Origin: Epithemia pelagica | Lineage: Eukaryota > Protista > Bacillariophyta | Reading direction: 5' to 3' | Assembly: GCA_946965045.2 (NCBI GenBank) | Contig: OX337229.1 | Location: forward strand, 5,890,001-5,954,000 | DNA: 64,000 nucleotides | Shown here: piece by piece, positions 1 through 64,000 of the stretch | Layout: each line of letters opens with the position of its first letter | Numbering within the stretch: position 1 is the stretch's first letter | Notes under the pieces: model-generated | Databases searched by the model: none | Told to the model about the DNA's origin: nothing | Seen by the model: only the letters and a program-made list of their open reading frames with translations | Position numbers and translations under genes: made by a program

Positions 1-1300
1 CCCGGTCTGGTCGTTCCGATACAGTGGTCATGGCTGTTGTGGTTGTGGTTGTGTTGCTGGTGGTACTTGCTTCCATTGCGCTACTGCTGCCACTGCTACT
101 CGCACTGCTGTTACTGCTGCTGGTGTGTGTCAATGCCGGGGACGAGGGACACACTTGAATGGACAAGGACGGCGATTCGTTCCTCGTACTACTCGTAGGA
201 GAATCATTGTTGGATGGTGGAACCGTCGTCGCAATACTACCTCCCATTGGTTCTTCGAATGGCGTAGTTGTCGTTGTGGTTGGAGGTGGTGGACCCACCA
301 AACGACAACAAGAAGTGGTGTTTGTAATGGTACAGGAGTCCCAAGGATGGCTGCTGGGTTCGGCATGATGATGCCAAAAGAGGGGTTGAAAGTGTTGAAT
401 CTTGGTGCGACAGAGGGGACAGGACAAACTCACACTCATTGTTTTGGGTGGTTCTGAGTGTGGTGACTGCTGCTGCTGCTGCGTTGGTGATGGTGCTGGT
501 GTCGGTTCGACTGTGGACAGTTGTTCTTCTTCAGCTGTTGCTGTTTCAGATGATGATGATGATGATTGTTGCAAGGGTTGAGAGGATGACGGCGATTCTT
601 GCAGTTGTTCTAGTGCTGCTTGTGGTTGCTGCTGCTGTGTTGGTGCTTGTGGTTGTTCGACTGTGGACAATTCTTCTTCTTCTTCGGCTGCTGTTGCTGC
701 TGCTGTTTCAGATGATGATGATGATTGTGGTTGTGGTGGTTCCTCGGACACTGCAGCTGCTGTTGCTGTTGCTGTTGATGGTTCCGGTGGTGGTAACTCC
801 TGTGAGTTGACGACTGCGGTCGAGGGAGATTGCAATGGTGTAGTGGTGGTTGTTGTAGTGCTGCTGCTGCTTCGTCCAGTCATGAGAAGGAGACTGGGCA
901 ATCGTTGCCACCATTGAGGCGTCAAAAAGAGATTGTGGGAGGAGGCAGACGATCGTTGTCGCTGTTGTTGTTGTTGTTGTTGCAGTTGGAGTGTTTGGGA
1001 ATCCAGTTCGTGTTGTTGCCAGGCTTGAAAACAAGACACATGAAAACAATGGCCACAGGGATGAGCCATGCCAAAGGGAGCGGCTACCACTTTGGGGGAT
1101 GGTGGCGATTTGGTGGTAGTGGGAGGGGAACCAGTAGTATCGGTAGAAGTGACGGGTGCTTCCGTCTCCACGACAACATTGACCGAATGACCTTCCCTTC
1201 CTGCTCCGAGACACTGGGTGTTGGATAATGCATCACGACCTATATGGGGATCGACCAAGATGGATTGCAGACAAAAGATGCAATCGTCTCCTTCTCTCAT
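1..1300 (-). CDS. RING-H2-type zinc finger protein with long low-complexity insertions (3' end runs off the window)
   Basis: Manual translation from ATG at 1300 is open to the window edge: MREGDDCIFCLQ...HPCGHCFHVSCFQAW...SCPLCRTKIQHFQPLFW. All 8 RING-H2 ligands are present. It is absent from the ORF track, probably because there is no stop inside the window. Confidence 0.75.
   Translation of the reverse strand, partial: MREGDDCIFCLQSILVDPHIGRDALSNTQCLGAGREGHSVNVVVETEAPVTSTDTTGSPPTTTKSPPSPKVVAAPFGMAHPCGHCFHVSCFQAWQQHELDSQTLQLQQQQQQQRQRSSASSHNLFLTPQWWQRLPSLLLMTGRSSSSTTTTTTTPLQSPSTAVVNSQELPPPEPSTATATAAAVSEEPPQPQSSSSSETAAATAAEEEEELSTVEQPQAPTQQQQPQAALEQLQESPSSSQPLQQSSSSSSETATAEEEQLSTVEPTPAPSPTQQQQQSPHSEPPKTMSVSLSCPLCRTKIQHFQPLFWHHHAEPSSHPWDSCTITNTTSCCRLVGPPPPTTTTTTPFEEPMGGSIATTVPPSNNDSPTSSTRNESPSLSIQVCPSSPALTHTSSSNSSASSSGSSSAMEASTTSNTTTTTTAMTTVSERPDR
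506..728. repeat. Imperfect ~150-bp-period duplication inside the RING gene
   Basis: 'gttcgactgtggaca...ctgtttcagatgatgatgatg...attg' occurs at about 506-568 and 655-728. Confidence 0.75.
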
Positions 1301-1980
1301 CGTGATGAGAATGATGAGATGACTGCCAGAATGAAATGAGAAGAGGAGGACTCTTTGTTGGTCTTTGGCAATCTCACACTCTCGAATATCAGAGGCAGAC
1401 AGAACGAATGTCGGTTGGATGGAGAGCCGGGTCACAACCACAGTTCTGTGGGCATGCTTGTTGTCGTCTCGCGGGGGGTCTTTCTCTCAACAAGAGAATT
1501 TCCAAACTCGAAATACTGGGGAACGGATGACAACGGATGTACCGGATCGATTCCAATCCTCGTTCCTCTGTCGTTTGGGGGATTTCACACTCCACCTTTC
1601 GATGACGGATGCGTGTCCACTAAAATATTCGTAACGGTGTCACCTTGGAGGATTGTCGTTGAAGAGAGCGAGAAGATCTTTTTTCGTCGAGCAGAACCAC
1701 CACAGAATTCCCTCCAATCACTCGAAATCGAATACCACAGAAAAAATGAAGGAATGAGAGGTGGAGAGGTGTCACAATTCCCACCTGCGCGCGGGCCTGT
1801 CGGAACCACGACCGAAATGACCCAGCGACCTTGAAGCGACTGCGGATCACCAGGGAAGCGCGCGTGGCATCCCACGCGCTCGCGCGTTCCGGATCCTTTT
1901 CCCAAAAACCCCAACCACAATGACAACCGGACCGTAGTGTACTTCGAGAACCAGGTAAGACGAAGAACGACACCGAGTCC

Positions 1981-2015
1981 AAGAAGAAGAAGAAGAAGAA
2001 GAAGAAGAAGAAGAA
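1981..2015. repeat. (AAG)n microsatellite
   Basis: About 11 perfect AAG units. Confidence 0.9.
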
Positions 2016-2431
2016 AAGCAAGAATGGTCCAGATGATTTGGTTGTGCCAACGACGACGACAACAACAACAACAGGCCGCCGTTGCTGTAAGAACCAGAGG
2101 GTTTCTCTCATCACAGGGGTGTTGTGGGAGCATGTTCCAAACCCTCCTCCTTTCGTATTCTTCTTCTTCTTCCTTTGTCGTATATCGATCCTGTCCTTTA
2201 CATCATCACCCAACTGTCTTACCAGTCCAAGCACCATTCTCTTCTTCTTCGTCTTCTTTTCGTCGTCGTCCTCGTGTTATTCCTACGGTTTCTCTCTACC
2301 CGGATCGTTCTCCTTGGTTTGGATGCACTCCAACACGCTATTATCGCTCTTCTTGGACGGATTCTTCTTCTTCTCGGAAGGATTCTTCTTCTCCCGATAA
2401 GCCGCCACGGGCACACGGTTCTCTTTCGGCC

Positions 2432-5400
2432 ATGGGGATCGACACGTTTGAAGACAATGATGAATTTGGAGACGATGATGATTTGTTTCAAAATGTCGAT
2501 TTGGATCAATGGGAAGCCCAGGCCTATCAGCAACGAATGAGTACGGGTAGTGCGACTCCAGGACCTTCCACCACCAAGAGAACCCGAACGGAGGAGCCTG
2601 CCACGGACCAAGAGCATTCCACCTCTCTGTCTCCCAGTAGTAGTATAGGTGCTGCTACAGGGAGTGCTGCCATTCCGCAACAAGAACAACAACAAGAAGA
2701 ACCTTTGACAAAACGATCCAAGTCCACCACAAGACGAGAAGATCACCAGGTATTATTCGACGACAACATTAACGACACGGACGAGAAGGACGATTCCTAC
2801 CATGCCGTCTTGAACGAGTATTTTGGCTATACCAAGTTTCGACCGGGACAGTGGTCGGTTCTGCGAGCCATTGTCGAGGAACAACGCGATGCGGCCGTCT
2901 TTTGGAGTACGGGCAAGGGAAAATCCCTGTGTTTTCAAATTCCAGCCCTCCTTCCCAACAACGACGACCAGAACAACGAACAGGGACGGGTCGTGGTGGT
3001 CATTTCTCCCCTCATTTCTCTCATGCAAGATCAAGTGGACAAACTCAATGGACTCTGCATGGGCAGCGACCAAAGTAATAATACGAAGGTGGCCAATTAT
3101 TTGGGATCGGGACAAACCGATGACTCGGTTTACTCCCAGGCCATGCAAGGTGCCTATTCGCTCCTGTATGTGACACCGGAAACCTTTTGTTCCCATTCCT
3201 TTGTGCAACAATTGCAACAGATGCATCTTACTCGGAAACCCATTGCGCTCTTTGCTGTGGACGAAGCTCATTGTGTCAGTGAATGGGGTCATGATTTTCG
3301 ACCCGAATTTCGAGCCATTGGATCGACCCTCCGAGGCAGCAAGGCTGCTGGCGTCTTTGATCAAATTCCCATTTTGGCCTTGACGGCCACGGCCATTCCT
3401 CGAGTCCAACGAGATATTGTCGAGAGTTTGCACCTGCACAAAAATCCCTTGATTTCCGTCCAATCCTTTGATCGATCCAATTTGGTTTTGCAGGTTACCA
3501 AAAAGCCGCAGGGTGGTGTGCCGGCCGCCTTTCGGCCTCTCCTGGAACAATGGTCGTCCTCCAAGGCAGCGGACCGGCTGGTGAAACCCACCATTGTCTA
3601 TGCTCCCACACGGGCCCAAGTCGAAGAAATTGCCAGCTTTTTACAACACAATCTGCCATCGACCAACAGTACCAACCAAAAGCCGGTCACCATTGAGGCC
3701 TATCATGCCGGCATGACGCCGCAAGATCGGCATCGAATTCATACCAACTTTTTGACGGTACGTGTTTGCATATGATTTTGTGGTTGGTCGTTGGAATCCT
3801 TTCAATACAAGATCTTACTCTTGTTCTTGTTTTTTTTTCTAACATAGGGCCAAACCCAAGTGATTGTGGCAACGGTGGCCTTTGGGATGGGAATTGAGTA
3901 AGTCAATCGGTTGCATGTCTTTTTGAATCTTTGTCGTCGCTACGAGTTTCTCACAATAGGACTAAATCTGTCGCTTCGTGCAATGCTTGCGTGTTTCTCT
4001 GTTTATTATAGCAAACCCGACACTCGAAACGTGATTCATTACGGTCCTCCCAAAACCGTCGAAGAGTATTTCCAACAAATTGGTCGAGCGGGCCGTGATG
4101 GATTGGAATCCCATTGCCATTTGATGGTGAGTGAATCCGACTTTGATCGCTATCATACCGACTTTTACTTGGGACAATTGCAAGGACCTGCTCGAGAGGC
4201 AACAGTCCAAAGCATTCAGGCGTTGCGAGAGTATGCCCTCGACTCGGAAGGGTGTCGACGCAAACTCTTGCTGGATTACTTTGGTCAAGCCTCGCCCTTT
4301 GGAGAACGCTGTGGGACCTGCGACAATTGTCAGAAACAAGCCAAGTTTGGTGCCGATGCGACGCGGGACTTTGGACCCCTGGGTGCCCGTCTCGTCTTGT
4401 GTGCGGTCGATTCCTTAAAGTCTCAGGGCATGACTCCACTTGTCAAGGTCATGACGGGCAAGCCCGTCGAAGACTATCGATACAGCGCCCCCATAAACAC
4501 GGCCACCAAGGCTATGGAGAAGTGGGCCCACCAGGTTCCAAAAAATTACCCCAAACAAGCCTATCTGAAAGAACTGATTTCGACCCTCGTTAGCAAAGGG
4601 TACATTTCCGAATCCACGAAACATGCAACTGTGGGAGGCAATTACCAAACCAGTTGGACGGCCTACGAACTGACACGGTATGGTCGACAGGCGTTGTACA
4701 ACACCTCAACGCCCATTCACCTTGCCGTGCCGGATACGGTTCGTCAGGTGGAACAAAAAGAAGAAGAACGACGACAAAAAGTCTTGGCCAAACTGGAAGA
4801 ACGAGGCATTTCTCGCGACAAGGTTCCCTTGGAGGAAGCCAAAACGGGCGATGGCGAAGTGTTGCGGGCCTACGAGAAGTGGTTTTCCTATTCGGAGAAC
4901 TGTTCCAATCCAGACCGGAAAGCTCAATTGCAGAAACTCAGATCTACCATTGAGCAATGGCGGTCCTCGACAGCCTTTCGACACCGCATGGCGCCAGGAT
5001 CCGTGTTGGCCGATCACAAACTCTTTGCCTTGGCCTACACGCAAGCAACTCTGCCACGAGGGCAACACTTGGATGCTCCGGCTCTAGTGGCGACAGGAAT
5101 CCGAAGCAAGGAATTACCCGCCTTGGTGGATCGAATTGGTGAGTAAGCAGTGGCAACGTGTGTGACCCTTCTAGGTAGTTGGTTTCATTGAAACATCAGC
5201 AGTCTCACATTTTTATCCTTGTTTCGTTGCAGCACAATGGGTTGAAGAGGCGCAGCCTGCTTTGTCAACCAACGAAGGAACAGGAGATGAGCCACAAATG
5301 GTGTTCTCCTCAAATATTCAACAACCGAAATGGAAATATGCAATTTACAAACCTCAAAAGAAAACTGGAATTCCTGCTTGGGAGGCTTCTTATCGTCGTT

Positions 5401-5813
5401 TTGCAGCGGGCGAAAGCCCGGAAGCCATTGCTATGAATCCTGCCAGTGGAAGACCCATCCAAGCCATGACAGTCGTCAGTCACATTTTTGACGCCATGCT
5501 TCAAGGTTACGAGGTGGATGCCCGTCGTCTTGTCAAACTCTCGCCCCCTCCCAACGAAGGCGAGTGGCAACGGCTGGAACAAGCCGAAGCAACGACTGGT
5601 ATGAATGTGGCAGGGGACCCCGATACATCGGGCATGAACAATGAAAAGTTCTTGGTAACGGACTTCTTGAAACCAATTGTGGATTCTGCGAGCAAGGAAT
5701 ACAAAGAACGTTCGGAAGAGGAACGCAAGGAATTCTTCTTTTGGTGCGGAAAGGTGAAATGGTACATGCATTTCAAGAGACTGGGCTATACACCCACCTT
5801 TACATCGGTTTGA
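2432..5813 (+). CDS. RecQ family DNA helicase (WRN-like: helicase, RQC zinc, HRDC-like and C-terminal HTH), 4 exons
   Basis: Motifs STGKGKSLCFQIP, AVDEAHCVSEWGHDFRPEF, ALTATA, VIVATVAFGMGIDKPD, YFQQIGRAGRDG, and CRRKLLL..CGTCDNC. Exons 2432-3757, 3848-3897, 4012-5138 and 5233-5813 have GT-AG ends and join in frame. The start could be upstream at 2024. Confidence 0.93.
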
Positions 5814-5945
5814 TCAAAGGGCAAAACACTTTTTCTCGCAGAATTCAAGGTTAGTGTCTGTGTGAGAATGGGTGTCGTAATCTATCAAAATTGTGTCTAT
5901 AGCTTTAATATGAACTCAGGGTGTCTCTTGACTCGTTGATGTAGC

Positions 5946-8900
5946 TCATTTTCTAGCAGGTGATCCCCCCGGGACGGTGCTTTGTCGGGCAGCGGACGGA
6001 GTTCTCGAGGATTGGTTTTGTGGTGGGACAAATACATGCATTGCCGACTGAGCACGACCATCGGCTCGGACGGCAGACGGCGGGTACGGGTTGCTCGTCG
6101 AACGTTGGGCATGATTTGTTTGTGGGGTTGAGATTTGTCCAACCGACATTGCGGTTGGCGTGGGTCGAGTGGAGGTCACAGGTGCACTGTGCTGTCGTGC
6201 TACGGGGGCCATGGCAGATGATGGTGGCGAGCGAGATGGTCCACTTGACGATGCGGCAGCAGCAGCAGCAGCTTGTTGCTGTGCTTGATTGGCAAGGAAG
6301 CGATCGGATGCATCTAAAAATTGGAGCGGCCACATTTCCGTGCGACCACCAGTCCAGCTCGATGCAACCGACGATTGGACCGACTGCATGTGTGAGGGAT
6401 GGCTGTGTGCAATATTTGGGGAAGCGCCATCTGTTATTCCAGGAATAACACTTGGGCCACTTTGGAGTTTCTTTCTTGCTGAAGACATGGCACTGAAGGT
6501 TCGTCTTTTCCCGACAGTGGGTTCCGCCGACATGCTACTACTGCCATGGAGAAACCCAAGGTTGTCAACATCCGCGGCTGATGTTGTTACTTCGATATTA
6601 TCGCTTGGAACAATGGTCACAAGAACACTTGGTTTCTTACTTTCGGTACCTGTTTTCTCGGTTTTGTCTTTTGCATCACTCCCGATTATTTCATGCCGGA
6701 CATCAAGCGCGTATGATTCTGGGAATGTTACCGTGAAGGTCTCTCGTTGTCTCCTTTCCACCTTCTTCGCTTCCGTCCCCAATGACGAATCGTTGCGGGT
6801 GAGGATCTGCCAGTGTTCTTTGCAACTTTTGGAGGCACGGGGAAAACATTGACTGGCTTGAGGTTGTCTCGTGACAGTAACTAAGTCTTGTAGTCCACTA
6901 AGAGCACGCGAAGCTAGAGCCCAGTTGGTGCCAAAACGCAAAACGGTCTTCTTCAATAGGACTTCTTCTCTTGGAGTCCACGGGATAATTTGATCCTTGG
7001 AAGTGGGTGGAAGTTTGACACCCATAGGAAGAGTGACTCCAACGCTGGGACGTGGTGGAGCTGTTGCTGTCATACCTGAAGGCAGGTACAGAAACCCCGA
7101 GTTAAATGGTCCGAAATCCACACGACATGGAGACGATAGTGATCGACGTAGGTCAGAACTTTGTGCATGTGAAACTTCAATGGCCTCGTCTCCTGTTTTC
7201 GAATCTCTACTCTTTAGTCGTTTTACAACGCTTGTCCACAGTGCCGGGTCGCCCTGGAAATCGTTCCTAAAAATCTGAGAACGACCGAGGGGCTTTGAAA
7301 CAGCAAGCGGAAGACCAGGTCCTGACTCGTATGCACCCCCTGCTTGCCAACACAGACGAGACAATCTATGTGATAACTTGTTTCTCAACCGAACAGCAGC
7401 AGCTCGAAAAGGAGCGGCATCAAAGAGCGTAGCACCATGTCCATACTGACGGGAAGCTGCAATGAGCCGGCTGCGATGCAAGTCTTTCGTTTTTGAAGCA
7501 TTTCCGGAATTACCGAAAACAGCCATGGCAGCAGGCCTAGCAGGGTTTTGGTCTACACCACTTAAGGGTCTTGCAACAATAGATGTCTCTCTCGACGGAT
7601 CTTGGAACGCGTTTTTCTTTTGTCGGTCCCCTGATTCTACCCCATTTGACCCATACAACCCATTGCTAGCCGGATGGTAATGATTTGCAACAGGATGTGC
7701 CCATGGGGCGACAACATTGTTGAGATTGGGATGAGAACGGCCAGGTTGATAGACAGGCATACCCATTTGTCCACGCTGACGTCTTCGAGCAATGAAAAGA
7801 ATTAACGAGTTCGAGGCCCCTCTCGCATGGGAATCCAAATGTCGGCTTTCCTCGCTTTCTGAGTGGTCAATCGGATGAGCCCCAGCCTCAAAGTCGTCCA
7901 GTACGGCACTGCTGTTCGGGCGACTCTCAGCTAAGATCTGATTGGAGAAAACAGCCGAATCACGTGGCAATGGAATCGCCCCAATTCCGGCAAGCCCGTA
8001 ATCATCGGTAAGATCAAGAAGTACCGCAGCAGCGTCGTTCTTCAAAGAGTTCTCCTCTGTCACCAGTGGAGGATCATGAGCCGTCACTGAGGTATCCATG
8101 AACTCTCCACCAGCCAGCTTGAGTTTCTTCACTGGAAGCCCATCTATCAACGGTCGAACTCGTTTGTTACGTGATTCTCTTGAGATCGGAGACGGAACAC
8201 TTTCTGGTGCCACAACAGCGGACTCGAGCAATCGCGGAAAGATAGGAGGAAAGTACACAAGTAGCTCCATTCCTTGACTCCCTTCGCTGGAAAGTAGTTT
8301 GTTTGACAATAGAAATGAAGACGCGTACACGTTGTGACTGATATCCGACAGAGCGGGGAATGCCGAATCGTCGTATTCCAGTAGACCTCCGGCAAGGGCT
8401 TCTACCGTGGGTTCCTTCTCCTCTTTTTCAGCGACACTGACAGTCTCACTTCCAGACATTTCTTGCCATCCAACGGGTTGATGAGAAAGTGGCACAACCA
8501 GCTTTTCAGACGGTTGTCCTTCATCACCTTCGACGTGCGTGTCAAGGCGTCGTGCAAATTGTGCCACTGGCGAAACGTTCCAACCAGAGGAAAACTCAAC
8601 ATCAAAGTCGTTTGGAAATGGCGGCACAGAGCTTGTACACTTTATACAGGAATCCACCAAATGAAACGAGAATGCCGACGATTCCCCTTCACTCTTGGAC
8701 AAATTCTTCATTATGGACACTTGGGATTCGACAGTAAGGGACCCAGAAGAAGACGGGAGAAACAGTGGCCCGGAGCTCCTCCCAAACAAAGGCCGACATG
8801 ACAACTCATTGCAAAGCACTTTCTCTAGATTTTCGTTGCTCCACGCAAAGAGACCTTTCCCGGGAAACAGGTGTAATCCTTCGGAGGAACCTGAGCTGAT

Positions 8901-11900
8901 CCAGTTGTTGTAGACAACCGACTCTTCAGAAGAACGAAGATTTTGAGGTGGTTCCAAAATACCAAAGGCATTGACTGGCCACGGCAATTTGAAGTCCTTC
9001 ATCGATGCATGAGTCCCATTGTCTGAATTGGTAACACAAAAGTTCTCTTCGCACGAATTCTGGGAAATGAGACGAAGCACACGACATTCTCCTTGTTGCT
9101 GCTCATTGGCAAACGAAACACGCGAAAACAGTGACCGCATCAAAAGGTCTCCCCGTCCACTCCAGTCCTCGTCAACCACCACCACCAAGTTTGCCGATTC
9201 TACGCCAAGGCCACCATGATTGCCAGCGACTGCAATGGGCGAAGCAACCACGACATTCACCATCCGTGAGGATTCTGAAATACGATCATTGAATCGAGAA
9301 AGGACACGCTGTGTCGCTAGCCACGCAGCAGTGCTCCCATTGCGGTGAATCGCACCATGGTAGCTCAACAGTACTTCGTGGCAGACACCCAGAGCTCCAA
9401 GCAGAAGGGACACCAACAGCTGTACTTCCGGCAAAACTGCAAGAATGGCTACCTTGATCGGCCCATCCGATTGCGACTCTTTCTCCGAGGCTGCTCGTTG
9501 GGGAATTTCGGCTGATTCGTGGATTTCTGGTTCCAACGTGACGCCCCCATCCTGCACGAGAATTCGAGACAGTTCCCGAAACTTTCCCGAGCCCTTCAAT
9601 ATGAAGGATGCCAGTTCCGCGTCGGGTTGAGAGCTTGTGGATTTTTCGAGCGTAGAAAAGGAATAATCCAATAGCTGTTGTCGCACCGGGAAGGAATCCA
9701 AGACACTTTGCGCATCCGCGTGTGTGCAAATCCTTCGCAACCGCATGAGAGCTTCGGCAATGCCCCGAAAGGCAAACTGGACCGTATCCACTTCCAAGCG
9801 TCGAGAAAGCGCTGTTTTGACGCTATTGCAGCAATATTCGTACGACGTCCGTTGCGTCGGTGTCATGTCACAGAGAACAATCTCGACTTGTGGTGTGACC
9901 TTGCTTTCGCTTACCAACGTGTAGGTTGTCATGTCGAGCATTTTACAAAACAAGCCTCGCACTCGAAGAAACTTGGAAGAGGTTCCGTCCCCACCACTCG
10001 TCGTATCGGCGGAGCGCTTGATATGACGACGAGCCCAGCCTAAAAGATTCTTTTTGGAAAATTTCCATTCGGTCGAAAAGAGTGCCGATCCATACAAAAA
10101 GGCGGCCCGTAAGGACAAATGTTCCAGTACCATTCGATCCGAGAAGCCGTCCAAGAGACCCAACAAATCCATCGAGCTGAAATGGTCCACAACGATGCGT
10201 CGAGCGTTGGACTTGAACACGAGCGAAACGATTCGTTCCCACCAATCGGTCGAGGCCAGCTCCTTGGGTGCCGACATGGACAGCAAGGAATGGCTGGAAT
10301 TCTCATGGGTATCCAGGTAGGTTGGGGGCCGCGATCCACGAAATCCTACCGGATACCGCGAGTCTACCACAATGGTTTGGAATTGTGAGAGGACGTCCTC
10401 GGTCATGGTTTTCAAATCACTGAAACTGCAAATGACCACGAGGGAGGACGTGGTCGTTCGTGCGGCGGCGGCCAAGGAGGAGGATAGTTTGGCCGACATG
10501 GGTACCGGAGAAACGCCTTCAAAGTAGTGGAGTTCATTCAACCACTTGACCAAACTGTCAGCGGAACACACTACGAGCTGTGGACCCAAACTCTTGTATT
10601 TCCAGAGAATCGCACACGTGCTAAAGGTTTTTCCCGAAGAGACGGGACCGGACAAGAGACATCCCACTGAATTCTTTTTCCAAAGGTCTTCCATAAAGCC
10701 AACTCCCGTGGCCTCGTGCGCAAAAAAGTCCACTCCGTACGATTTACTGGGTTTGGGTTCGGCCTGTTTGACCGCCAAAAGCAAGGGAATCAAATGGTCG
10801 AGCGTGTCGGAAATCTCATCCAGGTCTACATGTCTCTTTTCGGGAGACGACGATGTGGATACCACTGGAGCACTCGTTTCCGTAGTGTTGGTGTCGTCCG
10901 CAGTGTGGGTCTCTTTGGTGGGTGTTGTCGTTGTTGTGGTTGTTGTTGTTGCCTTTGTGGTCAGTTCCACAGGACGGTTCCCTTCCTTGGTCTCCTCCTC
11001 GGCGTCTCGTGTCGAGTCTCCCCGAAGAACGTCGTCGTCAGGATTGTCTCCCGTTTCTGGATCCTGATGCAGGGACCAAAATTGGGACACGAAGGAGGTA
11101 CACGTTTTGGCAATGTCACGCAACGTGTCCTCATTCTGGGAACGGTCCTCCTCTTCCTCCTCCAAGGCTGCAAATTTTCGCTTGCCATCCTCCGGTTCCT
11201 CGGTGTTGGTGGTGTTGGTTGTCGAGGGCAGTGCTGGTGATTCGGCCGGCATGGGACTCGTAGTAGTAGCAGTCGTACGATCTGGTATCGATTCCACGAC
11301 GGCGGTAGGGATTGCTGGTTCTTTTGTGGTTGTTGTTGTTTCGTCTTCTTCTTGTGGTGGTTGGGGAACCGGTTCGACGGATGCTGTTGTTGTCGAAACG
11401 ACTGTGGAGTGGACGACGCTTTGTGCCACGGCACGGGCCGTACAGAGTTTCCATTTGCGTTCTTCGATAAAATCAGTGGCCAGCCATCGCATTTCTTCCA
11501 AGAGGACATCCCACTGCGTGCGACGCCGTTGCGGCAGTCGCGGTGGAGGACTGACACCGTGCGTGCAAAAGTCCCGCACCCAGTCCGGACGATTCCTTGT
11601 CGTGGTGGTGGTACTGGTCGTCCCAGACGAGGAGTGCGGCGCTTCGGATCGAGTGTGCCGTTGTTGCGCCAGTTGGACGAGTTTGGTTTCCACTCGTTGG
11701 CGTCGTTCCCGGAGCGCAACGGCTTCGGGAAGGACCACCACGGGTGGTGTCGGACGTCGCATGGCAAGTCCCAAAATATTGTGGGGTGGAATTCCTCGAG
11801 GAGGAGGTGGTGCTGGTTTGGCGGAAGCTCGTGCCAGGGATGCGGAGGTCAAAAGACCCTGGGATGATGATTGCTGAGTTGCTGCTGATGGGTGTGGTGG

Positions 11901-13091
11901 TTGTGCCATGGGTTGTCGATGATGATGAAGTGCCTTCTGGCCACTCGCTCGTCCTCCTTGGGGTGGTACGACCGGGATGGGTACCGTCGCCGACAATTTT
12001 TTGGAGGCACCCGATGGTACAGGGTTTGGAGCAATGGAGGGTACCATTGCCGTACTCGAAACTGGTGTGGGAAGACTGGCGGCGGTTGGTACGACGGGAG
12101 CGGCTCCACTGGAAATGACGGGTGTTGCTTCTGGTGCTGTTGGTGGAACTGGCAGGGGCGCTGTTGGTTCCAGTGGAGTGGTCGTCGTTGCTCCTCCGTC
12201 CGTGACCGGTTGGGTGCTGGAATTGCGCGGCGCCAAGGAAGAGAGTGCGGCATTCATGCGTTTCCCCACGCTCGATCCCCGTCGCAGCGACAATTGAGTG
12301 CGTGAATGTTGAAATGGTTCGTCTTCGGCCACGCGCGAATTTTTGCGGGCCAAGGAGGAAATTTCGCGCCCCAGGGCCATCCATCGCACACGTTCCTCCT
12401 CTCCCGTTTCCGTGGCTCGTGTGGGATGGTCTTTATTGCATTGTTCCAGTCGTTGGTTCGCCGCCACTCGACCCTGATGCAATCGCTCCAACAATAATGT
12501 TCGGTGGGCAATCAAGTGGCGCATGCGTCGTTCTCGCGAGGGTTGTTTGGCATGGGATTTTTCACTCAAGACAGTCGCAGCAGCAGCAGCAGTTCCGGAT
12601 TTTTCCGAGACTGTGGTGGTCGGTGATCTCCGTGGAATCAATGCCGCAGGTTGAGACAATGTTGTTGGTCGTGTTTCCTCTTTTTCTTCTTCTTCGTTTT
12701 GTGGTTGTTGTTCATGGAGAGGCCCTTTGGCAGGCGATTCGGGAGTGGCATGATCGTTTCCCTCCGAGGATTTGTGGGTTCCAATTCGTTTGTGGGTAGT
12801 AGCTTCTTTGAATTGTTCCGATGTTGCTTCCATTTGTTGTGAATTGGTGTTTGGTGGTGGTTCTAATTCATCGTTTGGGGCTTGAGTGGCTGTCGTCGTG
12901 ATGGTGGACGTTGTTGCAGTATCCTTCTCAGGTTCCTCCTGCTTTGGCTCATTCTTGTTGGTAGTTTTCGAGCCCGGTGCTGTTTGGTCGCGCCTGGGAC
13001 GACGCGGTGGAGGTACTTCGGGTTCGATCCGCTTGCGCTTGCTGCTCCGTGGACCCGCCATTGCCATGCAATTAGTCCACCCAAAATTCAA
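5946..13091 (-). CDS. p400/SWR1/EAF1-like protein: HSA domain + degenerate Snf2 ATPase + SANT/Myb domain
   Basis: 2381-aa single ORF. HSA motif RRRTQWDVLLEEMRWLATDFIEERKWK; Snf2-like blocks GPVSSGKTF, GPQLVVC, LMRLRRICTH, SGKFREL and GGLGVESANLVVVVDEDW; SANT motif PWTPREEVLLKKTVLRFGTNWALAS. Confidence 0.85.
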   Translation of the reverse strand: MNFGWTNCMAMAGPRSSKRKRIEPEVPPPRRPRRDQTAPGSKTTNKNEPKQEEPEKDTATTSTITTTATQAPNDELEPPPNTNSQQMEATSEQFKEATTHKRIGTHKSSEGNDHATPESPAKGPLHEQQPQNEEEEKEETRPTTLSQPAALIPRRSPTTTVSEKSGTAAAAATVLSEKSHAKQPSRERRMRHLIAHRTLLLERLHQGRVAANQRLEQCNKDHPTRATETGEEERVRWMALGREISSLARKNSRVAEDEPFQHSRTQLSLRRGSSVGKRMNAALSSLAPRNSSTQPVTDGGATTTTPLEPTAPLPVPPTAPEATPVISSGAAPVVPTAASLPTPVSSTAMVPSIAPNPVPSGASKKLSATVPIPVVPPQGGRASGQKALHHHRQPMAQPPHPSAATQQSSSQGLLTSASLARASAKPAPPPPRGIPPHNILGLAMRRPTPPVVVLPEAVALRERRQRVETKLVQLAQQRHTRSEAPHSSSGTTSTTTTTRNRPDWVRDFCTHGVSPPPRLPQRRRTQWDVLLEEMRWLATDFIEERKWKLCTARAVAQSVVHSTVVSTTTASVEPVPQPPQEEDETTTTTKEPAIPTAVVESIPDRTTATTTSPMPAESPALPSTTNTTNTEEPEDGKRKFAALEEEEEDRSQNEDTLRDIAKTCTSFVSQFWSLHQDPETGDNPDDDVLRGDSTRDAEEETKEGNRPVELTTKATTTTTTTTTPTKETHTADDTNTTETSAPVVSTSSSPEKRHVDLDEISDTLDHLIPLLLAVKQAEPKPSKSYGVDFFAHEATGVGFMEDLWKKNSVGCLLSGPVSSGKTFSTCAILWKYKSLGPQLVVCSADSLVKWLNELHYFEGVSPVPMSAKLSSSLAAAARTTTSSLVVICSFSDLKTMTEDVLSQFQTIVVDSRYPVGFRGSRPPTYLDTHENSSHSLLSMSAPKELASTDWWERIVSLVFKSNARRIVVDHFSSMDLLGLLDGFSDRMVLEHLSLRAAFLYGSALFSTEWKFSKKNLLGWARRHIKRSADTTSGGDGTSSKFLRVRGLFCKMLDMTTYTLVSESKVTPQVEIVLCDMTPTQRTSYEYCCNSVKTALSRRLEVDTVQFAFRGIAEALMRLRRICTHADAQSVLDSFPVRQQLLDYSFSTLEKSTSSQPDAELASFILKGSGKFRELSRILVQDGGVTLEPEIHESAEIPQRAASEKESQSDGPIKVAILAVLPEVQLLVSLLLGALGVCHEVLLSYHGAIHRNGSTAAWLATQRVLSRFNDRISESSRMVNVVVASPIAVAGNHGGLGVESANLVVVVDEDWSGRGDLLMRSLFSRVSFANEQQQGECRVLRLISQNSCEENFCVTNSDNGTHASMKDFKLPWPVNAFGILEPPQNLRSSEESVVYNNWISSGSSEGLHLFPGKGLFAWSNENLEKVLCNELSCRPLFGRSSGPLFLPSSSGSLTVESQVSIMKNLSKSEGESSAFSFHLVDSCIKCTSSVPPFPNDFDVEFSSGWNVSPVAQFARRLDTHVEGDEGQPSEKLVVPLSHQPVGWQEMSGSETVSVAEKEEKEPTVEALAGGLLEYDDSAFPALSDISHNVYASSFLLSNKLLSSEGSQGMELLVYFPPIFPRLLESAVVAPESVPSPISRESRNKRVRPLIDGLPVKKLKLAGGEFMDTSVTAHDPPLVTEENSLKNDAAAVLLDLTDDYGLAGIGAIPLPRDSAVFSNQILAESRPNSSAVLDDFEAGAHPIDHSESEESRHLDSHARGASNSLILFIARRRQRGQMGMPVYQPGRSHPNLNNVVAPWAHPVANHYHPASNGLYGSNGVESGDRQKKNAFQDPSRETSIVARPLSGVDQNPARPAAMAVFGNSGNASKTKDLHRSRLIAASRQYGHGATLFDAAPFRAAAVRLRNKLSHRLSRLCWQAGGAYESGPGLPLAVSKPLGRSQIFRNDFQGDPALWTSVVKRLKSRDSKTGDEAIEVSHAQSSDLRRSLSSPCRVDFGPFNSGFLYLPSGMTATAPPRPSVGVTLPMGVKLPPTSKDQIIPWTPREEVLLKKTVLRFGTNWALASRALSGLQDLVTVTRQPQASQCFPRASKSCKEHWQILTRNDSSLGTEAKKVERRQRETFTVTFPESYALDVRHEIIGSDAKDKTEKTGTESKKPSVLVTIVPSDNIEVTTSAADVDNLGFLHGSSSMSAEPTVGKRRTFSAMSSARKKLQSGPSVIPGITDGASPNIAHSHPSHMQSVQSSVASSWTGGRTEMWPLQFLDASDRFLANQAQQQAAAAAAASSSGPSRSPPSSAMAPVARQHSAPVTSTRPTPTAMSVGQISTPQTNHAQRSTSNPYPPSAVRADGRAQSAMHVFVPPQNQSSRTPSAARQSTVPGGSPARK

Positions 13092-13820
13092 TCGAATTCA
13101 TGTGGTCTTGTTGCTTTCAATTATAAAATGCTTCCATTCAAGGAACGGTGGATGGTATGAAGTATCTCCTCGTCTAATACCTCCTATTATTACAGAGTCG
13201 CGTTGCTGCTGCTGCTCGTGCTGCTCCACACCCTCTCGTCTTCGTGTCGCTTCGCTTCGCTCCGCCGCAAACGTGGTGGCGGACAGACACTGTTTTCTGG
13301 GTGGCTCTGGGTGTACTATCTCGAACTAAGCCCTTTGCCGTGGTGTAGGAAACGCAATGCTTTTGAAAGTACACTTGAATCTATATTATTTTATGTTTTC
13401 CTGTGATTCGTACACTCTATCCTATACCAATTGTTCGGGCTTATCTTCGGTCCATCTTCTCTCTTTCCTCAGCGAGAATACCTCGATGCTTCAATGGATG
13501 ATTTCTTCAGCTTTAGGATAGGATCGCTCGAGATTCGTAACCACCAACACAACGCACGAGCACGCACGACGAACGCGGAACTCACGCACGTCTCACGCCG
13601 AGATCTGGATCTTTTGTGCCACCTGGAACCCATCGACCTGCAGTCTGTCCATGGTCCCCACAAAGGCAAGATCGCGATCCGCACACATGATGGCATGTCA
13701 TCGCGATTGGCTGTCTCTTTCAACAACCACAACAACAGAAGAAGACTATACTTGTTCCTGCCGTTGCAGCGTTTGAAAAAAGGGAAACAACCAAGCTTCC
13801 ACAATTGTAGTATCACGAGG

Positions 13821-15597
13821 ATGCACAGACGGCACCGAAATTTTCTAGTGGTGGAACTCCTTGGGTGGTTCTTGTTGGGCCACTCTGTGGTGGAGGCCAA
13901 AAGTGGTGGTAGTTCTTTGATGGATGCTGCTGGCAATCTACGAGTGAATACCGTGTCCGACTCGACAACCTTGGAAGGAGGTGTCCTGACGTACATTACC
14001 AGTCCTGGTACACCGTCCTCCTTGGTGGATTCCTCGGATGGAGTAGTGTTGTCCTTGTTGGAGGCCGGTCCCCCGGCCACCCTAATGTGTCCGGGCGCCA
14101 CACTCTCGTCCTCCTCCGAGTCGGACTGTATATCCTTGGCCACTTCAACGTTGGTTGCGAATTGCATTGTCGTGGATGGCATGACGGCTGGTGATATCGA
14201 GGCTGGATTGAGCGAGTCACGACATGGCATCACCCTCTCGACCCTCTTTGGCGCCAAAATTGCGGCCCGTGGTGACGACGACGACGACAATACGGATGCC
14301 ACCAAACAAACCCTGGTGCTTCCCATTCGAGGAGCCGACACAGTGTCGGAAGAAGCCATTGTCCAGCAAGTGGAATCGCTCTTTGCGGCGGCCGCAGCAG
14401 CAGAATCTTCCACCAAGCTGTCGTTGGGAGAATTCTATGACTTGAAAATTGTCCCCTACACCGACCCTCAACAGGTACGTACGGTTGTGAAATCTATTCA
14501 TGTATAGTTGGTTGTGTGCCAGCGTAATAGAGCCCGATATGGCACGACGACTCGTGTGTGGGGAAGATTTTTGTGATGATTTGTTTCTGTTGAATCTGAT
14601 GAGCTGCTGTATATACATATATATTCATATGCGTGTGTGATGCTGTACATTTTGGTAGATTCAATCTCTCTTGTCGACCGAAGAGTCCTTGACGACAACC
14701 GAACGTACAGGACCTCTTTCGGTAGCACTGGTCCAAGCGCATCGAACGGCCAAGGACTTGGTGTCCCAGAACATGTTCAATGTCCTTCCACCCTTGGTGA
14801 GTCAAGGCCTCTTGGCGGTCGAAACTGTCCACAGCAAGCTGAGTCGGACCGTCCGGGCCCGGTTGGCCTCCTGGAACACACGCGTCGCACGAGGCTTGGT
14901 TCTGGAAGGATTTGGGAGCGACGCCGAAGCACTCCTGCAGTCGGTCCTTCGCAAGTTTGATACCGATACCATTGGAGTGGCCACACTCCCGGCCGTGGCC
15001 GTCCGTCGCATGGAATTGCGGTTGCAACTCCAAAGATTGCTCGAGCAGGGAATCCAACAAGCCTTTGAGGGTCAAATTGCCAATTTGGAAACGACCTGTA
15101 CGAAACGATTGGACGTGCAAATGCTCAAGACGGTGGGACAACCCGCGGAAGCCGTCATGGATGCGAATGCCGCCGCCATTCGCAACGAGGCCTTGAGTTT
15201 TGAAACGACGGCTGCCGGGTTACAAGTCCCCTCTTTGGGATTGACCACGGCCCAGGCCGTCCGGGACATGACGGCCAAACTCAACGATCAAGTCTTGAGC
15301 TTTCCCGACAGTCCGGCGGCCAAGATTCAACGCATGGGTAAGGTTCAAAAGGCGGCCCGCAAGGATAAGAAACCGGGACAGCGTGCCATTGACATTGGAT
15401 TGGATTTGGTGGCCGTCTTACGGCCGGATGGATTTGGGAGTTTGCAAGGCTTTGCCGGGTATCAATTGGGGGGAAACAGTCTGACCTTTGGCATTCACAA
15501 CGATGCCGATGATCCTCAAGTGATTGCTCAATTTGGTGGCGTACGTCCACCCCTTTTGCGGGTGCAACCCAAATTGCGATTCGATGTGGAACTTTAA
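13821..15597 (+). CDS. Signal-peptide-bearing hypothetical protein, possibly a degenerate RHD3/Sey1-like fold, 2 exons
   Basis: Exons 13821-14474 and 14659-15597, with a gtacgt...tag intron in phase 0. N-terminus MHRRHRNFLVVELLGWFLLGHSVVEA is signal-like. The family call is a weak motif impression. Confidence 0.7.
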
Positions 15598-15749
15598 AGA
15601 TACACAAGAACCGTGCTAGCCATGGAACGCAATTGAACCATTGTGGAACTACTCCCTCGGGCATTTGTGGACCTACCATGAGGAACGTGCTCGAAAGACT
15701 ATAAAAGGGTGAAACTTCACCAATACTAAAGCATTGATATATCTCCGTG

Positions 15750-16874
15750 TCATATTTCAAAGGAATACGATAATCGAGGAGGACTAGAGACTGACAGTTG
15801 GTGAAATTGAACTTCGGTCGATACCTCGAGCTCTTCTTTTCCTTCTTCTGGTCGAGTCTGTCGGATGGGTGCTCTCGTTTTCTTCTTGATGGGACTCATA
15901 TCTTCATCACTGGGCCAGAGTCCATTTAGAGGAAGGATCCAAGGATGATGGGTACCAGCCTCGCCTTCGATGGGTGTCGATGTCATGCCCCATTCTTCAT
16001 TGGACGGCATGCGATGGAGGACTGACGTGTCTTGCCCTTCTTCTTCGTCGTCGTCTTCTCCTTCGGGCCGGGAGCATTCCTCCTGTTCCGCCTGGTACGA
16101 CGACGACGACATGCCAAAGAATTTGGGATGAAAGAGTTTGGCCCACAACAAGTCATGGCTGGACGACTGTTGTTGTAGGGATTCCAGTGAGATGTCGTGG
16201 AGTGGTTTGGTTCGAAACCAATCGTCGAGCGTTACTTCGGACACGGCATCATTTTCCTTGTCCTTCTCGTCGTCGTCGTTCCATTCCAAGGATGGTGGAG
16301 GATGAGGAACGTCAATCTTGGTAGGAAGCGCAGTGTCGCGCAATGGATTCTCCACACAACACTCGTCAGCGGGCACAAAACTAATCGTCCCTTGTTGCAA
16401 GGATGAAGCCGCCTGTCCCTTTTGTTGTCCATGTGGTTGTTGCAAAGACGAAGGTGGACGGAACTTGTAATTTCTTGGAACCGGCACTGGTTCTCGTGGT
16501 CTTGACGGACTGCAGAACGATCGAGACCGTGACAGTAGCATCCTGGAACGACGTGGTGGCCGAGTATGTGATGCATCTTGTGGTACTTTTTTGAGTTCCA
16601 TCAAGGGAGGAACACGATGCACCAATTGATTCTTCTTGGTTGTAGTCAAGGGCAACAATGGCATTTGGTCACGTTGTTGTGTTCGAGCAAATGGCAATTC
16701 CTCCTTGCAGCGTCGACGATTCGTGTTCTTGTTCTTCTTTTTCAAGAGATGGAGAATCCATTCATGGGACAATCGTTTTCGATTGCAACGGACCATTGTA
16801 GTGTTGGGGTGTTCCGTCCAGAAAGAAGAAGAAGATGATGATGTCGACGACGACGACGAAGCCAAGTCTCTCAT
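15750..16874 (-). CDS. Hypothetical low-complexity protein
   Basis: Part of a 442-aa ORF; likely start MRDLASSSS at 16874. S/Q/E-rich with no recognisable domain. Confidence 0.55.
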   Translation of the reverse strand: MRDLASSSSSTSSSSSSFWTEHPNTTMVRCNRKRLSHEWILHLLKKKNKNTNRRRCKEELPFARTQQRDQMPLLPLTTTKKNQLVHRVPPLMELKKVPQDASHTRPPRRSRMLLSRSRSFCSPSRPREPVPVPRNYKFRPPSSLQQPHGQQKGQAASSLQQGTISFVPADECCVENPLRDTALPTKIDVPHPPPSLEWNDDDEKDKENDAVSEVTLDDWFRTKPLHDISLESLQQQSSSHDLLWAKLFHPKFFGMSSSSYQAEQEECSRPEGEDDDEEEGQDTSVLHRMPSNEEWGMTSTPIEGEAGTHHPWILPLNGLWPSDEDMSPIKKKTRAPIRQTRPEEGKEELEVSTEVQFHQLSVSSPPRLSYSFEI

Positions 16875-17884
16875 GGTAGAAAGTTGGGCAGGATCAACTG
16901 CAGTAAACGTGACAAAGGGTGGTAACGAAACAGAAAAGAAAAAATGTGGACGTGCCAAGCCTGCAATCCAGGGATCGAACATACGACGGAGACGGCCAGA
17001 AAGGAAAGACTCACCAAACAAACGGATCTGGAGTCTGGAGAGAGCCAATGGAGTGTCAACTGGAGGCGTTTGGCCCAAAACAATAAATGTGTTGTACCTT
17101 GGATTCTTTTGGCCAGAAAAGTAGCCGTTGGTTGCCTGACGAGGTGTTCCACAACAACCGAATGACAGGCAGAGGACACTGCATGAATGGGTCGTGTGTG
17201 TCGGTGATCGGTGACAGGTGGAGTGTACCTTGCAATCTCAACAATTGCTCTTTGCTGTGTCCTCTATGGAGAAATACCTCACCAAATCCCCCAATCATGT
17301 CTTGTGCCTTGGTTATTCCGCTCATTCGGTTCTCGACTCGAACTCGACACCTTTTGGGAGTCTCATCATTATTTGTTGTTGGGGTTTGGGGTTTGGGGTG
17401 CCCCGTCCCCAAAAGACTCGAACTATTTACTATTGCCCTTGACCAAATCGGCGAACCAAAAAATTTCAGACAGAGAGAGCGCGCGGAGTGTTCCAGTGTA
17501 GAATGGACAAGATAAACTTAAGCCCATGAGAGAGTAGTGAAATTTGGTTGCGAGCGGGAATGAGAGTCTGCTGGTCGTGCTCGTTCTTCGACAACTCTTT
17601 CGCGATCCACACGAACCATTCCCTCCAACGCACGACTGAGAAAAGGTCGGTCTGCTCCACGTTTCCATTGCCCTCCATAAGTACATATTTACTAAGCCCC
17701 TTTAATTATCCCTAATGACCTTACTTATGTTTTCAATTACTTAGGGAGAGTCAATTATTAAAAGTATAGCATGAGCTGTCACATGGAGTGAAAGGTGAAA
17801 TCTATGCTGGGCTTTATTATTTTGCTGCCGAGGCCGAAGATGCCGAATGCCGGGTCGAATCCGTCCTGTTTCTGTGTTGCGACC

Positions 17885-18071
17885 ATGACAAGCAACCACC
17901 GTAAATCGTCGTCGTACGGCAAGACGACCTTCTTGGGATCCTTGCTTCGTCATTTCGTGGATCAAAACATTGGACCGTGGAACTCAAGAATGGAAGATCT
18001 AGTGAGTATCGTGGCATTGATTTTGTCGTCGGCCGAAGATAGCATGTCCTTGCACACTTGGTCGAAGCCGT
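17885..18071 (+). pseudogene. Frameshifted LSm10-like gene fragment
   Basis: Clear nucleotide similarity to 28573-28750 (atgacaagcaacc...ggatccttgcttcgtcatt...tcggccgaagatagcatgtccttgca...gtcgaagccg) with several indels. Confidence 0.85.
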
Positions 18072-18563
18072 TCAGAGTTTACACCACAAGAACCGGGTGG
18101 GCCTCTATTGCGGATACTATTGTCGATTGTCGCCCATCCCAACTCCCAACTCCCAACTGATACTCCAGTGTAGGTAGTTGGGGATATCTACGTACTCCTA
18201 CTCTAAAGGGGTAGGGAAGTACTACGTAGCTAGTAGAAGAGAGAGAGATAGAGCCAATAGCTCCCGACTCTTTCGTGGCGGGACTCAAGACACGGAAGTT
18301 GGAACCCGAACACGAATGAGAGTGGACAGATCGACAGACGGTTCAACAGATGTTCGCTGCAAGAGCATTTTTTGCAGTCTTGAAATTTTGTATCTCGCAG
18401 ACACACCATGGTGGTGCACTTCTTTGGTGCAACACAACCTGAAGCAGCAGAATGTCCTTGATCCAAACGTACAATTCCTAAACGAGAACCTCTAGAACAA
18501 TTCACTCACTTTGATCTCGCGTGATCCCTTCCAACAACTTGTGTGGATCTCATCATCATCAGT

Positions 18564-20791
18564 ATGCAGCAACCCTCGTCGTCCCTGTTGTCCATGGAGG
18601 GACAACGTCCTCCGTCTCTGGACGATTTGGTGATTCAATCGTCCGATACATTGCGAGAAACACAAATTGACATGAAAATACCCGAAGGGTGGTCAGGCAC
18701 CGTACCCATTTTACAAGGTCCCCGAGGACAAGTCGAATCCTCCAATTTGTTAAAAGGAGTACGTGTGTCTTGAGTGTTTTGGTGGTTCGTATCGATTGAA
18801 ACCAAATGGTTGTACTCACACATTTCTATAAATGTGTGCTTCTTGTGTCGTCTGTTTCTTGTTTTCTTGTTCTTACTTTTGTGCGTTCTTTTTCTTTTCT
18901 GGATACGGTCTTTCTCTCTCTCTCTCTTTGCAGTGTTTACGACGAGGGGTTCCTCCCGCACTCCGATGTGCCCTGTGGTTGTCCAACGTCATTCAGGCTG
19001 TTCGTCCGCATCAAGGTCCAGAGGATTGGCATTCCTATCGAACCTTGGGCAAAGTCCAAACTCTCGATCATGCCTATGAAACCCTGTTGCGAACCATGGT
19101 GGTGGGCGAACAAACCACTTCCAACAACAATAACAAGGAGCGTACTCCCAGTGGATCGCACATGGACAAGAACAATGGGACGGAGTCCATTTTTGTCGTG
19201 ACGGAACGATTGTGGAAGGAACGGCCGATTCCTACCTATGGTTTGGTGGCGGGTTCCGAGGCCTATCAAAAAATATCGGGCATTACCGACCGTGGCCGCA
19301 TGGCCTTGAAACGCGTCTTGATTGCTCTGGAACATGTCTTGGGTATTATGGAACATGCTCCCATGGTTCCCACCTTGACAGCTTTGCTCTTGACCACCAT
19401 GTCGGAATCCTATGTCTTTACCGCCATTCGAGAAATGGCGCATGATACCGCTTGGTTTTTGCCCATTTCCAAACGAGAACATGCCGGGTATTGTTGTGCC
19501 TTTCGACGCATCATGTTTCGACTCCATGAACAAACGGCAACCTACCTGGATGATCGAGGCATTTTAGATGTCGACAGTCTCCACTACATTTTTCGAGATC
19601 TCTTTGTCGAGTACGTGGATATGACAATCGACCGATACAGCGATTTTCAGCTGGCATCTCACACACTTGTTTGCCGTCCCCATTGCTTCGTGTCCTATTC
19701 CATTGTACAGTATTTTGCCCTTACGGGCCGTCCAACGCATCATGGATATTTACACGTTGGAAGGTTCCAAAGTCTTGTTTCGGGTCGGTGTGGCCTTGTT
19801 TGTCTTGTACAAACGCGAGGCGGCCGAATCTCTCGTGACCATTTCCAATGCGCAGGATTGGTGGCAGACCCTCAAACACTGGTCCCATCACAAACTCTTT
19901 AATTTTGATGTCGTCTTGCGCAAGGCCTATGGCGTGCATGGTCGGGTCATGCGGACGCAATTTCGATTTCCCAGTCGCGCCATTCTCCAACGCATTGTCA
20001 AGGCCGAAGAATGGCGACTCCAAATGGAAGGCGATGGAGGAACCGACTTGGAGGACGACGCCAACGACTCGGGCTTTCACGGCACGCCCTTGGGATTGTG
20101 TCAACATGACGAAGAGATTGAATTGGCCGGACATTTACGGGAAACCATACAACCCGTCTTGGCCAAACCAATCCCCGTCCGACAAGCATTGGCGTGCTGG
20201 GTCCCTTTGACCATGCGATTGACCAATCTCAATTTACTCTATTCCACCAATTTTCATGGACGGAGTCTCGACATGTTTTATACACGACTGGAAAAGGTCA
20301 AACACTCCATCATTCTCCTCGAAGTGTTGGACGCGGGTACGACCGAACCACCCACCAATGGTTCTTCGTCGACGACGACAACAACAACATCGACTGTCAT
20401 TGGAATGTACGCTTCGCAAGCCTGGCGTATTTCCAGTCAAACCTATGGAGACGGCGAATGTTTTCTGTTTCGGGCCTCCCCTCATCCCAAATGTTGGAAA
20501 TGGCATCCCGACCCCGAAACCGAATTTGATTTGAACAGTCCTTCGGATTTTTCCTCCAATGCCATTATGCATCAATTCATGGTCGGTCAAGCCGGCTTTA
20601 TCTCCATGGGTGGCAATCGAGATGGATCCTGTGGCCTTCGACTCAATGAAGACTTTACCCGAGGAGAATCCGCACCCGCCTCGGGATTTGACAATGAACC
20701 ATTGCATGGTGGCAACAAGAACTCCGTCTTTTCCATTGGACTCTTGGAAGTATATGGATTGGTGCGACAAATCGATGGCAAAGCAGTCTAA
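18564..20791 (+). CDS. Rab-GAP TBC domain + TLDc domain protein (TBC1D24-like architecture), 3 exons
   Basis: Exons 18564-18758, 18934-19610 and 19711-20791. TBC motifs RRGVPPALRCALW and QRIMDIYTLEGSKVLFRVGVAL; TLDc motifs LLYSTNFHGRSL, YGDGECFLF, and FSIGLLEVYG. Confidence 0.88.
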
Positions 20792-21039
20792 TAATACTAT
20801 AGAGAGAGTGCAGTGTGTAAGCTACGAATACCCGCCTCCGTGTCATGGTCTCATGATATGTCCACCGCATGTCGACAAACTGCAGAGAGTCGTTCCATAT
20901 AGGTACCCCTAGGATTGTAACAAACAAAACATGTCCCACTAACAAACACTAATAGAAGTAATAGTACCTTTTCACATCAACTTACGAATGCCGGATCAAC
21001 AAAAATCCGGTCGCTGAACACTAAACAGACACGACGCTT

Positions 21040-24000
21040 TTACTTGGACTCGTCCTCCGTGGTCGTCGTGGTTGGCTGATTGGTATCGTCATTGGCTTGT
21101 TCGAACAGAGCCAGCTCCTTTTGAAACGACAACAAGATGTCTTGCAACCCCGTTCCGCCATCGGCAACCTCTTCACAGAGATCTGCCGCATGGGAAACAC
21201 ACACTTCAAAGAAGTGAGCATCACGGACTCGAGTTTCTTTCCAGTCCACTAATACCTTGGTTTCCGATTCCTCCTCGGCCACCGGGTCCACCGTCTTTTT
21301 GCTGGTTCCCATCCAGGACGTGAACATGCTGGAGCGACCTTCCTCGGGCTCGGCGGGTGAGAGTTCGGCTTGGACGAGCTCGTCAAATTTCACGTCGGGA
21401 CAATAATGAGCACAGGCCTTGTCCAACATGGTGCGAATCCTCGGGACATGGACCTTGATGACTCGTTGGTGCGTGGCAGCCGCACAGGATGGATGAATTT
21501 CCGTCTCCATGCTCGAATACTGAGGCCTCTTGGTCATGCGTTCGTGAAGACTGTCGTCAATCAAGAAGCAGTTTCGCATTTCGGCACAATCAAAGGCAAA
21601 TCGCAGCAAATCAAAGGATTCCTCCGACGAAACAGAAAGGCTTGGATTATCCAATACGGCCTTGTTGAATTGTCCGACACCAAAGGCTTGAAGCATACCC
21701 GTGGCATTCCCGTCTTTATCGTGACCAACGACCTTGAAGGGAGTTGTGGCATCGGCACCTTGATACATGAGGATCAAATCCTTGCCGGCGGGATGAATAT
21801 CCAGCATGTTTTGCGTGATTTCATAAACACCATCCTCAATAATCATGAGGGGCGGCGAGTCGTCGTTCTGTTTGCTCTCGCCCTTGTCGCCATCATTGTC
21901 GTCGTCCTTCTTGGTATTGCGGGGCAAGGCACTGCGAAGAACCTCCCAGGGTGCAAACAGGCGCGCATGTCCCGACGGAACCCAACCCGGCGATCCAAAG
22001 CATTCGACTCGCAACCGTCCCGTGGCAATCCATTGTTCAATATTCACCAACGGTCGCAAGAGATTGACCACTTCCATGACAAAGCCAATATTCCCACAGG
22101 CCAAGACGGTGAGGGACGAGCTCCGCGTCCACTTGGCCAACTCTTCATATTCTTCACTGGACGGTTTGAAAAAGGTGGCCAACCGTTGTCCTCGGGGGGC
22201 CGATAGATTGTGTGTGGTAAAATTGGTGCGGTTGGTTTTGGCCCGTCCTTGCAGGACACTGCTCCTCAAGTCGGAGGTTTTCCCATGTTCACTGCCGGTT
22301 GCCAAGACATCAATGGACAGACGCTGATTGTATCGGGAAATGAATTTGAAATCCGATTGCATGTCATCCGAGAGTGCCTTGGTCATCCAAATGAGCCACT
22401 GGTTGTGCGGATAGGTATTGTCGGAATACAAATTGGTAAAGGGAGAAATGCCCGTTCCCGATGCAAAGTAAATGGTACGGCCTTCATCCAATCGTCGCAA
22501 GACATGAGACTGGTACACTTGCACAATCACCTTGGTACCCGGTTCTCCTCGTACCAACAAGCGAGAGGCGACTCCATCTTCCCATTCATGGACGGTCAGA
22601 TACAGGAATCGGACATGACCGGATCGGCCATTTTGAACGACACTAATCGAATACAAGCGTGCCGTGAGGGGCGTGATACTTTGCAATTGTTCCAGAGAAA
22701 TGTCCCGGTTCGCCATGGTGGCGTGGTCGTCCGAGGCGGCGGCAAAATTACGAATTTGCCCATAGAGGGCAATGTCGTGGACGCGGGGAATTTTGGGGGC
22801 CTTTTCTCCCAAATGGTAATTCAATTGTTCTTGCCACGAACTCAAGTCCTGGACTTGTACTTCGGCATCCGGATTCAAACCGAGCTTGTGCAAGACCAAG
22901 TTGCAAAACTTGTCCCCGACATCTTTCATGTTGCGGGGCAAGATGCGCAAATGATCGCCCAAGGAACACCGCATGCCTTCTCCTTGCAAATCCAAACACA
23001 CACTCCACATGGAGGAATCACCCGTTCCGAGGGGGACGGCCGTTTCGTACAAGCGTGCGGTATGACGGAGATTCCGTCCGGGTCGTTCGGCAAAGCGATC
23101 CCGTTGCGATTCTTGCAGGGCACTCCGAATCCGATCTTCGGTCCGATCCAAGGGATGACCGGAATATCCTCCCATGGTGGCCTGACGTCCGGTCCGGAAC
23201 AACATGGTCATGTATCCATACAATTTGATCAAGTGGCGTCCCAAAAAGCCATTGTCACCGGCAAAGGTTTGCAAGGCATGAGCAAACAAGCCTTGCAATT
23301 CGGGATTGTGCGATTTGCGAATGTACATGTCAATGTGGGTCGTGTGGACATTGTCGGGCGTTTGAATGGCGCGAATAAAGTTGCCCCATCGACGGGGATA
23401 GGCAGCAATGTGTCGGGCCACATCGGCTCCGTGAATGCCGGTAAACTTTTTGCGATTGAAAAAGCAATCCATGAGTTGAAAGACGGGGACCGATTGTCCC
23501 GTACTGGGCGTCACAATCGGCGTCCCATCCGGGGTCACCTTGGTACAGGGCATGGGAATGGCCGTATCGGCAAAGAGACGGGAAAAGACAATGGCATCGG
23601 TCTGGGTCAAATCCGTCGCGGCACCATGATGAGGATTGACTTGGGCAAAGACATCGGTAATGCTTTCCCAAATTTTGCAAATATGAATCAAGGCTTGGGC
23701 CAAGACGCGATCGTCGGCTCGGGCGGCTGCTTCTTGGGCCTCGACACAAAGGAGGGGCAAGAGTGCCCCATGGGCCATGATGAGAAGCATGGCCATGTAA
23801 AAGTGTTGTTCCGATTGATCGACGGGAGGCATGCCCAAGACATTGAGTTGCAATTGATCCAATTGCAAATCATCGACATGATAATGTCCCGTAATGCGTT
23901 TTTGTCGCCAATTGTAGGTACTGTAATCGAGCAGGGTATAAAAGGGCAAATCATAATACTTTTTGCCCGTGCCATCTTCGACATGCCAATTCAAGCGACG

Positions 24001-24780
24001 ACGAATTTGACCCCAGGCATTCAACAAATCTTGTCGCGGTTTCATGCGTTCCGAACCACAATACCAATAGGTTTGCAAGACGGTGCCCACGACGGACGAG
24101 GCTCGCAACAATTCCTTTTCGTTAATGCTTTCCACCGGAAAGGCGGGCATGGCATCCACCTTGGCGCGAAATTGAGTGGGAGAAAACAAGAGACGGTCCC
24201 GAATTTCCTCCACCAACCCATCCCAGGCAACCAAGGCTTCGTGACGGGTCAAAAATTTTTGCAAGGGGGCCTGAGAGGGCATGAATCCATTTTCCGGGGA
24301 CAAGAAGCCATCGTTTTCATGCGTGACTTCTTCGTACAAGATTTGTCGGGCCCGTGAGCCCATGGTATCGTCACCACCACCGGACAAGGATTGACGATGC
24401 CGTGCACCGGGAGACGAATGCTTTTTGCGACTGCTGGAATCCCCCGGCAATCGCAACGTGTGCGTTTGTCTGCCCATGACGACGGCCCTGCTGGATTGAC
24501 CGACAATGCCCAAGAAGGATTCTTGGATTTTGCGACTGCTAAAATCCCGGGTCGACTTGTGCGTCCGAATGGCCTCCTTCAAGGCAATGGCTCGACGTTT
24601 CATGGCACTGGGATTGACCTTGCGACTCAATTCATCCAAGACAGTATCCACCAGTTTGTGAAATTCGGTGCGAAACGATCCATCGCCTTCGGTGGTCAAT
24701 TGCGTCTTTTGCGTATCATCCTTGCGCACCTTGTGGGTTTCGTAGTCCGGGTCGAGGGGTCGACTGCAATTGGCTCCCAT
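21040..24780 (-). CDS. Indoleamine 2,3-dioxygenase-like heme domain fused to an FNR-type FAD/NAD(P)H reductase and a cytochrome b5 domain
   Basis: IDO-like motifs GFLSPENGFMP, YTLLDYSTYNW, TGQSVPVFQLMD, YPRRWGNFI, FLGRHLIKLYGYM and ATMGG. FNR motifs RLYSIS, GVASRLL, FASGTGISPF, VLACG and RVECFG. b5 motif IHPAGKDLILMYQGADATTPFKVVGH. Confidence 0.88.
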   Translation of the reverse strand: MGANCSRPLDPDYETHKVRKDDTQKTQLTTEGDGSFRTEFHKLVDTVLDELSRKVNPSAMKRRAIALKEAIRTHKSTRDFSSRKIQESFLGIVGQSSRAVVMGRQTHTLRLPGDSSSRKKHSSPGARHRQSLSGGGDDTMGSRARQILYEEVTHENDGFLSPENGFMPSQAPLQKFLTRHEALVAWDGLVEEIRDRLLFSPTQFRAKVDAMPAFPVESINEKELLRASSVVGTVLQTYWYCGSERMKPRQDLLNAWGQIRRRLNWHVEDGTGKKYYDLPFYTLLDYSTYNWRQKRITGHYHVDDLQLDQLQLNVLGMPPVDQSEQHFYMAMLLIMAHGALLPLLCVEAQEAAARADDRVLAQALIHICKIWESITDVFAQVNPHHGAATDLTQTDAIVFSRLFADTAIPMPCTKVTPDGTPIVTPSTGQSVPVFQLMDCFFNRKKFTGIHGADVARHIAAYPRRWGNFIRAIQTPDNVHTTHIDMYIRKSHNPELQGLFAHALQTFAGDNGFLGRHLIKLYGYMTMLFRTGRQATMGGYSGHPLDRTEDRIRSALQESQRDRFAERPGRNLRHTARLYETAVPLGTGDSSMWSVCLDLQGEGMRCSLGDHLRILPRNMKDVGDKFCNLVLHKLGLNPDAEVQVQDLSSWQEQLNYHLGEKAPKIPRVHDIALYGQIRNFAAASDDHATMANRDISLEQLQSITPLTARLYSISVVQNGRSGHVRFLYLTVHEWEDGVASRLLVRGEPGTKVIVQVYQSHVLRRLDEGRTIYFASGTGISPFTNLYSDNTYPHNQWLIWMTKALSDDMQSDFKFISRYNQRLSIDVLATGSEHGKTSDLRSSVLQGRAKTNRTNFTTHNLSAPRGQRLATFFKPSSEEYEELAKWTRSSSLTVLACGNIGFVMEVVNLLRPLVNIEQWIATGRLRVECFGSPGWVPSGHARLFAPWEVLRSALPRNTKKDDDNDGDKGESKQNDDSPPLMIIEDGVYEITQNMLDIHPAGKDLILMYQGADATTPFKVVGHDKDGNATGMLQAFGVGQFNKAVLDNPSLSVSSEESFDLLRFAFDCAEMRNCFLIDDSLHERMTKRPQYSSMETEIHPSCAAATHQRVIKVHVPRIRTMLDKACAHYCPDVKFDELVQAELSPAEPEEGRSSMFTSWMGTSKKTVDPVAEEESETKVLVDWKETRVRDAHFFEVCVSHAADLCEEVADGGTGLQDILLSFQKELALFEQANDDTNQPTTTTTEDESK

Positions 24781-25685
24781 GATGGATGCAAATCAGAATA
24801 CTGCCAAGGAAGAATGATATCGCACTCCTTTGCTTCTTGGATGGTCGTTCTCAGCAAGCGGGGGATGTTTCTCTCTGGTAGAACAGAATCCGTCGCTCCA
24901 CTGTCAATTGTCAATATACTATGACTCTCCCTGGTTGTTGTGGTGCCCACAATCAAAACACCAAACAACAAACTCTCTACCGGCTTTGGATTTGCAATCC
25001 CCAAACCAACAATAAACTGCATACAAGAAGACAGGAAAAGGGAGATCGAATATAAGATCTTATGGAGACATGACGATTTACGATGACCCGGCGAACCTGC
25101 CTACTGTTGAAGAGAGAGAGAATAGACAGAGGGAAGAGGGAATGGTGCTACGCGGTGGCGGTGGTAAGACGAGGATGAATTCGAGATGGCGACGACGGCA
25201 GCGAACAGCGAATAGGAGGTATATAATGACCTTCTCTGTGTCAGGAAGGGCTGTATGACGCATGACCCTGCCCATGAGGTAAACAGAGAAACACGCAAGA
25301 AGCAGAAAGAGTAGCAAAATTTTTTATGCTCTTTTAAAGCAAGCACGTGCGTATTGCGTATATCAATTAACGCATGACCCTTTTCTTCATCATACTCAAT
25401 CGCCGCTATGGGCCTCTAAGTCGTGACAACTCGTGATTCATGACTTACGTACTTCGTACTTGTGGGAACGTTCATTCCAAGTCCTTCTCATTTCGTAACC
25501 AGAAACCAGAGTGTTGTTGGCGGACGACAATCGAGAGCGCTCTTGTTGAGGAATACTAAATAATACTAAATACTAACCGAAGAAGCAGAGTATGCTTTGC
25601 TGGTTGCTGTTGTACCCTGGTTTTCTGCTGTGTTCTAATTTCTAATGTCTCCTTCGATGATGAGTAGCAGTTTCGGTTCTACCTT

Positions 25686-26129
25686 CTACCGTGTCCCCTG
25701 TCCCGTTCCCGTGTGATGATCATTGATTGTACCCGCCAGAACAGCAACCTTTGATTCGAACTTTTGCTGCCACCTCTCTTTTGGAGATTGTTCCATTGTT
25801 CCATTTTCGTTGATAGGTTCCGTATGCGTCAAGGGGCTATAATTCAAACCAATCTCCCAACCAGCTCCAAAGATCTCAAAATGTCTTTGAAATTCAGACA
25901 TCAACCAGTGTCGAGTGTCGAAGCAGAAGACCCATAAATCTTACCCACCTTTCTGTGGATTCATAGTCGTATGGGCATGTTGTAATGTTTGGTACGATCG
26001 ATTCGGTGAGATCGTAGCCCACGTAGAGAATTGCCGGTCGCCCCACGCGCCGTCAATTATCAACTCCCCCGCAGCTGTTGTCCACAATTCGTTCATTTCC
26101 CATAAAAAATTTAGATGATCCATATCCAA
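25686..26129 (-). CDS. Possible small two-exon hypothetical protein
   Basis: Two short ORFs join in frame if a 60-nt gtaaga...aag intron (25885-25944) is removed. No domain recognised. Confidence 0.2.
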
Positions 26130-26499
26130 CGCACCTCAAGCACTCTACTCTACTCTACTCTACTTGCTAGTACTCCTAGCTAGGAAGAGAAAGCGCATAG
26201 TTCTATTATAGTTCCACCAACGAATAGTAGAAGTAGTCGAGACTCTCGATGAGAAGAACACAGCCTTCCGGTCCTCGAGTACCTAGTACCTTTCTACTAC
26301 TACTCGTAGAACATAACCAGGATGATTGATGGGTGAGCCATATTATATATACCGATTGGCCACAAGGAATCGTGGCCGCCACCCTTCCTCCATGCATCGC
26401 ATACCGTAGAAACCAGTTGCACGTTCGCCACTCCGGTTCCATGTTGAGAAATCATTCTCTCCCAAACGATACCATTGCTTTCCGAAACTAGGAGGCTTC

Positions 26500-27921
26500 T
26501 TAAATGTCATTGGGTTCTTTCGCCGCCGCCGCCGTCGTCGTCGTGGTGTTATTTCTGTGGGGCAGCAGCAAACTGGGTTTGTGGGCCGCAATCTGGGCGG
26601 CGGCGGCCGCGTGCCGTTGATTGCGATTTTGCAAAAACAGCAGGGTGCGACGACTTTCCAGATAGAGTTGATCGTTCCATTCATCGCCCTTGGCAAAACA
26701 GCGAATCATGTGTTTGGGTTTCAATTGATGTCCAATCACCAAATAATCGTCCTTGGTACACCGGCCCGAATTTTTAAAAAAGGGACTCATCATCCACCAC
26801 ACATCCAGGGGCGATTCGTTTAACCAAATGCCCACGGACGTGTCTTCGCCTTGATAATAGACCAAGTTGGGTTGCGAGGCCAAATAGGCCGCGACGGGGC
26901 GTGATACAACGTGACCGCAACTGCCGAGCGGAAAATAGGGATACTTGCGGGGTATATATTGATATTCGGCCCATTTGCCCGCTCGATGAGCAAGAGCATC
27001 AATGCCAATGTGACCCATGACAATTGGTTGTTCGGGATTGTACAAATCCAACAAGGCGCGTTGCAATGTCGAGATGCGGGCCACCATGTCATCGTCCGTC
27101 TTGAGAATCCATTCCACATTCGGTTGGTTCCGAATGACCCATTGATAGCCAAAATGGACTTTGTAGGGCAAACTCATGTAGGATTCGGGCAAAATGACAT
27201 CAATCACGTCTCCGTACGTGTGCGACTCATTCACCAACTGTTCTTGGACCGTCTTGGTTTCGTTGGTGTGAGGTGTAGCCACACCACCGACAATAAAATA
27301 GACGGAATGACCTTGGGCCCACGTTTGTCGAATGGCTTGACGATTCGCAAAATGGGACCGAGACGACAAGCACAGGACAATCAAGGTATCGTTGGGATAC
27401 CGCGCCGACGGCAAGGGAATCGTCGTGGAGACTGGTATGGCGGGTTGACTGTAATTGTAAAAAATACCCTCCGCCTTCCATTGTTCAATCTGGTCGTTGT
27501 GAATTTTCTTCAACTGGTCGGGAGTCAACACAGGAGTGACACTTTCCGGAGGAGTATCCTTCGTTTTGACGATTCGGAATTTCTGGGTGGTACTCGTCGT
27601 CGTCGTAGACAATGGCTTGGTATTGGACAATGCTGGGTTTGATGGATTCTCGGGTACCAACAATGGGTTTTCTGGTGCAGCCTCTTCTCCTTCTTTTTCG
27701 AGGCCGTCCGCCAACCGATGAGGGGTGACAATGGTCAGGGCTTGTTTCAAGGACCGTTGTACAAAGAACACCGAGACTGCGAGTAATGCCACACCGTAGT
27801 AGTAGTTTCGAGAACGACGACGAAGAGGACGACAAGTACGGCAGAATGCATCGGCCGATTTGTTGTGGTTGCGACGGCTCCTCTTGTTGCGAGGGACAGT
27901 GTACATGTCCATAGGTTCCAT
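26500..27921 (-). CDS. Beta-1,3-galactosyltransferase-like glycosyltransferase (GT31), type II membrane
   Basis: N-terminal TM (YYGVALLAVSVFFV); motifs NRQAIRQTWA, LPYKV, WILKTDDDM, YPYFPLGSCGHVVS and GEDTSVGIWL. Confidence 0.88.
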   Translation of the reverse strand: MEPMDMYTVPRNKRSRRNHNKSADAFCRTCRPLRRRSRNYYYGVALLAVSVFFVQRSLKQALTIVTPHRLADGLEKEGEEAAPENPLLVPENPSNPALSNTKPLSTTTTSTTQKFRIVKTKDTPPESVTPVLTPDQLKKIHNDQIEQWKAEGIFYNYSQPAIPVSTTIPLPSARYPNDTLIVLCLSSRSHFANRQAIRQTWAQGHSVYFIVGGVATPHTNETKTVQEQLVNESHTYGDVIDVILPESYMSLPYKVHFGYQWVIRNQPNVEWILKTDDDMVARISTLQRALLDLYNPEQPIVMGHIGIDALAHRAGKWAEYQYIPRKYPYFPLGSCGHVVSRPVAAYLASQPNLVYYQGEDTSVGIWLNESPLDVWWMMSPFFKNSGRCTKDDYLVIGHQLKPKHMIRCFAKGDEWNDQLYLESRRTLLFLQNRNQRHAAAAAQIAAHKPSLLLPHRNNTTTTTAAAAKEPNDI

Positions 27922-28088
27922 CCTGGAACACACACAAGTTTGCAATCGTTTCGGTATGGTGCTTTTGGTGGAGGGAATCTCAATGTGTTGATCAACTGTG
28001 GATCACAACGGATGGAGGGTCGTGTGAAGTTGACCATACACATACGTAACAATTTATGTACTCAAAATCCTCCAATACTGCTAGTAGC

Positions 28089-28162
28089 GCCTCTATAGCT
28101 CAGTTGGTTAGAGCATGTCATTAGTAATGACAAGGTCCTGGGTTCGATTCTCAGTAGAGGCT
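28089..28162 (+). tRNA. tRNA-Thr (anticodon AGT)
   Basis: Acceptor stem GCCTCTA/TAGAGGC, D-arm GCTC..GAGC, anticodon stem TGTCA/TGACA with loop TTAGTAA, T-arm CTGGG-TTCGATT-CTCAG. Confidence 0.95.
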
Positions 28163-28171
28163 TGCGGAACC

Positions 28172-28528
28172 TTTTAGGCCAGGGAAAGCCGAAAACCTTA
28201 ACGCTAAAGGAGTAGCTAGTGTCTCTAGTCTACCACTGTCCTCATGGTGAGGACAAGTATACCCCAGTACATTTTCCTACGCAACGGAAAATCACTCAAT
28301 TTTTTTCAAAGTGGTTTTCAAGGCTTGGGGTAAAAATTCTCTACGGGAAATCGAATATGAGGAATTTTTTGATATGTTCAGTGGTCGAATCGGCCAAACT
28401 TTTTAAAGAAAAACTTATGTTCCAGATTTGAACTTCTGGTAGGCTTTCTACTTAGGGTACCCGGAGGTAGACTAGACACTAGCTGAATCTTTTTGGCCAC
28501 GTAGAGCCGAAAACCTTAACGCTAAAGG
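28172..28528. repeat. ~39-bp direct repeat flanking the MITE-like element; core GAAAACCTTAACGCTAA recurs at 28191, 28509, 30731 and 32678
   Basis: Seen directly. Three of the cores lie just upstream of LSm10-derived sequence; the 28191 copy is the upstream arm of the direct repeat. Confidence 0.8.
28214..28484. mobile_element. MITE-like element with ~20-bp terminal inverted repeats
   Basis: AGCTAGTGTCTCTAGTCTACC (28214-28234) and GGTAGACTAGACACTAGCT (28466-28484) are reverse complements apart from a 2-nt indel. The interior is AT-rich and non-coding. Confidence 0.55.
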
Positions 28529-28566
28529 TGTATCGAGTCGATTCCTCTTTCATTTTCTTGTGAGAA

Positions 28567-28998
28567 GTGACAATGACAAGCAACCCACGGAAATCATCGT
28601 CGTCGTCGTACGGCAAGGCGACCTTGGGATCCTTGCTTCGTCATTTTGTGGATCAACATTTGACGGTGGAACTCAAAAACGGACGACAGTATCGTGGCAT
28701 TTTGTCGTCGGCCGAAGATAGCATGTCCTTGCAATTGGTCGAAGCCGTCCAACTGGCACCGCGTGGGAGTACTAGCAAGAACGACCACAACAACCAGCGA
28801 GAAGACGAACCCAAGAATTCTTCCTTGTCTTATTTTCCCACCCTCTTTGTTCGAGGATCGACGATTCGGTACATTCATTTTCCCAATCATTGCAATTTGG
28901 CAGGAACCATCAAGGCGGGACGAGAACGAGAAAAAAGTGCGGCCCATCGCTATCAACGAGGCATTCGCAAACAGCCAACCAACAAGGCACCACCCTAG
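28567..28998 (+). CDS. LSM10: Sm-like protein, LSm10-like (U7 snRNP-type)
   Basis: Sm1 motif LTVELKNGRQYRGILSSAEDSMSLQL and Sm2 motif LFVRGSTIRYIHFP. The 'RYIHFP..CNLAGTI' tail matches the LSm10 pattern RYVHIPDDVNITSTI as I recall it. Confidence 0.72.
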   Translation: MTMTSNPRKSSSSSYGKATLGSLLRHFVDQHLTVELKNGRQYRGILSSAEDSMSLQLVEAVQLAPRGSTSKNDHNNQREDEPKNSSLSYFPTLFVRGSTIRYIHFPNHCNLAGTIKAGREREKSAAHRYQRGIRKQPTNKAPP

Positions 28999-29085
28999 CA
29001 ACAACAACAACAACAACGACGACCTTTGGATGGTGGTGTATAGTGTGGCGGGTTCCATGTCACTCCGTCCTCCTCTTCTTCATTT

Positions 29086-29372
29086 GTGGAACGCAATGCT
29101 CATTTCTCGCAACAACACCAACAGGCTATATGGTCTCACCCCTTGCAGCAAGCCTCCAAGGCCTTGACCCGCTTGTTGGGTCCGCAGGTGGTCGAGGCCA
29201 TTGTGTAGCCCAGCATTACCCAGTACCAAACATGTCGTTCACGTAACCATTGCACATTGCCCGACAAGCGCTCCCTCAGTACTTGTGGCAAGCCGTGGAA
29301 CCATATACTGTGGAATGCTCGACTTGTCAAGCTCCATGAAACGGACGATGACCGAGTCCAATTGTCGATTCA
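29086..29372 (+). pseudogene. Deleted/frameshifted fragment of the FAD monooxygenase gene at 33038-34648
   Basis: Matches 33467-33615 and 33700-33828 with indels and an in-frame TAG (gtgtag vs gtgcag). Confidence 0.85.
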
Positions 29373-29399
29373 GCCGACGATTGCGGAGCCGGCGTCACC

Positions 29400-29625
29400 A
29401 CCGCGCGATACTTCCTTGGAGGATCCGTTGCAACTCTTTGACAACTTGACACCTCTCGACGAAAACAACTTGGAGGAGGATCAACAAGAGTATGATGCCT
29501 TCTTGTCTCTACTGGAAGACTATCTAGTTACACTACGGTGTGACGACACTGTGGCATTACGACTGCAATTTCAGACTAATACGGAATAGCAGACTACTAC
29601 GTAGTAGATGCTGCTGGTTCCACAA
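29400..29625 (+). pseudogene. 3' fragment of a paralogue of the Zn2Cys6 gene at 57587-58927
   Basis: Encodes EDPLQLFDNLTPLDENNLEEDQQEYDAFLSLL vs EDPLQLFDNLTPLDENTLGETDPEYEAFLSLL. The downstream DNA also matches the reverse complement of 57330-57415. Confidence 0.8.
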
Positions 29626-29628
29626 GTG

Positions 29629-30549
29629 TTACATGAACTTTTTGTATTCTTCGCTCTCCAACCACGCGTCAAAGGAAATCAACCCTCCAATTTCCTTGTC
29701 ACTGTTGTGTTTGCGAGTCTTGGTTTCGGGCCCATAATATCCGTACTCTTCGAACCACTGAACCATGTTGGCCAATTCTTGCGCGCCCTCAAACAGGGTA
29801 GCAAACGTTGTGGGATCCTCATACTGGACACGACCTGGTTTGCCCAACTTGTGGGAAATCTTGGCGACGATGTCTTCTACCGAAATCGTTTCGACTTGCA
29901 AGAGAATGCTGCGTTGGTTGTACTTGGCTGGATCCTGGGCCGCGGCCAAAACCGATGGTCCCACTCCGGTGGCAACGTCAAACTGACTAAACGGGTGCCC
30001 CTCTTTACCGGGCCATGTCCAGACCAAGGTACCATCCTCCTCGGTTGCCTTGAAGAAGGTAAACCAGTTGGAATAATAGGCCGCTGGTTCGACGGCTGTC
30101 ACGGTCTCAAAGCCGAGAGTTTGGAGATGTTCCCAGGATTCGGCCTTGAGGGAAAAATGAGGAACGTGAATCCTTCCTCCCGAAACCTTGTCCACATTGG
30201 TCAGGGAGGAGAAAATAACGTGTCGGACTCCGGCTTGTTTGGCTTGGTCGAAAATGGCATTGGTGATTTCGCCTTCCTTGGTTCCAATGTCGGGGTCCCA
30301 AAAGTTTACCACCACAAAGGCAATGTCGGCTCCCTCAAAGGCTTTCGAAAGAGACGATGGGTTCTTGACGTCTCCCGCGACCATTTCGACGCCTCGTTGC
30401 TTCAAGGCGTTGGCGGCCGGAGAGTCCACATTGCGACTCACACCTCGGACTTTGAAGGAGGAGGACGACGAGAGAAAGGTATTGACAACCGAACAGCCCT
30501 GGCCTCCAAGGGCTCCAAGGACGGCAATAGTTTTGGGATTCACAATCAT
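29629..30549 (-). CDS. NmrA-like family NAD(P)-binding Rossmann protein
   Basis: MIVNPKTIAVLGALGGQGCSVV, KVRGVSRN, AFEGADIAFVVVNFW, HVPHFSLK, and ELANMVQWFEEYGYYG. Confidence 0.9.
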   Translation of the reverse strand: MIVNPKTIAVLGALGGQGCSVVNTFLSSSSSFKVRGVSRNVDSPAANALKQRGVEMVAGDVKNPSSLSKAFEGADIAFVVVNFWDPDIGTKEGEITNAIFDQAKQAGVRHVIFSSLTNVDKVSGGRIHVPHFSLKAESWEHLQTLGFETVTAVEPAAYYSNWFTFFKATEEDGTLVWTWPGKEGHPFSQFDVATGVGPSVLAAAQDPAKYNQRSILLQVETISVEDIVAKISHKLGKPGRVQYEDPTTFATLFEGAQELANMVQWFEEYGYYGPETKTRKHNSDKEIGGLISFDAWLESEEYKKFM

Positions 30550-30759
30550 GATGATGAGGATGATAATTTGTTGGTGGGTTGATTTAATGTTGGTTTGGTT
30601 GTGGTTGTTTGCGTTTTGTATTTTGTGAGAGCAAAAGAAAAACGACATGGGTCTGGTGCTGGTGCGCGTCGGCGAAAGCGAGGAAGTCCGACTTCCGCCG
30701 CTCCGCACCGTACGACATACTGACGTAGCCGGAAACCTTGACGCTAAATGAGACTTTTT

Positions 30760-30794
30760 GGTGAAGAGTGACAATGACAAGCAACCCACGGAAA
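30760..30794 (+). pseudogene. 5' stub of an LSm10 copy truncated by an insertion
   Basis: gaagagtgacaatgacaagcaacccacggaaa is nearly identical to 28563-28592. Confidence 0.75.
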
Positions 30795-30829
30795 GGGGAC
30801 TCAGAGACTAGTGGGCCAATAGCGACAGG

Positions 30830-32353
30830 ATGACCATGTCGGGAAAGGCCAAGGTTGGCGAGGACGATCCTCCCGGCTCCGGGAATATCTGGGAAAGCAC
30901 GGCGGCTCTAGTTGAACACCCGTTGTTGCAAGTTGCTTTCTCAATCGTGAAGGAAAACTTACAGGCTTGCATTTCTCACAGCTGCCGGTATCTCGACAGC
31001 GACAATGCTGGTGATCATAAAGCTGTTCTCGAGTCTCTTCCTGGTGCTTTTGTAGTCGGAGACTTGCCAAGTAATGTTCACGGACGAGCCACTCCGAGTG
31101 GCAACGGAGGGATTATTTTGAACCGAACCTTGGTGGAGGCTAGCACCAGCTACGCTCGGTCGCGTGCCACAGTCGAAGGCCTCATCCAAGACAGCGGCCA
31201 TTCCGTTCTTTGCTACGTTGCATTTTTGCAAGAGGTCATAGAACATGAACTAGGCCACTGGAAGTTTCACGTTGAAGGTTCCAAAAGTTTGAATGGTGGG
31301 AGCCCCGACCTTCAGGGCGACTTTTTTTCTGTGGACACCCCGGAACGACTTCGCCACGAAGCGGGATACGCAGCTCAATCGCAAATTCGGGAAGACCACT
31401 TCGGGGAGACAGCCACAGCCCGTACGTGCAAGGTTCTCGAAGTCCATGAAGATGTTATCAATTACCAAAACCTGACGCTCTCATTTTTGAGATTGACGTC
31501 CAACCCAGCAGACCACTCGAACGACGAGCAGTTCTATTACAGCGACAACGAAGTCGAGCAAACGCCGCCGCGAATTACAAGAGAACAGCTGTTGGAGCAC
31601 ATGAACTACCCCAGGGCCGCCCTCTGTACCAGTAACAAGAGAAAGAGAGGAGATTCACCCGATGAGGGTCCGTCTGGTCAAGGCAGAGGTGGAGCAGGTC
31701 CCGGATCCGGACAACCTCCAGGCCCATCTGGTGCTGCTCATCCTTCGCCAGGTGATCGGCGTCCTGGACCATGGCTAGGCAGTGTCCAGAGTTTCTTACC
31801 AGGCGCGATGAATGGGGCCAATCTCCCGCGCCAACAGGCTTCACGACTGTCTGGGCAGCGTGAAACTGACACGGATGGCTATGATCCGCTCCTCATGGGT
31901 TGTCGCCCCATGGCAGGCTACCTGCAAGACCAAGACTCCCTTGTGAAGCATTGCGCATTTGAGCTGAAGTTGTGCGACAAAGGTAGACGCGAGAAGTCTA
32001 CTTTCAATCAAAAAGAAAGCATCTATGTGAAGTTGACGGTGCGCAACACCTCCGTGCATCCAATCTCGGTTTTGATTGGGGACGGCCCATATTTTTCTCG
32101 CGGCAACCTGCACGTCCAAATTGATGACAAGAAGCCAGGATGGATGCACAACAACAAATCGTCAAAGTTGTTGCTTGAACCGAAGGAAATCAGCGATCGT
32201 AACACCTACACTTTCTTCAAGACGTTCACGAAGCCAGCGGGCAAGAAGGAGTCTGAGGTGGCTTACGCTACGCCTCCTCCGGGGTCATATACTGCACGAG
32301 TGTGGGTGAAGCAGGTGCCAATTGAGGTTACATTTCCATTTTCTGTCGCTTGA
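30830..32353 (+). CDS. HExxH (zincin-like) motif protein with Gly/Pro linker and C-terminal beta-sandwich-like domain, inside an inserted segment
   Basis: Intronless 507-aa ORF. EVIEHELGHW at 31232-31261 is followed by TPERLRHEAGY. The C-terminus has alternating beta-strand patterns (IYVKLTVRNTS...PGSYTARVWV). Confidence 0.7.
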   Translation: MTMSGKAKVGEDDPPGSGNIWESTAALVEHPLLQVAFSIVKENLQACISHSCRYLDSDNAGDHKAVLESLPGAFVVGDLPSNVHGRATPSGNGGIILNRTLVEASTSYARSRATVEGLIQDSGHSVLCYVAFLQEVIEHELGHWKFHVEGSKSLNGGSPDLQGDFFSVDTPERLRHEAGYAAQSQIREDHFGETATARTCKVLEVHEDVINYQNLTLSFLRLTSNPADHSNDEQFYYSDNEVEQTPPRITREQLLEHMNYPRAALCTSNKRKRGDSPDEGPSGQGRGGAGPGSGQPPGPSGAAHPSPGDRRPGPWLGSVQSFLPGAMNGANLPRQQASRLSGQRETDTDGYDPLLMGCRPMAGYLQDQDSLVKHCAFELKLCDKGRREKSTFNQKESIYVKLTVRNTSVHPISVLIGDGPYFSRGNLHVQIDDKKPGWMHNNKSSKLLLEPKEISDRNTYTFFKTFTKPAGKKESEVAYATPPPGSYTARVWVKQVPIEVTFPFSVA

Positions 32354-32623
32354 GGTTTCGTTCTATCTGTATCGTGTCCTGAGCGATCAAGCGGCTATCG
32401 CGTATAAGGGGGCCATCGCGGTGCTATAGGAAAAGAACAAGTTCTTCTACATATAATTCTACTAACATTACGAACAACAACGACGATACTTTCATAGCCT
32501 GAAGAAGCGAAGACTGCAAGATGTGGGAGCGCACAACTAGCTCCGCCAATAAGCTCTCTAGAGAGGCAGGTAGATAACAGAGGCGGTACGTAGAACTTAC
32601 TCCTAGGATGGTTGACTGGCGGT

Positions 32624-32966
32624 TCGCCGCTCCGTACCGTACGACATACAGACGAAACTATCACTCTACCCCTAATAGAAAACCTTAACGCTAATAGATT
32701 TTGAGTCGACATCCAATCCATCCTTTGTTCGAGGATCGACCATTCGGTACGTTCCTATTCCCACAATCATTGCTATTTGGCAGGAACCATCAAGGCTGGA
32801 CGATAACGGGAGAAAAGTGCGTCCCCACCGCTATCAATGAGGCATTCGCAGAACGCCAACCAACAAGCCCTAACAACAACAGCAACAACAACGACCTTTT
32901 GATGCTAGTGTATGGTGTGGCTGGTTCCATGTCACTCGGTCCTCTTTTTCTTTTGCTCGTGGAGCG
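32624..32966 (+). pseudogene. Duplicated LSm10 promoter plus 3' half of LSm10 (frameshifted)
   Basis: 32624-32694 matches 30697-30747. 32711-32966 matches 28843-29093 (ctttgttcgaggatcgac...caggaaccatcaagg...ggttccatgtcactc). Confidence 0.85.
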
Positions 32967-33037
32967 TGGCTTGGATTCCATCTTCTCCTGCGCCTTCCAG
33001 CTCCCGATTTCGTCACTGTCCTTCCATACAACGAGCC

Positions 33038-34648
33038 ATGTCGAACGAGGAGGATGAATTAGAACACCATCAAGAAACTCCAGGAATCTCCCATGTTACG
33101 GATTCCAACTCACCACGCTATCAAGTGTGTCCCCAGTGTCATGGATTAGGTCACATTGCTCGACCTCCCAGTCGCAAAGCTCGATTGCGATACAAACGAC
33201 AACGACGAGATGGTGATTGCCCGTCCGAGAGTAGTCCTCTTCCCAATCGCTTGGAACCATGCCGAGCCTGTTACTCGACCGGATTGCAACCTTGTACTAC
33301 TTCTACTACTACCACTACCACTACCACTCCTTCTCGGGTTGTTGTAGAGGCCAACCGCAACAACAAGAACAATAATTCGTTGCCTACAGTGGCTATTGTG
33401 GGCGGCGGCATTGCCGGGTTCGCCTTGGCGATTGCCTGTCAACATCGAGGGATTCCCTACTTTGTCGTGGAACGCGATGCTCATTTTTCGCAACGACACC
33501 AAGGCTATGGTCTCACCTTGCAACAAGCCTCCAAGGCGTTGACCCGCTTGTTGGGTCCGCCGGTGGCCGAGGCCATTGTGCAGCACAGCATTACCAGTAC
33601 CAAACATGTCGTTCATACGGCGAATGGGACAGTCGTGGGGGAATGGGGCTTGCGCAAATGGGGACGACCCCAACAGGACAAGAAGCCGAAACGTCAAAAT
33701 TTACACATTGCCCGACAAGCACTCCGCCGTTACTTGTGGCAAGCCGTGGAACCGGAGAATATACTTTGGAATGCTCGACTTGTCCAGTACCAAGAGACGG
33801 ACGACGACCGAGTCCAATTGTCCATCCAAATCAGAGACGACACCGACGAAACAAACACTATTACCCGAACGGCAGATTTGCTGGTGGGAGCCGATGGAAT
33901 CCGATCTCAAGTACGACGCCAACTGGTTGGAGAAGCCACGACGCCCTTGCGGTATCTTGGCTGCTTGGTCGTTTTGGGGATTTGTCCTTTGGACGACAAG
34001 ATTGGTTCCCATCCTCTGTTGGATGGAGCCACAGTCTTTCAAACCGCCGATGGAACAACTCGCATGTACATGATGCCTTATTCTTCTACCCAAACCATGT
34101 GGCAACTCAGTTTTCCAGTGTCGCAAGCCGAGGCGTGTCGCGTCAGTACGGCTGGACCAACGGCCCTCTTACAACAAGCGGTTGCCAAGTGCGGTTCCTG
34201 GCATGCACCCATTCCCAAAATTTTGCAATACACACCCGTGTCCTTGGTTTCGGGATATCCCGTCTACGATCGGGCCTTGTTGCAACCAGGGCACTTGTCA
34301 TGCTCTTCCAAACAGCGTCGTGTGACCTTGATGGGTGATGCCTGTCATCCCATGTCTCCCTTTAAAGGTCAAGGCGCCAATCAAGCCTTGTTGGATGCCC
34401 TGTCCTTGGCCAATGCCCTGTACATTTCGTGTCATGTCCACAAAAAAGGACTCGATGATGCTCTGCAAACCTTTGAAGAGGAAATGTTGACACGGAGTGC
34501 CACCAAGGTGCAAGCGTCGGCCGAAGCCGTTCAAGTACTGCATTCCCCTGTCGTCCTCCACGAAGGCAATGTGACACGGGGGGCTGCCGGAAAGACGTTC
34601 ACCAACAACGACAACCAAAAGGACGACGACGAGGAACCAAAAAGCTAG
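33038..34648 (+). CDS. Group A FAD-dependent monooxygenase (salicylate hydroxylase/zeaxanthin epoxidase-like fold) with N-terminal CxxCxGxG zinc ribbon
   Basis: AIVGGGIAG, LLVGADGIRSQVR, and VTLMGDACHPMSPFKGQGANQALLDA; N-terminal CPQCHGLG...CRACYSTG. Confidence 0.9.
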   Translation: MSNEEDELEHHQETPGISHVTDSNSPRYQVCPQCHGLGHIARPPSRKARLRYKRQRRDGDCPSESSPLPNRLEPCRACYSTGLQPCTTSTTTTTTTTPSRVVVEANRNNKNNNSLPTVAIVGGGIAGFALAIACQHRGIPYFVVERDAHFSQRHQGYGLTLQQASKALTRLLGPPVAEAIVQHSITSTKHVVHTANGTVVGEWGLRKWGRPQQDKKPKRQNLHIARQALRRYLWQAVEPENILWNARLVQYQETDDDRVQLSIQIRDDTDETNTITRTADLLVGADGIRSQVRRQLVGEATTPLRYLGCLVVLGICPLDDKIGSHPLLDGATVFQTADGTTRMYMMPYSSTQTMWQLSFPVSQAEACRVSTAGPTALLQQAVAKCGSWHAPIPKILQYTPVSLVSGYPVYDRALLQPGHLSCSSKQRRVTLMGDACHPMSPFKGQGANQALLDALSLANALYISCHVHKKGLDDALQTFEEEMLTRSATKVQASAEAVQVLHSPVVLHEGNVTRGAAGKTFTNNDNQKDDDEEPKS

Positions 34649-35028
34649 GTTTCTCTAGTAGATATCATAGGTCTCACTCAAATATCCTTGGACCACTATT
34701 GGTTCATTCATTCTATTTAAACCGCAAGAGTTCGCTCTTCTTTGATCAGGCTCCTAGAGAGGTACAGAAGGCATACTCCTACTCCTAGCTATCCCATCCA
34801 TTACCTGGCATTACACATAGCTGTATCCCGGGGGAGCAAATCGAAAGATACCTTTCGCAACGCGTTCCACAAGATCGTTCTGCCACTCCTAGGAACCCAG
34901 TCCGAGGACATGCAGTGAACCATCATCAATGGAAGGTTGACAATTGACAACAAAAGGAAAGAAAGAGAGAGAGACGAAAAAGACGAGAGTCTTTAAGAAA
35001 GCAGTGTTCTTGGAGTCCGAGACTGATC

Positions 35029-35798
35029 ATGTTTGCCTCGTCGATATTTCTCCGAGTTGGAACAAGAACAACAAGTGTAGCTGCCAGACAATATCCTCGT
35101 GTTGCCGTCCAAGCAGCAGCAACCACCACCACAATCAACAGCCCTTGCTTTCTTCGAGGGATTGCGACTCGGACCACTCCGTTGTGCATGCCTCTGGAAG
35201 AGTTTCGAGATACCAAGACGAGAAATGAACGACAACAAGAACGAGTGGGTCGACGTTGGAGAGTCCGAGAATTGCGGCACAAGAGCTATCAGGACCTTCA
35301 AAAGCTATGGTAGGTGGTCCTGTTTGTGTCTGTCGTACCGTGTCATATGGGGCAACCATGGCCATGACCATCCATTACGAGGAGAACGAATGCTTTGGAT
35401 CCAAATAAACTCTAACCAAATTGTGTTTTGCCATTGTTTTTTGAAAAAGGCTCGTCTTGTACAAGGAACACAACATGCTCTTGACTGAATTGCAACTCAG
35501 TCGGAGAAAACAAATTATCTTTCCGCAACCAGAACGATTTGAAAAGGTCAAAAAGTCCATGGGAGCCATTAAACAAGTCCTTGGCGAACGCAAGCGCGAG
35601 GTAATTGCCGCACATGCGGCGAGACACAAACTCGAAAAAGAAATTCGGGAACAAATGGAGCAACAGGGTTTGACGCCACCCGATGCAGTAACGGAAGAAA
35701 AACAAGAAGAAGCAGAAGAAGAAGGTGAAGGAGACGATGTAGAAAAAGAAGGTGAAGGCGATAGCACCAAAGTAGTTCAAGAAGGAAACGAAAAGTGA
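35029..35798 (+). CDS. MRPL47: Mitochondrial ribosomal protein uL29m (MRPL47), 2 exons
   Basis: GRRWRVRELRHKSYQDLQKLW|LVLYKEHNML...RFEKVKKSMGAIKQVLGER; exons 35029-35309 and 35450-35798; R/S/T-rich presequence. Confidence 0.92.
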
Positions 35799-36013
35799 AT
35801 AGTAGTCAAAGAGCTATATCCTTGAAAACGAATCTAGCGACGGTCCATTTTGTTGTTGTTGTTTTGTGTATCATCCAGAGGATGACTCATTCCGACCAGC
35901 GATTCTGCGGAATGTCTAGAACAGAACAAGACAATGGACTCTCTTCTTTCCCACGGTTTGGCATGGATTTGGATGGTTCATTCTGTTCATCACTCAAACC
36001 ATCATGGGGAACT

Positions 36014-38458
36014 TCATTCTTCGTCTCGGAGGAGTGCGTCGGCCAATACTTTGAGTCCGAAAACACCCCGTGGTTCCGTATCGAAATAGGGAACTTGGGT
36101 AATGGTAGGCTTGTTGGTTAAGGTGGATACCATTCGCTCTAGTTCTTGGACCGACTGTGTTTGTGTTTGACTGACATGGGATATATAGGTTTGCACGTCG
36201 GTCCCATCTTGTTTCAAGACTTGATTCACCACGACATTTTGTACCTTAATGGGCAGATCCGGTGCTTCAAAGGTTAAATCGTTGAGCAACCGGACACTTT
36301 CCCGAACGGCCAATTCTGTAGCTACCGTGACAATGAGAAATTCCGTCTGATCGGCATTGGAAAACAAATCTTCCAAGTCGTACATTTGCAATTGAAATTG
36401 GAGCAAGGTGGATTTGGCCTGTTCCGTGGCGGCTTCAATTTCTGCCGCATTGGACGAACTGGACACAAACATGCGAACGGCCGCATTGGAATTAATCTTT
36501 TCGGAAATGACCAGCAACCGCTCAATCAATTCCGCCAAAAAGGAGGGAGTACTGAGCATGCGCAAGGTGTGCCCGGTCGGTGCCGTGTCGAGGACAATGC
36601 GATCAAATCCGCCCTTTTTGACCAAATTGATAATTTTGGCCAAGGCCACCACCTCATCGGTTCCAGCTGGTAAGGTATCAAAGACTTCTTGAACATCTCG
36701 CAGTGTCTTGCCCAAACCATCTTGACTGTCACCTACGAGTTTGTCAACCGTCTTTTTGAAATCTTGAATGGCCGTCGTTGGGTCGATTTCCAGTACGGAC
36801 AGGGATCCAGGACTGGCGGAGGAGGAGGAGGATGGCATTCCCACCAAGGGACAGTCCACGAGATTCCCACCCGCCAAGTTCATGTCAATCGCATCTCCCA
36901 AACTATGCGCGGGATCTGTACTAATCAAGGCCACCTTTTGTCCCTGCAGTGCCATGGACACGGCCAAGGCGGACGATGTGGTGGTTTTGCCGACACCCCC
37001 CTTGCCTCCACAAATGACCACTCGTTGTTGAGAATCCGTCATCAAGTGTTGGAAATCTGGATTTTTGACAAAGACTTGGGATCCTACATAGGCCATGGCG
37101 GGTATTCCCACCAACTCCACATCAAAAAAAGGCACGGTAGTGACGGCAATGGGTTTGTTGGAACTCCCATTGGATTGATATTCGGGACTGCTACTCACTT
37201 CAGAAACCGCTTCCTGTAACTTGGCAATCCACTTGGTTTGTCCCGCCAACCGTCGTTGGTAATAGCCCTGCAAGGCTTGTTCGGAAGACGAGGATGCCAT
37301 GGTTCCAATCCATTGATTGACAATGACGTCACTGACCCGCACCTGTTGTTGCTGGAGTTCGGTCAAGAGTCGTTTCGATTCGGCCACTCCCAGTTTGGTG
37401 GGAATGGTCACCACGACAAAACGTGTCAAACCAGCATCGGTCAAGGTTTGTCTCAAGCGGGCCATTTTTTGTTGAAAGGTTTCCAATCGTTGGACGGCCG
37501 TATCAATGGCCGTGGCTCGTTGTTGCGCTTGAGCATTGCCCAAAAAGGCTTGCAGCGTTGACGCCAAACCCGACAATTTGGCCCGCAAGGTAATGAGTTT
37601 ACCCAAGAGTCCATCCAAAAATTGCGGCAAGGCCAACAACCGCAAGGTATGCCCCGTCGGTGCCGTATCGACGACAATGACATCAAAGGGTTCTTCGCCA
37701 TTGTCCTGGTCGTCACGATCCAATACATTGGACAAGGCCACGAGTTCATCGAGACCCGGTGGTGGGTTTTGCACCAAGGAACTAAATTCTTGCAATCCCA
37801 AACTTTCCAACAGCGACGGTGGTACACCGAGGGCATCCGCCAATCGTTGCACATCAAAGGCGGCCAAATTGGTTTGAAATTCCTCCAAGGCCGCACTGGC
37901 ATCGACTTCACAGGCCCACAATCGACCCGCCGTCAAGGGATCCGTCAGGGGTACCGGTCTGCCCTGTCCTCGACGCAAATTTTCATCCAAGGCATCGCCC
38001 AAGGAATGCGCCGGATCCGTCGAAACGACCAAAATCCGTTGCTGCATGTTGGCAGCATCCGATGCCAAGGTCACGGCCAAGGCGGACGAAATGGTTGTTT
38101 TTCCCACACCACCCTTGCCACCCACAAAGACGGTTTGGGGACGTTTCTTGTTTTGATTTTGATTATTAGTATTCTTGCTTGGGTCACTGAGTTCGTCCAC
38201 CAAGGTTTGAACCGAATACAGTGGACGATGGCCAGCTACCAGGCATCGTGACGAGGAGGGGAAGGGCGACTGCCTCATGGCGCCCAACGAACAAGAAGGA
38301 TGTGACATCAAGTGTTCCTTGGAAAGGTGGTGTGGTTGCGTTTGGACTGCCGAAGAGGCTCCATAATAGGGTGTTGTGGTTGGTGGTTGAAAGGCGTGAA
38401 TGGAAGGACGCAACCAACACAGGGACACAACGGCCGTCCGAATCCAGGTTCTTGTCAT
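36014..38458 (-). CDS. Plastid-targeted tandem ArsA/GET3-type ATPase (two ATPase domains)
   Basis: Two copies each of GGKGGVGKTT, STDPAHSLGD and DTAPTGHTLR; signal peptide ending IHA-FQP (ASAFAP-like). Confidence 0.92.
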   Translation of the reverse strand: MTRTWIRTAVVSLCWLRPSIHAFQPPTTTPYYGASSAVQTQPHHLSKEHLMSHPSCSLGAMRQSPFPSSSRCLVAGHRPLYSVQTLVDELSDPSKNTNNQNQNKKRPQTVFVGGKGGVGKTTISSALAVTLASDAANMQQRILVVSTDPAHSLGDALDENLRRGQGRPVPLTDPLTAGRLWACEVDASAALEEFQTNLAAFDVQRLADALGVPPSLLESLGLQEFSSLVQNPPPGLDELVALSNVLDRDDQDNGEEPFDVIVVDTAPTGHTLRLLALPQFLDGLLGKLITLRAKLSGLASTLQAFLGNAQAQQRATAIDTAVQRLETFQQKMARLRQTLTDAGLTRFVVVTIPTKLGVAESKRLLTELQQQQVRVSDVIVNQWIGTMASSSSEQALQGYYQRRLAGQTKWIAKLQEAVSEVSSSPEYQSNGSSNKPIAVTTVPFFDVELVGIPAMAYVGSQVFVKNPDFQHLMTDSQQRVVICGGKGGVGKTTTSSALAVSMALQGQKVALISTDPAHSLGDAIDMNLAGGNLVDCPLVGMPSSSSSASPGSLSVLEIDPTTAIQDFKKTVDKLVGDSQDGLGKTLRDVQEVFDTLPAGTDEVVALAKIINLVKKGGFDRIVLDTAPTGHTLRMLSTPSFLAELIERLLVISEKINSNAAVRMFVSSSSNAAEIEAATEQAKSTLLQFQLQMYDLEDLFSNADQTEFLIVTVATELAVRESVRLLNDLTFEAPDLPIKVQNVVVNQVLKQDGTDVQTYISHVSQTQTQSVQELERMVSTLTNKPTITQVPYFDTEPRGVFGLKVLADALLRDEE

Positions 38459-39147
38459 GGTGTCGAGACTCGTTTTTCCTCTCTTTGAAAAGACTCTCTC
38501 TCTCTCGATCGACCGACGTGGGTCTGGATTTGTGGATCTGGATCTTTCTATGCGTGAATCGTGAATGCATCATCCATCAGGATCGGCACGTGGAATTTTG
38601 ATCGGCATCTACTACCAATCGATCTCATGTATAAATATACTCATATTTCAAGGCATACTTTCCTATGGTTCTTAGGGGGTAGTACGGAATAAAGAAAATA
38701 GACAAAAGATTCACGTCACGCTGGAAAAGAAGAGGGCAGGGCGTCTGATTCTGAGGGACAGACAGACCGTCCTCTCATTCAGTTTTGGGGCTCTGTGCGT
38801 ATTGTGCCGGAAGTATATGGCAATGGGAACTCAAAAGTTTCTCCGTAGGTACATGTATTCTTTCTGATTTTCATCACAAACAAACGACGACGACGACGAC
38901 GACGAGGGCTAATACCAACAGGAACACCACCAATATTTATTTGTATCTTACTCCTAAGAACAAAAATCGTCTGTGGGCTAGGTGCTAGGTGACGAAAGAA
39001 CTGGTAGCGCGCCAGCAGTCCGGTAGAGAACATGACCGCGACCTGCAAGACTAAATAGAAATCCCATTTAATACATGACGGCTAAGTAATCAACAAGGAC
39101 ATGTGTGAGTTACCGGCTAGGCCCTAATTTAACAAATTTGATAGAAG

Positions 39148-39312
39148 ATGTATCCTTTTGTACCAAACGGATACAGGACCAAATCTGGGGTACATTCGGC
39201 GAAGGATGAACTATGTACCCTTTTGAACGAACTGTACCCCCTTTGTCCCCAGTTGTACCCATGTATCCATTGGATACATTTTATACATATTTTGTATCCG
39301 ATGGATACAAAA
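39148..39312. repeat. Cluster of TGTATCC/GGATACA inverted repeats and TGTACC direct repeats
   Basis: Hairpins ATGTATCCA-T-TGGATACAT (39261-39279) and TTTTGTATCC-GAT-GGATACAAAA (39290-39312). Confidence 0.65.
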
Positions 39313-39740
39313 ACCACGACGCAGGCTCGCTCGCTAGATTTTTCTCATTCTTAAATAGTCTTGTTGATGTTCGAATACATGGGCTTATTCAAGACTAGAA
39401 TAACGTACATACAACCGTATCCTAAAAAACTACAATAGTGATTTTTAGTGATTATGCCGGCGTGACGAGATGCGTTGAAACCATTTTACCCATCGGGAAT
39501 CGGGATTGGGGCTGACCCGAAAAATGAACCTTGGTTGCAGATATCGGTATCGGTGGTGTTCCAGAACACACCAATACATCTACCATCTCTCTACTCTAGA
39601 GAGCGACATGTTCAGTGGCGTTGTTGGTTTGTGGAGATTCCTAGTAGTAGTATGACAATCTGCACCAATCACTCTGTTTCCTAGCGTCCAAGAATACGAA
39701 TCATCCGCAAAACTCACTATTCGAGACGACGACGACGACC

Positions 39741-40568
39741 ATGACGGTTCGATCCCTAATTCGAACGCGACGCATGGTCCGGAGTACGACAGCGGCCGTC
39801 GAAAAGGTGCCTCTTCCTCATCCAGCAACCTCCGCACAGTCTTCGCCACCTTCCCTTCCCTCTGCTGCTCCTTGTTCTCCAGTCCACGACTCTTCCTTTG
39901 AACTGGAACCAACCACAACCTCATCCTTGGCGCACGGCAGTCCCCATGGTCTCATTCGAAGATTTCGACTGGTGAAACAAGCTGGACAACAGGGTAGTAG
40001 TAGTGATACCGACCACCACAAGACTCGAACCCGACAGGAGGAGAGTCTGGAGGAACCCATGGCTCCTAGCCGCAACAAACATCCTGCCAATCATCATGCT
40101 CATTCTTCTCGGAGAAGCGTCCGATTCAATTTACGGGCGGTGCAATATCACAAGGATTTGTTGCGGAATTTGAATTCCCTCCAGGAATGTCACGAGTGTT
40201 GGTATGACAAGACGGCCCTCCAAGAATTTCGAGCCGAACAATTGGCCTTGACGCAACACATTTTTGAAGATACCTATCGATTGCCACCCGAACAAGCCGA
40301 GGCGGCACAAGACTGCAAGGGAACCTTGACACAAGCCTTTGAAGCATGTACGACAGGATGCACCAGTAGTACTACTACTTCTACAACACTACACGCTCCA
40401 CAATCAGTATCCCAATCACCACTGCCAACAGAACAACAACAACAACAACCTCGAGATCCGTCATCTCATTCCGTTTCCAGTTCAAGTTCTACCGTTACCG
40501 AACAACCCCTCTCGTTGCATTCCAATCCAACGAAAAAGCCACCACCGTGGCCCAACGACAGCAATCCG

Positions 40569-40605
<37 letters not shown>

Positions 40606-41087
40606 TGGTTCAGAATCCCCTGGTGATGGTGGGAACCGATCCCCTGGAACAATTGTATCGTCGTGCGTCCGATCTCTTGGTGGGCTTGGAAACCAATATC
40701 TTGACTCGATTGCGAGGCAAGGTTACCTTGCAAAACAAGGTGATTTTACGACAATTGGCCGCCCAACAACAACCACCTAATGGCAGCACGACCACCCATT
40801 CTCTGGAATCCAAGGACCACACAAACGACGAAGCAACAACCTTGGCGGCGGCCACCCCCACCACTGAATCGACAACCTCCTTTTCCTCCTCTTCTTCTTC
40901 GTTTTTGTGCGAACAAGACGTGTGTCGGGAAATTGCGTCCCTCACGCAACCGTCGGTGCGATTTGCCCATCGTGTGGCTGTTGCGCAAGCCAAGGCCCTC
41001 GATGCCGCCGAAGCAGCAGAAGCCGCCAATGCCGTGGCTCTTTTGACGATTGGGAAGGAACAACAGCGCATTTTGGTCCATATTTAA
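39741..41087 (+). CDS. Hypothetical low-complexity protein with 'RRSVRF...WY' motif
   Basis: 448-aa ORF containing RRSVRFNLRAVQYH...ECWYDKTALQEFR and poly-N/Q/T tracts. Confidence 0.7.
40567..40603. repeat. (AAC)n microsatellite (poly-Asn)
   Basis: About 12 AAC units within the CDS. Confidence 0.9.
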
Positions 41088-41284
41088 TTGACAATGGTCC
41101 TTTGGTTCCGACATCATCCTTTTTTGGTAATACTATAGAACACCACAGACCAACACAGTATCATCACTACATTCTCTCCTAGACCGAGAATCCATCCTTT
41201 CTCGTCGAGAGGGGCGTTTCGTTATTTGATAAACAGTACACAGAGCGTTGCGTTTCTCTAGAGTGTAGATTCACTGGATTACTA

Positions 41285-41917
41285 CTAGAGCTTGAGTTTT
41301 TTGCGTTGTGGCAAGAGCAACAATTCATGTCGTTCCCTCGTTTCCTTCTTGTACTCGTCCAAGAGAGCTTGCACACTGGCAATCGTGTCGAATGTGGTAG
41401 TAGTCGTAGTCGTACTCGCACTCGCGGCGATTGGCGGCACTTGAGGCGTCGTCGTACTAGGGGATGACAACAAGGCCGAATTGGGTTTGGCACGGGAGGG
41501 GCGTGGTCCTCGTCGATTTCGATGACGACGGTGCAAGGGAAAGAAATGATCCAGCAAGGGTTGTAACTGAGTTTGCATGCGATTGGATTGTTGTTCCTGT
41601 CCTTCTTGCAAGTGTCGTGTCACGACCATGGGATCCACATAGGAGGCGGCCAATTGAGTGGCGGTCGCGGTCCACAAGGGTGTCAAGAGGGATTCCAGTT
41701 CGTGTCGCACGTGTGCTCCCGGTGTCTCCTCATGGTCCTTATTGGAAGAAGAAGAAGATACAACCAAGGATACCGGGGCTTCCAACAAGGCTTGTGTGGC
41801 TTGAAGGTTGGCATGACAGAGCCAATAGGCATCCCGTCGTCGTTGGAATCGACAAGATACTTTCGACGCTGCTGCTGCTGTTGTTCTGTCGTCTTGTTGT
41901 TGTTGTTGGTTCTTGTC

Positions 41918-41956
<39 letters not shown>

Positions 41957-43204
41957 TTCCGTCAAACTTGAATCGTTGCGTGGATCCGAGTTGCTGGAGT
42001 TCCCATTGATTTCATCGTCATAGAGAATGGTACCAAGGCCGTGAAACGATGTTTGTTGATGTTGTTGTTGACTGCTCCCACTGTGACTGTGACTGGAGGG
42101 AGAAGTGGTGGTAGTTGCTGTTGTTGTTGGTTCCAGGATGGTGCTGTTGTTGTGCAATTCCCATGTAGTCGTGTGTTGTGCCTGTTCCTCCAAATCTACC
42201 AGAGCCTCCCAGAGACGACTCCGTGTCGTTTCGAGTTCGTACAAGGCTGCCGCATCGTCGTCGTCGTCCGGCTGGTTGGGATCTTGCAAGCCGGACTGCA
42301 TGGGCCAGGCAAAAATTCGAAACCACAGCGATGGAAAGACCAGCATCAAATACGATGGTTTTTTCGAACGAAACAATCTCTTTCTGGAAGATTCGTCTGC
42401 TTCTTCTTGGTCCATCCAGCAAGTGTCGACGCCATTGTGGTTGTCCCCATTGGTCTCGGATACTGTGCCAGTCGGGTTCGTGGTGGTGGTGGTGGCATTG
42501 GCTTTTTCATCTTGTTCTTGGGAGGAGACGACTCTTATTTCTTGCAACCATGTCAGATCCAAGGCATAAATCTGACCCTGGATCCGAGCCAGGACATTGG
42601 TACAAGTTTCGGACACTCCTCCTCCTCCTCGTGTGGAGGAGGCCTTACCATCCGGGGACGTTGCGGTGCGGGGTCGACCTGTCGTTGTCGTCGTGGACCG
42701 TTGCGACAAGGATAAATGACTCATGGGTGGTGGTTTTTCAGTCCATTCCAAACACAATTCTATGGGAACCATGCCAGGATCGTTTGGCGGCGACGACAAT
42801 GGCAATGTGGTCGGAGGATTGTTGCTGCCAGTCGGTTCGTTGTCACTCAAAGAGGATGAATTTCCAAAAAAGAGAGGTCCTGAATAATGGGGCGCTGTTG
42901 CAATAGTTTCCCCATGGTTCTTGGGAATGCCATCGTCGTCGTCGTTGTCTTGCGGTTGTTGTGGTTGTTGTACCACATGTGGTTCCAAGGACACGTGATA
43001 GCGTCCACTGTGCGAAAGCAAAACTTCGTACCGACGACGAGCCGTTTGTGGAGGACCCGCCGTTGTTGTTGTTGAGGACAGTGTCGAGGGACTCAAGGCT
43101 CCCATCCTTCCACTCAACGGTGGCCATGGTTGGACCGAACTGGAAGAAGAAGAAGAAGACGGTAGGACAAACGGAAGACTCGACAAAAAGGAGGTACGGT
43201 CCAT
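41285..43204 (-). CDS. Hypothetical low-complexity protein
   Basis: Part of a 722-aa ORF; likely start MDRTSFL at 43204. Folded-looking patches (YEVLLSHSGRYHVSL, RIQGQIYALDL, YLMLVFPSLWFRIF) lie between poly-T/Q/S tracts. Confidence 0.65.
41917..41953. repeat. (TTG)n microsatellite (poly-Gln on minus strand)
   Basis: About 12 units. Confidence 0.9.
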
Positions 43205-43343
43205 GGTGAGGTGACAAGAGACGAGAGAGAGAAATGATGAGAAAGGGGAGAGGAGAGGGGGAGAGTGCGATGCGATTGGCAGACGACCTCTTTGCATTCG
43301 CTGATAGGGCGCACAAACAGCCGCTCTTAGATCGCGTTTATAA

Positions 43344-43835
43344 GGCCAATCCTTTAGCTCGCAAAACCAAATCAAAATTTCGTGCACGTCAGCATTTTGC
43401 GTCACGTTGACGTCATATATCCGGGTAAAAGAGCATTTCCGGATTTGTTCCAACCAATCCAGAACTCTGGATTTGTTCGAACAAATCCAGGAAATTCATT
43501 AGGGATAGTGTTTTACTTATGCTAGTGTAGAGGCCAGCCTACAGTTTCGAATATGTCAGGCGGGCGTTCGACATGATGGGTGGGCGTTCGACATGATGGA
43601 CGGGCGTTCGACTCTAACGGTATTCTTGCATAAAAAGTCGCTTCCTTAGTACCAAAAGTTTTAGTACTCAATTTTTCTAAGTGAAGAATGGGGGAGGATG
43701 GGGGACAGGATGGGGGACAGGCGCGGTCTTTTGGATTTGTTTTGCGAATGCGTAAGGACGGCGTTAGGCACAATTTCCAAAACCAAATCCGGCCCGGCCC
43801 ACACGGATTGGTTTTGTTGAGCTAAAGGAATGGCC
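43344..43835. mobile_element. PIF/Harbinger (Tourist)-type MITE
   Basis: TIRs GGCCAATCCTTTAGCTC / GAGCTAAAGGAATGGCC (16/17 match, extending imperfectly to about 30 bp), flanked on both sides by TAA (43341-43343, 43836-43838). Non-coding interior. Confidence 0.8.
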
Positions 43836-44100
43836 TAACGGGTTCTCATTTCTCAGTTTCCTTTGTTTTCTGTGGAACCAACCACTCACCTCACCAACAA
43901 CGACAATGAGCCCCAAGTTGGCCAAATAGCTTGCTGTTGTTTTCTATTGCGTCCTTCTTGGAGGTCATTTTAACGTGAATCCAGGCACCCGAACAAGAGA
44001 GCGTTGGCAACTCTCCACCCGAAAACTATCGAGGCTCATTTACACATTATTTAGACCAACGACAATCACCGAGGTGCAAGAACCCAAACTCCAAGCCTAT

Positions 44101-45654
44101 ATGGAGGGAGAAGCCGCGTTGCAGCGAGAGCTCGAATCTCAGCTCAGCTCCTTGCAACGCAAAGGAAGGATTTACTTTGGAACCTACCCCTACTCGGTTC
44201 TCCCACCCTTTACGCGTGCCATTGTGGAAAAAGTGACACGGCAAATCCACGACACACTCCTGTTGTCTTCTCGAGAGGAGGAGGAGGAGGAAGGTTCTCG
44301 ACTGGAAGAACTGGGCTTTTGTTCCTGTTCCTTTGGAGAAGGAGGTGTCCAAGCCTTGGAGGAATTTTTGAGTACAACAAATCCAGCCGCAACAACTCAT
44401 TTGGAATCGCTGGTGTTCAGTGACGTGCAAAATATTCAGTACGATGAAGTCGCTCGACTTGTGTGGACCTGTAGCAATCTCCGCATGGTCAAAGTGAGCA
44501 TGGCAGCGACCGTACCACCCGAACAGAGGGACGTTCCTGCGCGTGGTCGTCCGCCTCCACCGCCGCCCGTATTCTTTGGCACGGGAGGAAGCCTGGCGCA
44601 TTTCATGTATTCGGCTCGACGACTGCAAGTCTTGGATTTGTTGGGTTTGGAAAGCAGTCAAATGGACGACTTTGCCGATGGCTTGGTGTATATGCAACAG
44701 TTGCGGGAATTGCACATTTCCATGAAACATGTGTCTCATCATCACATTACGGCAACCCTCCAATCACTCTTGAACGTGACGAGGTTGGATTCCCTTGACC
44801 TGCGCCTCAATCCACCATCCTCCTTTGGTCGCTACGACCAGGGATGCCTCAAGGCATTGACCAAACTCTTACAACAGGGACGTTTGAATTCCTTGATTCT
44901 CGCCTCCATTCCATCCCTGTTTGATCTGCCATCATCCGATCCACAATCTACCACATTGGTCGACTTTTTTGGAGAATTACGCACGAACCAGTCTCTGCGA
45001 CGACTCGAATTGGGTCATTTGTTGGGTATACGGGAAGATCACGCGGTGGCTATATTCCAAGCTTTGGAGGAGAATACAACACTCTCTCGATTTTCATGGA
45101 ACACAACCCTCATGTTGGAAAAGACGTGGAGTGGACTCTTGACGAGTATTCCGAAACTCCAACACTTGTCGGAACTCACCTTTAGTGGAATTGGACCCGG
45201 AGTTGCCGCCATGGATGACAAGCTCAAGGCAGACGTGTTGGTGGCTCTCCGACAAAATATGAGCTTGACCAATTTTCGGTACGAACGAGGCTTTGATATC
45301 TTTGCGACGGATCGTGCCGAGGAACTCTTGGAAATTGCCGTCCGCAACAGTCAAATTGGAAGAGCACGGGTTGCGGTGGAAGCTACCATGAGTGGCTTTG
45401 ACGACGACAATGACACCAGCAGGACGATTATAGGCCATGGTATGGGCGGAGTTGCCGGTGGTCGTCACTTGGCCGTTTGGAAGGACGACTATTGGCCATT
45501 GCTCATGGCGAAATGGGGAAAACGGTCGGAAAGTTGCAGTGCGCTCTATTATATTGTGCAGAGACGGGCTATTCACTGGATCCAACAGACTCCTTCCTCC
45601 AATAAGGCGATGACGAGTGGACGGAAACGACCTCTTCCTTTGTCGTCATTTTGA
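44101..45654 (+). CDS. RNI-like leucine-rich repeat protein
   Basis: Repeated LxxLxL motifs (LQVLDLLG, LRELHISM, LDSLDLRLN, LRTNQSLRRLELG, LEENTTLSRF, LRQNMSLTNF). Start uncertain. Confidence 0.8.
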   Translation: MEGEAALQRELESQLSSLQRKGRIYFGTYPYSVLPPFTRAIVEKVTRQIHDTLLLSSREEEEEEGSRLEELGFCSCSFGEGGVQALEEFLSTTNPAATTHLESLVFSDVQNIQYDEVARLVWTCSNLRMVKVSMAATVPPEQRDVPARGRPPPPPPVFFGTGGSLAHFMYSARRLQVLDLLGLESSQMDDFADGLVYMQQLRELHISMKHVSHHHITATLQSLLNVTRLDSLDLRLNPPSSFGRYDQGCLKALTKLLQQGRLNSLILASIPSLFDLPSSDPQSTTLVDFFGELRTNQSLRRLELGHLLGIREDHAVAIFQALEENTTLSRFSWNTTLMLEKTWSGLLTSIPKLQHLSELTFSGIGPGVAAMDDKLKADVLVALRQNMSLTNFRYERGFDIFATDRAEELLEIAVRNSQIGRARVAVEATMSGFDDDNDTSRTIIGHGMGGVAGGRHLAVWKDDYWPLLMAKWGKRSESCSALYYIVQRRAIHWIQQTPSSNKAMTSGRKRPLPLSSF

Positions 45655-45797
45655 ATTATGTTCGTCATTGGTCGAGGGGAGCGCGTGATAGACCACATAG
45701 CATTTTGAGTCGCTTTGGGGTCGCGGACAATCCTCGCGCGATTTTCTTTTGTCATTTTTTTGTCGGAAGCACTTTCCCGTCCATTGAAGCCTTCTGG

Positions 45798-46598
45798 ATG
45801 TCTTCATTCTCCAACAAACCCCTTCAAGAATCCGTTGCCGTGATATGGGCTGCAACCTTGGAAGTCTGGGTCCATCAAATCCTCTTTGTACGACGAGTCT
45901 ACCCTCTCGAGACGTTTGGGCCGGCCGAATATCAAGGAATCACCACGTGTAAGGTGTGTCGACACCCCGAGGTGGTGTCGTATATTCACGATACTGTGGA
46001 AACGGCTGTCCCTGCCTTGCTGGGTGGTACGGCAACCGAACTTTCGCTGCGGATTGTGGAACGCGACGCCGTCACGGAGACGATTGCCATGGAATGGGAA
46101 GTGTATACGCTACGAATGCTGAATATTCACTTGGCATTGGCGGAGCAAATTGTTGCTTCGGATGCAACGACCAAAGCGGAATTGCTCTTGCAATTGGAGC
46201 GGGGATTGCGCAATCTCATTTTGAAAGTACAGGGCCTGTCGCATGGACATGTCACCTCCTCGGTGTTGTCTCTGGATCAACTCTCGTTTGAGCTGACACT
46301 CAAAGTACCAAACGAAGATCCATCTTGTGTTTCGCTTCAAGAAGGCTTTGACAAGGGTACGTGGAATGAGACAACACCGTTCACGGAGGAGCAAAAACGA
46401 CGGCCACCGAATGATACCAAAACTGCACGTGTCCTACGGCCCTTGCATCTCGTGGAAACAGAATTGTGTCGACTGGATTTTTCCTTGATACGAAACCAGC
46501 ATATACAAGTCCCCTCTGTCGCGGCTCGACACACGACAGCAACAACAACAACAACATCTCTAGTAGTAGAAGAGGCCCATGATGACACTGCTGGCTAG
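45798..46598 (+). CDS. REV7: HORMA-domain protein, REV7/MAD2L2-like
   Basis: LEVWVHQILFVRRVYPLETF...CRHPEVVSYIHDTV...EVYTLRM...LRNLILKV. Confidence 0.8.
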   Translation: MSSFSNKPLQESVAVIWAATLEVWVHQILFVRRVYPLETFGPAEYQGITTCKVCRHPEVVSYIHDTVETAVPALLGGTATELSLRIVERDAVTETIAMEWEVYTLRMLNIHLALAEQIVASDATTKAELLLQLERGLRNLILKVQGLSHGHVTSSVLSLDQLSFELTLKVPNEDPSCVSLQEGFDKGTWNETTPFTEEQKRRPPNDTKTARVLRPLHLVETELCRLDFSLIRNQHIQVPSVAARHTTATTTTTSLVVEEAHDDTAG

Positions 46599-47281
46599 AA
46601 TAGTCCTAGAAACTTTACTCTCTTGGCCGGTGCCACTGGAATGGGTTCGACAAAGGATTTGGGATACCATCCAACCGCCGAAACGTCTCCTTCGGCGGTC
46701 CTGGTTCGACATAGATTATAGCCTTGATTGGGTCCGACATTTTCTTGGACAATTTCCACGACATCTCCCACCGCCACTGTGTCTCGTAAGCCCATGGTGC
46801 CGCCCATTTTGTACTGGATAATCACCTTGGCCACAAACAAGGCCGGTCGATCCTTCCATTCCTCGAGCAGGCCTTGTCTCGTTTCTTCTTCTTCCTTGGC
46901 CAATTGAGCAATTTGTTGTTGCGCGGCGCTGGCGTCGAGATATTGCAATACATTGTCCACCACCAACAAACCAAGGATCAAACTTCCAATTCCCAGCATG
47001 ATGGGATTCACCACACGTCGTTCCTTGGGAGCGTGACTCGTAGTAGTAGTATTAGTAGAACCAAGCACATGGGGCAACACTCGTGGCATGGGAGGTTTGG
47101 GTCGAGGAGCAGGCGTTGTGGTTGTGGCTGTCTGTGTGGAGTGAGAGCAATTTGCCACAGTGTGTGGAGGAGTCGCCAATCGTCCCCGAAGACAGATCCC
47201 TATTCTAGAATCCATTCTTCGAGAAAGACACAATGTGTAGCGGTTCATGGTGGCTCTTGATAATGGGACCCTCATGGTCAT
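46595..47281 (-). CDS. Single-pass membrane protein with C-terminal SH3-like domain
   Basis: TM IMLGIGSLILGLLVV; SH3-like AKVIIQY...VAVGDVVEIV...YNLCRT...VGWYPKSFVEPI. Confidence 0.7.
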   Translation of the reverse strand: MTMRVPLSRATMNRYTLCLSRRMDSRIGICLRGRLATPPHTVANCSHSTQTATTTTPAPRPKPPMPRVLPHVLGSTNTTTTSHAPKERRVVNPIMLGIGSLILGLLVVDNVLQYLDASAAQQQIAQLAKEEEETRQGLLEEWKDRPALFVAKVIIQYKMGGTMGLRDTVAVGDVVEIVQENVGPNQGYNLCRTRTAEGDVSAVGWYPKSFVEPIPVAPAKRVKFLGLF

Positions 47282-47489
47282 TGTTTATACTTTCGGTTGC
47301 AATACGTTCTGTGCTGGTCGCAATGATCGCGCTTCTTTCTAAGGGGCTCGTGTCACACATTTTTTGTGCGACCCGGGTCCTACATCCCCGATCTTTCTGG
47401 TAAATGCGCTCTCTCGACTCTCGACGTTTTGTCATCGGAGACCCAAAGGCATACCGTATCTTACTGAAAAGTGAAAAGGAACGACAAGA

Positions 47490-48287
47490 ATGACACAAGT
47501 TGAAGACCTTGCTGCTATGGAGATGCGATTGTATCGACTGGAAATGAAATTGTTGGGAGGTGGAGACGGCACGGACAAGAACAGCAACAACAAGAAGGAA
47601 TCGCCGCAACGATCCTCGTCCAGCCCCGTCAAGTTTTCCTTGGATCATACTACGACGAGTGGTGAGGACAATATGGCCATTTTGGACACGCAACCACAAA
47701 CTGCAGCGTCCAAAGAACAGCAACAACAACAACGACAAGATTTTGCCTCGCGGTTAACCTCCTTGGAACAACAAGTGGCCTCTCTGTCCAAGTCGTCGGT
47801 GCATCGGGATGCCTTGGAAACGCATTGGAAAGAAATTCAGCAGTATTTGCAAGATTTGGATCCGGGTGCCGCCTTGACCCATCAACAATCCATTGCGAGT
47901 CCATTCTTGTTTCGACGTCAAGAAGTTTTGGCATCGGCCGAGGAATTAAAACAAAACATGCAACATGTGACGGACATTTTGAATCTCTTGTGGATTGGTC
48001 AAACCATGCCGTCGTCGTCCTCGTCGTCGTCGGCCAAATCGGAGTGGAAGATTACCGAAATGCACGTGACCAAGGCACCCATTTTAGTCACGGCACCCGC
48101 ACTCTCGCGCGAACAGCAACAAGCCTTGAAACATGTCCAAGAAACCTTGCACTCCTTGAGTCATCGTGTGACCAATGTGTCGGCCCAGTTGGATCGCCTC
48201 ATTCTCGGATTTCAAAAGGTGGTGACTATTACCTCGGAAAAAATGGTTCTCATGGACGAAGAGTTGCGCTTGAAACAACAACAGTAA
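47490..48287 (+). CDS. Coiled-coil protein, dynactin p22/DCTN3-like
   Basis: LAAMEMRLYRLEMKLLG, RRQEVLASAEEL, and C-terminal LDRLILGFQKVVTITSEKMVLMDEEL. Confidence 0.6.
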   Translation: MTQVEDLAAMEMRLYRLEMKLLGGGDGTDKNSNNKKESPQRSSSSPVKFSLDHTTTSGEDNMAILDTQPQTAASKEQQQQQRQDFASRLTSLEQQVASLSKSSVHRDALETHWKEIQQYLQDLDPGAALTHQQSIASPFLFRRQEVLASAEELKQNMQHVTDILNLLWIGQTMPSSSSSSSAKSEWKITEMHVTKAPILVTAPALSREQQQALKHVQETLHSLSHRVTNVSAQLDRLILGFQKVVTITSEKMVLMDEELRLKQQQ

Positions 48288-48472
48288 TGCCAGTATCTAT
48301 TATAGAGAACACATCAATCCGTAAAGTAGTAGAAACTACTCCACAGCAGTTCCTCTTCCTCTGAGGCACCCCCTGACCCCTGACATCTCATATCGTTACA
48401 GACAGAACAGTTGTATCATGACTGTGTTTCTCTAAAAATATGCCTCTTATATTGTTCGTTGTTGCTACTATA

Positions 48473-50929
48473 TTACGGAAGCTCGTCTTGGTATCGTTCC
48501 AGGACGACATTTCGTTTCACCTTGTACGATTGTGTCAGCAATCCATTGGCCATGGAGAAGGGTTCGAGCGTGCCAAAGACGGCACCGACTTGTTCCCATG
48601 GTCGAAAGCCCACGGCTGTGGCACGGGACATGTCGGCCAGTATTCGGGCCTGTAAAGCGGAATTTTGCCGAATTTGGGCACTGTAGGATTCCAATCGTTG
48701 CAATTCGGCGGTACACTCTTCGGGTCGCGTCTTGGGATCATTGACAGTATCAATGGCTTGTTGCAATTCCTGAATGGTACTGTCCTCTTCTTGGACAAAT
48801 CCTTGTTCGACGAGGGCCTTGAGATTGAGGACGGCAATGGCCACGAGTCGTCGTCCATCCTGGCCGGTCAACATGACTTGATCCAACAAGCTATTGGGTT
48901 CGCCCAAAATGGCATCTTCAATGGGTGTCGGTTCAATATTTTCCCCATTGGACAAGACAATGGTATCCTTGGCGCGACCCGTCAAGATCAAATCGCCCGT
49001 GGCCGGATTGATCCGGCCCAAATCACCCGTTTGGAACCATCCGGCGGGATCAATCGCTTCGGCCGTGGCGTCGGGATTTTTGTAATAACCCAGCATGACT
49101 TGGGGACCCCGTCCCAAGACGGTTCCCACTTGACCATTGGGCAAGGCCGGTGGGGTTGGTCCCCCGACGGTCACCAATTCGGGATCCACGACGCGGACTT
49201 CGGTATCCAAACAGGGTTGACCGACACACCCGGCTTGGACCAAATTTTCATCACTCCGGCGATAGGACAAGAGAGGAGAACATTCGGTCAAGCCATAACC
49301 GACACAAATGGGAATCCCCGCCGTTTCATAAAAGCGTTCCAAGGATCCCACGAGGGCACTTCCACCACAAATAATGGTCTTGACCTTGCCCCCAAAACCG
49401 GCTTGGACCTTGCTCCATACCAGTTTGTTGCCCACGGCATGGAGACATGCCAGGCCTTGGGCGGCCAGTTTGGCCGACAGGGTTTCGAGGGGACCGGGTG
49501 GTTCGGAATCCACCACGAGACCTCGACTGAGTTTTCGAAATCGAACCGTGCTTTGTCCGACATTGGTAAAGAGTTTGGACAAGACCTTGACGGCCGGTGA
49601 TCCTCCCGTGAATTTGTCTTGCACACCACTGGCAATTTTTTCCAACACCCGGGGGACCAAGACGAGCCATTCCGGTTGGTGTTGGGCCAAGTCATTTTTG
49701 AAATGACGAATACTGGAATACACGACGCGACACCCTCGTGTGACCATCCACAATTCAAAGGTTCGTTCGGTAATGTGCCAGACGGGAAGGAGGGAGACCA
49801 TGGTTTCGCCGGGGAGGGGTTCGGATTCTTCATAGGGTTTGTTTCGTGAGAGCCGGAGACTGGTTTGATGCAAGAGATTGCCATGACGAAGCATGACACC
49901 CTTGGGACGTCCCGTCGTACCGGACGTGTAGACAATGGTAGCGACATTGTCGCGGGTCAAGGCGGCAAATTGGTCGGTCGGCAAGGGTTCCATGGCCTTG
50001 TATTCCGTGGCCAACAAGAGGACTTGAACTCCATAGTCCTTGGACAATTGCGCAATCTCCTCATCGGAATGCTTTTCCCGATGCATGAGAAGGACCGTTT
50101 TGACACTGCCATGTTTGGCATTGGCCAATCCCAATCCAGCCAAATTGTTCTCCTTGGCACTCTTGGCCAGTCGTTTCAACAATTTGGGTCCTTGCAACAC
50201 GACCAGACCAGCCGAATCGGAATGCTCGTAAATATAGCGCAATTCATCGGCCGGTGCATCGGCGCCCCGGACCGCCGAAACACCCCCAGCGCGTTGCAAG
50301 CCATGATCGACCAAGAGCCAATAGGCGGAATTTTCTCCCAAGACGGCGACATGGGTTCCTTTCTGGACGCCCAATTTGCGAAAGAGGGCCGCCGATTGCG
50401 AGACGGCCTGATTCATTTGCATAAACGACCAATCAATCTTGTCGTCGTCACACAAGTGGGCATCGTAAATGGCCGATCGATCGGGACAATGGCAGGCCAA
50501 TTCGTGCCAGACTTGGGGACAGGATTCAACAATGTCTCGTGCCGTGCGTAATTTGTTCACCAAGGGATCCGTCGCATAGTCCAAGGGATTGAGGGCGTCG
50601 CTACTCAAAATATTGCCAAAGCGATCCGTCGTCCGTTTCTTGGTTTGGATGGCAGCGTCGTCCGGTCCTCCAAACAAAATGTCCTCGTCTTGCTGTGACA
50701 ACTGTTCTTGTTGTTCGTTCGACGTTACGGACATGGGCAATTCCCCCACACGAGGTTTGGAGAAGGACGTGAAATACCAAAGATCCGAACGTGTCGTCGT
50801 CGGAATTGGCGTAAAGGCTTCGGTCATCGTCGTCGTCGTCGTCAAGGAAGGAGGACCCATCATCATCAGTATCGACAAAAGCAACAGCATGGCCATTGTG
50901 GTTGGGAGGCCCCGTTCCATTCGAATCAT
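48473..50929 (-). CDS. Plastid-targeted long-chain acyl-CoA/acyl-ACP synthetase (AMP-binding family)
   Basis: TIVYTSGTTGRPKGVMLRHGN, GYGLTECSP, WFQTGDLG, GRAKDTIVLSNGENIEPTPIE; signal peptide plus EA-FTP motif. Confidence 0.92.
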   Translation of the reverse strand: MIRMERGLPTTMAMLLLLSILMMMGPPSLTTTTTMTEAFTPIPTTTRSDLWYFTSFSKPRVGELPMSVTSNEQQEQLSQQDEDILFGGPDDAAIQTKKRTTDRFGNILSSDALNPLDYATDPLVNKLRTARDIVESCPQVWHELACHCPDRSAIYDAHLCDDDKIDWSFMQMNQAVSQSAALFRKLGVQKGTHVAVLGENSAYWLLVDHGLQRAGGVSAVRGADAPADELRYIYEHSDSAGLVVLQGPKLLKRLAKSAKENNLAGLGLANAKHGSVKTVLLMHREKHSDEEIAQLSKDYGVQVLLLATEYKAMEPLPTDQFAALTRDNVATIVYTSGTTGRPKGVMLRHGNLLHQTSLRLSRNKPYEESEPLPGETMVSLLPVWHITERTFELWMVTRGCRVVYSSIRHFKNDLAQHQPEWLVLVPRVLEKIASGVQDKFTGGSPAVKVLSKLFTNVGQSTVRFRKLSRGLVVDSEPPGPLETLSAKLAAQGLACLHAVGNKLVWSKVQAGFGGKVKTIICGGSALVGSLERFYETAGIPICVGYGLTECSPLLSYRRSDENLVQAGCVGQPCLDTEVRVVDPELVTVGGPTPPALPNGQVGTVLGRGPQVMLGYYKNPDATAEAIDPAGWFQTGDLGRINPATGDLILTGRAKDTIVLSNGENIEPTPIEDAILGEPNSLLDQVMLTGQDGRRLVAIAVLNLKALVEQGFVQEEDSTIQELQQAIDTVNDPKTRPEECTAELQRLESYSAQIRQNSALQARILADMSRATAVGFRPWEQVGAVFGTLEPFSMANGLLTQSYKVKRNVVLERYQDELP

Positions 50930-51450
50930 CCTGATAATTCTCTCCAGCGTTCACCTATTCTATCGCTTTCTCTCTCTTCGTTGCTTAGAAAGACCTTTTC
51001 TACAGACCAACGTTTACTGACCTTTTCTACAGAACAACGTTTACTCTTCCCCTATGTCAACAGGACAACGTCGTTGTTCTTTGGATATATCAAAAGTCGG
51101 TTGCAGTTCGATGGTGGCTTGGATCGCAGGGATTGGTATTCAAATTCCCCGCGTTTCCAAAACCGTCAATAAAAATATCCGATTGGAAGTATCTGAGATA
51201 TGGTCGATGAGGAGTGTTATGTTCCTAAAAGCGACCGATAAGCGATCAATGCGATTTGCCAAGACTGTCGCTGGCGAGTTGGGAACGGGACTCTGGCTTT
51301 GACACGCCGTGTACAAAAATTTTAAATTTGTTATGGTGTGACAACGACGACGCGAACGAACCGAACACATGGCCCCTTGATTCTTTCGACATTCGACACA
51401 ACATAATAACAAAAACAATCTACAGAGAATGAAACTGTATCCATAACAGC

Positions 51451-54314
51451 ATGAGGATGCCTCTTGTCTGGACCCTACTACTACCATCATCATCATCATC
51501 ATCAGTATCCTGTTCTCATGCGCAGGTATCCCTGCTGCAGCTGCTACTTCTGTGGTTGCCGTTCGGCGCTGTGGCCGAAACTCGCCCCACGGCAAATCGA
51601 CAATTCTTTCCCAACAATGCCGACAATACGGGGACCTGCGACATTCCACCCTACCAAGACAAGGCCTTTGTACCACAAGAGGGCATGTGCAAAAGTGACA
51701 CAACTATTTCGCTTGCCGAATTACTCAACAATCCCAGTCTGTTGGACCGCTTGGCCGTCGCCTATGCGCCCTACTTGTATTTTCATCCCCTCGAACGGTT
51801 TACCATGAGTGCCGTCAATCGAACCTTGGACGATCCGGACATGGGCAAAGTGTTTTTGAATCATGCCGATGGCATTGTCTTGATGGATGACACGCTCAAC
51901 CCGCAAACCCTGCTCGATACGACCCGCAATGTCGACTATGCCTTGTTTTCGCACCTCTTCTTTTTGGAATACCAAATCAATGACACCTCGCTCTTGGCGT
52001 ATAATGCCTACAATTTCAATGACACGTCCGTCTTGGACGAGTTGTTGGAGGAGGATGATTATCGATTGGGCGATGGCTTTGAGGAGGAAACGGGTCGTGC
52101 GGTGGCACCTCTCTATTACAATGTCTACGATTCCGGCAATGGGACTGTCACTTTCAATTACCACTTGTACTTTACCTGGAGTGGACCGGGCAACTTTGGC
52201 GTCTTGACCAGTTACAATGGGACCAGTCAATACACCCGCATCCTGGCCACCCCCTATGGCGTTCACGAAGGCGATTGGCAAATGCTCAGTGTGACTGCAT
52301 GTCCTTCTTCGTCCGATGAGTTGCCCTCGCCCGTGGCCGTCACGTTTCGACAAGATCAAGGAAGGTTTGGTCAAGTTTACGATTGTACGGCCGGCGAGTG
52401 TACCTTTCACGAAACCAGTGTCACGCATCCGGTCGGCTTTGTGGCCTTGAATACCCACGACGTGTATGCCATGTCGGTCAAGGAACTGGTCTACGACGAA
52501 GCCTGGCCCTTGGAATTTTGGGTCAATTTGCAAGGCTTTTTGAGCATTCATCGGACTTCCTACTTGGACGACGAGGGTCAATTTCGACGCTACGAACCCG
52601 TCGATGCGACCAATGTCGTGCGCTTGGCCGAACCGGCCGACATTCCCCAAGCCGTTGATCCCTCGGACTATTGGATCGCCTTTGGAGGTCAATGGGGCCG
52701 TCCCACCACGAATCAGACCTTGTTTGGTTCCGACCAAATCCCCCTCTGTCTCGACAATGCCACGACAAACGTGGTGGACTGTCCGACGGCGGCAGAAAAT
52801 CCCATTTACGATATTGTCTTGCAATTAATGGGCATTCTCAAACCGACCACGCCCTTGATTGAAGGGGCCTCCCTCTTGGTGGACTTTTTGAACTCGAATC
52901 AGTTGGGGGTCGCAGCCTATGGACCGGCGGCTCATCCCAATTACAAGGCTCTCACCTTACCGGGCAATGCGCCCTTGTGGAGTCGTCCCGTCATTAATGC
53001 CAGTGACACGGGTGCCATCTACTGCGAAAAATTGCTGGAAATTCCCGATACCTTTCGGACCAATCCCTATCACGACATTTTGGATGTCGAAGAGACCTTG
53101 TACGATGTCATTCTCATGTGTGCCCTCTTTACCATTGGCAGTGTCGTTTACTTTATCGGTCTCAAGTTTATTGAAGTCCGTCAAGTCTTTCAAACGGACG
53201 AACAAGGCAATATTTTGCCACCCAAATTCAAACATGACAAATTGTGGGTCTACCATTGGGCCATTGTCTATTCCGGTTCCTATGTCGTGGCCGCCGTGGG
53301 CTTTGTCTTGTTTTTTATTGGCCACTATCACTTGTTTGAATTGCTCAATGAATTTTTTGGCAGTAGTTACGATCAATTGATTACACTCTTTCGGCTGATT
53401 GGTGCCCTGTTAATGCTCATTGATACCTTTCTCCTCATTTTGATTTGGTTGCGCTGCGAAGATACCTGGCGGACCATGCAACGGACCTATTTTGAAATCT
53501 TGGGCGACGACCAAGGACGGGCCGCCTTTGAAGCCTCCCTGCGCTGTGCCTTGGATACCCCCAAGGTGGTAATGTGGTATGCCGTGACCATGGGATTGAC
53601 CTTGACCTGTCTCTTGTTTGCGACACTCATGGCCGTGCTGGGGGTCATTAGTGCCGGAATGGCCTATGCGATTGGAGAAATTTGTCGCGATATTGTCGGA
53701 TCCTTGGAAGGGATTTGTTTTGATTTCAAACTCTTTGGAATGGATTCCGTTCAATGTGGAGAAGAATTTTTTACCTTTTGCAATGGTACGACTCTCTCTA
53801 TGCTGCATGTGTGTGTGTGTGTATTGTCGAAGATGCCGTGTCGTGTACAGTCACTCAACTCACTTATCGGCTGTACTATTGTCCTTCTTTTCTCTCTCTC
53901 TATTTACACTCGATTTCGTGCTCTTCTCCTACAGAATGGGCACAACGAGAAATTGTGCTAACCTTATGGGGTGCCTTTGTCGTGGTGATTGGTCACTTCT
54001 TTTTGATTGCCTCGGCTTCCATTACCAACATTATTATACGGTCCGTAGAGCGGGAGATTGCCGTGTTGCGCACGCGAGATCGATATATCTATTCCTTGGG
54101 TCCTGCTGTTCCGCAAGGAGAGAGCAAGGATGATTCCTTGGGTCCCAGTCCGCCCAATGGTCCGGAATCGCCCGAACGAATCCTGTCGGAAAAAACACTG
54201 CAGGTAATTCAAGAAGCGGAGCAAGGCAGTGGCATACAGGACGAGAACGGGGTGCTTCCTCGGGAAGATGCTTCTGGTTCTCATGTGGACGAAACCAAAG
54301 AGAGTGAAGGGTGA
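51451..54314 (+). CDS. Vps62-like domain membrane protein with multi-TM C-terminus, 2 exons
   Basis: Signal peptide; YAPYLYFHPLERF, FNYHLYF, GVHEGDWQ, THPVGFVALNTH and WIAFGGQWG; about 5 TM segments. Exons 51451-53785 and 53935-54314. Confidence 0.75.
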
Positions 54315-54873
54315 AGATGGAACTGTTCCAAACTCAATGGGTGAAACAGACTCACGGACGCCACTCGATAGCCATGCGTCACGCCGGGATCGGGACTCGG
54401 CACAAACATGTGTGTTTTTGCTCCGTCGCCATAAATACGCATGGGACAACGTTTGTCAAGAGACGCTCACCCAAACATGTGTGTGTGTGTTGAAGAAAAT
54501 GGATGCAAAGTTCTTGTTGAAGTAGTAGTAGTAGTAGAAGAAGCTGACTAAACGTGTTGAATGTTTGAACTAATGTCGAAACAACCTTGTCGGCTTTGCA
54601 TCGTCTTTCGAGTATTCGAGACCACTCAAATTCTCCAAAACAAAATGTAAAAGAGCCTGTTGCGTGATGACACTCCTCGTGTATTCTTAATAGCCCAGTC
54701 GTTGAATGTGCTTTCCATCGTCTTTGGATTATGACATACCACTCAAAGTCTCAAAGACAAAGCGTAGAAGAGTATCTTGCGAGATGACACTCCTCGTGTA
54801 TTCTCAATGGCCCCATCGTAGTGGAGGATTATTCTCTCGAGTGTGTTGTTGTTGTGCGGCAGCCATCCAGTCG

Positions 54874-56886
54874 TCATGGCGTCCCATTTCCTCGATGATT
54901 CGGATTGGCGTTTGGTACAGAATGGTAGACGGGCAAGAATCGGTGTGGTTGCTCATACCTTGCAAGGGTGCGAGCAAGAGAAGGAGATGGACGAACAGCG
55001 GGTCCTTGTCCTGGATACGACCTGAGTTCATGCTCATCAACACTCTCCTCTTCTTCAACTTCATCATCTTCGTCCTCCGAGTCATTGTCTCCGGACGAGC
55101 CCACCTCTTTTTGGCCAAGTGGCAATCGTTTTGTATTCCTCATGGACTGTTCTGTTGTTGCTGCTGCGGAGGCGTTCAAGGATTGTTGTTGTTTTTGTCG
55201 TTGCCGCGAGATCCATTCAAAGCCAATGGAATTCAAGAGTTCAATCTTGTGGGGTGTCAAATCGGATTGATTGTTTCCTCGTTTGCCCCGTTGGAGTTCC
55301 CAATATTTGACGCGTTGTTTGTGGACCCAACTCCCCAAGCCAGGCATACTTTGTGGGACACTGGTATGTCCATGGTCTCGTTGAAACTCTTGCAACTCTT
55401 GAAATCGCTGTTCCCACTTGACCCGCGTCAATTGTGTGGGACGTTTCTTGTCGTTGCTCTTCCACGCAAAGCCATGGGCCGTGAGTCGATTCATTTGTTC
55501 GGTGGTCAAATTGTTGGGTTTGCCATCTTGTTCCTGTGCCACTTTTTTGTGTCGAATCCACGAGACCCATTGTCCCAATCCGTCGGGGGAAAAGGCCGGT
55601 GGATCTTTGCCATTGTGTTGGGCGCGATAATCGAGCCATTGTTGAAAGCGTTGTTCAAACTCCCGACGGGGTTTGGGTTGAAATTCAAAACCAATGTCGT
55701 ACAAACGTTGCAACCGATGGGTCGTCAAGAGAGTCGATTCTTGACCGGCTTGTAATTTCTTGTACTCCTTGCGTTGCTTGTCCAACCAGGTACGGAGTGT
55801 TTTGATGGGTCCATTATTCGTACTGGGATGGCTGGGCACAATGGAATGGCCATGTTCTTGAATGAATTGTTTCATTTCCTCAAAACGAGCTTCCCATCGT
55901 TCCGTCTTTTTCGTGCTTGCTGGTTGTGGTTTGGATTGCTGCGTTGTTGGCGCTGTGGATGGTTTCGTTGTGGCGGCTGTTGTGCGTTGTGGTGATGCTT
56001 GTGAAGAGGAGTGTCGTCGTCGCTTGGCAGGAGGTGCAACGACCGTGGCGTCCGTTGCGATTGGTTCGGGACCAGCAGTAGTAGTTGTGGTGGTTGTTGT
56101 CGTTGGGAGACGTTTTCGAACCAACTCGGCCGTGACACCGACATCGTCCAATCGTTGGACGAAATCGGGCGGCAAAAAGTTGGGATCCAAGGCCGCTTCC
56201 GGATGTTCCGGATTGTCGATGCGGGCTTGTCGCAGGGCACTGCGAATAAAACTAAGCCACTGACCCAATCCATGATACTTGGCCGCATCCTCGGCGTTGA
56301 ATGACGCTAGATTTTGAGGTACCTGCACATGACCAAACTGCGCTCGAAATTCTTTGAGCAATGCGAGATTGGCCAAATACTTGGTTCGTCGGGTCCGAGC
56401 TCGAGCACCACCATTGTGGTACTGTCGTTCAAAGACAAAGCCCAGATTGCGCAACAAGGCCAATTTTTCCACCGTAAATGTCGTTGTTGTCGACGTTCGT
56501 TTCTTGTCGTACCAATACCAATGATGACGGCCTTCGAGCTGATCGACAAAGACGGTATAGTCGCAATGCTGTTGTTGCACCCATCGATACAAGGCGGAAC
56601 CATCGTTGGGGACCTTGGTATGACCCGTCACTTGAGCAAATTGTTCCAACAATTCAAATTGTTTGCGCCATTCGCGATCCATTCCAGCATCATCCCTCTT
56701 TGGATGATGATTGGTGGTGGCAACGGCAGCCTGACGGTTGGTACTTGCAATGGTTGCCGCTGCGTGTACCTCCGCCCGCTCGTCGTCGTCGAACGAATCT
56801 TCTTCTTCTTGTTGTTGTTCCGCCAAGACGAGAGAGCGATCCTCCTCCTTATGGTCGTGGGTGTCGCTCTCGTCGTGGTCCACCAT
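54874..56886 (-). CDS. Helicase-associated (HA) domain repeat protein, 5 repeats
   Basis: Repeats such as WEARFEEMKQFIQEHGHSIVP...LRTWLDKQR...RLQRLYDIGFEF and WEQRFQELQEFQRDHGHTSVP...LGSWVHKQR...KIELLNSIGFEW. Confidence 0.88.
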   Translation of the reverse strand: MVDHDESDTHDHKEEDRSLVLAEQQQEEEDSFDDDERAEVHAAATIASTNRQAAVATTNHHPKRDDAGMDREWRKQFELLEQFAQVTGHTKVPNDGSALYRWVQQQHCDYTVFVDQLEGRHHWYWYDKKRTSTTTTFTVEKLALLRNLGFVFERQYHNGGARARTRRTKYLANLALLKEFRAQFGHVQVPQNLASFNAEDAAKYHGLGQWLSFIRSALRQARIDNPEHPEAALDPNFLPPDFVQRLDDVGVTAELVRKRLPTTTTTTTTTAGPEPIATDATVVAPPAKRRRHSSSQASPQRTTAATTKPSTAPTTQQSKPQPASTKKTERWEARFEEMKQFIQEHGHSIVPSHPSTNNGPIKTLRTWLDKQRKEYKKLQAGQESTLLTTHRLQRLYDIGFEFQPKPRREFEQRFQQWLDYRAQHNGKDPPAFSPDGLGQWVSWIRHKKVAQEQDGKPNNLTTEQMNRLTAHGFAWKSNDKKRPTQLTRVKWEQRFQELQEFQRDHGHTSVPQSMPGLGSWVHKQRVKYWELQRGKRGNNQSDLTPHKIELLNSIGFEWISRQRQKQQQSLNASAAATTEQSMRNTKRLPLGQKEVGSSGDNDSEDEDDEVEEEESVDEHELRSYPGQGPAVRPSPSLARTLARYEQPHRFLPVYHSVPNANPNHRGNGTP

Positions 56887-56989
56887 ACTAATACAAGGGC
56901 ACCTGCACTAATGAAGCTTGCTCCTATGGTTCATTGAGCACATCCGCTTTACTCTGATGATGGCTAGAGGAATACTTAGCGATGTGATA

Positions 56990-57415
56990 GAAGTGATAGT
57001 TCCGTCTGTAGGTCGTACGGTACGGCGCGGAAGTCGGACTTCCGCCATTTCGCCGCCGCGCATGTTCGCCGCCGCGCATGTTCATGCTTTCAGACCCATG
57101 GTTTTTCTGCTATGCTCACAAAATACAAAACGCAAAAACAACCACAACCAAAACAAAATCAATCAACAATTACCAAGAAATCATCGTCATCATCCTCAGC
57201 ATGTCCGTGAATCCCAAAACTATTGCCGTCCTTGGAGCCCTTGGAGGCCAGGGCGGTTCTGTTGTCAATACCTTTCTCTCGTCGCCGTCGTCCTCCTCCT
57301 TTAAAATCCGAGGTGTGAGTCGCAATGGGAACCAGCAGCATCTACTACATAATAGTCTGCTATTCCGTATTCGTTTGAAATTGCCGTCGTACTACCACAG
57401 TGTCGTCACACCGTA
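56990..57415 (+). pseudogene. Inverted, internally deleted copy of the NmrA-like gene with its promoter
   Basis: 57001-57325 matches the reverse complement of about 30430-30730 (VNPKTIAVLGALGGQGGSVVNTFLS..FKIRGVSRN), then jumps directly to the sequence just beyond the NmrA stop. Confidence 0.88.
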
Positions 57416-57479
57416 ATCGACCAAGCTAGTCGTCCCGTAGAGAAAACAAGGCCTTTTATAGTCGTGATGATCGTCCTGG

Positions 57480-57680
57480 TTGTTTTCGTCGAGAGGTGTC
57501 AAGTTGTCAAACGAGTTGTTTTGGTCGAGAGGGGTCAAGTTGTCCAAGAGTTTCCAGAGTTGCCATCCGGTCGACTGTACCTACTACTACTCGTTGAGGA
57601 GCGACAAAAAGGCTTCATACTCGGGATCCGTTTCGCCCAGGGTGTTTTCGTCGAGCGGTGTCAAGTTGTCAAAGAGTTGC
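57480..57680. repeat. Three copies of a ~33-bp unit (fourth copy inverted at 29428-29468)
   Basis: GTT(G)TTTT(C/G)GTCGAG(A/C)GG(T/G)GTCAAGTTGTC at about 57480, 57515 and 57643. Confidence 0.8.
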
Positions 57681-58927
57681 AACGGATCCTCCTCCACGAC
57701 CAAACAGGAAGTACGAGTATCGGGCGGTGCAGTCTCGGCCATGGCCGTTTCCAACGAAGTGTTAGTCGGCAAGGATTCGGCGTCGGTGGGTGCCGTTTCG
57801 AAATTCTCACACGACGTGCTGGACGAATTGGTGTTGGTTGTGGAACGTGGCGCGGCTCGGGGACGACTCGTACTACTAGTACTGCCACTATTCCGTAGGG
57901 GATGCACCAACTCGCACACATAAAAGGAATGTTCCAAGGTGACAATCTGAAAGGCATAGACGAGATCCATCTCTTGAGCGATACTACGACTCTTGGACGA
58001 GCCGGCCGTGGCATGGTTGCCAAACAGGACGACCTGGAGTCGATTGAGTCGAATGCATTCGGGTGTCTTGTGGGGAGTGGTGTACCGGGACATTTGGTAG
58101 TGAATGGCCGTGGTAAACTTGGTAAAATCGGCCGGTCCGTGGAGAAACAATTGCACGACGGGCTTGTCATTGGCCTTCCAGGTTTGCTCCATGGACCACA
58201 CCGAACAAATGTCTTGCTCAAACTTGGACGAGGCCAAAAAGAAGGACTGTCCATTCTTGGCCTCGCGTACCATGACGTAGCGATGGTCCAAACAATCCAG
58301 TCGACACAAACTTCGCAAGGCTGTGGGTAAGTCCTCCCAACAGAGTGGTGGTGGATTGGTTTCACCGCCATCACCACCCGGAGGTGCATGGTACAAGAGG
58401 GGTTCAATAATGTGTCGACGCTACGGGCAAAAGACGTCGTCCATGGGCACGTGACATTTGGCGGCCAAATGACAGGCCCGTTCCAAGAGGGTAAAGGAAC
58501 GTCGGGCCAAGGCAAAGGACGACCACGAATGAATGAGGTAGCGTATCCCATAGTGTAACTTGTGGGGTGATGAACCAGCATCAGACGCCGCCGCCAAAGG
58601 AGTCTTGACCAACAAGGCATGCAAGAGGTTGCCATCTTCGGAGGACGGTACGGATTGTTGTTGTTGTTGAGGAGGAGAAGAAGCGTCTCTTTGGGATGGG
58701 TGGTTGTTGTCGTCCAACAGTGGTGACGGTTCCACTCGGCTAGTATCATTGTCATTGTCGTCATGAGGCACGGATCGTGGTCTCTTTCTGCTACCTGCTT
58801 GTCGTCGTCGTGTCACTCGTGCCACACAGGCAATTCCCAACCGCGTGCAGCGAGAACAGCTTGCTCCCAACCGTTCGTCTCGGTCGCAACTCTTTTTGGC
58901 GCGATGACATTCTTCACACGACGGCAT
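57587..58927 (-). pseudogene. Zn(II)2Cys6 binuclear-cluster transcription factor interrupted by one in-frame TAG (58421-58423)
   Basis: C-EE-C-HRAKKS-C-DRDERLGAS-C-SR-C-TRLGIA-C at the N-terminus. ORFs 58421-58927 and 57587-58396 share one frame: ...DDVFCP*RRHIIEPLLYHAPPG... Confidence 0.75.
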
Positions 58928-59363
58928 GGGGCATTTCGCGTTGTCGGTTCACCTTTTTTTCTCGTACACAAGAATTGTCCGTCGAAAATGACAGCAGCAG
59001 TGCTGGGGACTGTCCCAACAGCACGGTTCAAAGGACTTGTGTGTCAACGAAGACAAGAGCAAAGAGTCGATGGAGAGTTTGGGATCTTTTTTTGCACCAG
59101 ACTCCACAACAGCAATTGCCAATGGCTCCCTTCCTCTTCCGAATAGATCAAAAAAACGAAGCCAAGGAGTTCAAGGACAGAAAAGACAGAACCTTTCTCG
59201 TCTCATGGAGCAGCGGCATCGCATATCTCAAAGATTCGACGCGCCAGCCATGCGAATCAATGTGGCGCGCACGTCTGCGCGGCGCCATGACGTACAGCGG
59301 AGAGACCAAACCAAAAGCAAAAGTTCTTCGAGAGATCACACAAAAATCGCAAGAGGTCCACAG

Positions 59364-60510
59364 ATGACGATGAGGATGATGATGATGCATAGACCAAAGT
59401 ACCTTGCAACGAGGACAGTGGGTATTTGGATCCTCCTCCTTGCGTCGTGTTGGGGTTTGTCGTGCGGTCTGGGCCTGTCGTCAGGACCACCCATGGTTTC
59501 TCCTCCTCCTCCATCCGCAACAACAACAACGTGTGGTGCAGCAGATTCCAGTCGGTACCGTTCCTACTACTCCTCACCCTCCTCATCACTCGAGCAAGGA
59601 GTTGTCACATGGTTGGCGTTGCGGCGAGAGCCAAGTTCCAACGTTGGGTCATTTGCGGACGCTTCTTCTTGGAAAGATCGGGTCGGGAGCTTTGCAGACG
59701 TTGCAATCGTTGTTTCGGCCCTGGCAACGTGTGTTGCAACCGTCGGTGGAGCAGTCCTCGCTACTAGGTGGAATGACAGGGACGAAAAACGGTTCCACAG
59801 GGAGGAAAGGGAGGCAGAGAAACGGAAAATTGAAAGGATCAAAAAACAAATCCGAGAGCTTGAAATAGATCAGCTCCCGTGTACGTCCACACAAGGAATC
59901 CTCTGTCTTGTTGTTGTTGTTGTTATACTACTTTTGCACCCTCTTACTTTGGTTTGGGGTGTCATTCGTTGTTGTGACAGATGGCCCATCTTCGGAACGG
60001 TATCACTGGTACGTGGAACTGATTGAACAGGACCAATCCGACTGCTTTCGTTTGGAACAGAATGCCTTGCAAATGGCCCACGGTAGGAGAACTGCCGGCA
60101 CGGGAGTATGCGGTCCCGGGCCAACACTCTATACTAACACCAATCCATTTCTCTCTATTTCTCTCGTGATAGACCATTGCAACAATGACCTAGAACGAGA
60201 AATGATCCAGGAGGACATTGAGTTTCTCAAAAGTAAACGGCTCCGTCAGTTACTCCTCCAAGAATCTCGTCTCCACACTGGGACTCCGGCACTCTTGAAG
60301 CAATTCCGAGAGGAACTACGCCAAGGAGCGGGTGAAACCGACAGTCTTGTTTGGTGGTCACCCACGTACGAAGCACAAGTCCAGAAGCAACTCCGGGACC
60401 ACAAGAATGTGGACTCGGTTCGGTCCAAACGCAACACCTGGACCAGAAGAATGTGGACTCGATTCGGGTCTAGTAGTCAAGTGGTTCCCGGTCCAAGAGA
60501 AAAAAAGTGA
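59364..60510 (+). CDS. Hypothetical membrane protein (signal peptide + one TM + coiled region), 3 exons
   Basis: Exons 59364-59880, 59981-60082 and 60173-60510 join in frame via gtacgt..cag and gtagga..tag introns; branch point TACTAAC at about 60132. Confidence 0.65.
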
Positions 60511-60825
60511 GATTGGCGAGTTTCAGGCCACAAGAACTGTAATTGTAGGGCCGACAAAAGAGACCCCGTCCCGTGTTGGTATCCTTTTTGCAGTCTCTTC
60601 TTGGCATGGTTCCAGTCGACAAGCCTGGACGTTCCAAGCAACTAGATTGCGTTGCCAATACTCCTACTCGTAGAGAGCAATTGGCGAAACTTCCAATGGG
60701 TTGCTGAGAGGTCTAGTTTAGTTTAATAGGTAGTATGCGAGCGGTCTGACCTTCTGACGTCTGGGTAGAAATCTTAGTAAACGCATTTGGGTCGCCCGAG
60801 AGAGTCCCTCAACGGGTTTCGTCCG

Positions 60826-62977
60826 ATGACCGGCGAAACCCAACGAGAGAGACCAAACGACACCACCATGGCCACACCAGAGGTGCCGAACGAGCATCCT
60901 CCCCCTCCCAGCAACATCAACAACAACAGGAAAGAGAACGAGGAGGACCGAGGCGATTCCATTCCACCGGATGCAACCAAAGAGGAGGGTCGTCATCATT
61001 ATCCCATGTTGACCCGTCGTGACGAGGGTCGACTCCGGACTGCCTTTTGGGGACAATGGGCACATCATCGCAAACGACGTCTGGCCTGGAATAAGCTACA
61101 ACAACAAGAAGAACAACAAACGAGTTCCAATAGGACGGATTCGCCAAACCGACAACAACACAAGACTCTCCAGGAACGTGTTCAATGGCGTCTCGTGATG
61201 AGGAATACAGCCGCGGCCAGTGGATCGCAAGTCGGCACGCTCCCCTTGTCCAATTGTCACACCATTATGTGGACGGGGGACATTCAATTGGGGACTCCTC
61301 CACAAACTTTTGCCGTGGATATTGATACGGGATCGTCCGATTTGTGGGTTCCGTCCACAAAATGCGATGCCAGTTGTTTGGAATATCCCCCCGACTGGCG
61401 AACCTACAATGAAACGGCCAGTAGCACCTACCGCGTCGCCTCGGACAATGCGGCCTTGAATGCCTTTTCCAGTGAATACGTCGATGGTGAATCCATGACG
61501 GGAGAACATGCCATTGATGTGTTGCAATTGGGACCGTCGGTTCGGATTCAAGATCAAGTCTTTGCGCAAGTCACCTCCTTTGGAGAATACACCTCGTGTT
61601 CGGGCGAAGAGGGATTGTTGGGTTTGGCCTTTTCGGAAATTTCCTCACACAAATTTCCCACCACAATCTCCAATCTCAAGTCGGTCTTGACGCATCCCAT
61701 TTTTAGCATGTACCTGGATCGGACCGTCGATGATTATCCCGGAAGCATTTTGGATCATGAACACGAAACAACCAAAACCGCTGCCCATGCCACGAGTGCC
61801 AATTCCGGTCTCTTGTTGGGCAGTGTCGACTCCCAAAAGTATACGGGATGTCTCTCGTGGCACGAGTTGGGACAATTCAAGGAATTGAGTGGGGCCACCT
61901 TTCGGGGCTATTGGGATTTTAAACTGGACAAGGTCTTGTTTCAAGGAGAGGAAATTCCCCACAGTTCCCTCGCCTTGGTGGATTCGGGGTCGAGTTTTCT
62001 CTTGGGACCCACGGATGCCGTGGGACGAGTGGCCGCCTTGGCCGGTGTCGATTGCATTGCCATGGATGACTATGACATGCCCAATTTTGTCGATTGTGCC
62101 GATGCGGGCAATTGGGATACGGCCGCCTACGATTGTGACATGGAATTGGGAGACTTGCACTTTGTTGCCGACGGGGTGCATCATGTCTTGACCCAAGACG
62201 ACTTGACGGACCGATTGGAAACCGAGGCGGGCGAAATTTGTGTCTTGAGAATCGTCGGAGACTTTGAATTGCCGGGATGGAGTAAGTATAGAGTATTGGT
62301 TGTGATTCTTGTTTGTGGTGGTGGTCGTGCAGTTTGGAATGAGGAAACAGTGGGCGTGGACAGCATGTAGACACAAGACGGGTCCATGGGTCCCTACCTT
62401 TTTCTTACAATGTTCTTTTTTTCTTCCTCTCATTGTGGATTCTTGTTGTTGTTGTTGATGTTGTTCTTGTATAGTTCTGGGAGACCCCTTTTTCAACGCA
62501 CATTATGCCGCCTTTGACATTGCCCAACGACGTGTCGGCTTTGCTCCCTTGGCGGCGGCGCCAGACGACGACCAGGAACGAACGCGGTGTGACGCCGATT
62601 GGCCACTCGACATTGCCAACACGAATGTCGTAGTAGAAGGGCCACCCCTTCCACCACCACCGGCCAAGGATCCATCAGTACCACCGCCCGAGAGTGTCCC
62701 ATCACCACCGGTGGAGGAAGAACCCACCAGATCTCCGCCCATGCCTAGTATTCCATCGACACCGTCCTCCTCCTCCTCGACTTCTTTGCAAAGTGGTGCA
62801 ACCATGAATCCCGACACGGTCAAACTTCTGGGAGGCCTAGTACTCGTCTTTTTGGTGGGCATGGGATTTGGCTGGGTCCTCTTTCGAAGACGACAACGGG
62901 GATACAATTATCGACAACAACGATACAGTGAATTTGCGGCGGCCGAAGTAGATTTGGGAGCCCTCGAACTCACGTAG
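60826..62977 (+). CDS. Pepsin-family (A1) aspartic protease with C-terminal TM anchor, 2 exons
   Basis: IQLGTPPQTFAVDIDTGSSDLWVPS, GLLGLAF, ALVDSGSSF, and W|ILGDPFFNAHYAAFD..RVGFA. Exons 60826-62281 and 62475-62977; TM LLGGLVLVFLVGMGFGWVLF. Start uncertain. Confidence 0.9.
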
Positions 62978-63416
62978 TAATAATAGAAACCAACAACAAC
63001 AGAACAGTAGTAGTACTACCGAATATAGGGTTTGTAGCAACCCAAGGACGACTCTCCCAACACGACAGGTCGACCCGGATGGGAGGATGATGAAGAATCC
63101 TCTTCTCCCAAGAAAGAATGCTGGGCTATTTCGAAGAATGTAATATGGTCCTCCCCGCCGCCAAGAGGTCGAACCTCTCCAATTGCAATAAGTACAACCA
63201 AGAAAACGGACTGTCGGTCTCGGAGATGGGCATGTCCCGCCGTAAAAAAAACTAGGATGGAGAGTCCTTTTGCACAACAACAACAAGCCAAAGCAAGCTA
63301 CTCACTCTCCTAATAGAGCCCTAGGGGGCTATCTACACATTAGTAGAGAGGTATAGCTCCAAGGGGTGTCAGAGACGCGACCGGGGTTCTTGACGCGCGA
63401 CCGATAGAAAGCGGTA

Positions 63417-63659
63417 CTCCTCCGTGCTACATGGGACTATCATTTTGTATCCCCCAGCGGGGGTGTTTTTGAGGGATACACGAAATTACACCCTCAAAGC
63501 CACCCCCGCTGGGGGTAATCATTTTGTTTCTATGGAGGACTACCCCCGCAGGGATGAGTGGGTAGTCGCACATGTGTCGAGTATTCTGGACGAATTGTGC
63601 AAAATACACGATTGATGCGCGACCACACATTTTACTCCCGCTAGAGGGTAATGGAGGAC
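63417..63659. mobile_element. Hairpin-rich element, possibly a Stowaway/mariner-like MITE
   Basis: TA-CTCCTCCGT...ATGGAGGAC-TA ends (imperfect), with an internal 15-bp perfect stem CCCCCAGCGGGGGTG/CACCCCCGCTGGGGG. Confidence 0.45.
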
Positions 63660-63740
63660 TAATATCATGTTGAGCCAATGCTTAGTATTGTAGTATTCTC
63701 CGTGTTGTCGACGTCAGCCAGTCCAGTCAGCAGTTCCCTG

Positions 63741-63927
63741 TCATGCTATGTCATCTAGTGTGCTTTCTGCTTCCTCAACTTCCTCCCCGTCATCTTGTAG
63801 GTCGGTCTGCAATTCTTTCGACGATTGGCGTTTTTTCCCAGTCATTCCCAAGAAGAAGGTGGGAAGGCAAGTGTCATCATCATTGGACTCTTCTGGTTGA
63901 TTGCCCATCCCCGCATCCTCGCTCTTG
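63741..63927 (-). CDS. Probable last exon of a gene starting beyond the window
   Basis: After a tttttccag acceptor the frame reads KSEDAGMGNQPEESNDDDTCLPTFFLGMTGKKRQ...TLDDIA*. Confidence 0.4.
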
Positions 63928-64000
63928 CTGGAAAAAGACTCTCTCTGACATTAGGCTGTCGACGAGATCCGAACAACATCTACTACCGCCTCTATCATTA

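Follow-up and report, generated by a model that had tools for sequence, protein, structure and literature searches.

A gene on the reverse strand of a 64,000-nucleotide stretch of Epithemia pelagica DNA (hereafter the window) encodes a protein in which an HSA domain, a complete two-lobe Snf2 fold and a SANT/Myb domain follow one another in this order, the Snf2 motor having lost its catalytic residues. This arrangement suggests a very large chromatin-complex scaffold, built in the same way as animal p400. The gene is probably the diatom NuA4 platform subunit, equivalent to EAF1 or p400, in which a non-hydrolysing Snf2 module has been kept for structure or for contact with nucleosomes or DNA. 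Its features, in window coordinates, are as follows.

5946..13067, minus strand: coding sequence, a single exon of 2373 aa plus stop, counted from the first ATG (13067)
12228..12527, minus strand: two conserved N-terminal blocks, aa 181-200 and aa 258-280 (conservation profile, 17 orthologues)
11412..11534, minus strand: HSA domain of the p400/SRCAP/EAF1 type, aa 512-552 (Pfam, E 1.3e-9)
9033..10742, minus strand: Snf2-type two-lobe ATPase fold without catalytic residues, aa 776-1345 (PDB profile, AF2, Foldseek)
10626..10649, minus strand: motif I/Walker A, GPVSSGKT, intact G-x4-GKT, aa 807-814 (DEMGLGKT in yeast Snf2)
10353..10370, minus strand: motif II equivalent, VVDSRY, Asp kept and catalytic Glu replaced by Ser, aa 900-905 (IIDEGH in yeast Snf2)
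10173..10205, minus strand: motif III equivalent, likeness to TGTP lost, aa 955-965 (family alignment; divergent member against canonical SWR1)
9117..9173, minus strand: DEDWSGR block (aa 1299-1305, counterpart of D.DWNP), then degenerate motif VI (aa 1309-1317) (family alignment)
7008..7127, minus strand: conserved pre-SANT block, aa 1981-2020 (conservation profile, 17 orthologues)
6801..6983, minus strand: SANT/Myb-like domain with a long loop ahead of the third helix, aa 2029-2089 (Pfam, E 6e-4 to 9e-4, a single-sequence score slightly under the cut-off)
6288..6407, minus strand: conserved C-terminal motif, aa 2221-2260 (conservation profile, 17 orthologues)

The frame is open over 7.1 kb without stops. 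Called mechanically, it extends from 5946 to 13091 on the minus strand (2381 aa) and begins at a TTG. Because the gene called in a relative with 96% identity begins at the methionine equivalent to aa 79, the true start could lie anywhere from aa 1 to 79. The preliminary description had placed an HSA domain, Snf2 blocks and a SANT domain in one long ORF, and Pfam bears this out, with the coordinates given there being right to within about 40 nt. The gene is single-copy, as a search of its own genome with a profile of the Snf2 module returned the gene itself as the sole match.

The middle region is a genuine Snf2 fold, as shown by the profile search and the structure prediction that the preliminary description had named as checks. 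Pfam detects SNF2-rel_dom at aa 784-892 above the curated cut-off (E 6.5e-8), and a profile of the module matches Swr1 (1.9e-23), Snf2 (about 1e-19) and the EP400 ATPase (2.7e-10) in the PDB. The AF2 model of the module has two lobes (pLDDT 76.5, pTM 0.77), and Foldseek relates it with a probability of 1.0 to BRG1, Rad54 and others. Structural comparison gives Z-scores of 20.9 to INO80 and 20.6 to EP400, the latter for the protein within TIP60, on which 441 residues of the predicted module superpose with an rmsd of 4.7 Å. The module is without the long insertion that SWR1, INO80 and p400 carry between the lobes: only about 46 aa separate the C.H motif at the end of lobe 1 from the SGK helix, and about 45 aa lead from SGK to the motif IV strand. 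Motors of the SWR1/INO80 class use this insertion to hold RuvBL1/2. Its absence rules out an explanation of the module as a p400 that has merely acquired point mutations. The term "intermediate" pseudo-ATPase, applied to the protein in the preliminary description, is not supported as written in its evolutionary sense. The data also fall short of establishing descent from a p400-like motor, because Swr1 leads the Snf2-type ATPases by only about 14 bits and EP400 scores low; the structural Z-scores of INO80, EP400, ISW1, SRCAP and SWR1 lie within 1 of one another. As to the origin of the module, retention from an ancestor and the secondary capture of a Snf2 copy are both compatible with the evidence.

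Catalytic motifs were read by alignment to yeast Snf2, in which QDRAHRIGQ of motif VI corresponds to LMRSLFSRV (aa 1309-1317). This reading, like those of GPVSSGKT and VVDSRY, agrees with the one made from the single sequence, and the degeneration noted there extends across the family instead of reflecting local decay, with none of the orthologues compared retaining an intact DEAH box or motif VI. At motif II, the Asp is kept in all 128 members compared and the catalytic Glu in none (0/128), while the next position is Arg in 121 of the 128. The first arginine of motif VI is likewise found in none of 138 members, nearly all of which have a hydrophobic residue there; at the second arginine position, 122/138 have R or K. 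The module retains the GGLG of motif V and the D.DW block, and the DEDWSGR block is nearly invariant (invariant columns D1299, D1301, W1302, S1303, G1304 and R1305). Among the 45 members having a Walker A region, 35 carry GK[TS], which is lost in one subclade. We infer from these residues that the protein would be unable to hydrolyse ATP at a useful rate. Nucleotide binding may nonetheless persist in most family members, given that the P-loop, the motif II Asp and the Q-motif Gln have largely been retained, and a nucleotide-dependent switch is possible in the Epithemia pelagica protein, as its own P-loop is intact.

Outside the motor, the order HSA, Snf2, SANT, which had been called p400-like, is supported both by Pfam and by family-profile matches. 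The full-length family profile finds EP400 as its top PDB match, in one collinear stretch that runs from the HSA domain into the ATPase; Pfam did not detect an EP400_N domain in the protein. Searched against the PDB, a family profile of the HSA domain finds EP400 (1.4e-17), SRCAP (8e-13) and EAF1 (3.7e-10) but none of the other HSA proteins. A SANT profile built from orthologues matches Myb/SANT structures at 1.4e-11 and the SANT domain of EAF1 at 5e-5. The two conserved N-terminal blocks lie in a low-complexity region. The C-terminal motif, in which H2223, S2225, H2226, M2245, W2246, P2247 and L2251 are invariant, is a possible candidate for a Tra1/TRRAP-docking segment; a complex prediction pairing aa 1975-2265 (SANT and C-terminal region) with the Tra1 kinase/FATC scored 0.01, a value that counts neither for nor against binding.

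The family comprises 131 clusters at E<1e-30 and covers pennate and centric diatoms (Epithemia, Seminavis, Phaeodactylum, Cyclotella and Attheya), with complete transcripts of members from other diatoms in MMETSP; XP_002180298 is a partial model of the Phaeodactylum tricornutum orthologue. By its dN/dS of 0.14, the Snf2 module is under purifying selection; the ratio is 0.05 for the HSA domain, 0.09 for the SANT domain, 0.48 for the N-terminal disordered part and 0.24 overall. Starting from the SANT/C-terminal region, a word search found solely diatom-type proteins, a search from a divergent family member returned four proteins, and a feature search of the ESM Atlas returned generic Snf2 clusters only. 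Three of the relatives, the divergent member among them, come from runs SRR29811053 and SRR24908242. The FastTree tree was rooted on a single canonical SWR1 and gives the order within the family only; p400 and DEAQ-type Snf2 proteins, of which hmmalign placed only about 100 residues, were left out of it. In the literature, no paper was found describing such a diatom scaffold with a dead Snf2 motor.

A separate active SWR1, for which a search of the genome had been suggested, is present: a canonical SWR1/SRCAP gene lies on the same contig, about 120 kb from the p400-like gene, and has intact motifs, an insertion of about 240 aa of the RuvBL-binding type and a WW and F-box tail. The genome has three HSA loci, namely the p400-like gene, SWR1 and BRM, so that, SWR1 apart, the first is the sole HSA gene of the p400/EAF1 type. 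Also encoded are Tra1, Epl1, two MYST acetyltransferases, DMAP1/Swc4 and RuvBL1/2. The proposal of the preliminary description that the protein is a scaffold for a NuA4/TIP60-like complex is plausible on these two grounds, the uniqueness of the HSA gene and the existence of partner genes.

EP400 of vertebrates and Domino-A of Drosophila, the platform of TIP60, share with the diatom protein the order of HSA, Snf2 fold and C-terminal SANT, and EP400 also coexists with a separate SWR1/SRCAP gene. However, EP400 retains the canonical motifs and holds RuvBL1/2 with an insertion several hundred residues long, whereas the diatom protein lacks the catalytic Glu, the first Arg finger and motif III and has only the short linker; intact motifs and a long insertion, which mark the EP400/Domino subfamily, are thus not found in it. 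EAF1, the NuA4 platform of yeast and plants, likewise has an HSA domain followed by SANT, and a genome has a single HSA-SANT gene of this kind next to a separate SWR1, as is the case here. In EAF1, however, no ATPase lies between the two domains (in yeast, HSA at 355-393 and SANT at 639-705 leave about 245 residues and no room for one), while in the diatom protein they are separated by a Snf2 fold of 570 residues plus about 680 more. PfEAF1 is 4.7 times as long as yeast EAF1 (PMC11036802). The H2A.Z exchange ATPases SWR1, SRCAP and plant PIE1 also bear an HSA domain, and yeast Swr1 is the best sequence match of the Snf2 module. PIE1 also ends in a SANT domain (PMC4358907), and this plant combination of HSA, ATPase and SANT had been left out of the background of the preliminary description, which was restricted to p400 with all three and EAF1 without the ATPase. 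All three exchange ATPases have intact motifs and the RuvBL-binding insertion, whereas the diatom module has neither an active motor nor the insertion. In the yeast HDA1 deacetylase complex, Hda2 and Hda3 (PF11496) contain non-catalytic Snf2-like domains and act as scaffold and DNA binder. The principle is the same, that of a Snf2-derived fold without ATPase motifs serving a histone-modifying complex, but Hda2/Hda3 belong to a different family and keep part of the fold, while the diatom protein has both lobes; the HDA2-3 profile of Pfam had no match to it at E<=1.

If the gene does encode a NuA4 platform, its HSA domain would recruit actin/Arp4 and the Swc4/Yaf9 module, and the SANT domain with its conserved flanks would dock on Tra1. 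The dead motor could then act as a rigid hub for the acetyltransferase complex, as a grip on nucleosomal DNA, or both, with H2A.Z exchange presumably falling to the separate canonical SWR1. Since no insertion of the SWR1/p400 type is present in the module, the complex would be expected to lie nearer to yeast NuA4, which is without a RuvBL ring, than to human TIP60.

It is unlikely that the protein is instead a non-catalytic SWR1 paralogue working within the H2A.Z exchange machinery or competing with it, perhaps as a regulator or decoy that binds nucleosomes and shares the Arp4/actin/Swc4/Yaf9 module. A paralogue of this kind would account for yeast Swr1 being the best PDB sequence match of the Snf2 module, for the additional match of the HSA domain to SRCAP, for the proximity of the canonical SWR1 gene on the contig and, given that PIE1 is an SWR1 orthologue (PMC4358907), for the SANT domain. 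Yet the HSA domain matches EP400 more closely than it matches SRCAP, and the SANT domain matches EAF1. The insertion with which all motors of the SWR1/INO80 class hold RuvBL1/2 is also missing between the lobes of the module, and without this gene the genome would be left without a candidate NuA4 platform despite encoding Tra1, Epl1, MYST and Swc4.

That the module still works as an ATPase or translocase through unconventional residues is very improbable. The conservation of the intact Walker A, the invariant motif II Asp, the Arg that follows the Glu equivalent and the basic residue at the second motif VI position could mark a remodelled active site, but no member has a carboxylate at or beside the catalytic position or possesses the first arginine finger, and motif III is lost. 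Moreover, a whole subclade has lost the P-loop and retains the rest of the module, and the conserved function therefore does not need nucleotide. It is scarcely credible that the Snf2-like stretch is what remains of a decaying domain, or that the ORF is an annotation artefact or pseudogene: single-sequence Pfam scores are indeed weak (32 bits) and a look for RNA runs of the genome returned none, but the long open frame, the low dN/dS of the module and of the whole gene, the recurrence of the same blocks in more than 130 clusters, the complete transcripts and the confident two-lobe model all argue against it, and a pseudogene or artefact was rejected on dN/dS and conservation.

Reading the gene as a non-hydrolysing NuA4 platform bears on the dispute over whether the platform ATPase of the p400 type remodels inside TIP60/NuA4. 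In vivo, no H2A.V exchange is seen with Drosophila DOM-A/TIP60, and according to a structural study the human TIP60 complex does not have an exchange function (bioRxiv 10.1101/2024.07.30.605802), while others have reported exchange activity (PMC11578891). The diatom lineage is a natural experiment in which the fold has been kept under selection and the catalytic residues discarded, and it raises the question of what the fold does without hydrolysis. It suggests that the motor domain of p400-like scaffolds can serve a purely structural role. In the standard account, p400 arose in animals through a fusion of EAF1 and SWR1. The diatom gene bears on this account too. It is conceivable, if rather doubtful, that the arrangement of HSA, Snf2 and SANT did not originate in animals and is old, common at least to stramenopiles and opisthokonts, that diatoms stand at a stage in which the motor is enzymatically dispensable and structurally indispensable, and that EAF1 of fungi and plants is the end point, with the motor deleted. 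If true, this would provide natural evidence that the Snf2 module of NuA4/TIP60 platforms works without ATP hydrolysis. The orthologues carry the public names "predicted protein" in Phaeodactylum, "DNA binding protein" in Seminavis and "HSA domain-containing protein" in Cyclotella; the proposed role gives an unannotated gene an identity that can be tested, and Phaeodactylum is genetically tractable.

The gene at window 5946-13091 occupies a minus-strand frame that is unbroken over 2381 codons counted from TTG. The ATG nearest to the frame start, at 13067, gives a protein of 2373 aa, and residues are numbered here from the Met that it encodes. Pfam places HSA, Snf2-like and SANT segments in this one frame, as the preliminary description had proposed:

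HSA, aa 512-552, minus strand, Pfam E 1.3e-9
SNF2-rel_dom, aa 784-892, minus strand, Pfam E 6.5e-8, exceeding the curated cut-off
Myb/SANT, aa 2029-2089, minus strand, Pfam E ~6e-4, slightly below the cut-off
Blocks conserved in the family, without recognised counterpart, aa 181-200, 258-280, 1601-1620, 1681-1700, 1981-2020 and 2221-2260, minus strand

Two of these blocks, both outside any known domain, are strongly conserved: a short N-terminal motif rich in R, G, S and K (aa 258-280, window 12228-12296) and a C-terminal motif with invariant M, W, P and L (aa 2221-2260, window 6288-6407).

In a phmmer search against the PDB, yeast Snf2 aligns to the protein as three collinear pieces. The alignment sets GPVSSGKT against DEMGLGKT in motif I, VVDSRY against IIDEGH in motif II, and a stretch that has lost nearly all consensus residues against QDRAHRIGQ in motif VI, while motif V GGLG and the D.DW block are retained. 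The earlier readings of Walker A, DEAH box and motif VI, including their coordinates, are therefore correct. By profile comparison and structure prediction, the module is a genuine Snf2 fold. A profile of the Snf2-like region of the family to which the protein belongs strongly matches solved Snf2 ATPases: yeast Swr1 (1.9e-23), MtSnf2 (2.6e-19), SRCAP (2.8e-18), INO80 (~1e-17) and EP400 (2.7e-10). The AlphaFold2 model of aa 760-1360, computed with the family alignment as input (mean pLDDT 76.5, pTM 0.77), consists of two alpha/beta lobes, which Foldseek matches to the BRG1, Rad54, Mot1, CHD and ISWI motors with probability 1.0. VIA-align Z-scores are 20.9 for INO80, 20.6 for EP400 (human TIP60), 20.0 for SRCAP and 19.9 for SWR1, all at most 1 unit apart, so that the four are tied; EP400 superposes with an rmsd of 4.7 A over 441 residues. 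The Snf2 subfamily of origin is thus not separable by the family profile against the PDB or by the VIA-align Z-scores.

All retrieved family members were aligned to the same profile, and the motif counts indicate that catalytic degeneration spans the whole family. The motif II Asp is kept in 128/128 members, but the catalytic Glu that should follow is found in none of the 128, being replaced by C, L, S, A, T, G or F; Arg occupies the following position in 121 of them. Likewise, the first arginine of motif VI is present in 0/138 members and hydrophobic in nearly all, while the second position is R or K in 122/138; motif III (TGTP) is gone. The degenerate ATPase therefore holds among the orthologues as well, and loss of ATP hydrolysis is the likely consequence of these motif changes. 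Other elements are better preserved: the Q-motif Gln in 31/43 members, Walker A GK[TS] in 35 of the 45 covering the region, motif Ia (GPQLVVCS...W, with G828, C834 and W842 invariant) and DEDWSGR, the counterpart of D.DWNP, which is nearly invariant. Nucleotide binding may thus persist in most members. In a rough FastTree tree, one monophyletic subclade has lost GK[TS] (P0016, P0020, P0022, P0023, P0024, P0060, P0097 and also P0018), which still has DEDWSGR and the remaining fold. Because this subclade has lost its P-loop, nucleotide binding cannot be essential to the conserved role.

The module is maintained rather than decaying. Between the window gene and a 96%-identical relative, dN/dS is 0.14 in the Snf2 module (26 synonymous and 12 non-synonymous changes), 0.05 in the HSA, 0.09 in the SANT region and 0.48 in the N-terminal low-complexity part.

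At E<1e-30, a search of 1.84 billion representative proteins with the Snf2-region profile gave 131 clusters, virtually all belonging to this family. Of the named relatives, Epithemia clementina has the nearest, a hypothetical protein (58-64% identity); other members are annotated "DNA binding protein" in Seminavis robusta, "predicted protein" in Phaeodactylum tricornutum (XP_002180298, partial) and "HSA domain-containing protein" in Cyclotella atomus, and that of Attheya is an MMETSP transcript. Complete orthologue transcripts suggest that the window gene, present in one copy in its own genome, is expressed. In the rough FastTree tree, rooted on one canonical SWR1, the window protein adjoins Epithemia within the pennate sequences, with centric sequences more distant. 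The first branches, ahead of all named diatoms, are P0171, P0173 and P0174 from SRR29811053 and SRR24908242, which combine HSA, dead Snf2 and SANT with a near-canonical motif I and could take the family beyond diatoms. P0173 has the same architecture as the window protein (HSA, Snf2 region, Myb/SANT match), and in its group motif I is near-canonical, yet the Glu and motif VI are lost as elsewhere.

The flanking domains are, by sequence, of the p400/EAF1 kind. Against the PDB, the family HSA profile matches EP400 (1.4e-17), SRCAP (8e-13) and three EAF1 entries (3.7e-10 to 9e-6), and no other HSA protein. The SANT profile picks up Myb repeats in general, with EAF1 (5e-5) as its match among large proteins. 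EP400 is the top match of the full-length profile, in a single collinear stretch from the HSA to the start of the ATPase. EAF1 is without an ATPase, p400 unites features of EAF1 and of SWR1, and PIE1 of plants likewise carries HSA, ATPase and SANT (PMC4358907). In yeast EAF1, HSA (355-393) and SANT (639-705) lie ~245 residues apart, a spacing in which an ATPase cannot fit.

A six-frame search of the genome located three HSA loci: the window gene, a spliced gene of several exons (G000:C2:6016000-6025999) and a BRM/SNF2-type remodeller (G000:C4:2897000-2906999; at least 4 exons) with HSA, Snf2, SnAC and bromodomain. The second lies on the same contig, on the minus strand, ~120 kb past the window gene. 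Its ATPase exons, searched singly without joining, match SRCAP (5.5e-104) and yeast Swr1 (1e-80) with domains and insertion intact. On this sequence evidence it is the canonical SWR1/SRCAP orthologue, the separate SWR1 that the preliminary description had proposed to look for. The last of its ORFs encodes a WW and an F-box domain, and the dead-motor gene and SWR1 are unusually close together on one chromosome. Since the family HSA profile finds only the window gene and the SWR1 locus in this genome, no additional EAF1 candidate lacking an ATPase is present. The genome also encodes potential partners, namely Epl1, two MYST acetyltransferases, DMAP1/Swc4, RuvBL1/2 and a Tra1 with FAT and PI3K-like domains.

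SWR1, INO80 and p400 have a long inter-lobe insertion that holds the RuvBL1/2 ring. In the window protein, ~46 residues separate the C.H motif ending lobe 1 from the SGK helix, and a further ~45 lead to the motif IV strand, whereas the SWR1 of the same genome has ~240 residues between SNF2-rel_dom end and Helicase_C, and EP400 has 975 residues over the span where the model has 588. With the insertion absent, a p400 with point mutations is rejected as a description of the protein, no RuvBL ring is expected, and the diatom complex should be closer to NuA4 than to TIP60.

Read most economically, the evidence points to the window protein as the platform subunit of a predicted NuA4-type acetyltransferase complex of diatoms. 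In it, the HSA would serve as the binding site for actin/Arp4 and for the shared Swc4/Yaf9 module, SANT together with its flanks would make the contact to Tra1, the Snf2 fold would persist as a non-hydrolysing structural or DNA-/nucleosome-contacting module, and H2A.Z exchange would fall to the separate SWR1. Motif Ia and GGLG contact DNA in active Snf2 remodellers, and since both are retained, a DNA grip is plausible by analogy. The earlier interpretation is partly supported: it is borne out for the Snf2 fold, the family-wide degeneration and the separate SWR1, the scaffold role stands as a prediction, and for the proposed "intermediate" state two histories fit the data equally. An old p400-like architecture may have been retained, its motor decaying later; or a Snf2 domain, perhaps that of SWR1, may have been duplicated into an EAF1-like gene in stramenopiles only and then have decayed, losing the insertion. 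Full-text literature searches yielded no account of EAF1/p400 in a diatom, nor of a NuA4 platform whose Snf2 module is catalytically dead. In Plasmodium, NuA4 and SWR1 complexes are separate and EAF1 is very large (PMC11036802); the exchange activity of TIP60 is under dispute (10.1101/2024.07.30.605802).

Downstream, plus-strand ORFs at window 3911-5146 and 5262-5813, with RecQ zinc-binding, Helicase_C end and HTH_40 matches, are the terminal exons of a helicase gene of the RecQ family that converges on the 3' end of the window gene. The 96%-identical relative has these neighbours too.

Follow-up and report, generated by a model that had tools for sequence, protein, structure and literature searches.

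A diatom gene joins an IDO-fold heme domain to an NAD(P)H-FAD reductase module and cytochrome b5: a candidate single-chain flavo-di-heme oxygenase

Owing to human immunology, few heme proteins have been studied as much as the IDO enzymes. How they stay reduced in cells is still argued, and test-tube assays use artificial reductants. Human IDO1 and IDO2 are reduced in cells by a separate cytochrome b5 and flavoprotein reductase, a pair reportedly acting as the physiological reductant of IDO1 (Vottero 2006, Maghzal 2008 and Pearson 2010). A gene of the diatom Epithemia pelagica raises the question of whether this whole route may exist in one polypeptide, and what such a polypeptide would do. It lies in a window of 64,000 nucleotides, by which we mean the whole stretch of DNA that was analysed, and the original prediction described it as encoding a self-sufficient heme dioxygenase. 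Its features are collected in Table 1.

The intronless ORF is present exactly as predicted, with an in-frame stop four codons 5' of the ATG. The contigs of run X2, a sequencing run whose kind is not on record, carry no splice joints. They end just beyond the ORF on both sides, depth being zero above 24975 and low at 20793-20969, and look like an unspliced transcript with untranslated ends of ~177 nt (5') and ~71 nt (3'). Relative to a second haplotype or strain, the gene shows 26 synonymous and 7 non-synonymous differences, none of the latter in the IDO domain; it is therefore constrained, and is under purifying selection. Bacterial contamination or a chimeric gene model is excluded by a syntenic orthologue in Epithemia clementina, by the eukaryotic genes that flank the fusion gene, and by the even coverage of the whole region in DNA-like runs. 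The gene is thus real, under selective constraint and probably expressed.

Table 1. Features of the fusion gene and of the protein it encodes (positions in the window; residues in the protein)
Feature	Residues	Position	Strand	Basis
Complete coding sequence	1-1246	21040..24780	-	1246 codons plus stop, without interruption
Extent of run X2 contigs over the gene		20969..24957	-	contigs 20969-22815 and 22847-24957
N-terminal extension	1-147	24340..24780	-	found in the diatom-like clade only; no Pfam domain
IDO-fold catalytic heme domain	148-566	23083..24339	-	Pfam match, profile search, AlphaFold2 model, superposition
Codon of His516, candidate proximal heme ligand	516	23233..23235	-	invariance and position
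ATMGG loop motif	534-538	23167..23181	-	alignment; counterpart of the IDO/TDO GTGG substrate-loop motif, not identical
CysJ/CPR-type FAD and NAD(P)H module	567-~930	21991..23082	-	motifs, profile search
Cytochrome b5 domain	~943-1042	21655..21954	-	Pfam match, axial His996 (HPAG) and His1020
Family-specific C-terminal helical domain	1043-1246	21043..21654	-	four long helices predicted

The IDO-like domain, recognized originally from motifs, matches Pfam IDO (PF01231) at aa 160-384 with 47.5 bits against a cut-off of 26, and a profile of the family matches human IDO1 at 8.6e-35 and IDO2 at 1.1e-34. The domain exceeds its Pfam match: an AlphaFold2 model of aa 142-566 has a pLDDT of 92.8, and its residues 1-425 superpose end to end on residues 10-399 of human IDO1 (VIA-align). 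The superposition on IDO1 has Z ~36 and an rmsd of 2.6-2.7 Å over ~357 residues. For IDO1 and IDO2 together Z is 36-38, with TM 0.75-0.82 by Foldseek; among the matches listed, the fold and sequence searches returned IDO1/IDO2 chains only. As modelled, the IDO fold is complete, with both its small and its large domain.

GRHLIKLYGY (aa 514-523) and the downstream ATMGG stand as quoted in the original prediction. His516, within the first of these, is the same residue in all 69 family members aligned. It opens the penultimate helix and lies 50 residues before the end of the domain, compared with 53 for the IDO1 histidine. Its invariance and the end-to-end superposition suggest that it is the counterpart of IDO1 His346; the Pfam and PDB profile alignments end ~6-10 residues short of it, and a sub-profile of the last 97 residues of the domain had no PDB match. 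The protein also retains the distal-pocket scaffold of IDO, namely SxGQS..FQ..D, Phe327 and a Thr-Gly-Gly loop. Residues with known roles in IDO, including Arg231 and the GTGG loop (PMC5700043), are a different matter. The family alignment lacks a strict GTGG motif, the family consensus being VTIGG (xT(I/M)GG), with Thr535 invariant and the Gly-Gly mostly retained. In the profile alignment, the equivalent of Arg231, the residue of IDO1 that pairs with the carboxylate of Trp, is not conserved, being Pro in bacteria and Ala395 in the window protein, although the alignment is gapped around this position and a nearby Lys/Arg (WAK/FSR) could stand in.

The second module had been described as an FAD/NAD(P)H module without flavodoxin. 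All the motifs quoted for it are in place (RLYSIS 708-713, GTGISPF 775-781, ACG 894-896, ECF 926-928), and the family profile of the module assigns it to the CysJ/CPR type, matching the E. coli CysJ FAD domain (1ddg) at 2.8e-54 and the CPR, BM3 and NOS reductases at e-41 to e-44. Neither the window protein (searched to E<=1) nor six homologues (to E<=0.01) showed a flavodoxin (FMN) domain. A GVAS motif and the Ser-Cys-acid triad and stacking aromatic of CPR/CysJ are also retained, and residues conserved family-wide include R708-Y710-S711, G736-S739, G775-G777-P780, C895-G896, E926 and F928. The diatom proteins have nevertheless diverged: in the window protein Pfam FAD_binding_1 matches below threshold only, NAD_binding_1 has no match in the diatom-clade proteins, the connecting subdomain of this clade has a deletion of ~45 residues, and several family-conserved residues of the module are altered. 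The Ser-Arg pair for the 2'-phosphate, present as FSR[ED] in bacterial and fungal members, is absent from the diatom clade, which has LATG, LQTG, LQTN or LQTE instead (LATGSE in the window protein); this may mean a preference for NADH.

The boundary between the reductase and the following domain needs a small correction, the former ending near aa 930 and the latter starting near aa 943. The cytochrome b5 domain with both heme histidines is borne out by a match to Pfam Cyt-b5 (PF00173) at aa 969-1037 (42.4 bits, cut-off 23.7) and by matches to solved b5 chains down to 5e-7; HPAG lies at aa 996-999 and GH at 1019-1020, and His996 and His1020 are invariant in the family. The diatom proteins carry a specific acidic insert at ~aa 955-972. 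A hydropathy scan found no C-terminal membrane anchor of the microsomal b5 kind, and no spanning segment outside the buried IDO helices.

Two further regions, the C-terminal helical domain and an acylation-type N-terminus, had been overlooked. The former has conserved residues Glu1067, Asn1070 and Glu1203, and no match in Pfam at E<=10; Foldseek found nothing significant in the PDB (best E 0.34), the best hit among AlphaFold-DB clusters had E 0.15 and TM<0.35, and an Atlas search returned b5 and own-family clusters only. A di-iron or hemerythrin identity was dropped because the domain has no paired ExxH motifs. The protein begins with MGANCS, where Gly2, Ser6 and Cys5 fit the consensus for N-myristoylation and palmitoylation. 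The same MG..C..S start is found in P0002, P0003 (from Met11), P0004, P0173 and P0174, suggesting that diatom-type proteins may be acylated at the N-terminus.

Far from being unique, the fusion belongs to a large family with members in bacteria, fungi and diatoms. At least 382 clusters at 50% identity have the same IDO clade, which is distributed over 11 bacterial phyla, fungi and one diatom-like clade. The commonest architecture is IDO-reductase-b5-helical; in ~30 of 156 family proteins a short form of ~700 aa, IDO-b5(-helical), lacks the reductase. The b5 domain nearly always follows the IDO domain among these 156 proteins, the reductase being optional. The cofactor residues of all three redox modules are conserved in 4 diatom-type and 78 other full-length proteins. 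The worry that such an architecture might already be well characterized was not borne out: widespread as the family is, its members carry generic database names, and a full-text literature search, whose coverage excludes most subscription journals, found no published study of such a fusion or family.

A horizontal origin had been proposed from the intronless state of the gene. The gene is indeed intronless, but the argument is weak: a long stem leads to the eukaryotic clade, which falls within none of the bacterial phyla sampled and includes a second subclade with an intron-like gap in the gene. As this clade is old and deeply divergent, a horizontal origin is no more than possible.

We surveyed the neighbourhoods of 80 bacterial loci, found with nine bacterial sequences. 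A co-directional gene coding for a CBS pair, often fused to a response-regulator receiver, abuts the start of the fusion gene at 38 of them, with a gap of -27 to +80 nt; at some others, the fusion gene neighbours PAS histidine kinases or a gene for a cNMP-binding protein. RidA is a neighbour at 13 loci, all in one order. Neighbours are otherwise not conserved, only CBS/receiver-CBS and RidA recurring, and a metabolic operon in bacteria was rejected on these grounds. No kynurenine-pathway genes (formamidase, kynureninase) were seen beside the bacterial homologues. In one metagenomic relative (L081), the gene is head-to-head with a pterin-dependent aromatic amino-acid hydroxylase and adjoins a plant-type O-methyltransferase gene; tblastn detected neither neighbour (biopterin hydroxylase or O-methyltransferase) in the window or at other eukaryotic loci.

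The reading that we favour, tentatively, is that the gene encodes a single-chain flavo-di-heme oxygenase acting on an indole-type substrate. NAD(P)H would pass a hydride to FAD in the CysJ/CPR-type module, the FAD would deliver single electrons to the low-spin b5 heme, and this would reduce the five-coordinate heme of the IDO-fold domain, which would bind O2 and oxidise an indole-type aromatic substrate. The fused chain would thereby keep the catalytic heme ferrous, or return it to that state, with no need for an external reductant. In the diatom-like clade, the N-terminal lipid-anchor motif would probably hold the enzyme at a membrane, on its cytosolic side. As a prediction, the wiring from NAD(P)H through FAD and b5 to the IDO heme is well supported by comparison, and b5 would be the direct partner of the IDO heme, since it nearly always accompanies the IDO domain while the reductase is dispensable. 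We infer that the cofactors are loaded, that electrons run in this direction and order, that such a reaction takes place on such a substrate, and that the N-terminus is acylated.

The conversion of Trp to N-formylkynurenine, originally suggested as the activity to look for, finds no support: Arg231 and the strict GTGG are not conserved, no kynurenine-pathway gene was seen beside the bacterial homologues, whose neighbours are CBS-pair or receiver proteins, and NAD synthesis in diatoms reportedly runs from aspartate, not through kynurenine (PMC4217691). The probable substrate is some other indole or indoleamine, not free L-Trp. The loss of the Trp-binding Arg and of the strict GTGG also weighs against the favoured reading itself, as do the diverged NAD(P)H subdomain of the diatom clade, with its missing NAD_binding_1 match, lost Ser-Arg pair and shortened connecting subdomain, the CBS-pair or receiver-CBS neighbour in bacteria, which hints at regulation or signalling over catabolism, and a C-terminal domain that has no part in the scheme.

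A further difficulty leads to the main alternative. A dioxygenase needs electrons only after autoxidation, and a permanent two-module reductase seems more than such a rescue role needs; it fits an electron-consuming reaction as well as occasional rescue. It is possible, if rather doubtful, that the wiring is the same and the chemistry another, with the reductase feeding every turnover and the IDO heme working as a monooxygenase, NO dioxygenase or nitrite reductase. The logic of P450-BM3 and NOS, that of flavohemoglobin, and MarE, a monooxygenase of the IDO superfamily, provide models. The retention of the FAD module and b5 in most members across 11 bacterial phyla is the pattern of stoichiometric reductant users, and the poorly conserved Trp-recognition residues and missing kynurenine-pathway neighbours in bacterial loci point the same way; however, the proteins without reductase sit more easily with electrons being needed only now and then (although a reductase could act in trans), and no monooxygenase-specific or NO-specific sequence feature is present.

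A bolder version, which we consider unlikely, is a new class of self-sufficient heme oxygenase that would use reductant to oxidise substituted indoleamines (5-hydroxy- or 5-methoxy-indoles akin to serotonin and melatonin), or would make or destroy a small signalling molecule, under CBS/receiver control in bacteria and working lipid-anchored at membranes in diatoms. If true, the L081 neighbourhood would be a first glimpse of an algal indoleamine pathway.

Very unlikely, in our judgement, is a protein whose main role is to sense redox state, O2 or NO through heme, or to generate a signal, with the C-terminal helical domain as output or interaction module. The CBS-pair genes, often receiver-fused, at 38 of 80 bacterial loci, the PAS histidine kinase or cNMP-binding neighbours at others, the conserved helical domain without known fold and the membrane-anchor-type N-terminus of the diatom proteins would all suit a sensor, but the protein retains the entire distal-pocket scaffold of catalytic IDOs, an NAD(P)H-FAD module would be superfluous, and CBS partners commonly regulate enzymes. 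Equally improbable is a vestigial reductase in the diatom lineage, structural or unable to bind NAD(P)H, with b5 reduced by a separate cellular reductase: the divergence of the module described above would suit it, but RxYS, GxxS, GTGxxP, Cys-Gly and the C-terminal acid and aromatic persist in all four diatom proteins, the Ser-Arg loss may simply mean NADH preference, and of the seven non-synonymous differences listed, only two lie in this module of 364 residues.

Under the favoured reading of a single-chain oxygenase, a natural protein with a built-in b5 route would be a direct experimental system for heme-to-heme reduction of IDO, and a candidate self-contained biocatalyst for indole oxidation. 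As the family is large and phylogenetically wide, with no literature found and substrate residues that differ from those of IDOs that cleave Trp, understanding a single member would give hundreds of proteins an annotation, and could bring to light new chemistry of the IDO fold. For diatoms, which lack the kynurenine pathway, the fusion points to a further use of indole oxidation, possibly at a membrane.

How does this protein compare with known systems? With human IDO1 and IDO2 it shares the complete two-lobe fold, the SxGQS..FQ..D pattern, equivalents of Phe163 and Asp274, a His at the place of His346 and a Thr-Gly-Gly loop before the last helix. However, identity is 14-18%, the equivalent of Arg231 is not conserved, xT(I/M)GG replaces GTGG, Ser167 gives way to Gln in bacteria and to Met in diatoms, and reductase and b5 are covalently fused, with an extra helical domain after them. 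PrnB and MarE, of the IDO/TDO superfamily, indicate that the fold can catalyse reactions on substituted indoles besides Trp 2,3-dioxygenation, but unlike the fusion these are stand-alone proteins. P450 BM3, NOS and flavohemoglobin likewise have their catalytic heme domain and an NAD(P)H-FAD module within a single polypeptide, and the FAD module described here is homologous to those of BM3, CPR and NOS; BM3 and NOS relay electrons via an FMN domain and flavohemoglobin passes them from FAD straight to heme, whereas here the relay would be cytochrome b5, and the catalytic domain has the IDO fold in place of a P450, NOS-oxygenase or globin. Ncb5or/CYB5R4, assimilatory nitrate reductase and a fungal b5-b5 reductase fusion (PMC12462446) also have NAD(P)H-FAD fused to b5 and deliver single electrons to a third redox centre. 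Their FAD domain is the small FAD_binding_6, in contrast to the CysJ/CPR-type FAD_binding_1 with connecting subdomain found here, and, unlike in these b5-containing flavocytochromes, the terminal acceptor would be the heme of an IDO.

We found that the fusion protein encoded in the window combines a heme enzyme of the IDO fold with an FAD-b5 electron chain in one polypeptide, and that it belongs to a large family. A word-indexed search returned a full-length relative in Epithemia clementina (68% identity), two environmental ones (52-53%), and others among bacterial proteins (~25%) and in Rhizoctonia solani. At E<=1e-3 an exhaustive IDO-domain profile search retrieved 2326 representatives, of which 382 remained at E<=1e-30; the best 150 all lie below 1e-84. 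When 156 proteins were scored with domain profiles made for this analysis, 76 displayed a clean IDO-reductase-b5-helical architecture, or ~95 including variants with the reductase in at least two pieces or the helical domain undetected; ~30 are IDO-b5(-helical) proteins of ~700 aa without the reductase, and the remainder are fragments. In their source records the proteins go under generic names ('cytochrome b5 domain-containing protein', 'sulfite reductase flavoprotein-like', 'NADPH--hemoprotein reductase'), including those from Cylindrospermopsis, Dolichospermum, a Caldilineaceae bacterium and Phialemonium, and our literature search found no published study of the IDO-reductase-b5 fusion architecture. 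In a scan that took one genome for each prokaryotic species, 143 loci were confirmed, and the best 80 represent 11 phyla, with Chloroflexota dominant. The full-length fusion gene of Limnofasciculus baicalensis is followed directly downstream by a second IDO-like ORF of extreme divergence (tree branch length 5.2), perhaps a duplicate in decay or else a spurious match.

Every motif quoted in the original prediction is present where it had been placed. The predicted IDO-like domain is recognized by Pfam at aa 160-384 (47.5 bits, cut-off 26), but this alignment covers its first half only, and we therefore aligned the family and modelled aa 142-566 (mean pLDDT 92.8, pTM 0.92). Human IDO1 and IDO2 account for all of the best 50 Foldseek matches in the PDB (E ~1e-11; TM 0.75-0.82 by target), and VIA-align superposes 355-363 residues on IDO1/IDO2 (Z 36-38, rmsd 2.6-2.7 A). 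Model residues 1-425 map onto IDO1 residues 10 to 399, and the domain is complete as modelled; the family profile also matches IDO1 at 8.6e-35. From its position, His516 (in GFLGRH), invariant in 69/69 aligned family members, is taken as the candidate proximal heme ligand: it starts the penultimate helix, 50 residues before the domain end, and IDO1 His346 lies 53 residues before residue 399. Sequence alignments end just before His516, and a sub-profile of the region gave no PDB match. The IDO1 segment S263-A264-G-Q-S..F-Q..D274 is recognizable as STGQSVPVFQLMD, and Phe327 is the equivalent of IDO1 Phe163.

The proposal of an FNR-type module devoid of flavodoxin also held. Pfam matches FAD_binding_1 below threshold only and finds no flavodoxin domain even at E<=1; aa 594-799 are related to CysJ (NCBIfam), and a 14-sequence profile of the module matches the FAD/NADPH domain of E. 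coli CysJ at 2.8e-54 and the BM3, CPR and NOS reductase domains at e-41 to e-44, its alignment extending to the C-terminal stacking aromatic. The conserved residues are R708-Y710-S711, G736/S739, G775/G777/P780, C895-G896, Glu926 and Phe928, which correspond to the FAD and NADPH motifs of CPR and to its Ser-Cys-Asp triad. The cytochrome b5 domain (Pfam aa 969-1037, 42.4 bits) begins near aa 943 and has an acidic insert specific to diatoms; both axial histidines expected of it, H996 and H1020, are kept and invariant, and no transmembrane segment was found in it.

Two regions had been overlooked. After b5 comes a family-wide C-terminal domain of ~200 residues, with four long predicted helices (pLDDT 82) and conserved Glu1067, Asn1070 and Glu1203, for which we could not find any relative in Pfam, PDB or AlphaFold-DB clusters. 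The first 147 residues form an N-terminal extension confined to the diatom-like clade and starting MGANCS; an MG..C..S start is shared by the homologues P0002, P0003 (from Met11), P0004, P0173 and P0174. The start fits the consensus for N-myristoylation, Gly2 and Ser/Thr6, and has a palmitoylatable Cys close by, consistent with a putative lipid modification. Among bacterial members, P0006, P0009 and P0012 have an N-terminal GGACT/AIG2-like (gamma-glutamyl cyclotransferase-like) domain, and P0005/P0006 an additional C-terminal extension of ~150 residues without Pfam match.

The gene is, as predicted, one intact coding sequence: a single ORF of 1246 codons, with a stop codon four codons upstream of its ATG. 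Contigs of X2, a run of unrecorded kind with an RNA-filter match, cover it without joints (20969-22815 and 22847-24957), and depth is zero beyond 24975 and dips between the fusion gene and the TLDc gene, as expected for an unspliced transcript. Depth in runs X3 and X4 is flat and DNA-like, and metatranscriptome X1 contributes two short contigs matching at 95-99% identity. Among the differences listed inside the ORF between the window and the X4 variant, 26 of 33 are synonymous and 7 non-synonymous, none of the latter in the IDO domain; 21 more differences beyond those listed lie across the compared stretch. In the X4 variant a GGT triplet is inserted in frame behind 21351, in a disordered part of the C-terminal domain, and a 7-nt stretch at 24902, in the putative 5' untranslated region, is missing from both X3 and X4. 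A 715-aa antisense ORF most likely only shadows the coding strand of the fusion gene.

Coordinates of the fusion gene, its neighbours and related features
Feature	Location	Strand	Remark
Fusion gene	window 21040-24780	-	
Antisense ORF	window 22210-24357	+	
TLDc-domain gene	window 19667-20791	+	convergent with fusion gene
ORF upstream of TLDc gene	window 18832-19902	+	
Galactosyltransferase (PF01762)	window 26500-27945	-	upstream of fusion gene
NmrA-like NAD(P)-binding protein	window 29629-30789	-	upstream of fusion gene
Gap at IDO domain boundary	L081:4574-4724		gene-call break
Gap at IDO domain boundary	L086:2162-2388		gene-call break
Second IDO-like ORF, L. baicalensis	L002:3476-4603	+	
CBS-pair protein (147-190 aa) or receiver+CBS protein (~285 aa)	loci L006-L064		immediately upstream of fusion gene

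The architecture is shared by a second eukaryotic subclade (P0069, P0173, P0112; 46-49% identity). There, gene calls stop directly after the IDO domain and the reductase-b5 part resumes after 150-225 nt, probably an intron at the domain boundary that the window copy does not have. Horizontal origin had been suggested from the intronless gene and its bacterial-type domains, but missing introns in the window copy say little. We placed 119 IDO domains in a quick maximum-likelihood tree, which is unrooted and subject to long-branch effects. In it the diatom-like clade is monophyletic (support 100), has a long stem of 1.64 substitutions per site and falls outside the main bacterial group (support 81); fungal proteins are placed among bacterial ones, likewise on a long branch. 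Since the family is mostly bacterial, an ancient transfer is plausible.

The Epithemia clementina orthologue has a RabGAP-TBC + TLD gene in the equivalent position. The fusion locus is thus syntenic, and the two plus-strand ORFs next to the window fusion gene are probably exons of one RabGAP-TBC/TLD gene. The galactosyltransferase and NmrA-like neighbours have no obvious link to the fusion gene.

Judging from which domains are present, from their conserved ligands and from the fact that b5 always accompanies IDO while the reductase is optional, electrons would most likely pass from NAD(P)H to FAD, from FAD to the b5 heme and from there to the IDO heme, the wiring order of the original prediction. 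That they would only rescue an autoxidised dioxygenase, as it also supposed, we hold tentatively, at somewhat below an even chance. Consumption of electrons at every turnover, by a monooxygenase or NO-dioxygenase logic, is possible if rather unlikely. In diatom-type reductases, unlike in the rest of the family, the connecting subdomain is ~45 residues shorter, the FSR[ED] 2'-phosphate motif is gone and Pfam gives no NAD_binding_1 match, which puts their nucleotide preference, and even the competence of the module, in doubt. We consider it improbable that the reductase is vestigial in diatoms. Across the protein, 120 columns are conserved in at least 85% of the 78 full-length members from outside the diatoms; at 79 of these, every cofactor residue included, all four diatom-type proteins show no change.

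In 38 of the best 80 bacterial loci, a co-directional CBS-pair gene abuts the fusion-gene start (gap -27 to +80 nt), and in many Anaerolineales its product also has a response-regulator receiver domain; that the fusion protein is itself a sensor seems a long shot. RidA/L-PSP lies one gene further upstream in 13/80 loci, of Anaerolineales type, and no kynurenine-pathway gene was seen among the neighbours of the bacterial loci.

Concerning the substrate, on a single metagenome contig (L081:51-2338; relative of 48% identity) the fusion gene and the gene of a pterin-dependent aromatic amino-acid hydroxylase (Biopterin_H, E 4e-107) lie head-to-head, and the fusion gene is also next to a plant-type O-methyltransferase (PF00891 + PF08100). 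Enzymes of these types make 5-hydroxy- and 5-methoxy-indoles. Neither neighbour was found in the window or in L082-L085, and we treat the arrangement as a pointer to hydroxylated or methoxylated indoles rather than as evidence for them. Trp, offered in the original prediction alongside other indoles, is as free L-Trp an unlikely substrate, since diatoms are reported to make NAD via the aspartate route and to lack the kynurenine pathway (PMC4217691), and since substrate residues are altered. Arg231 and the 'GTGG' loop motif are substrate-recognition features of IDO1 (PMC5700043), but the family has Pro or Ala instead of this Arg, and a loop reading xT(I/M)GG with an invariant Thr535, ATMGG in the window protein.
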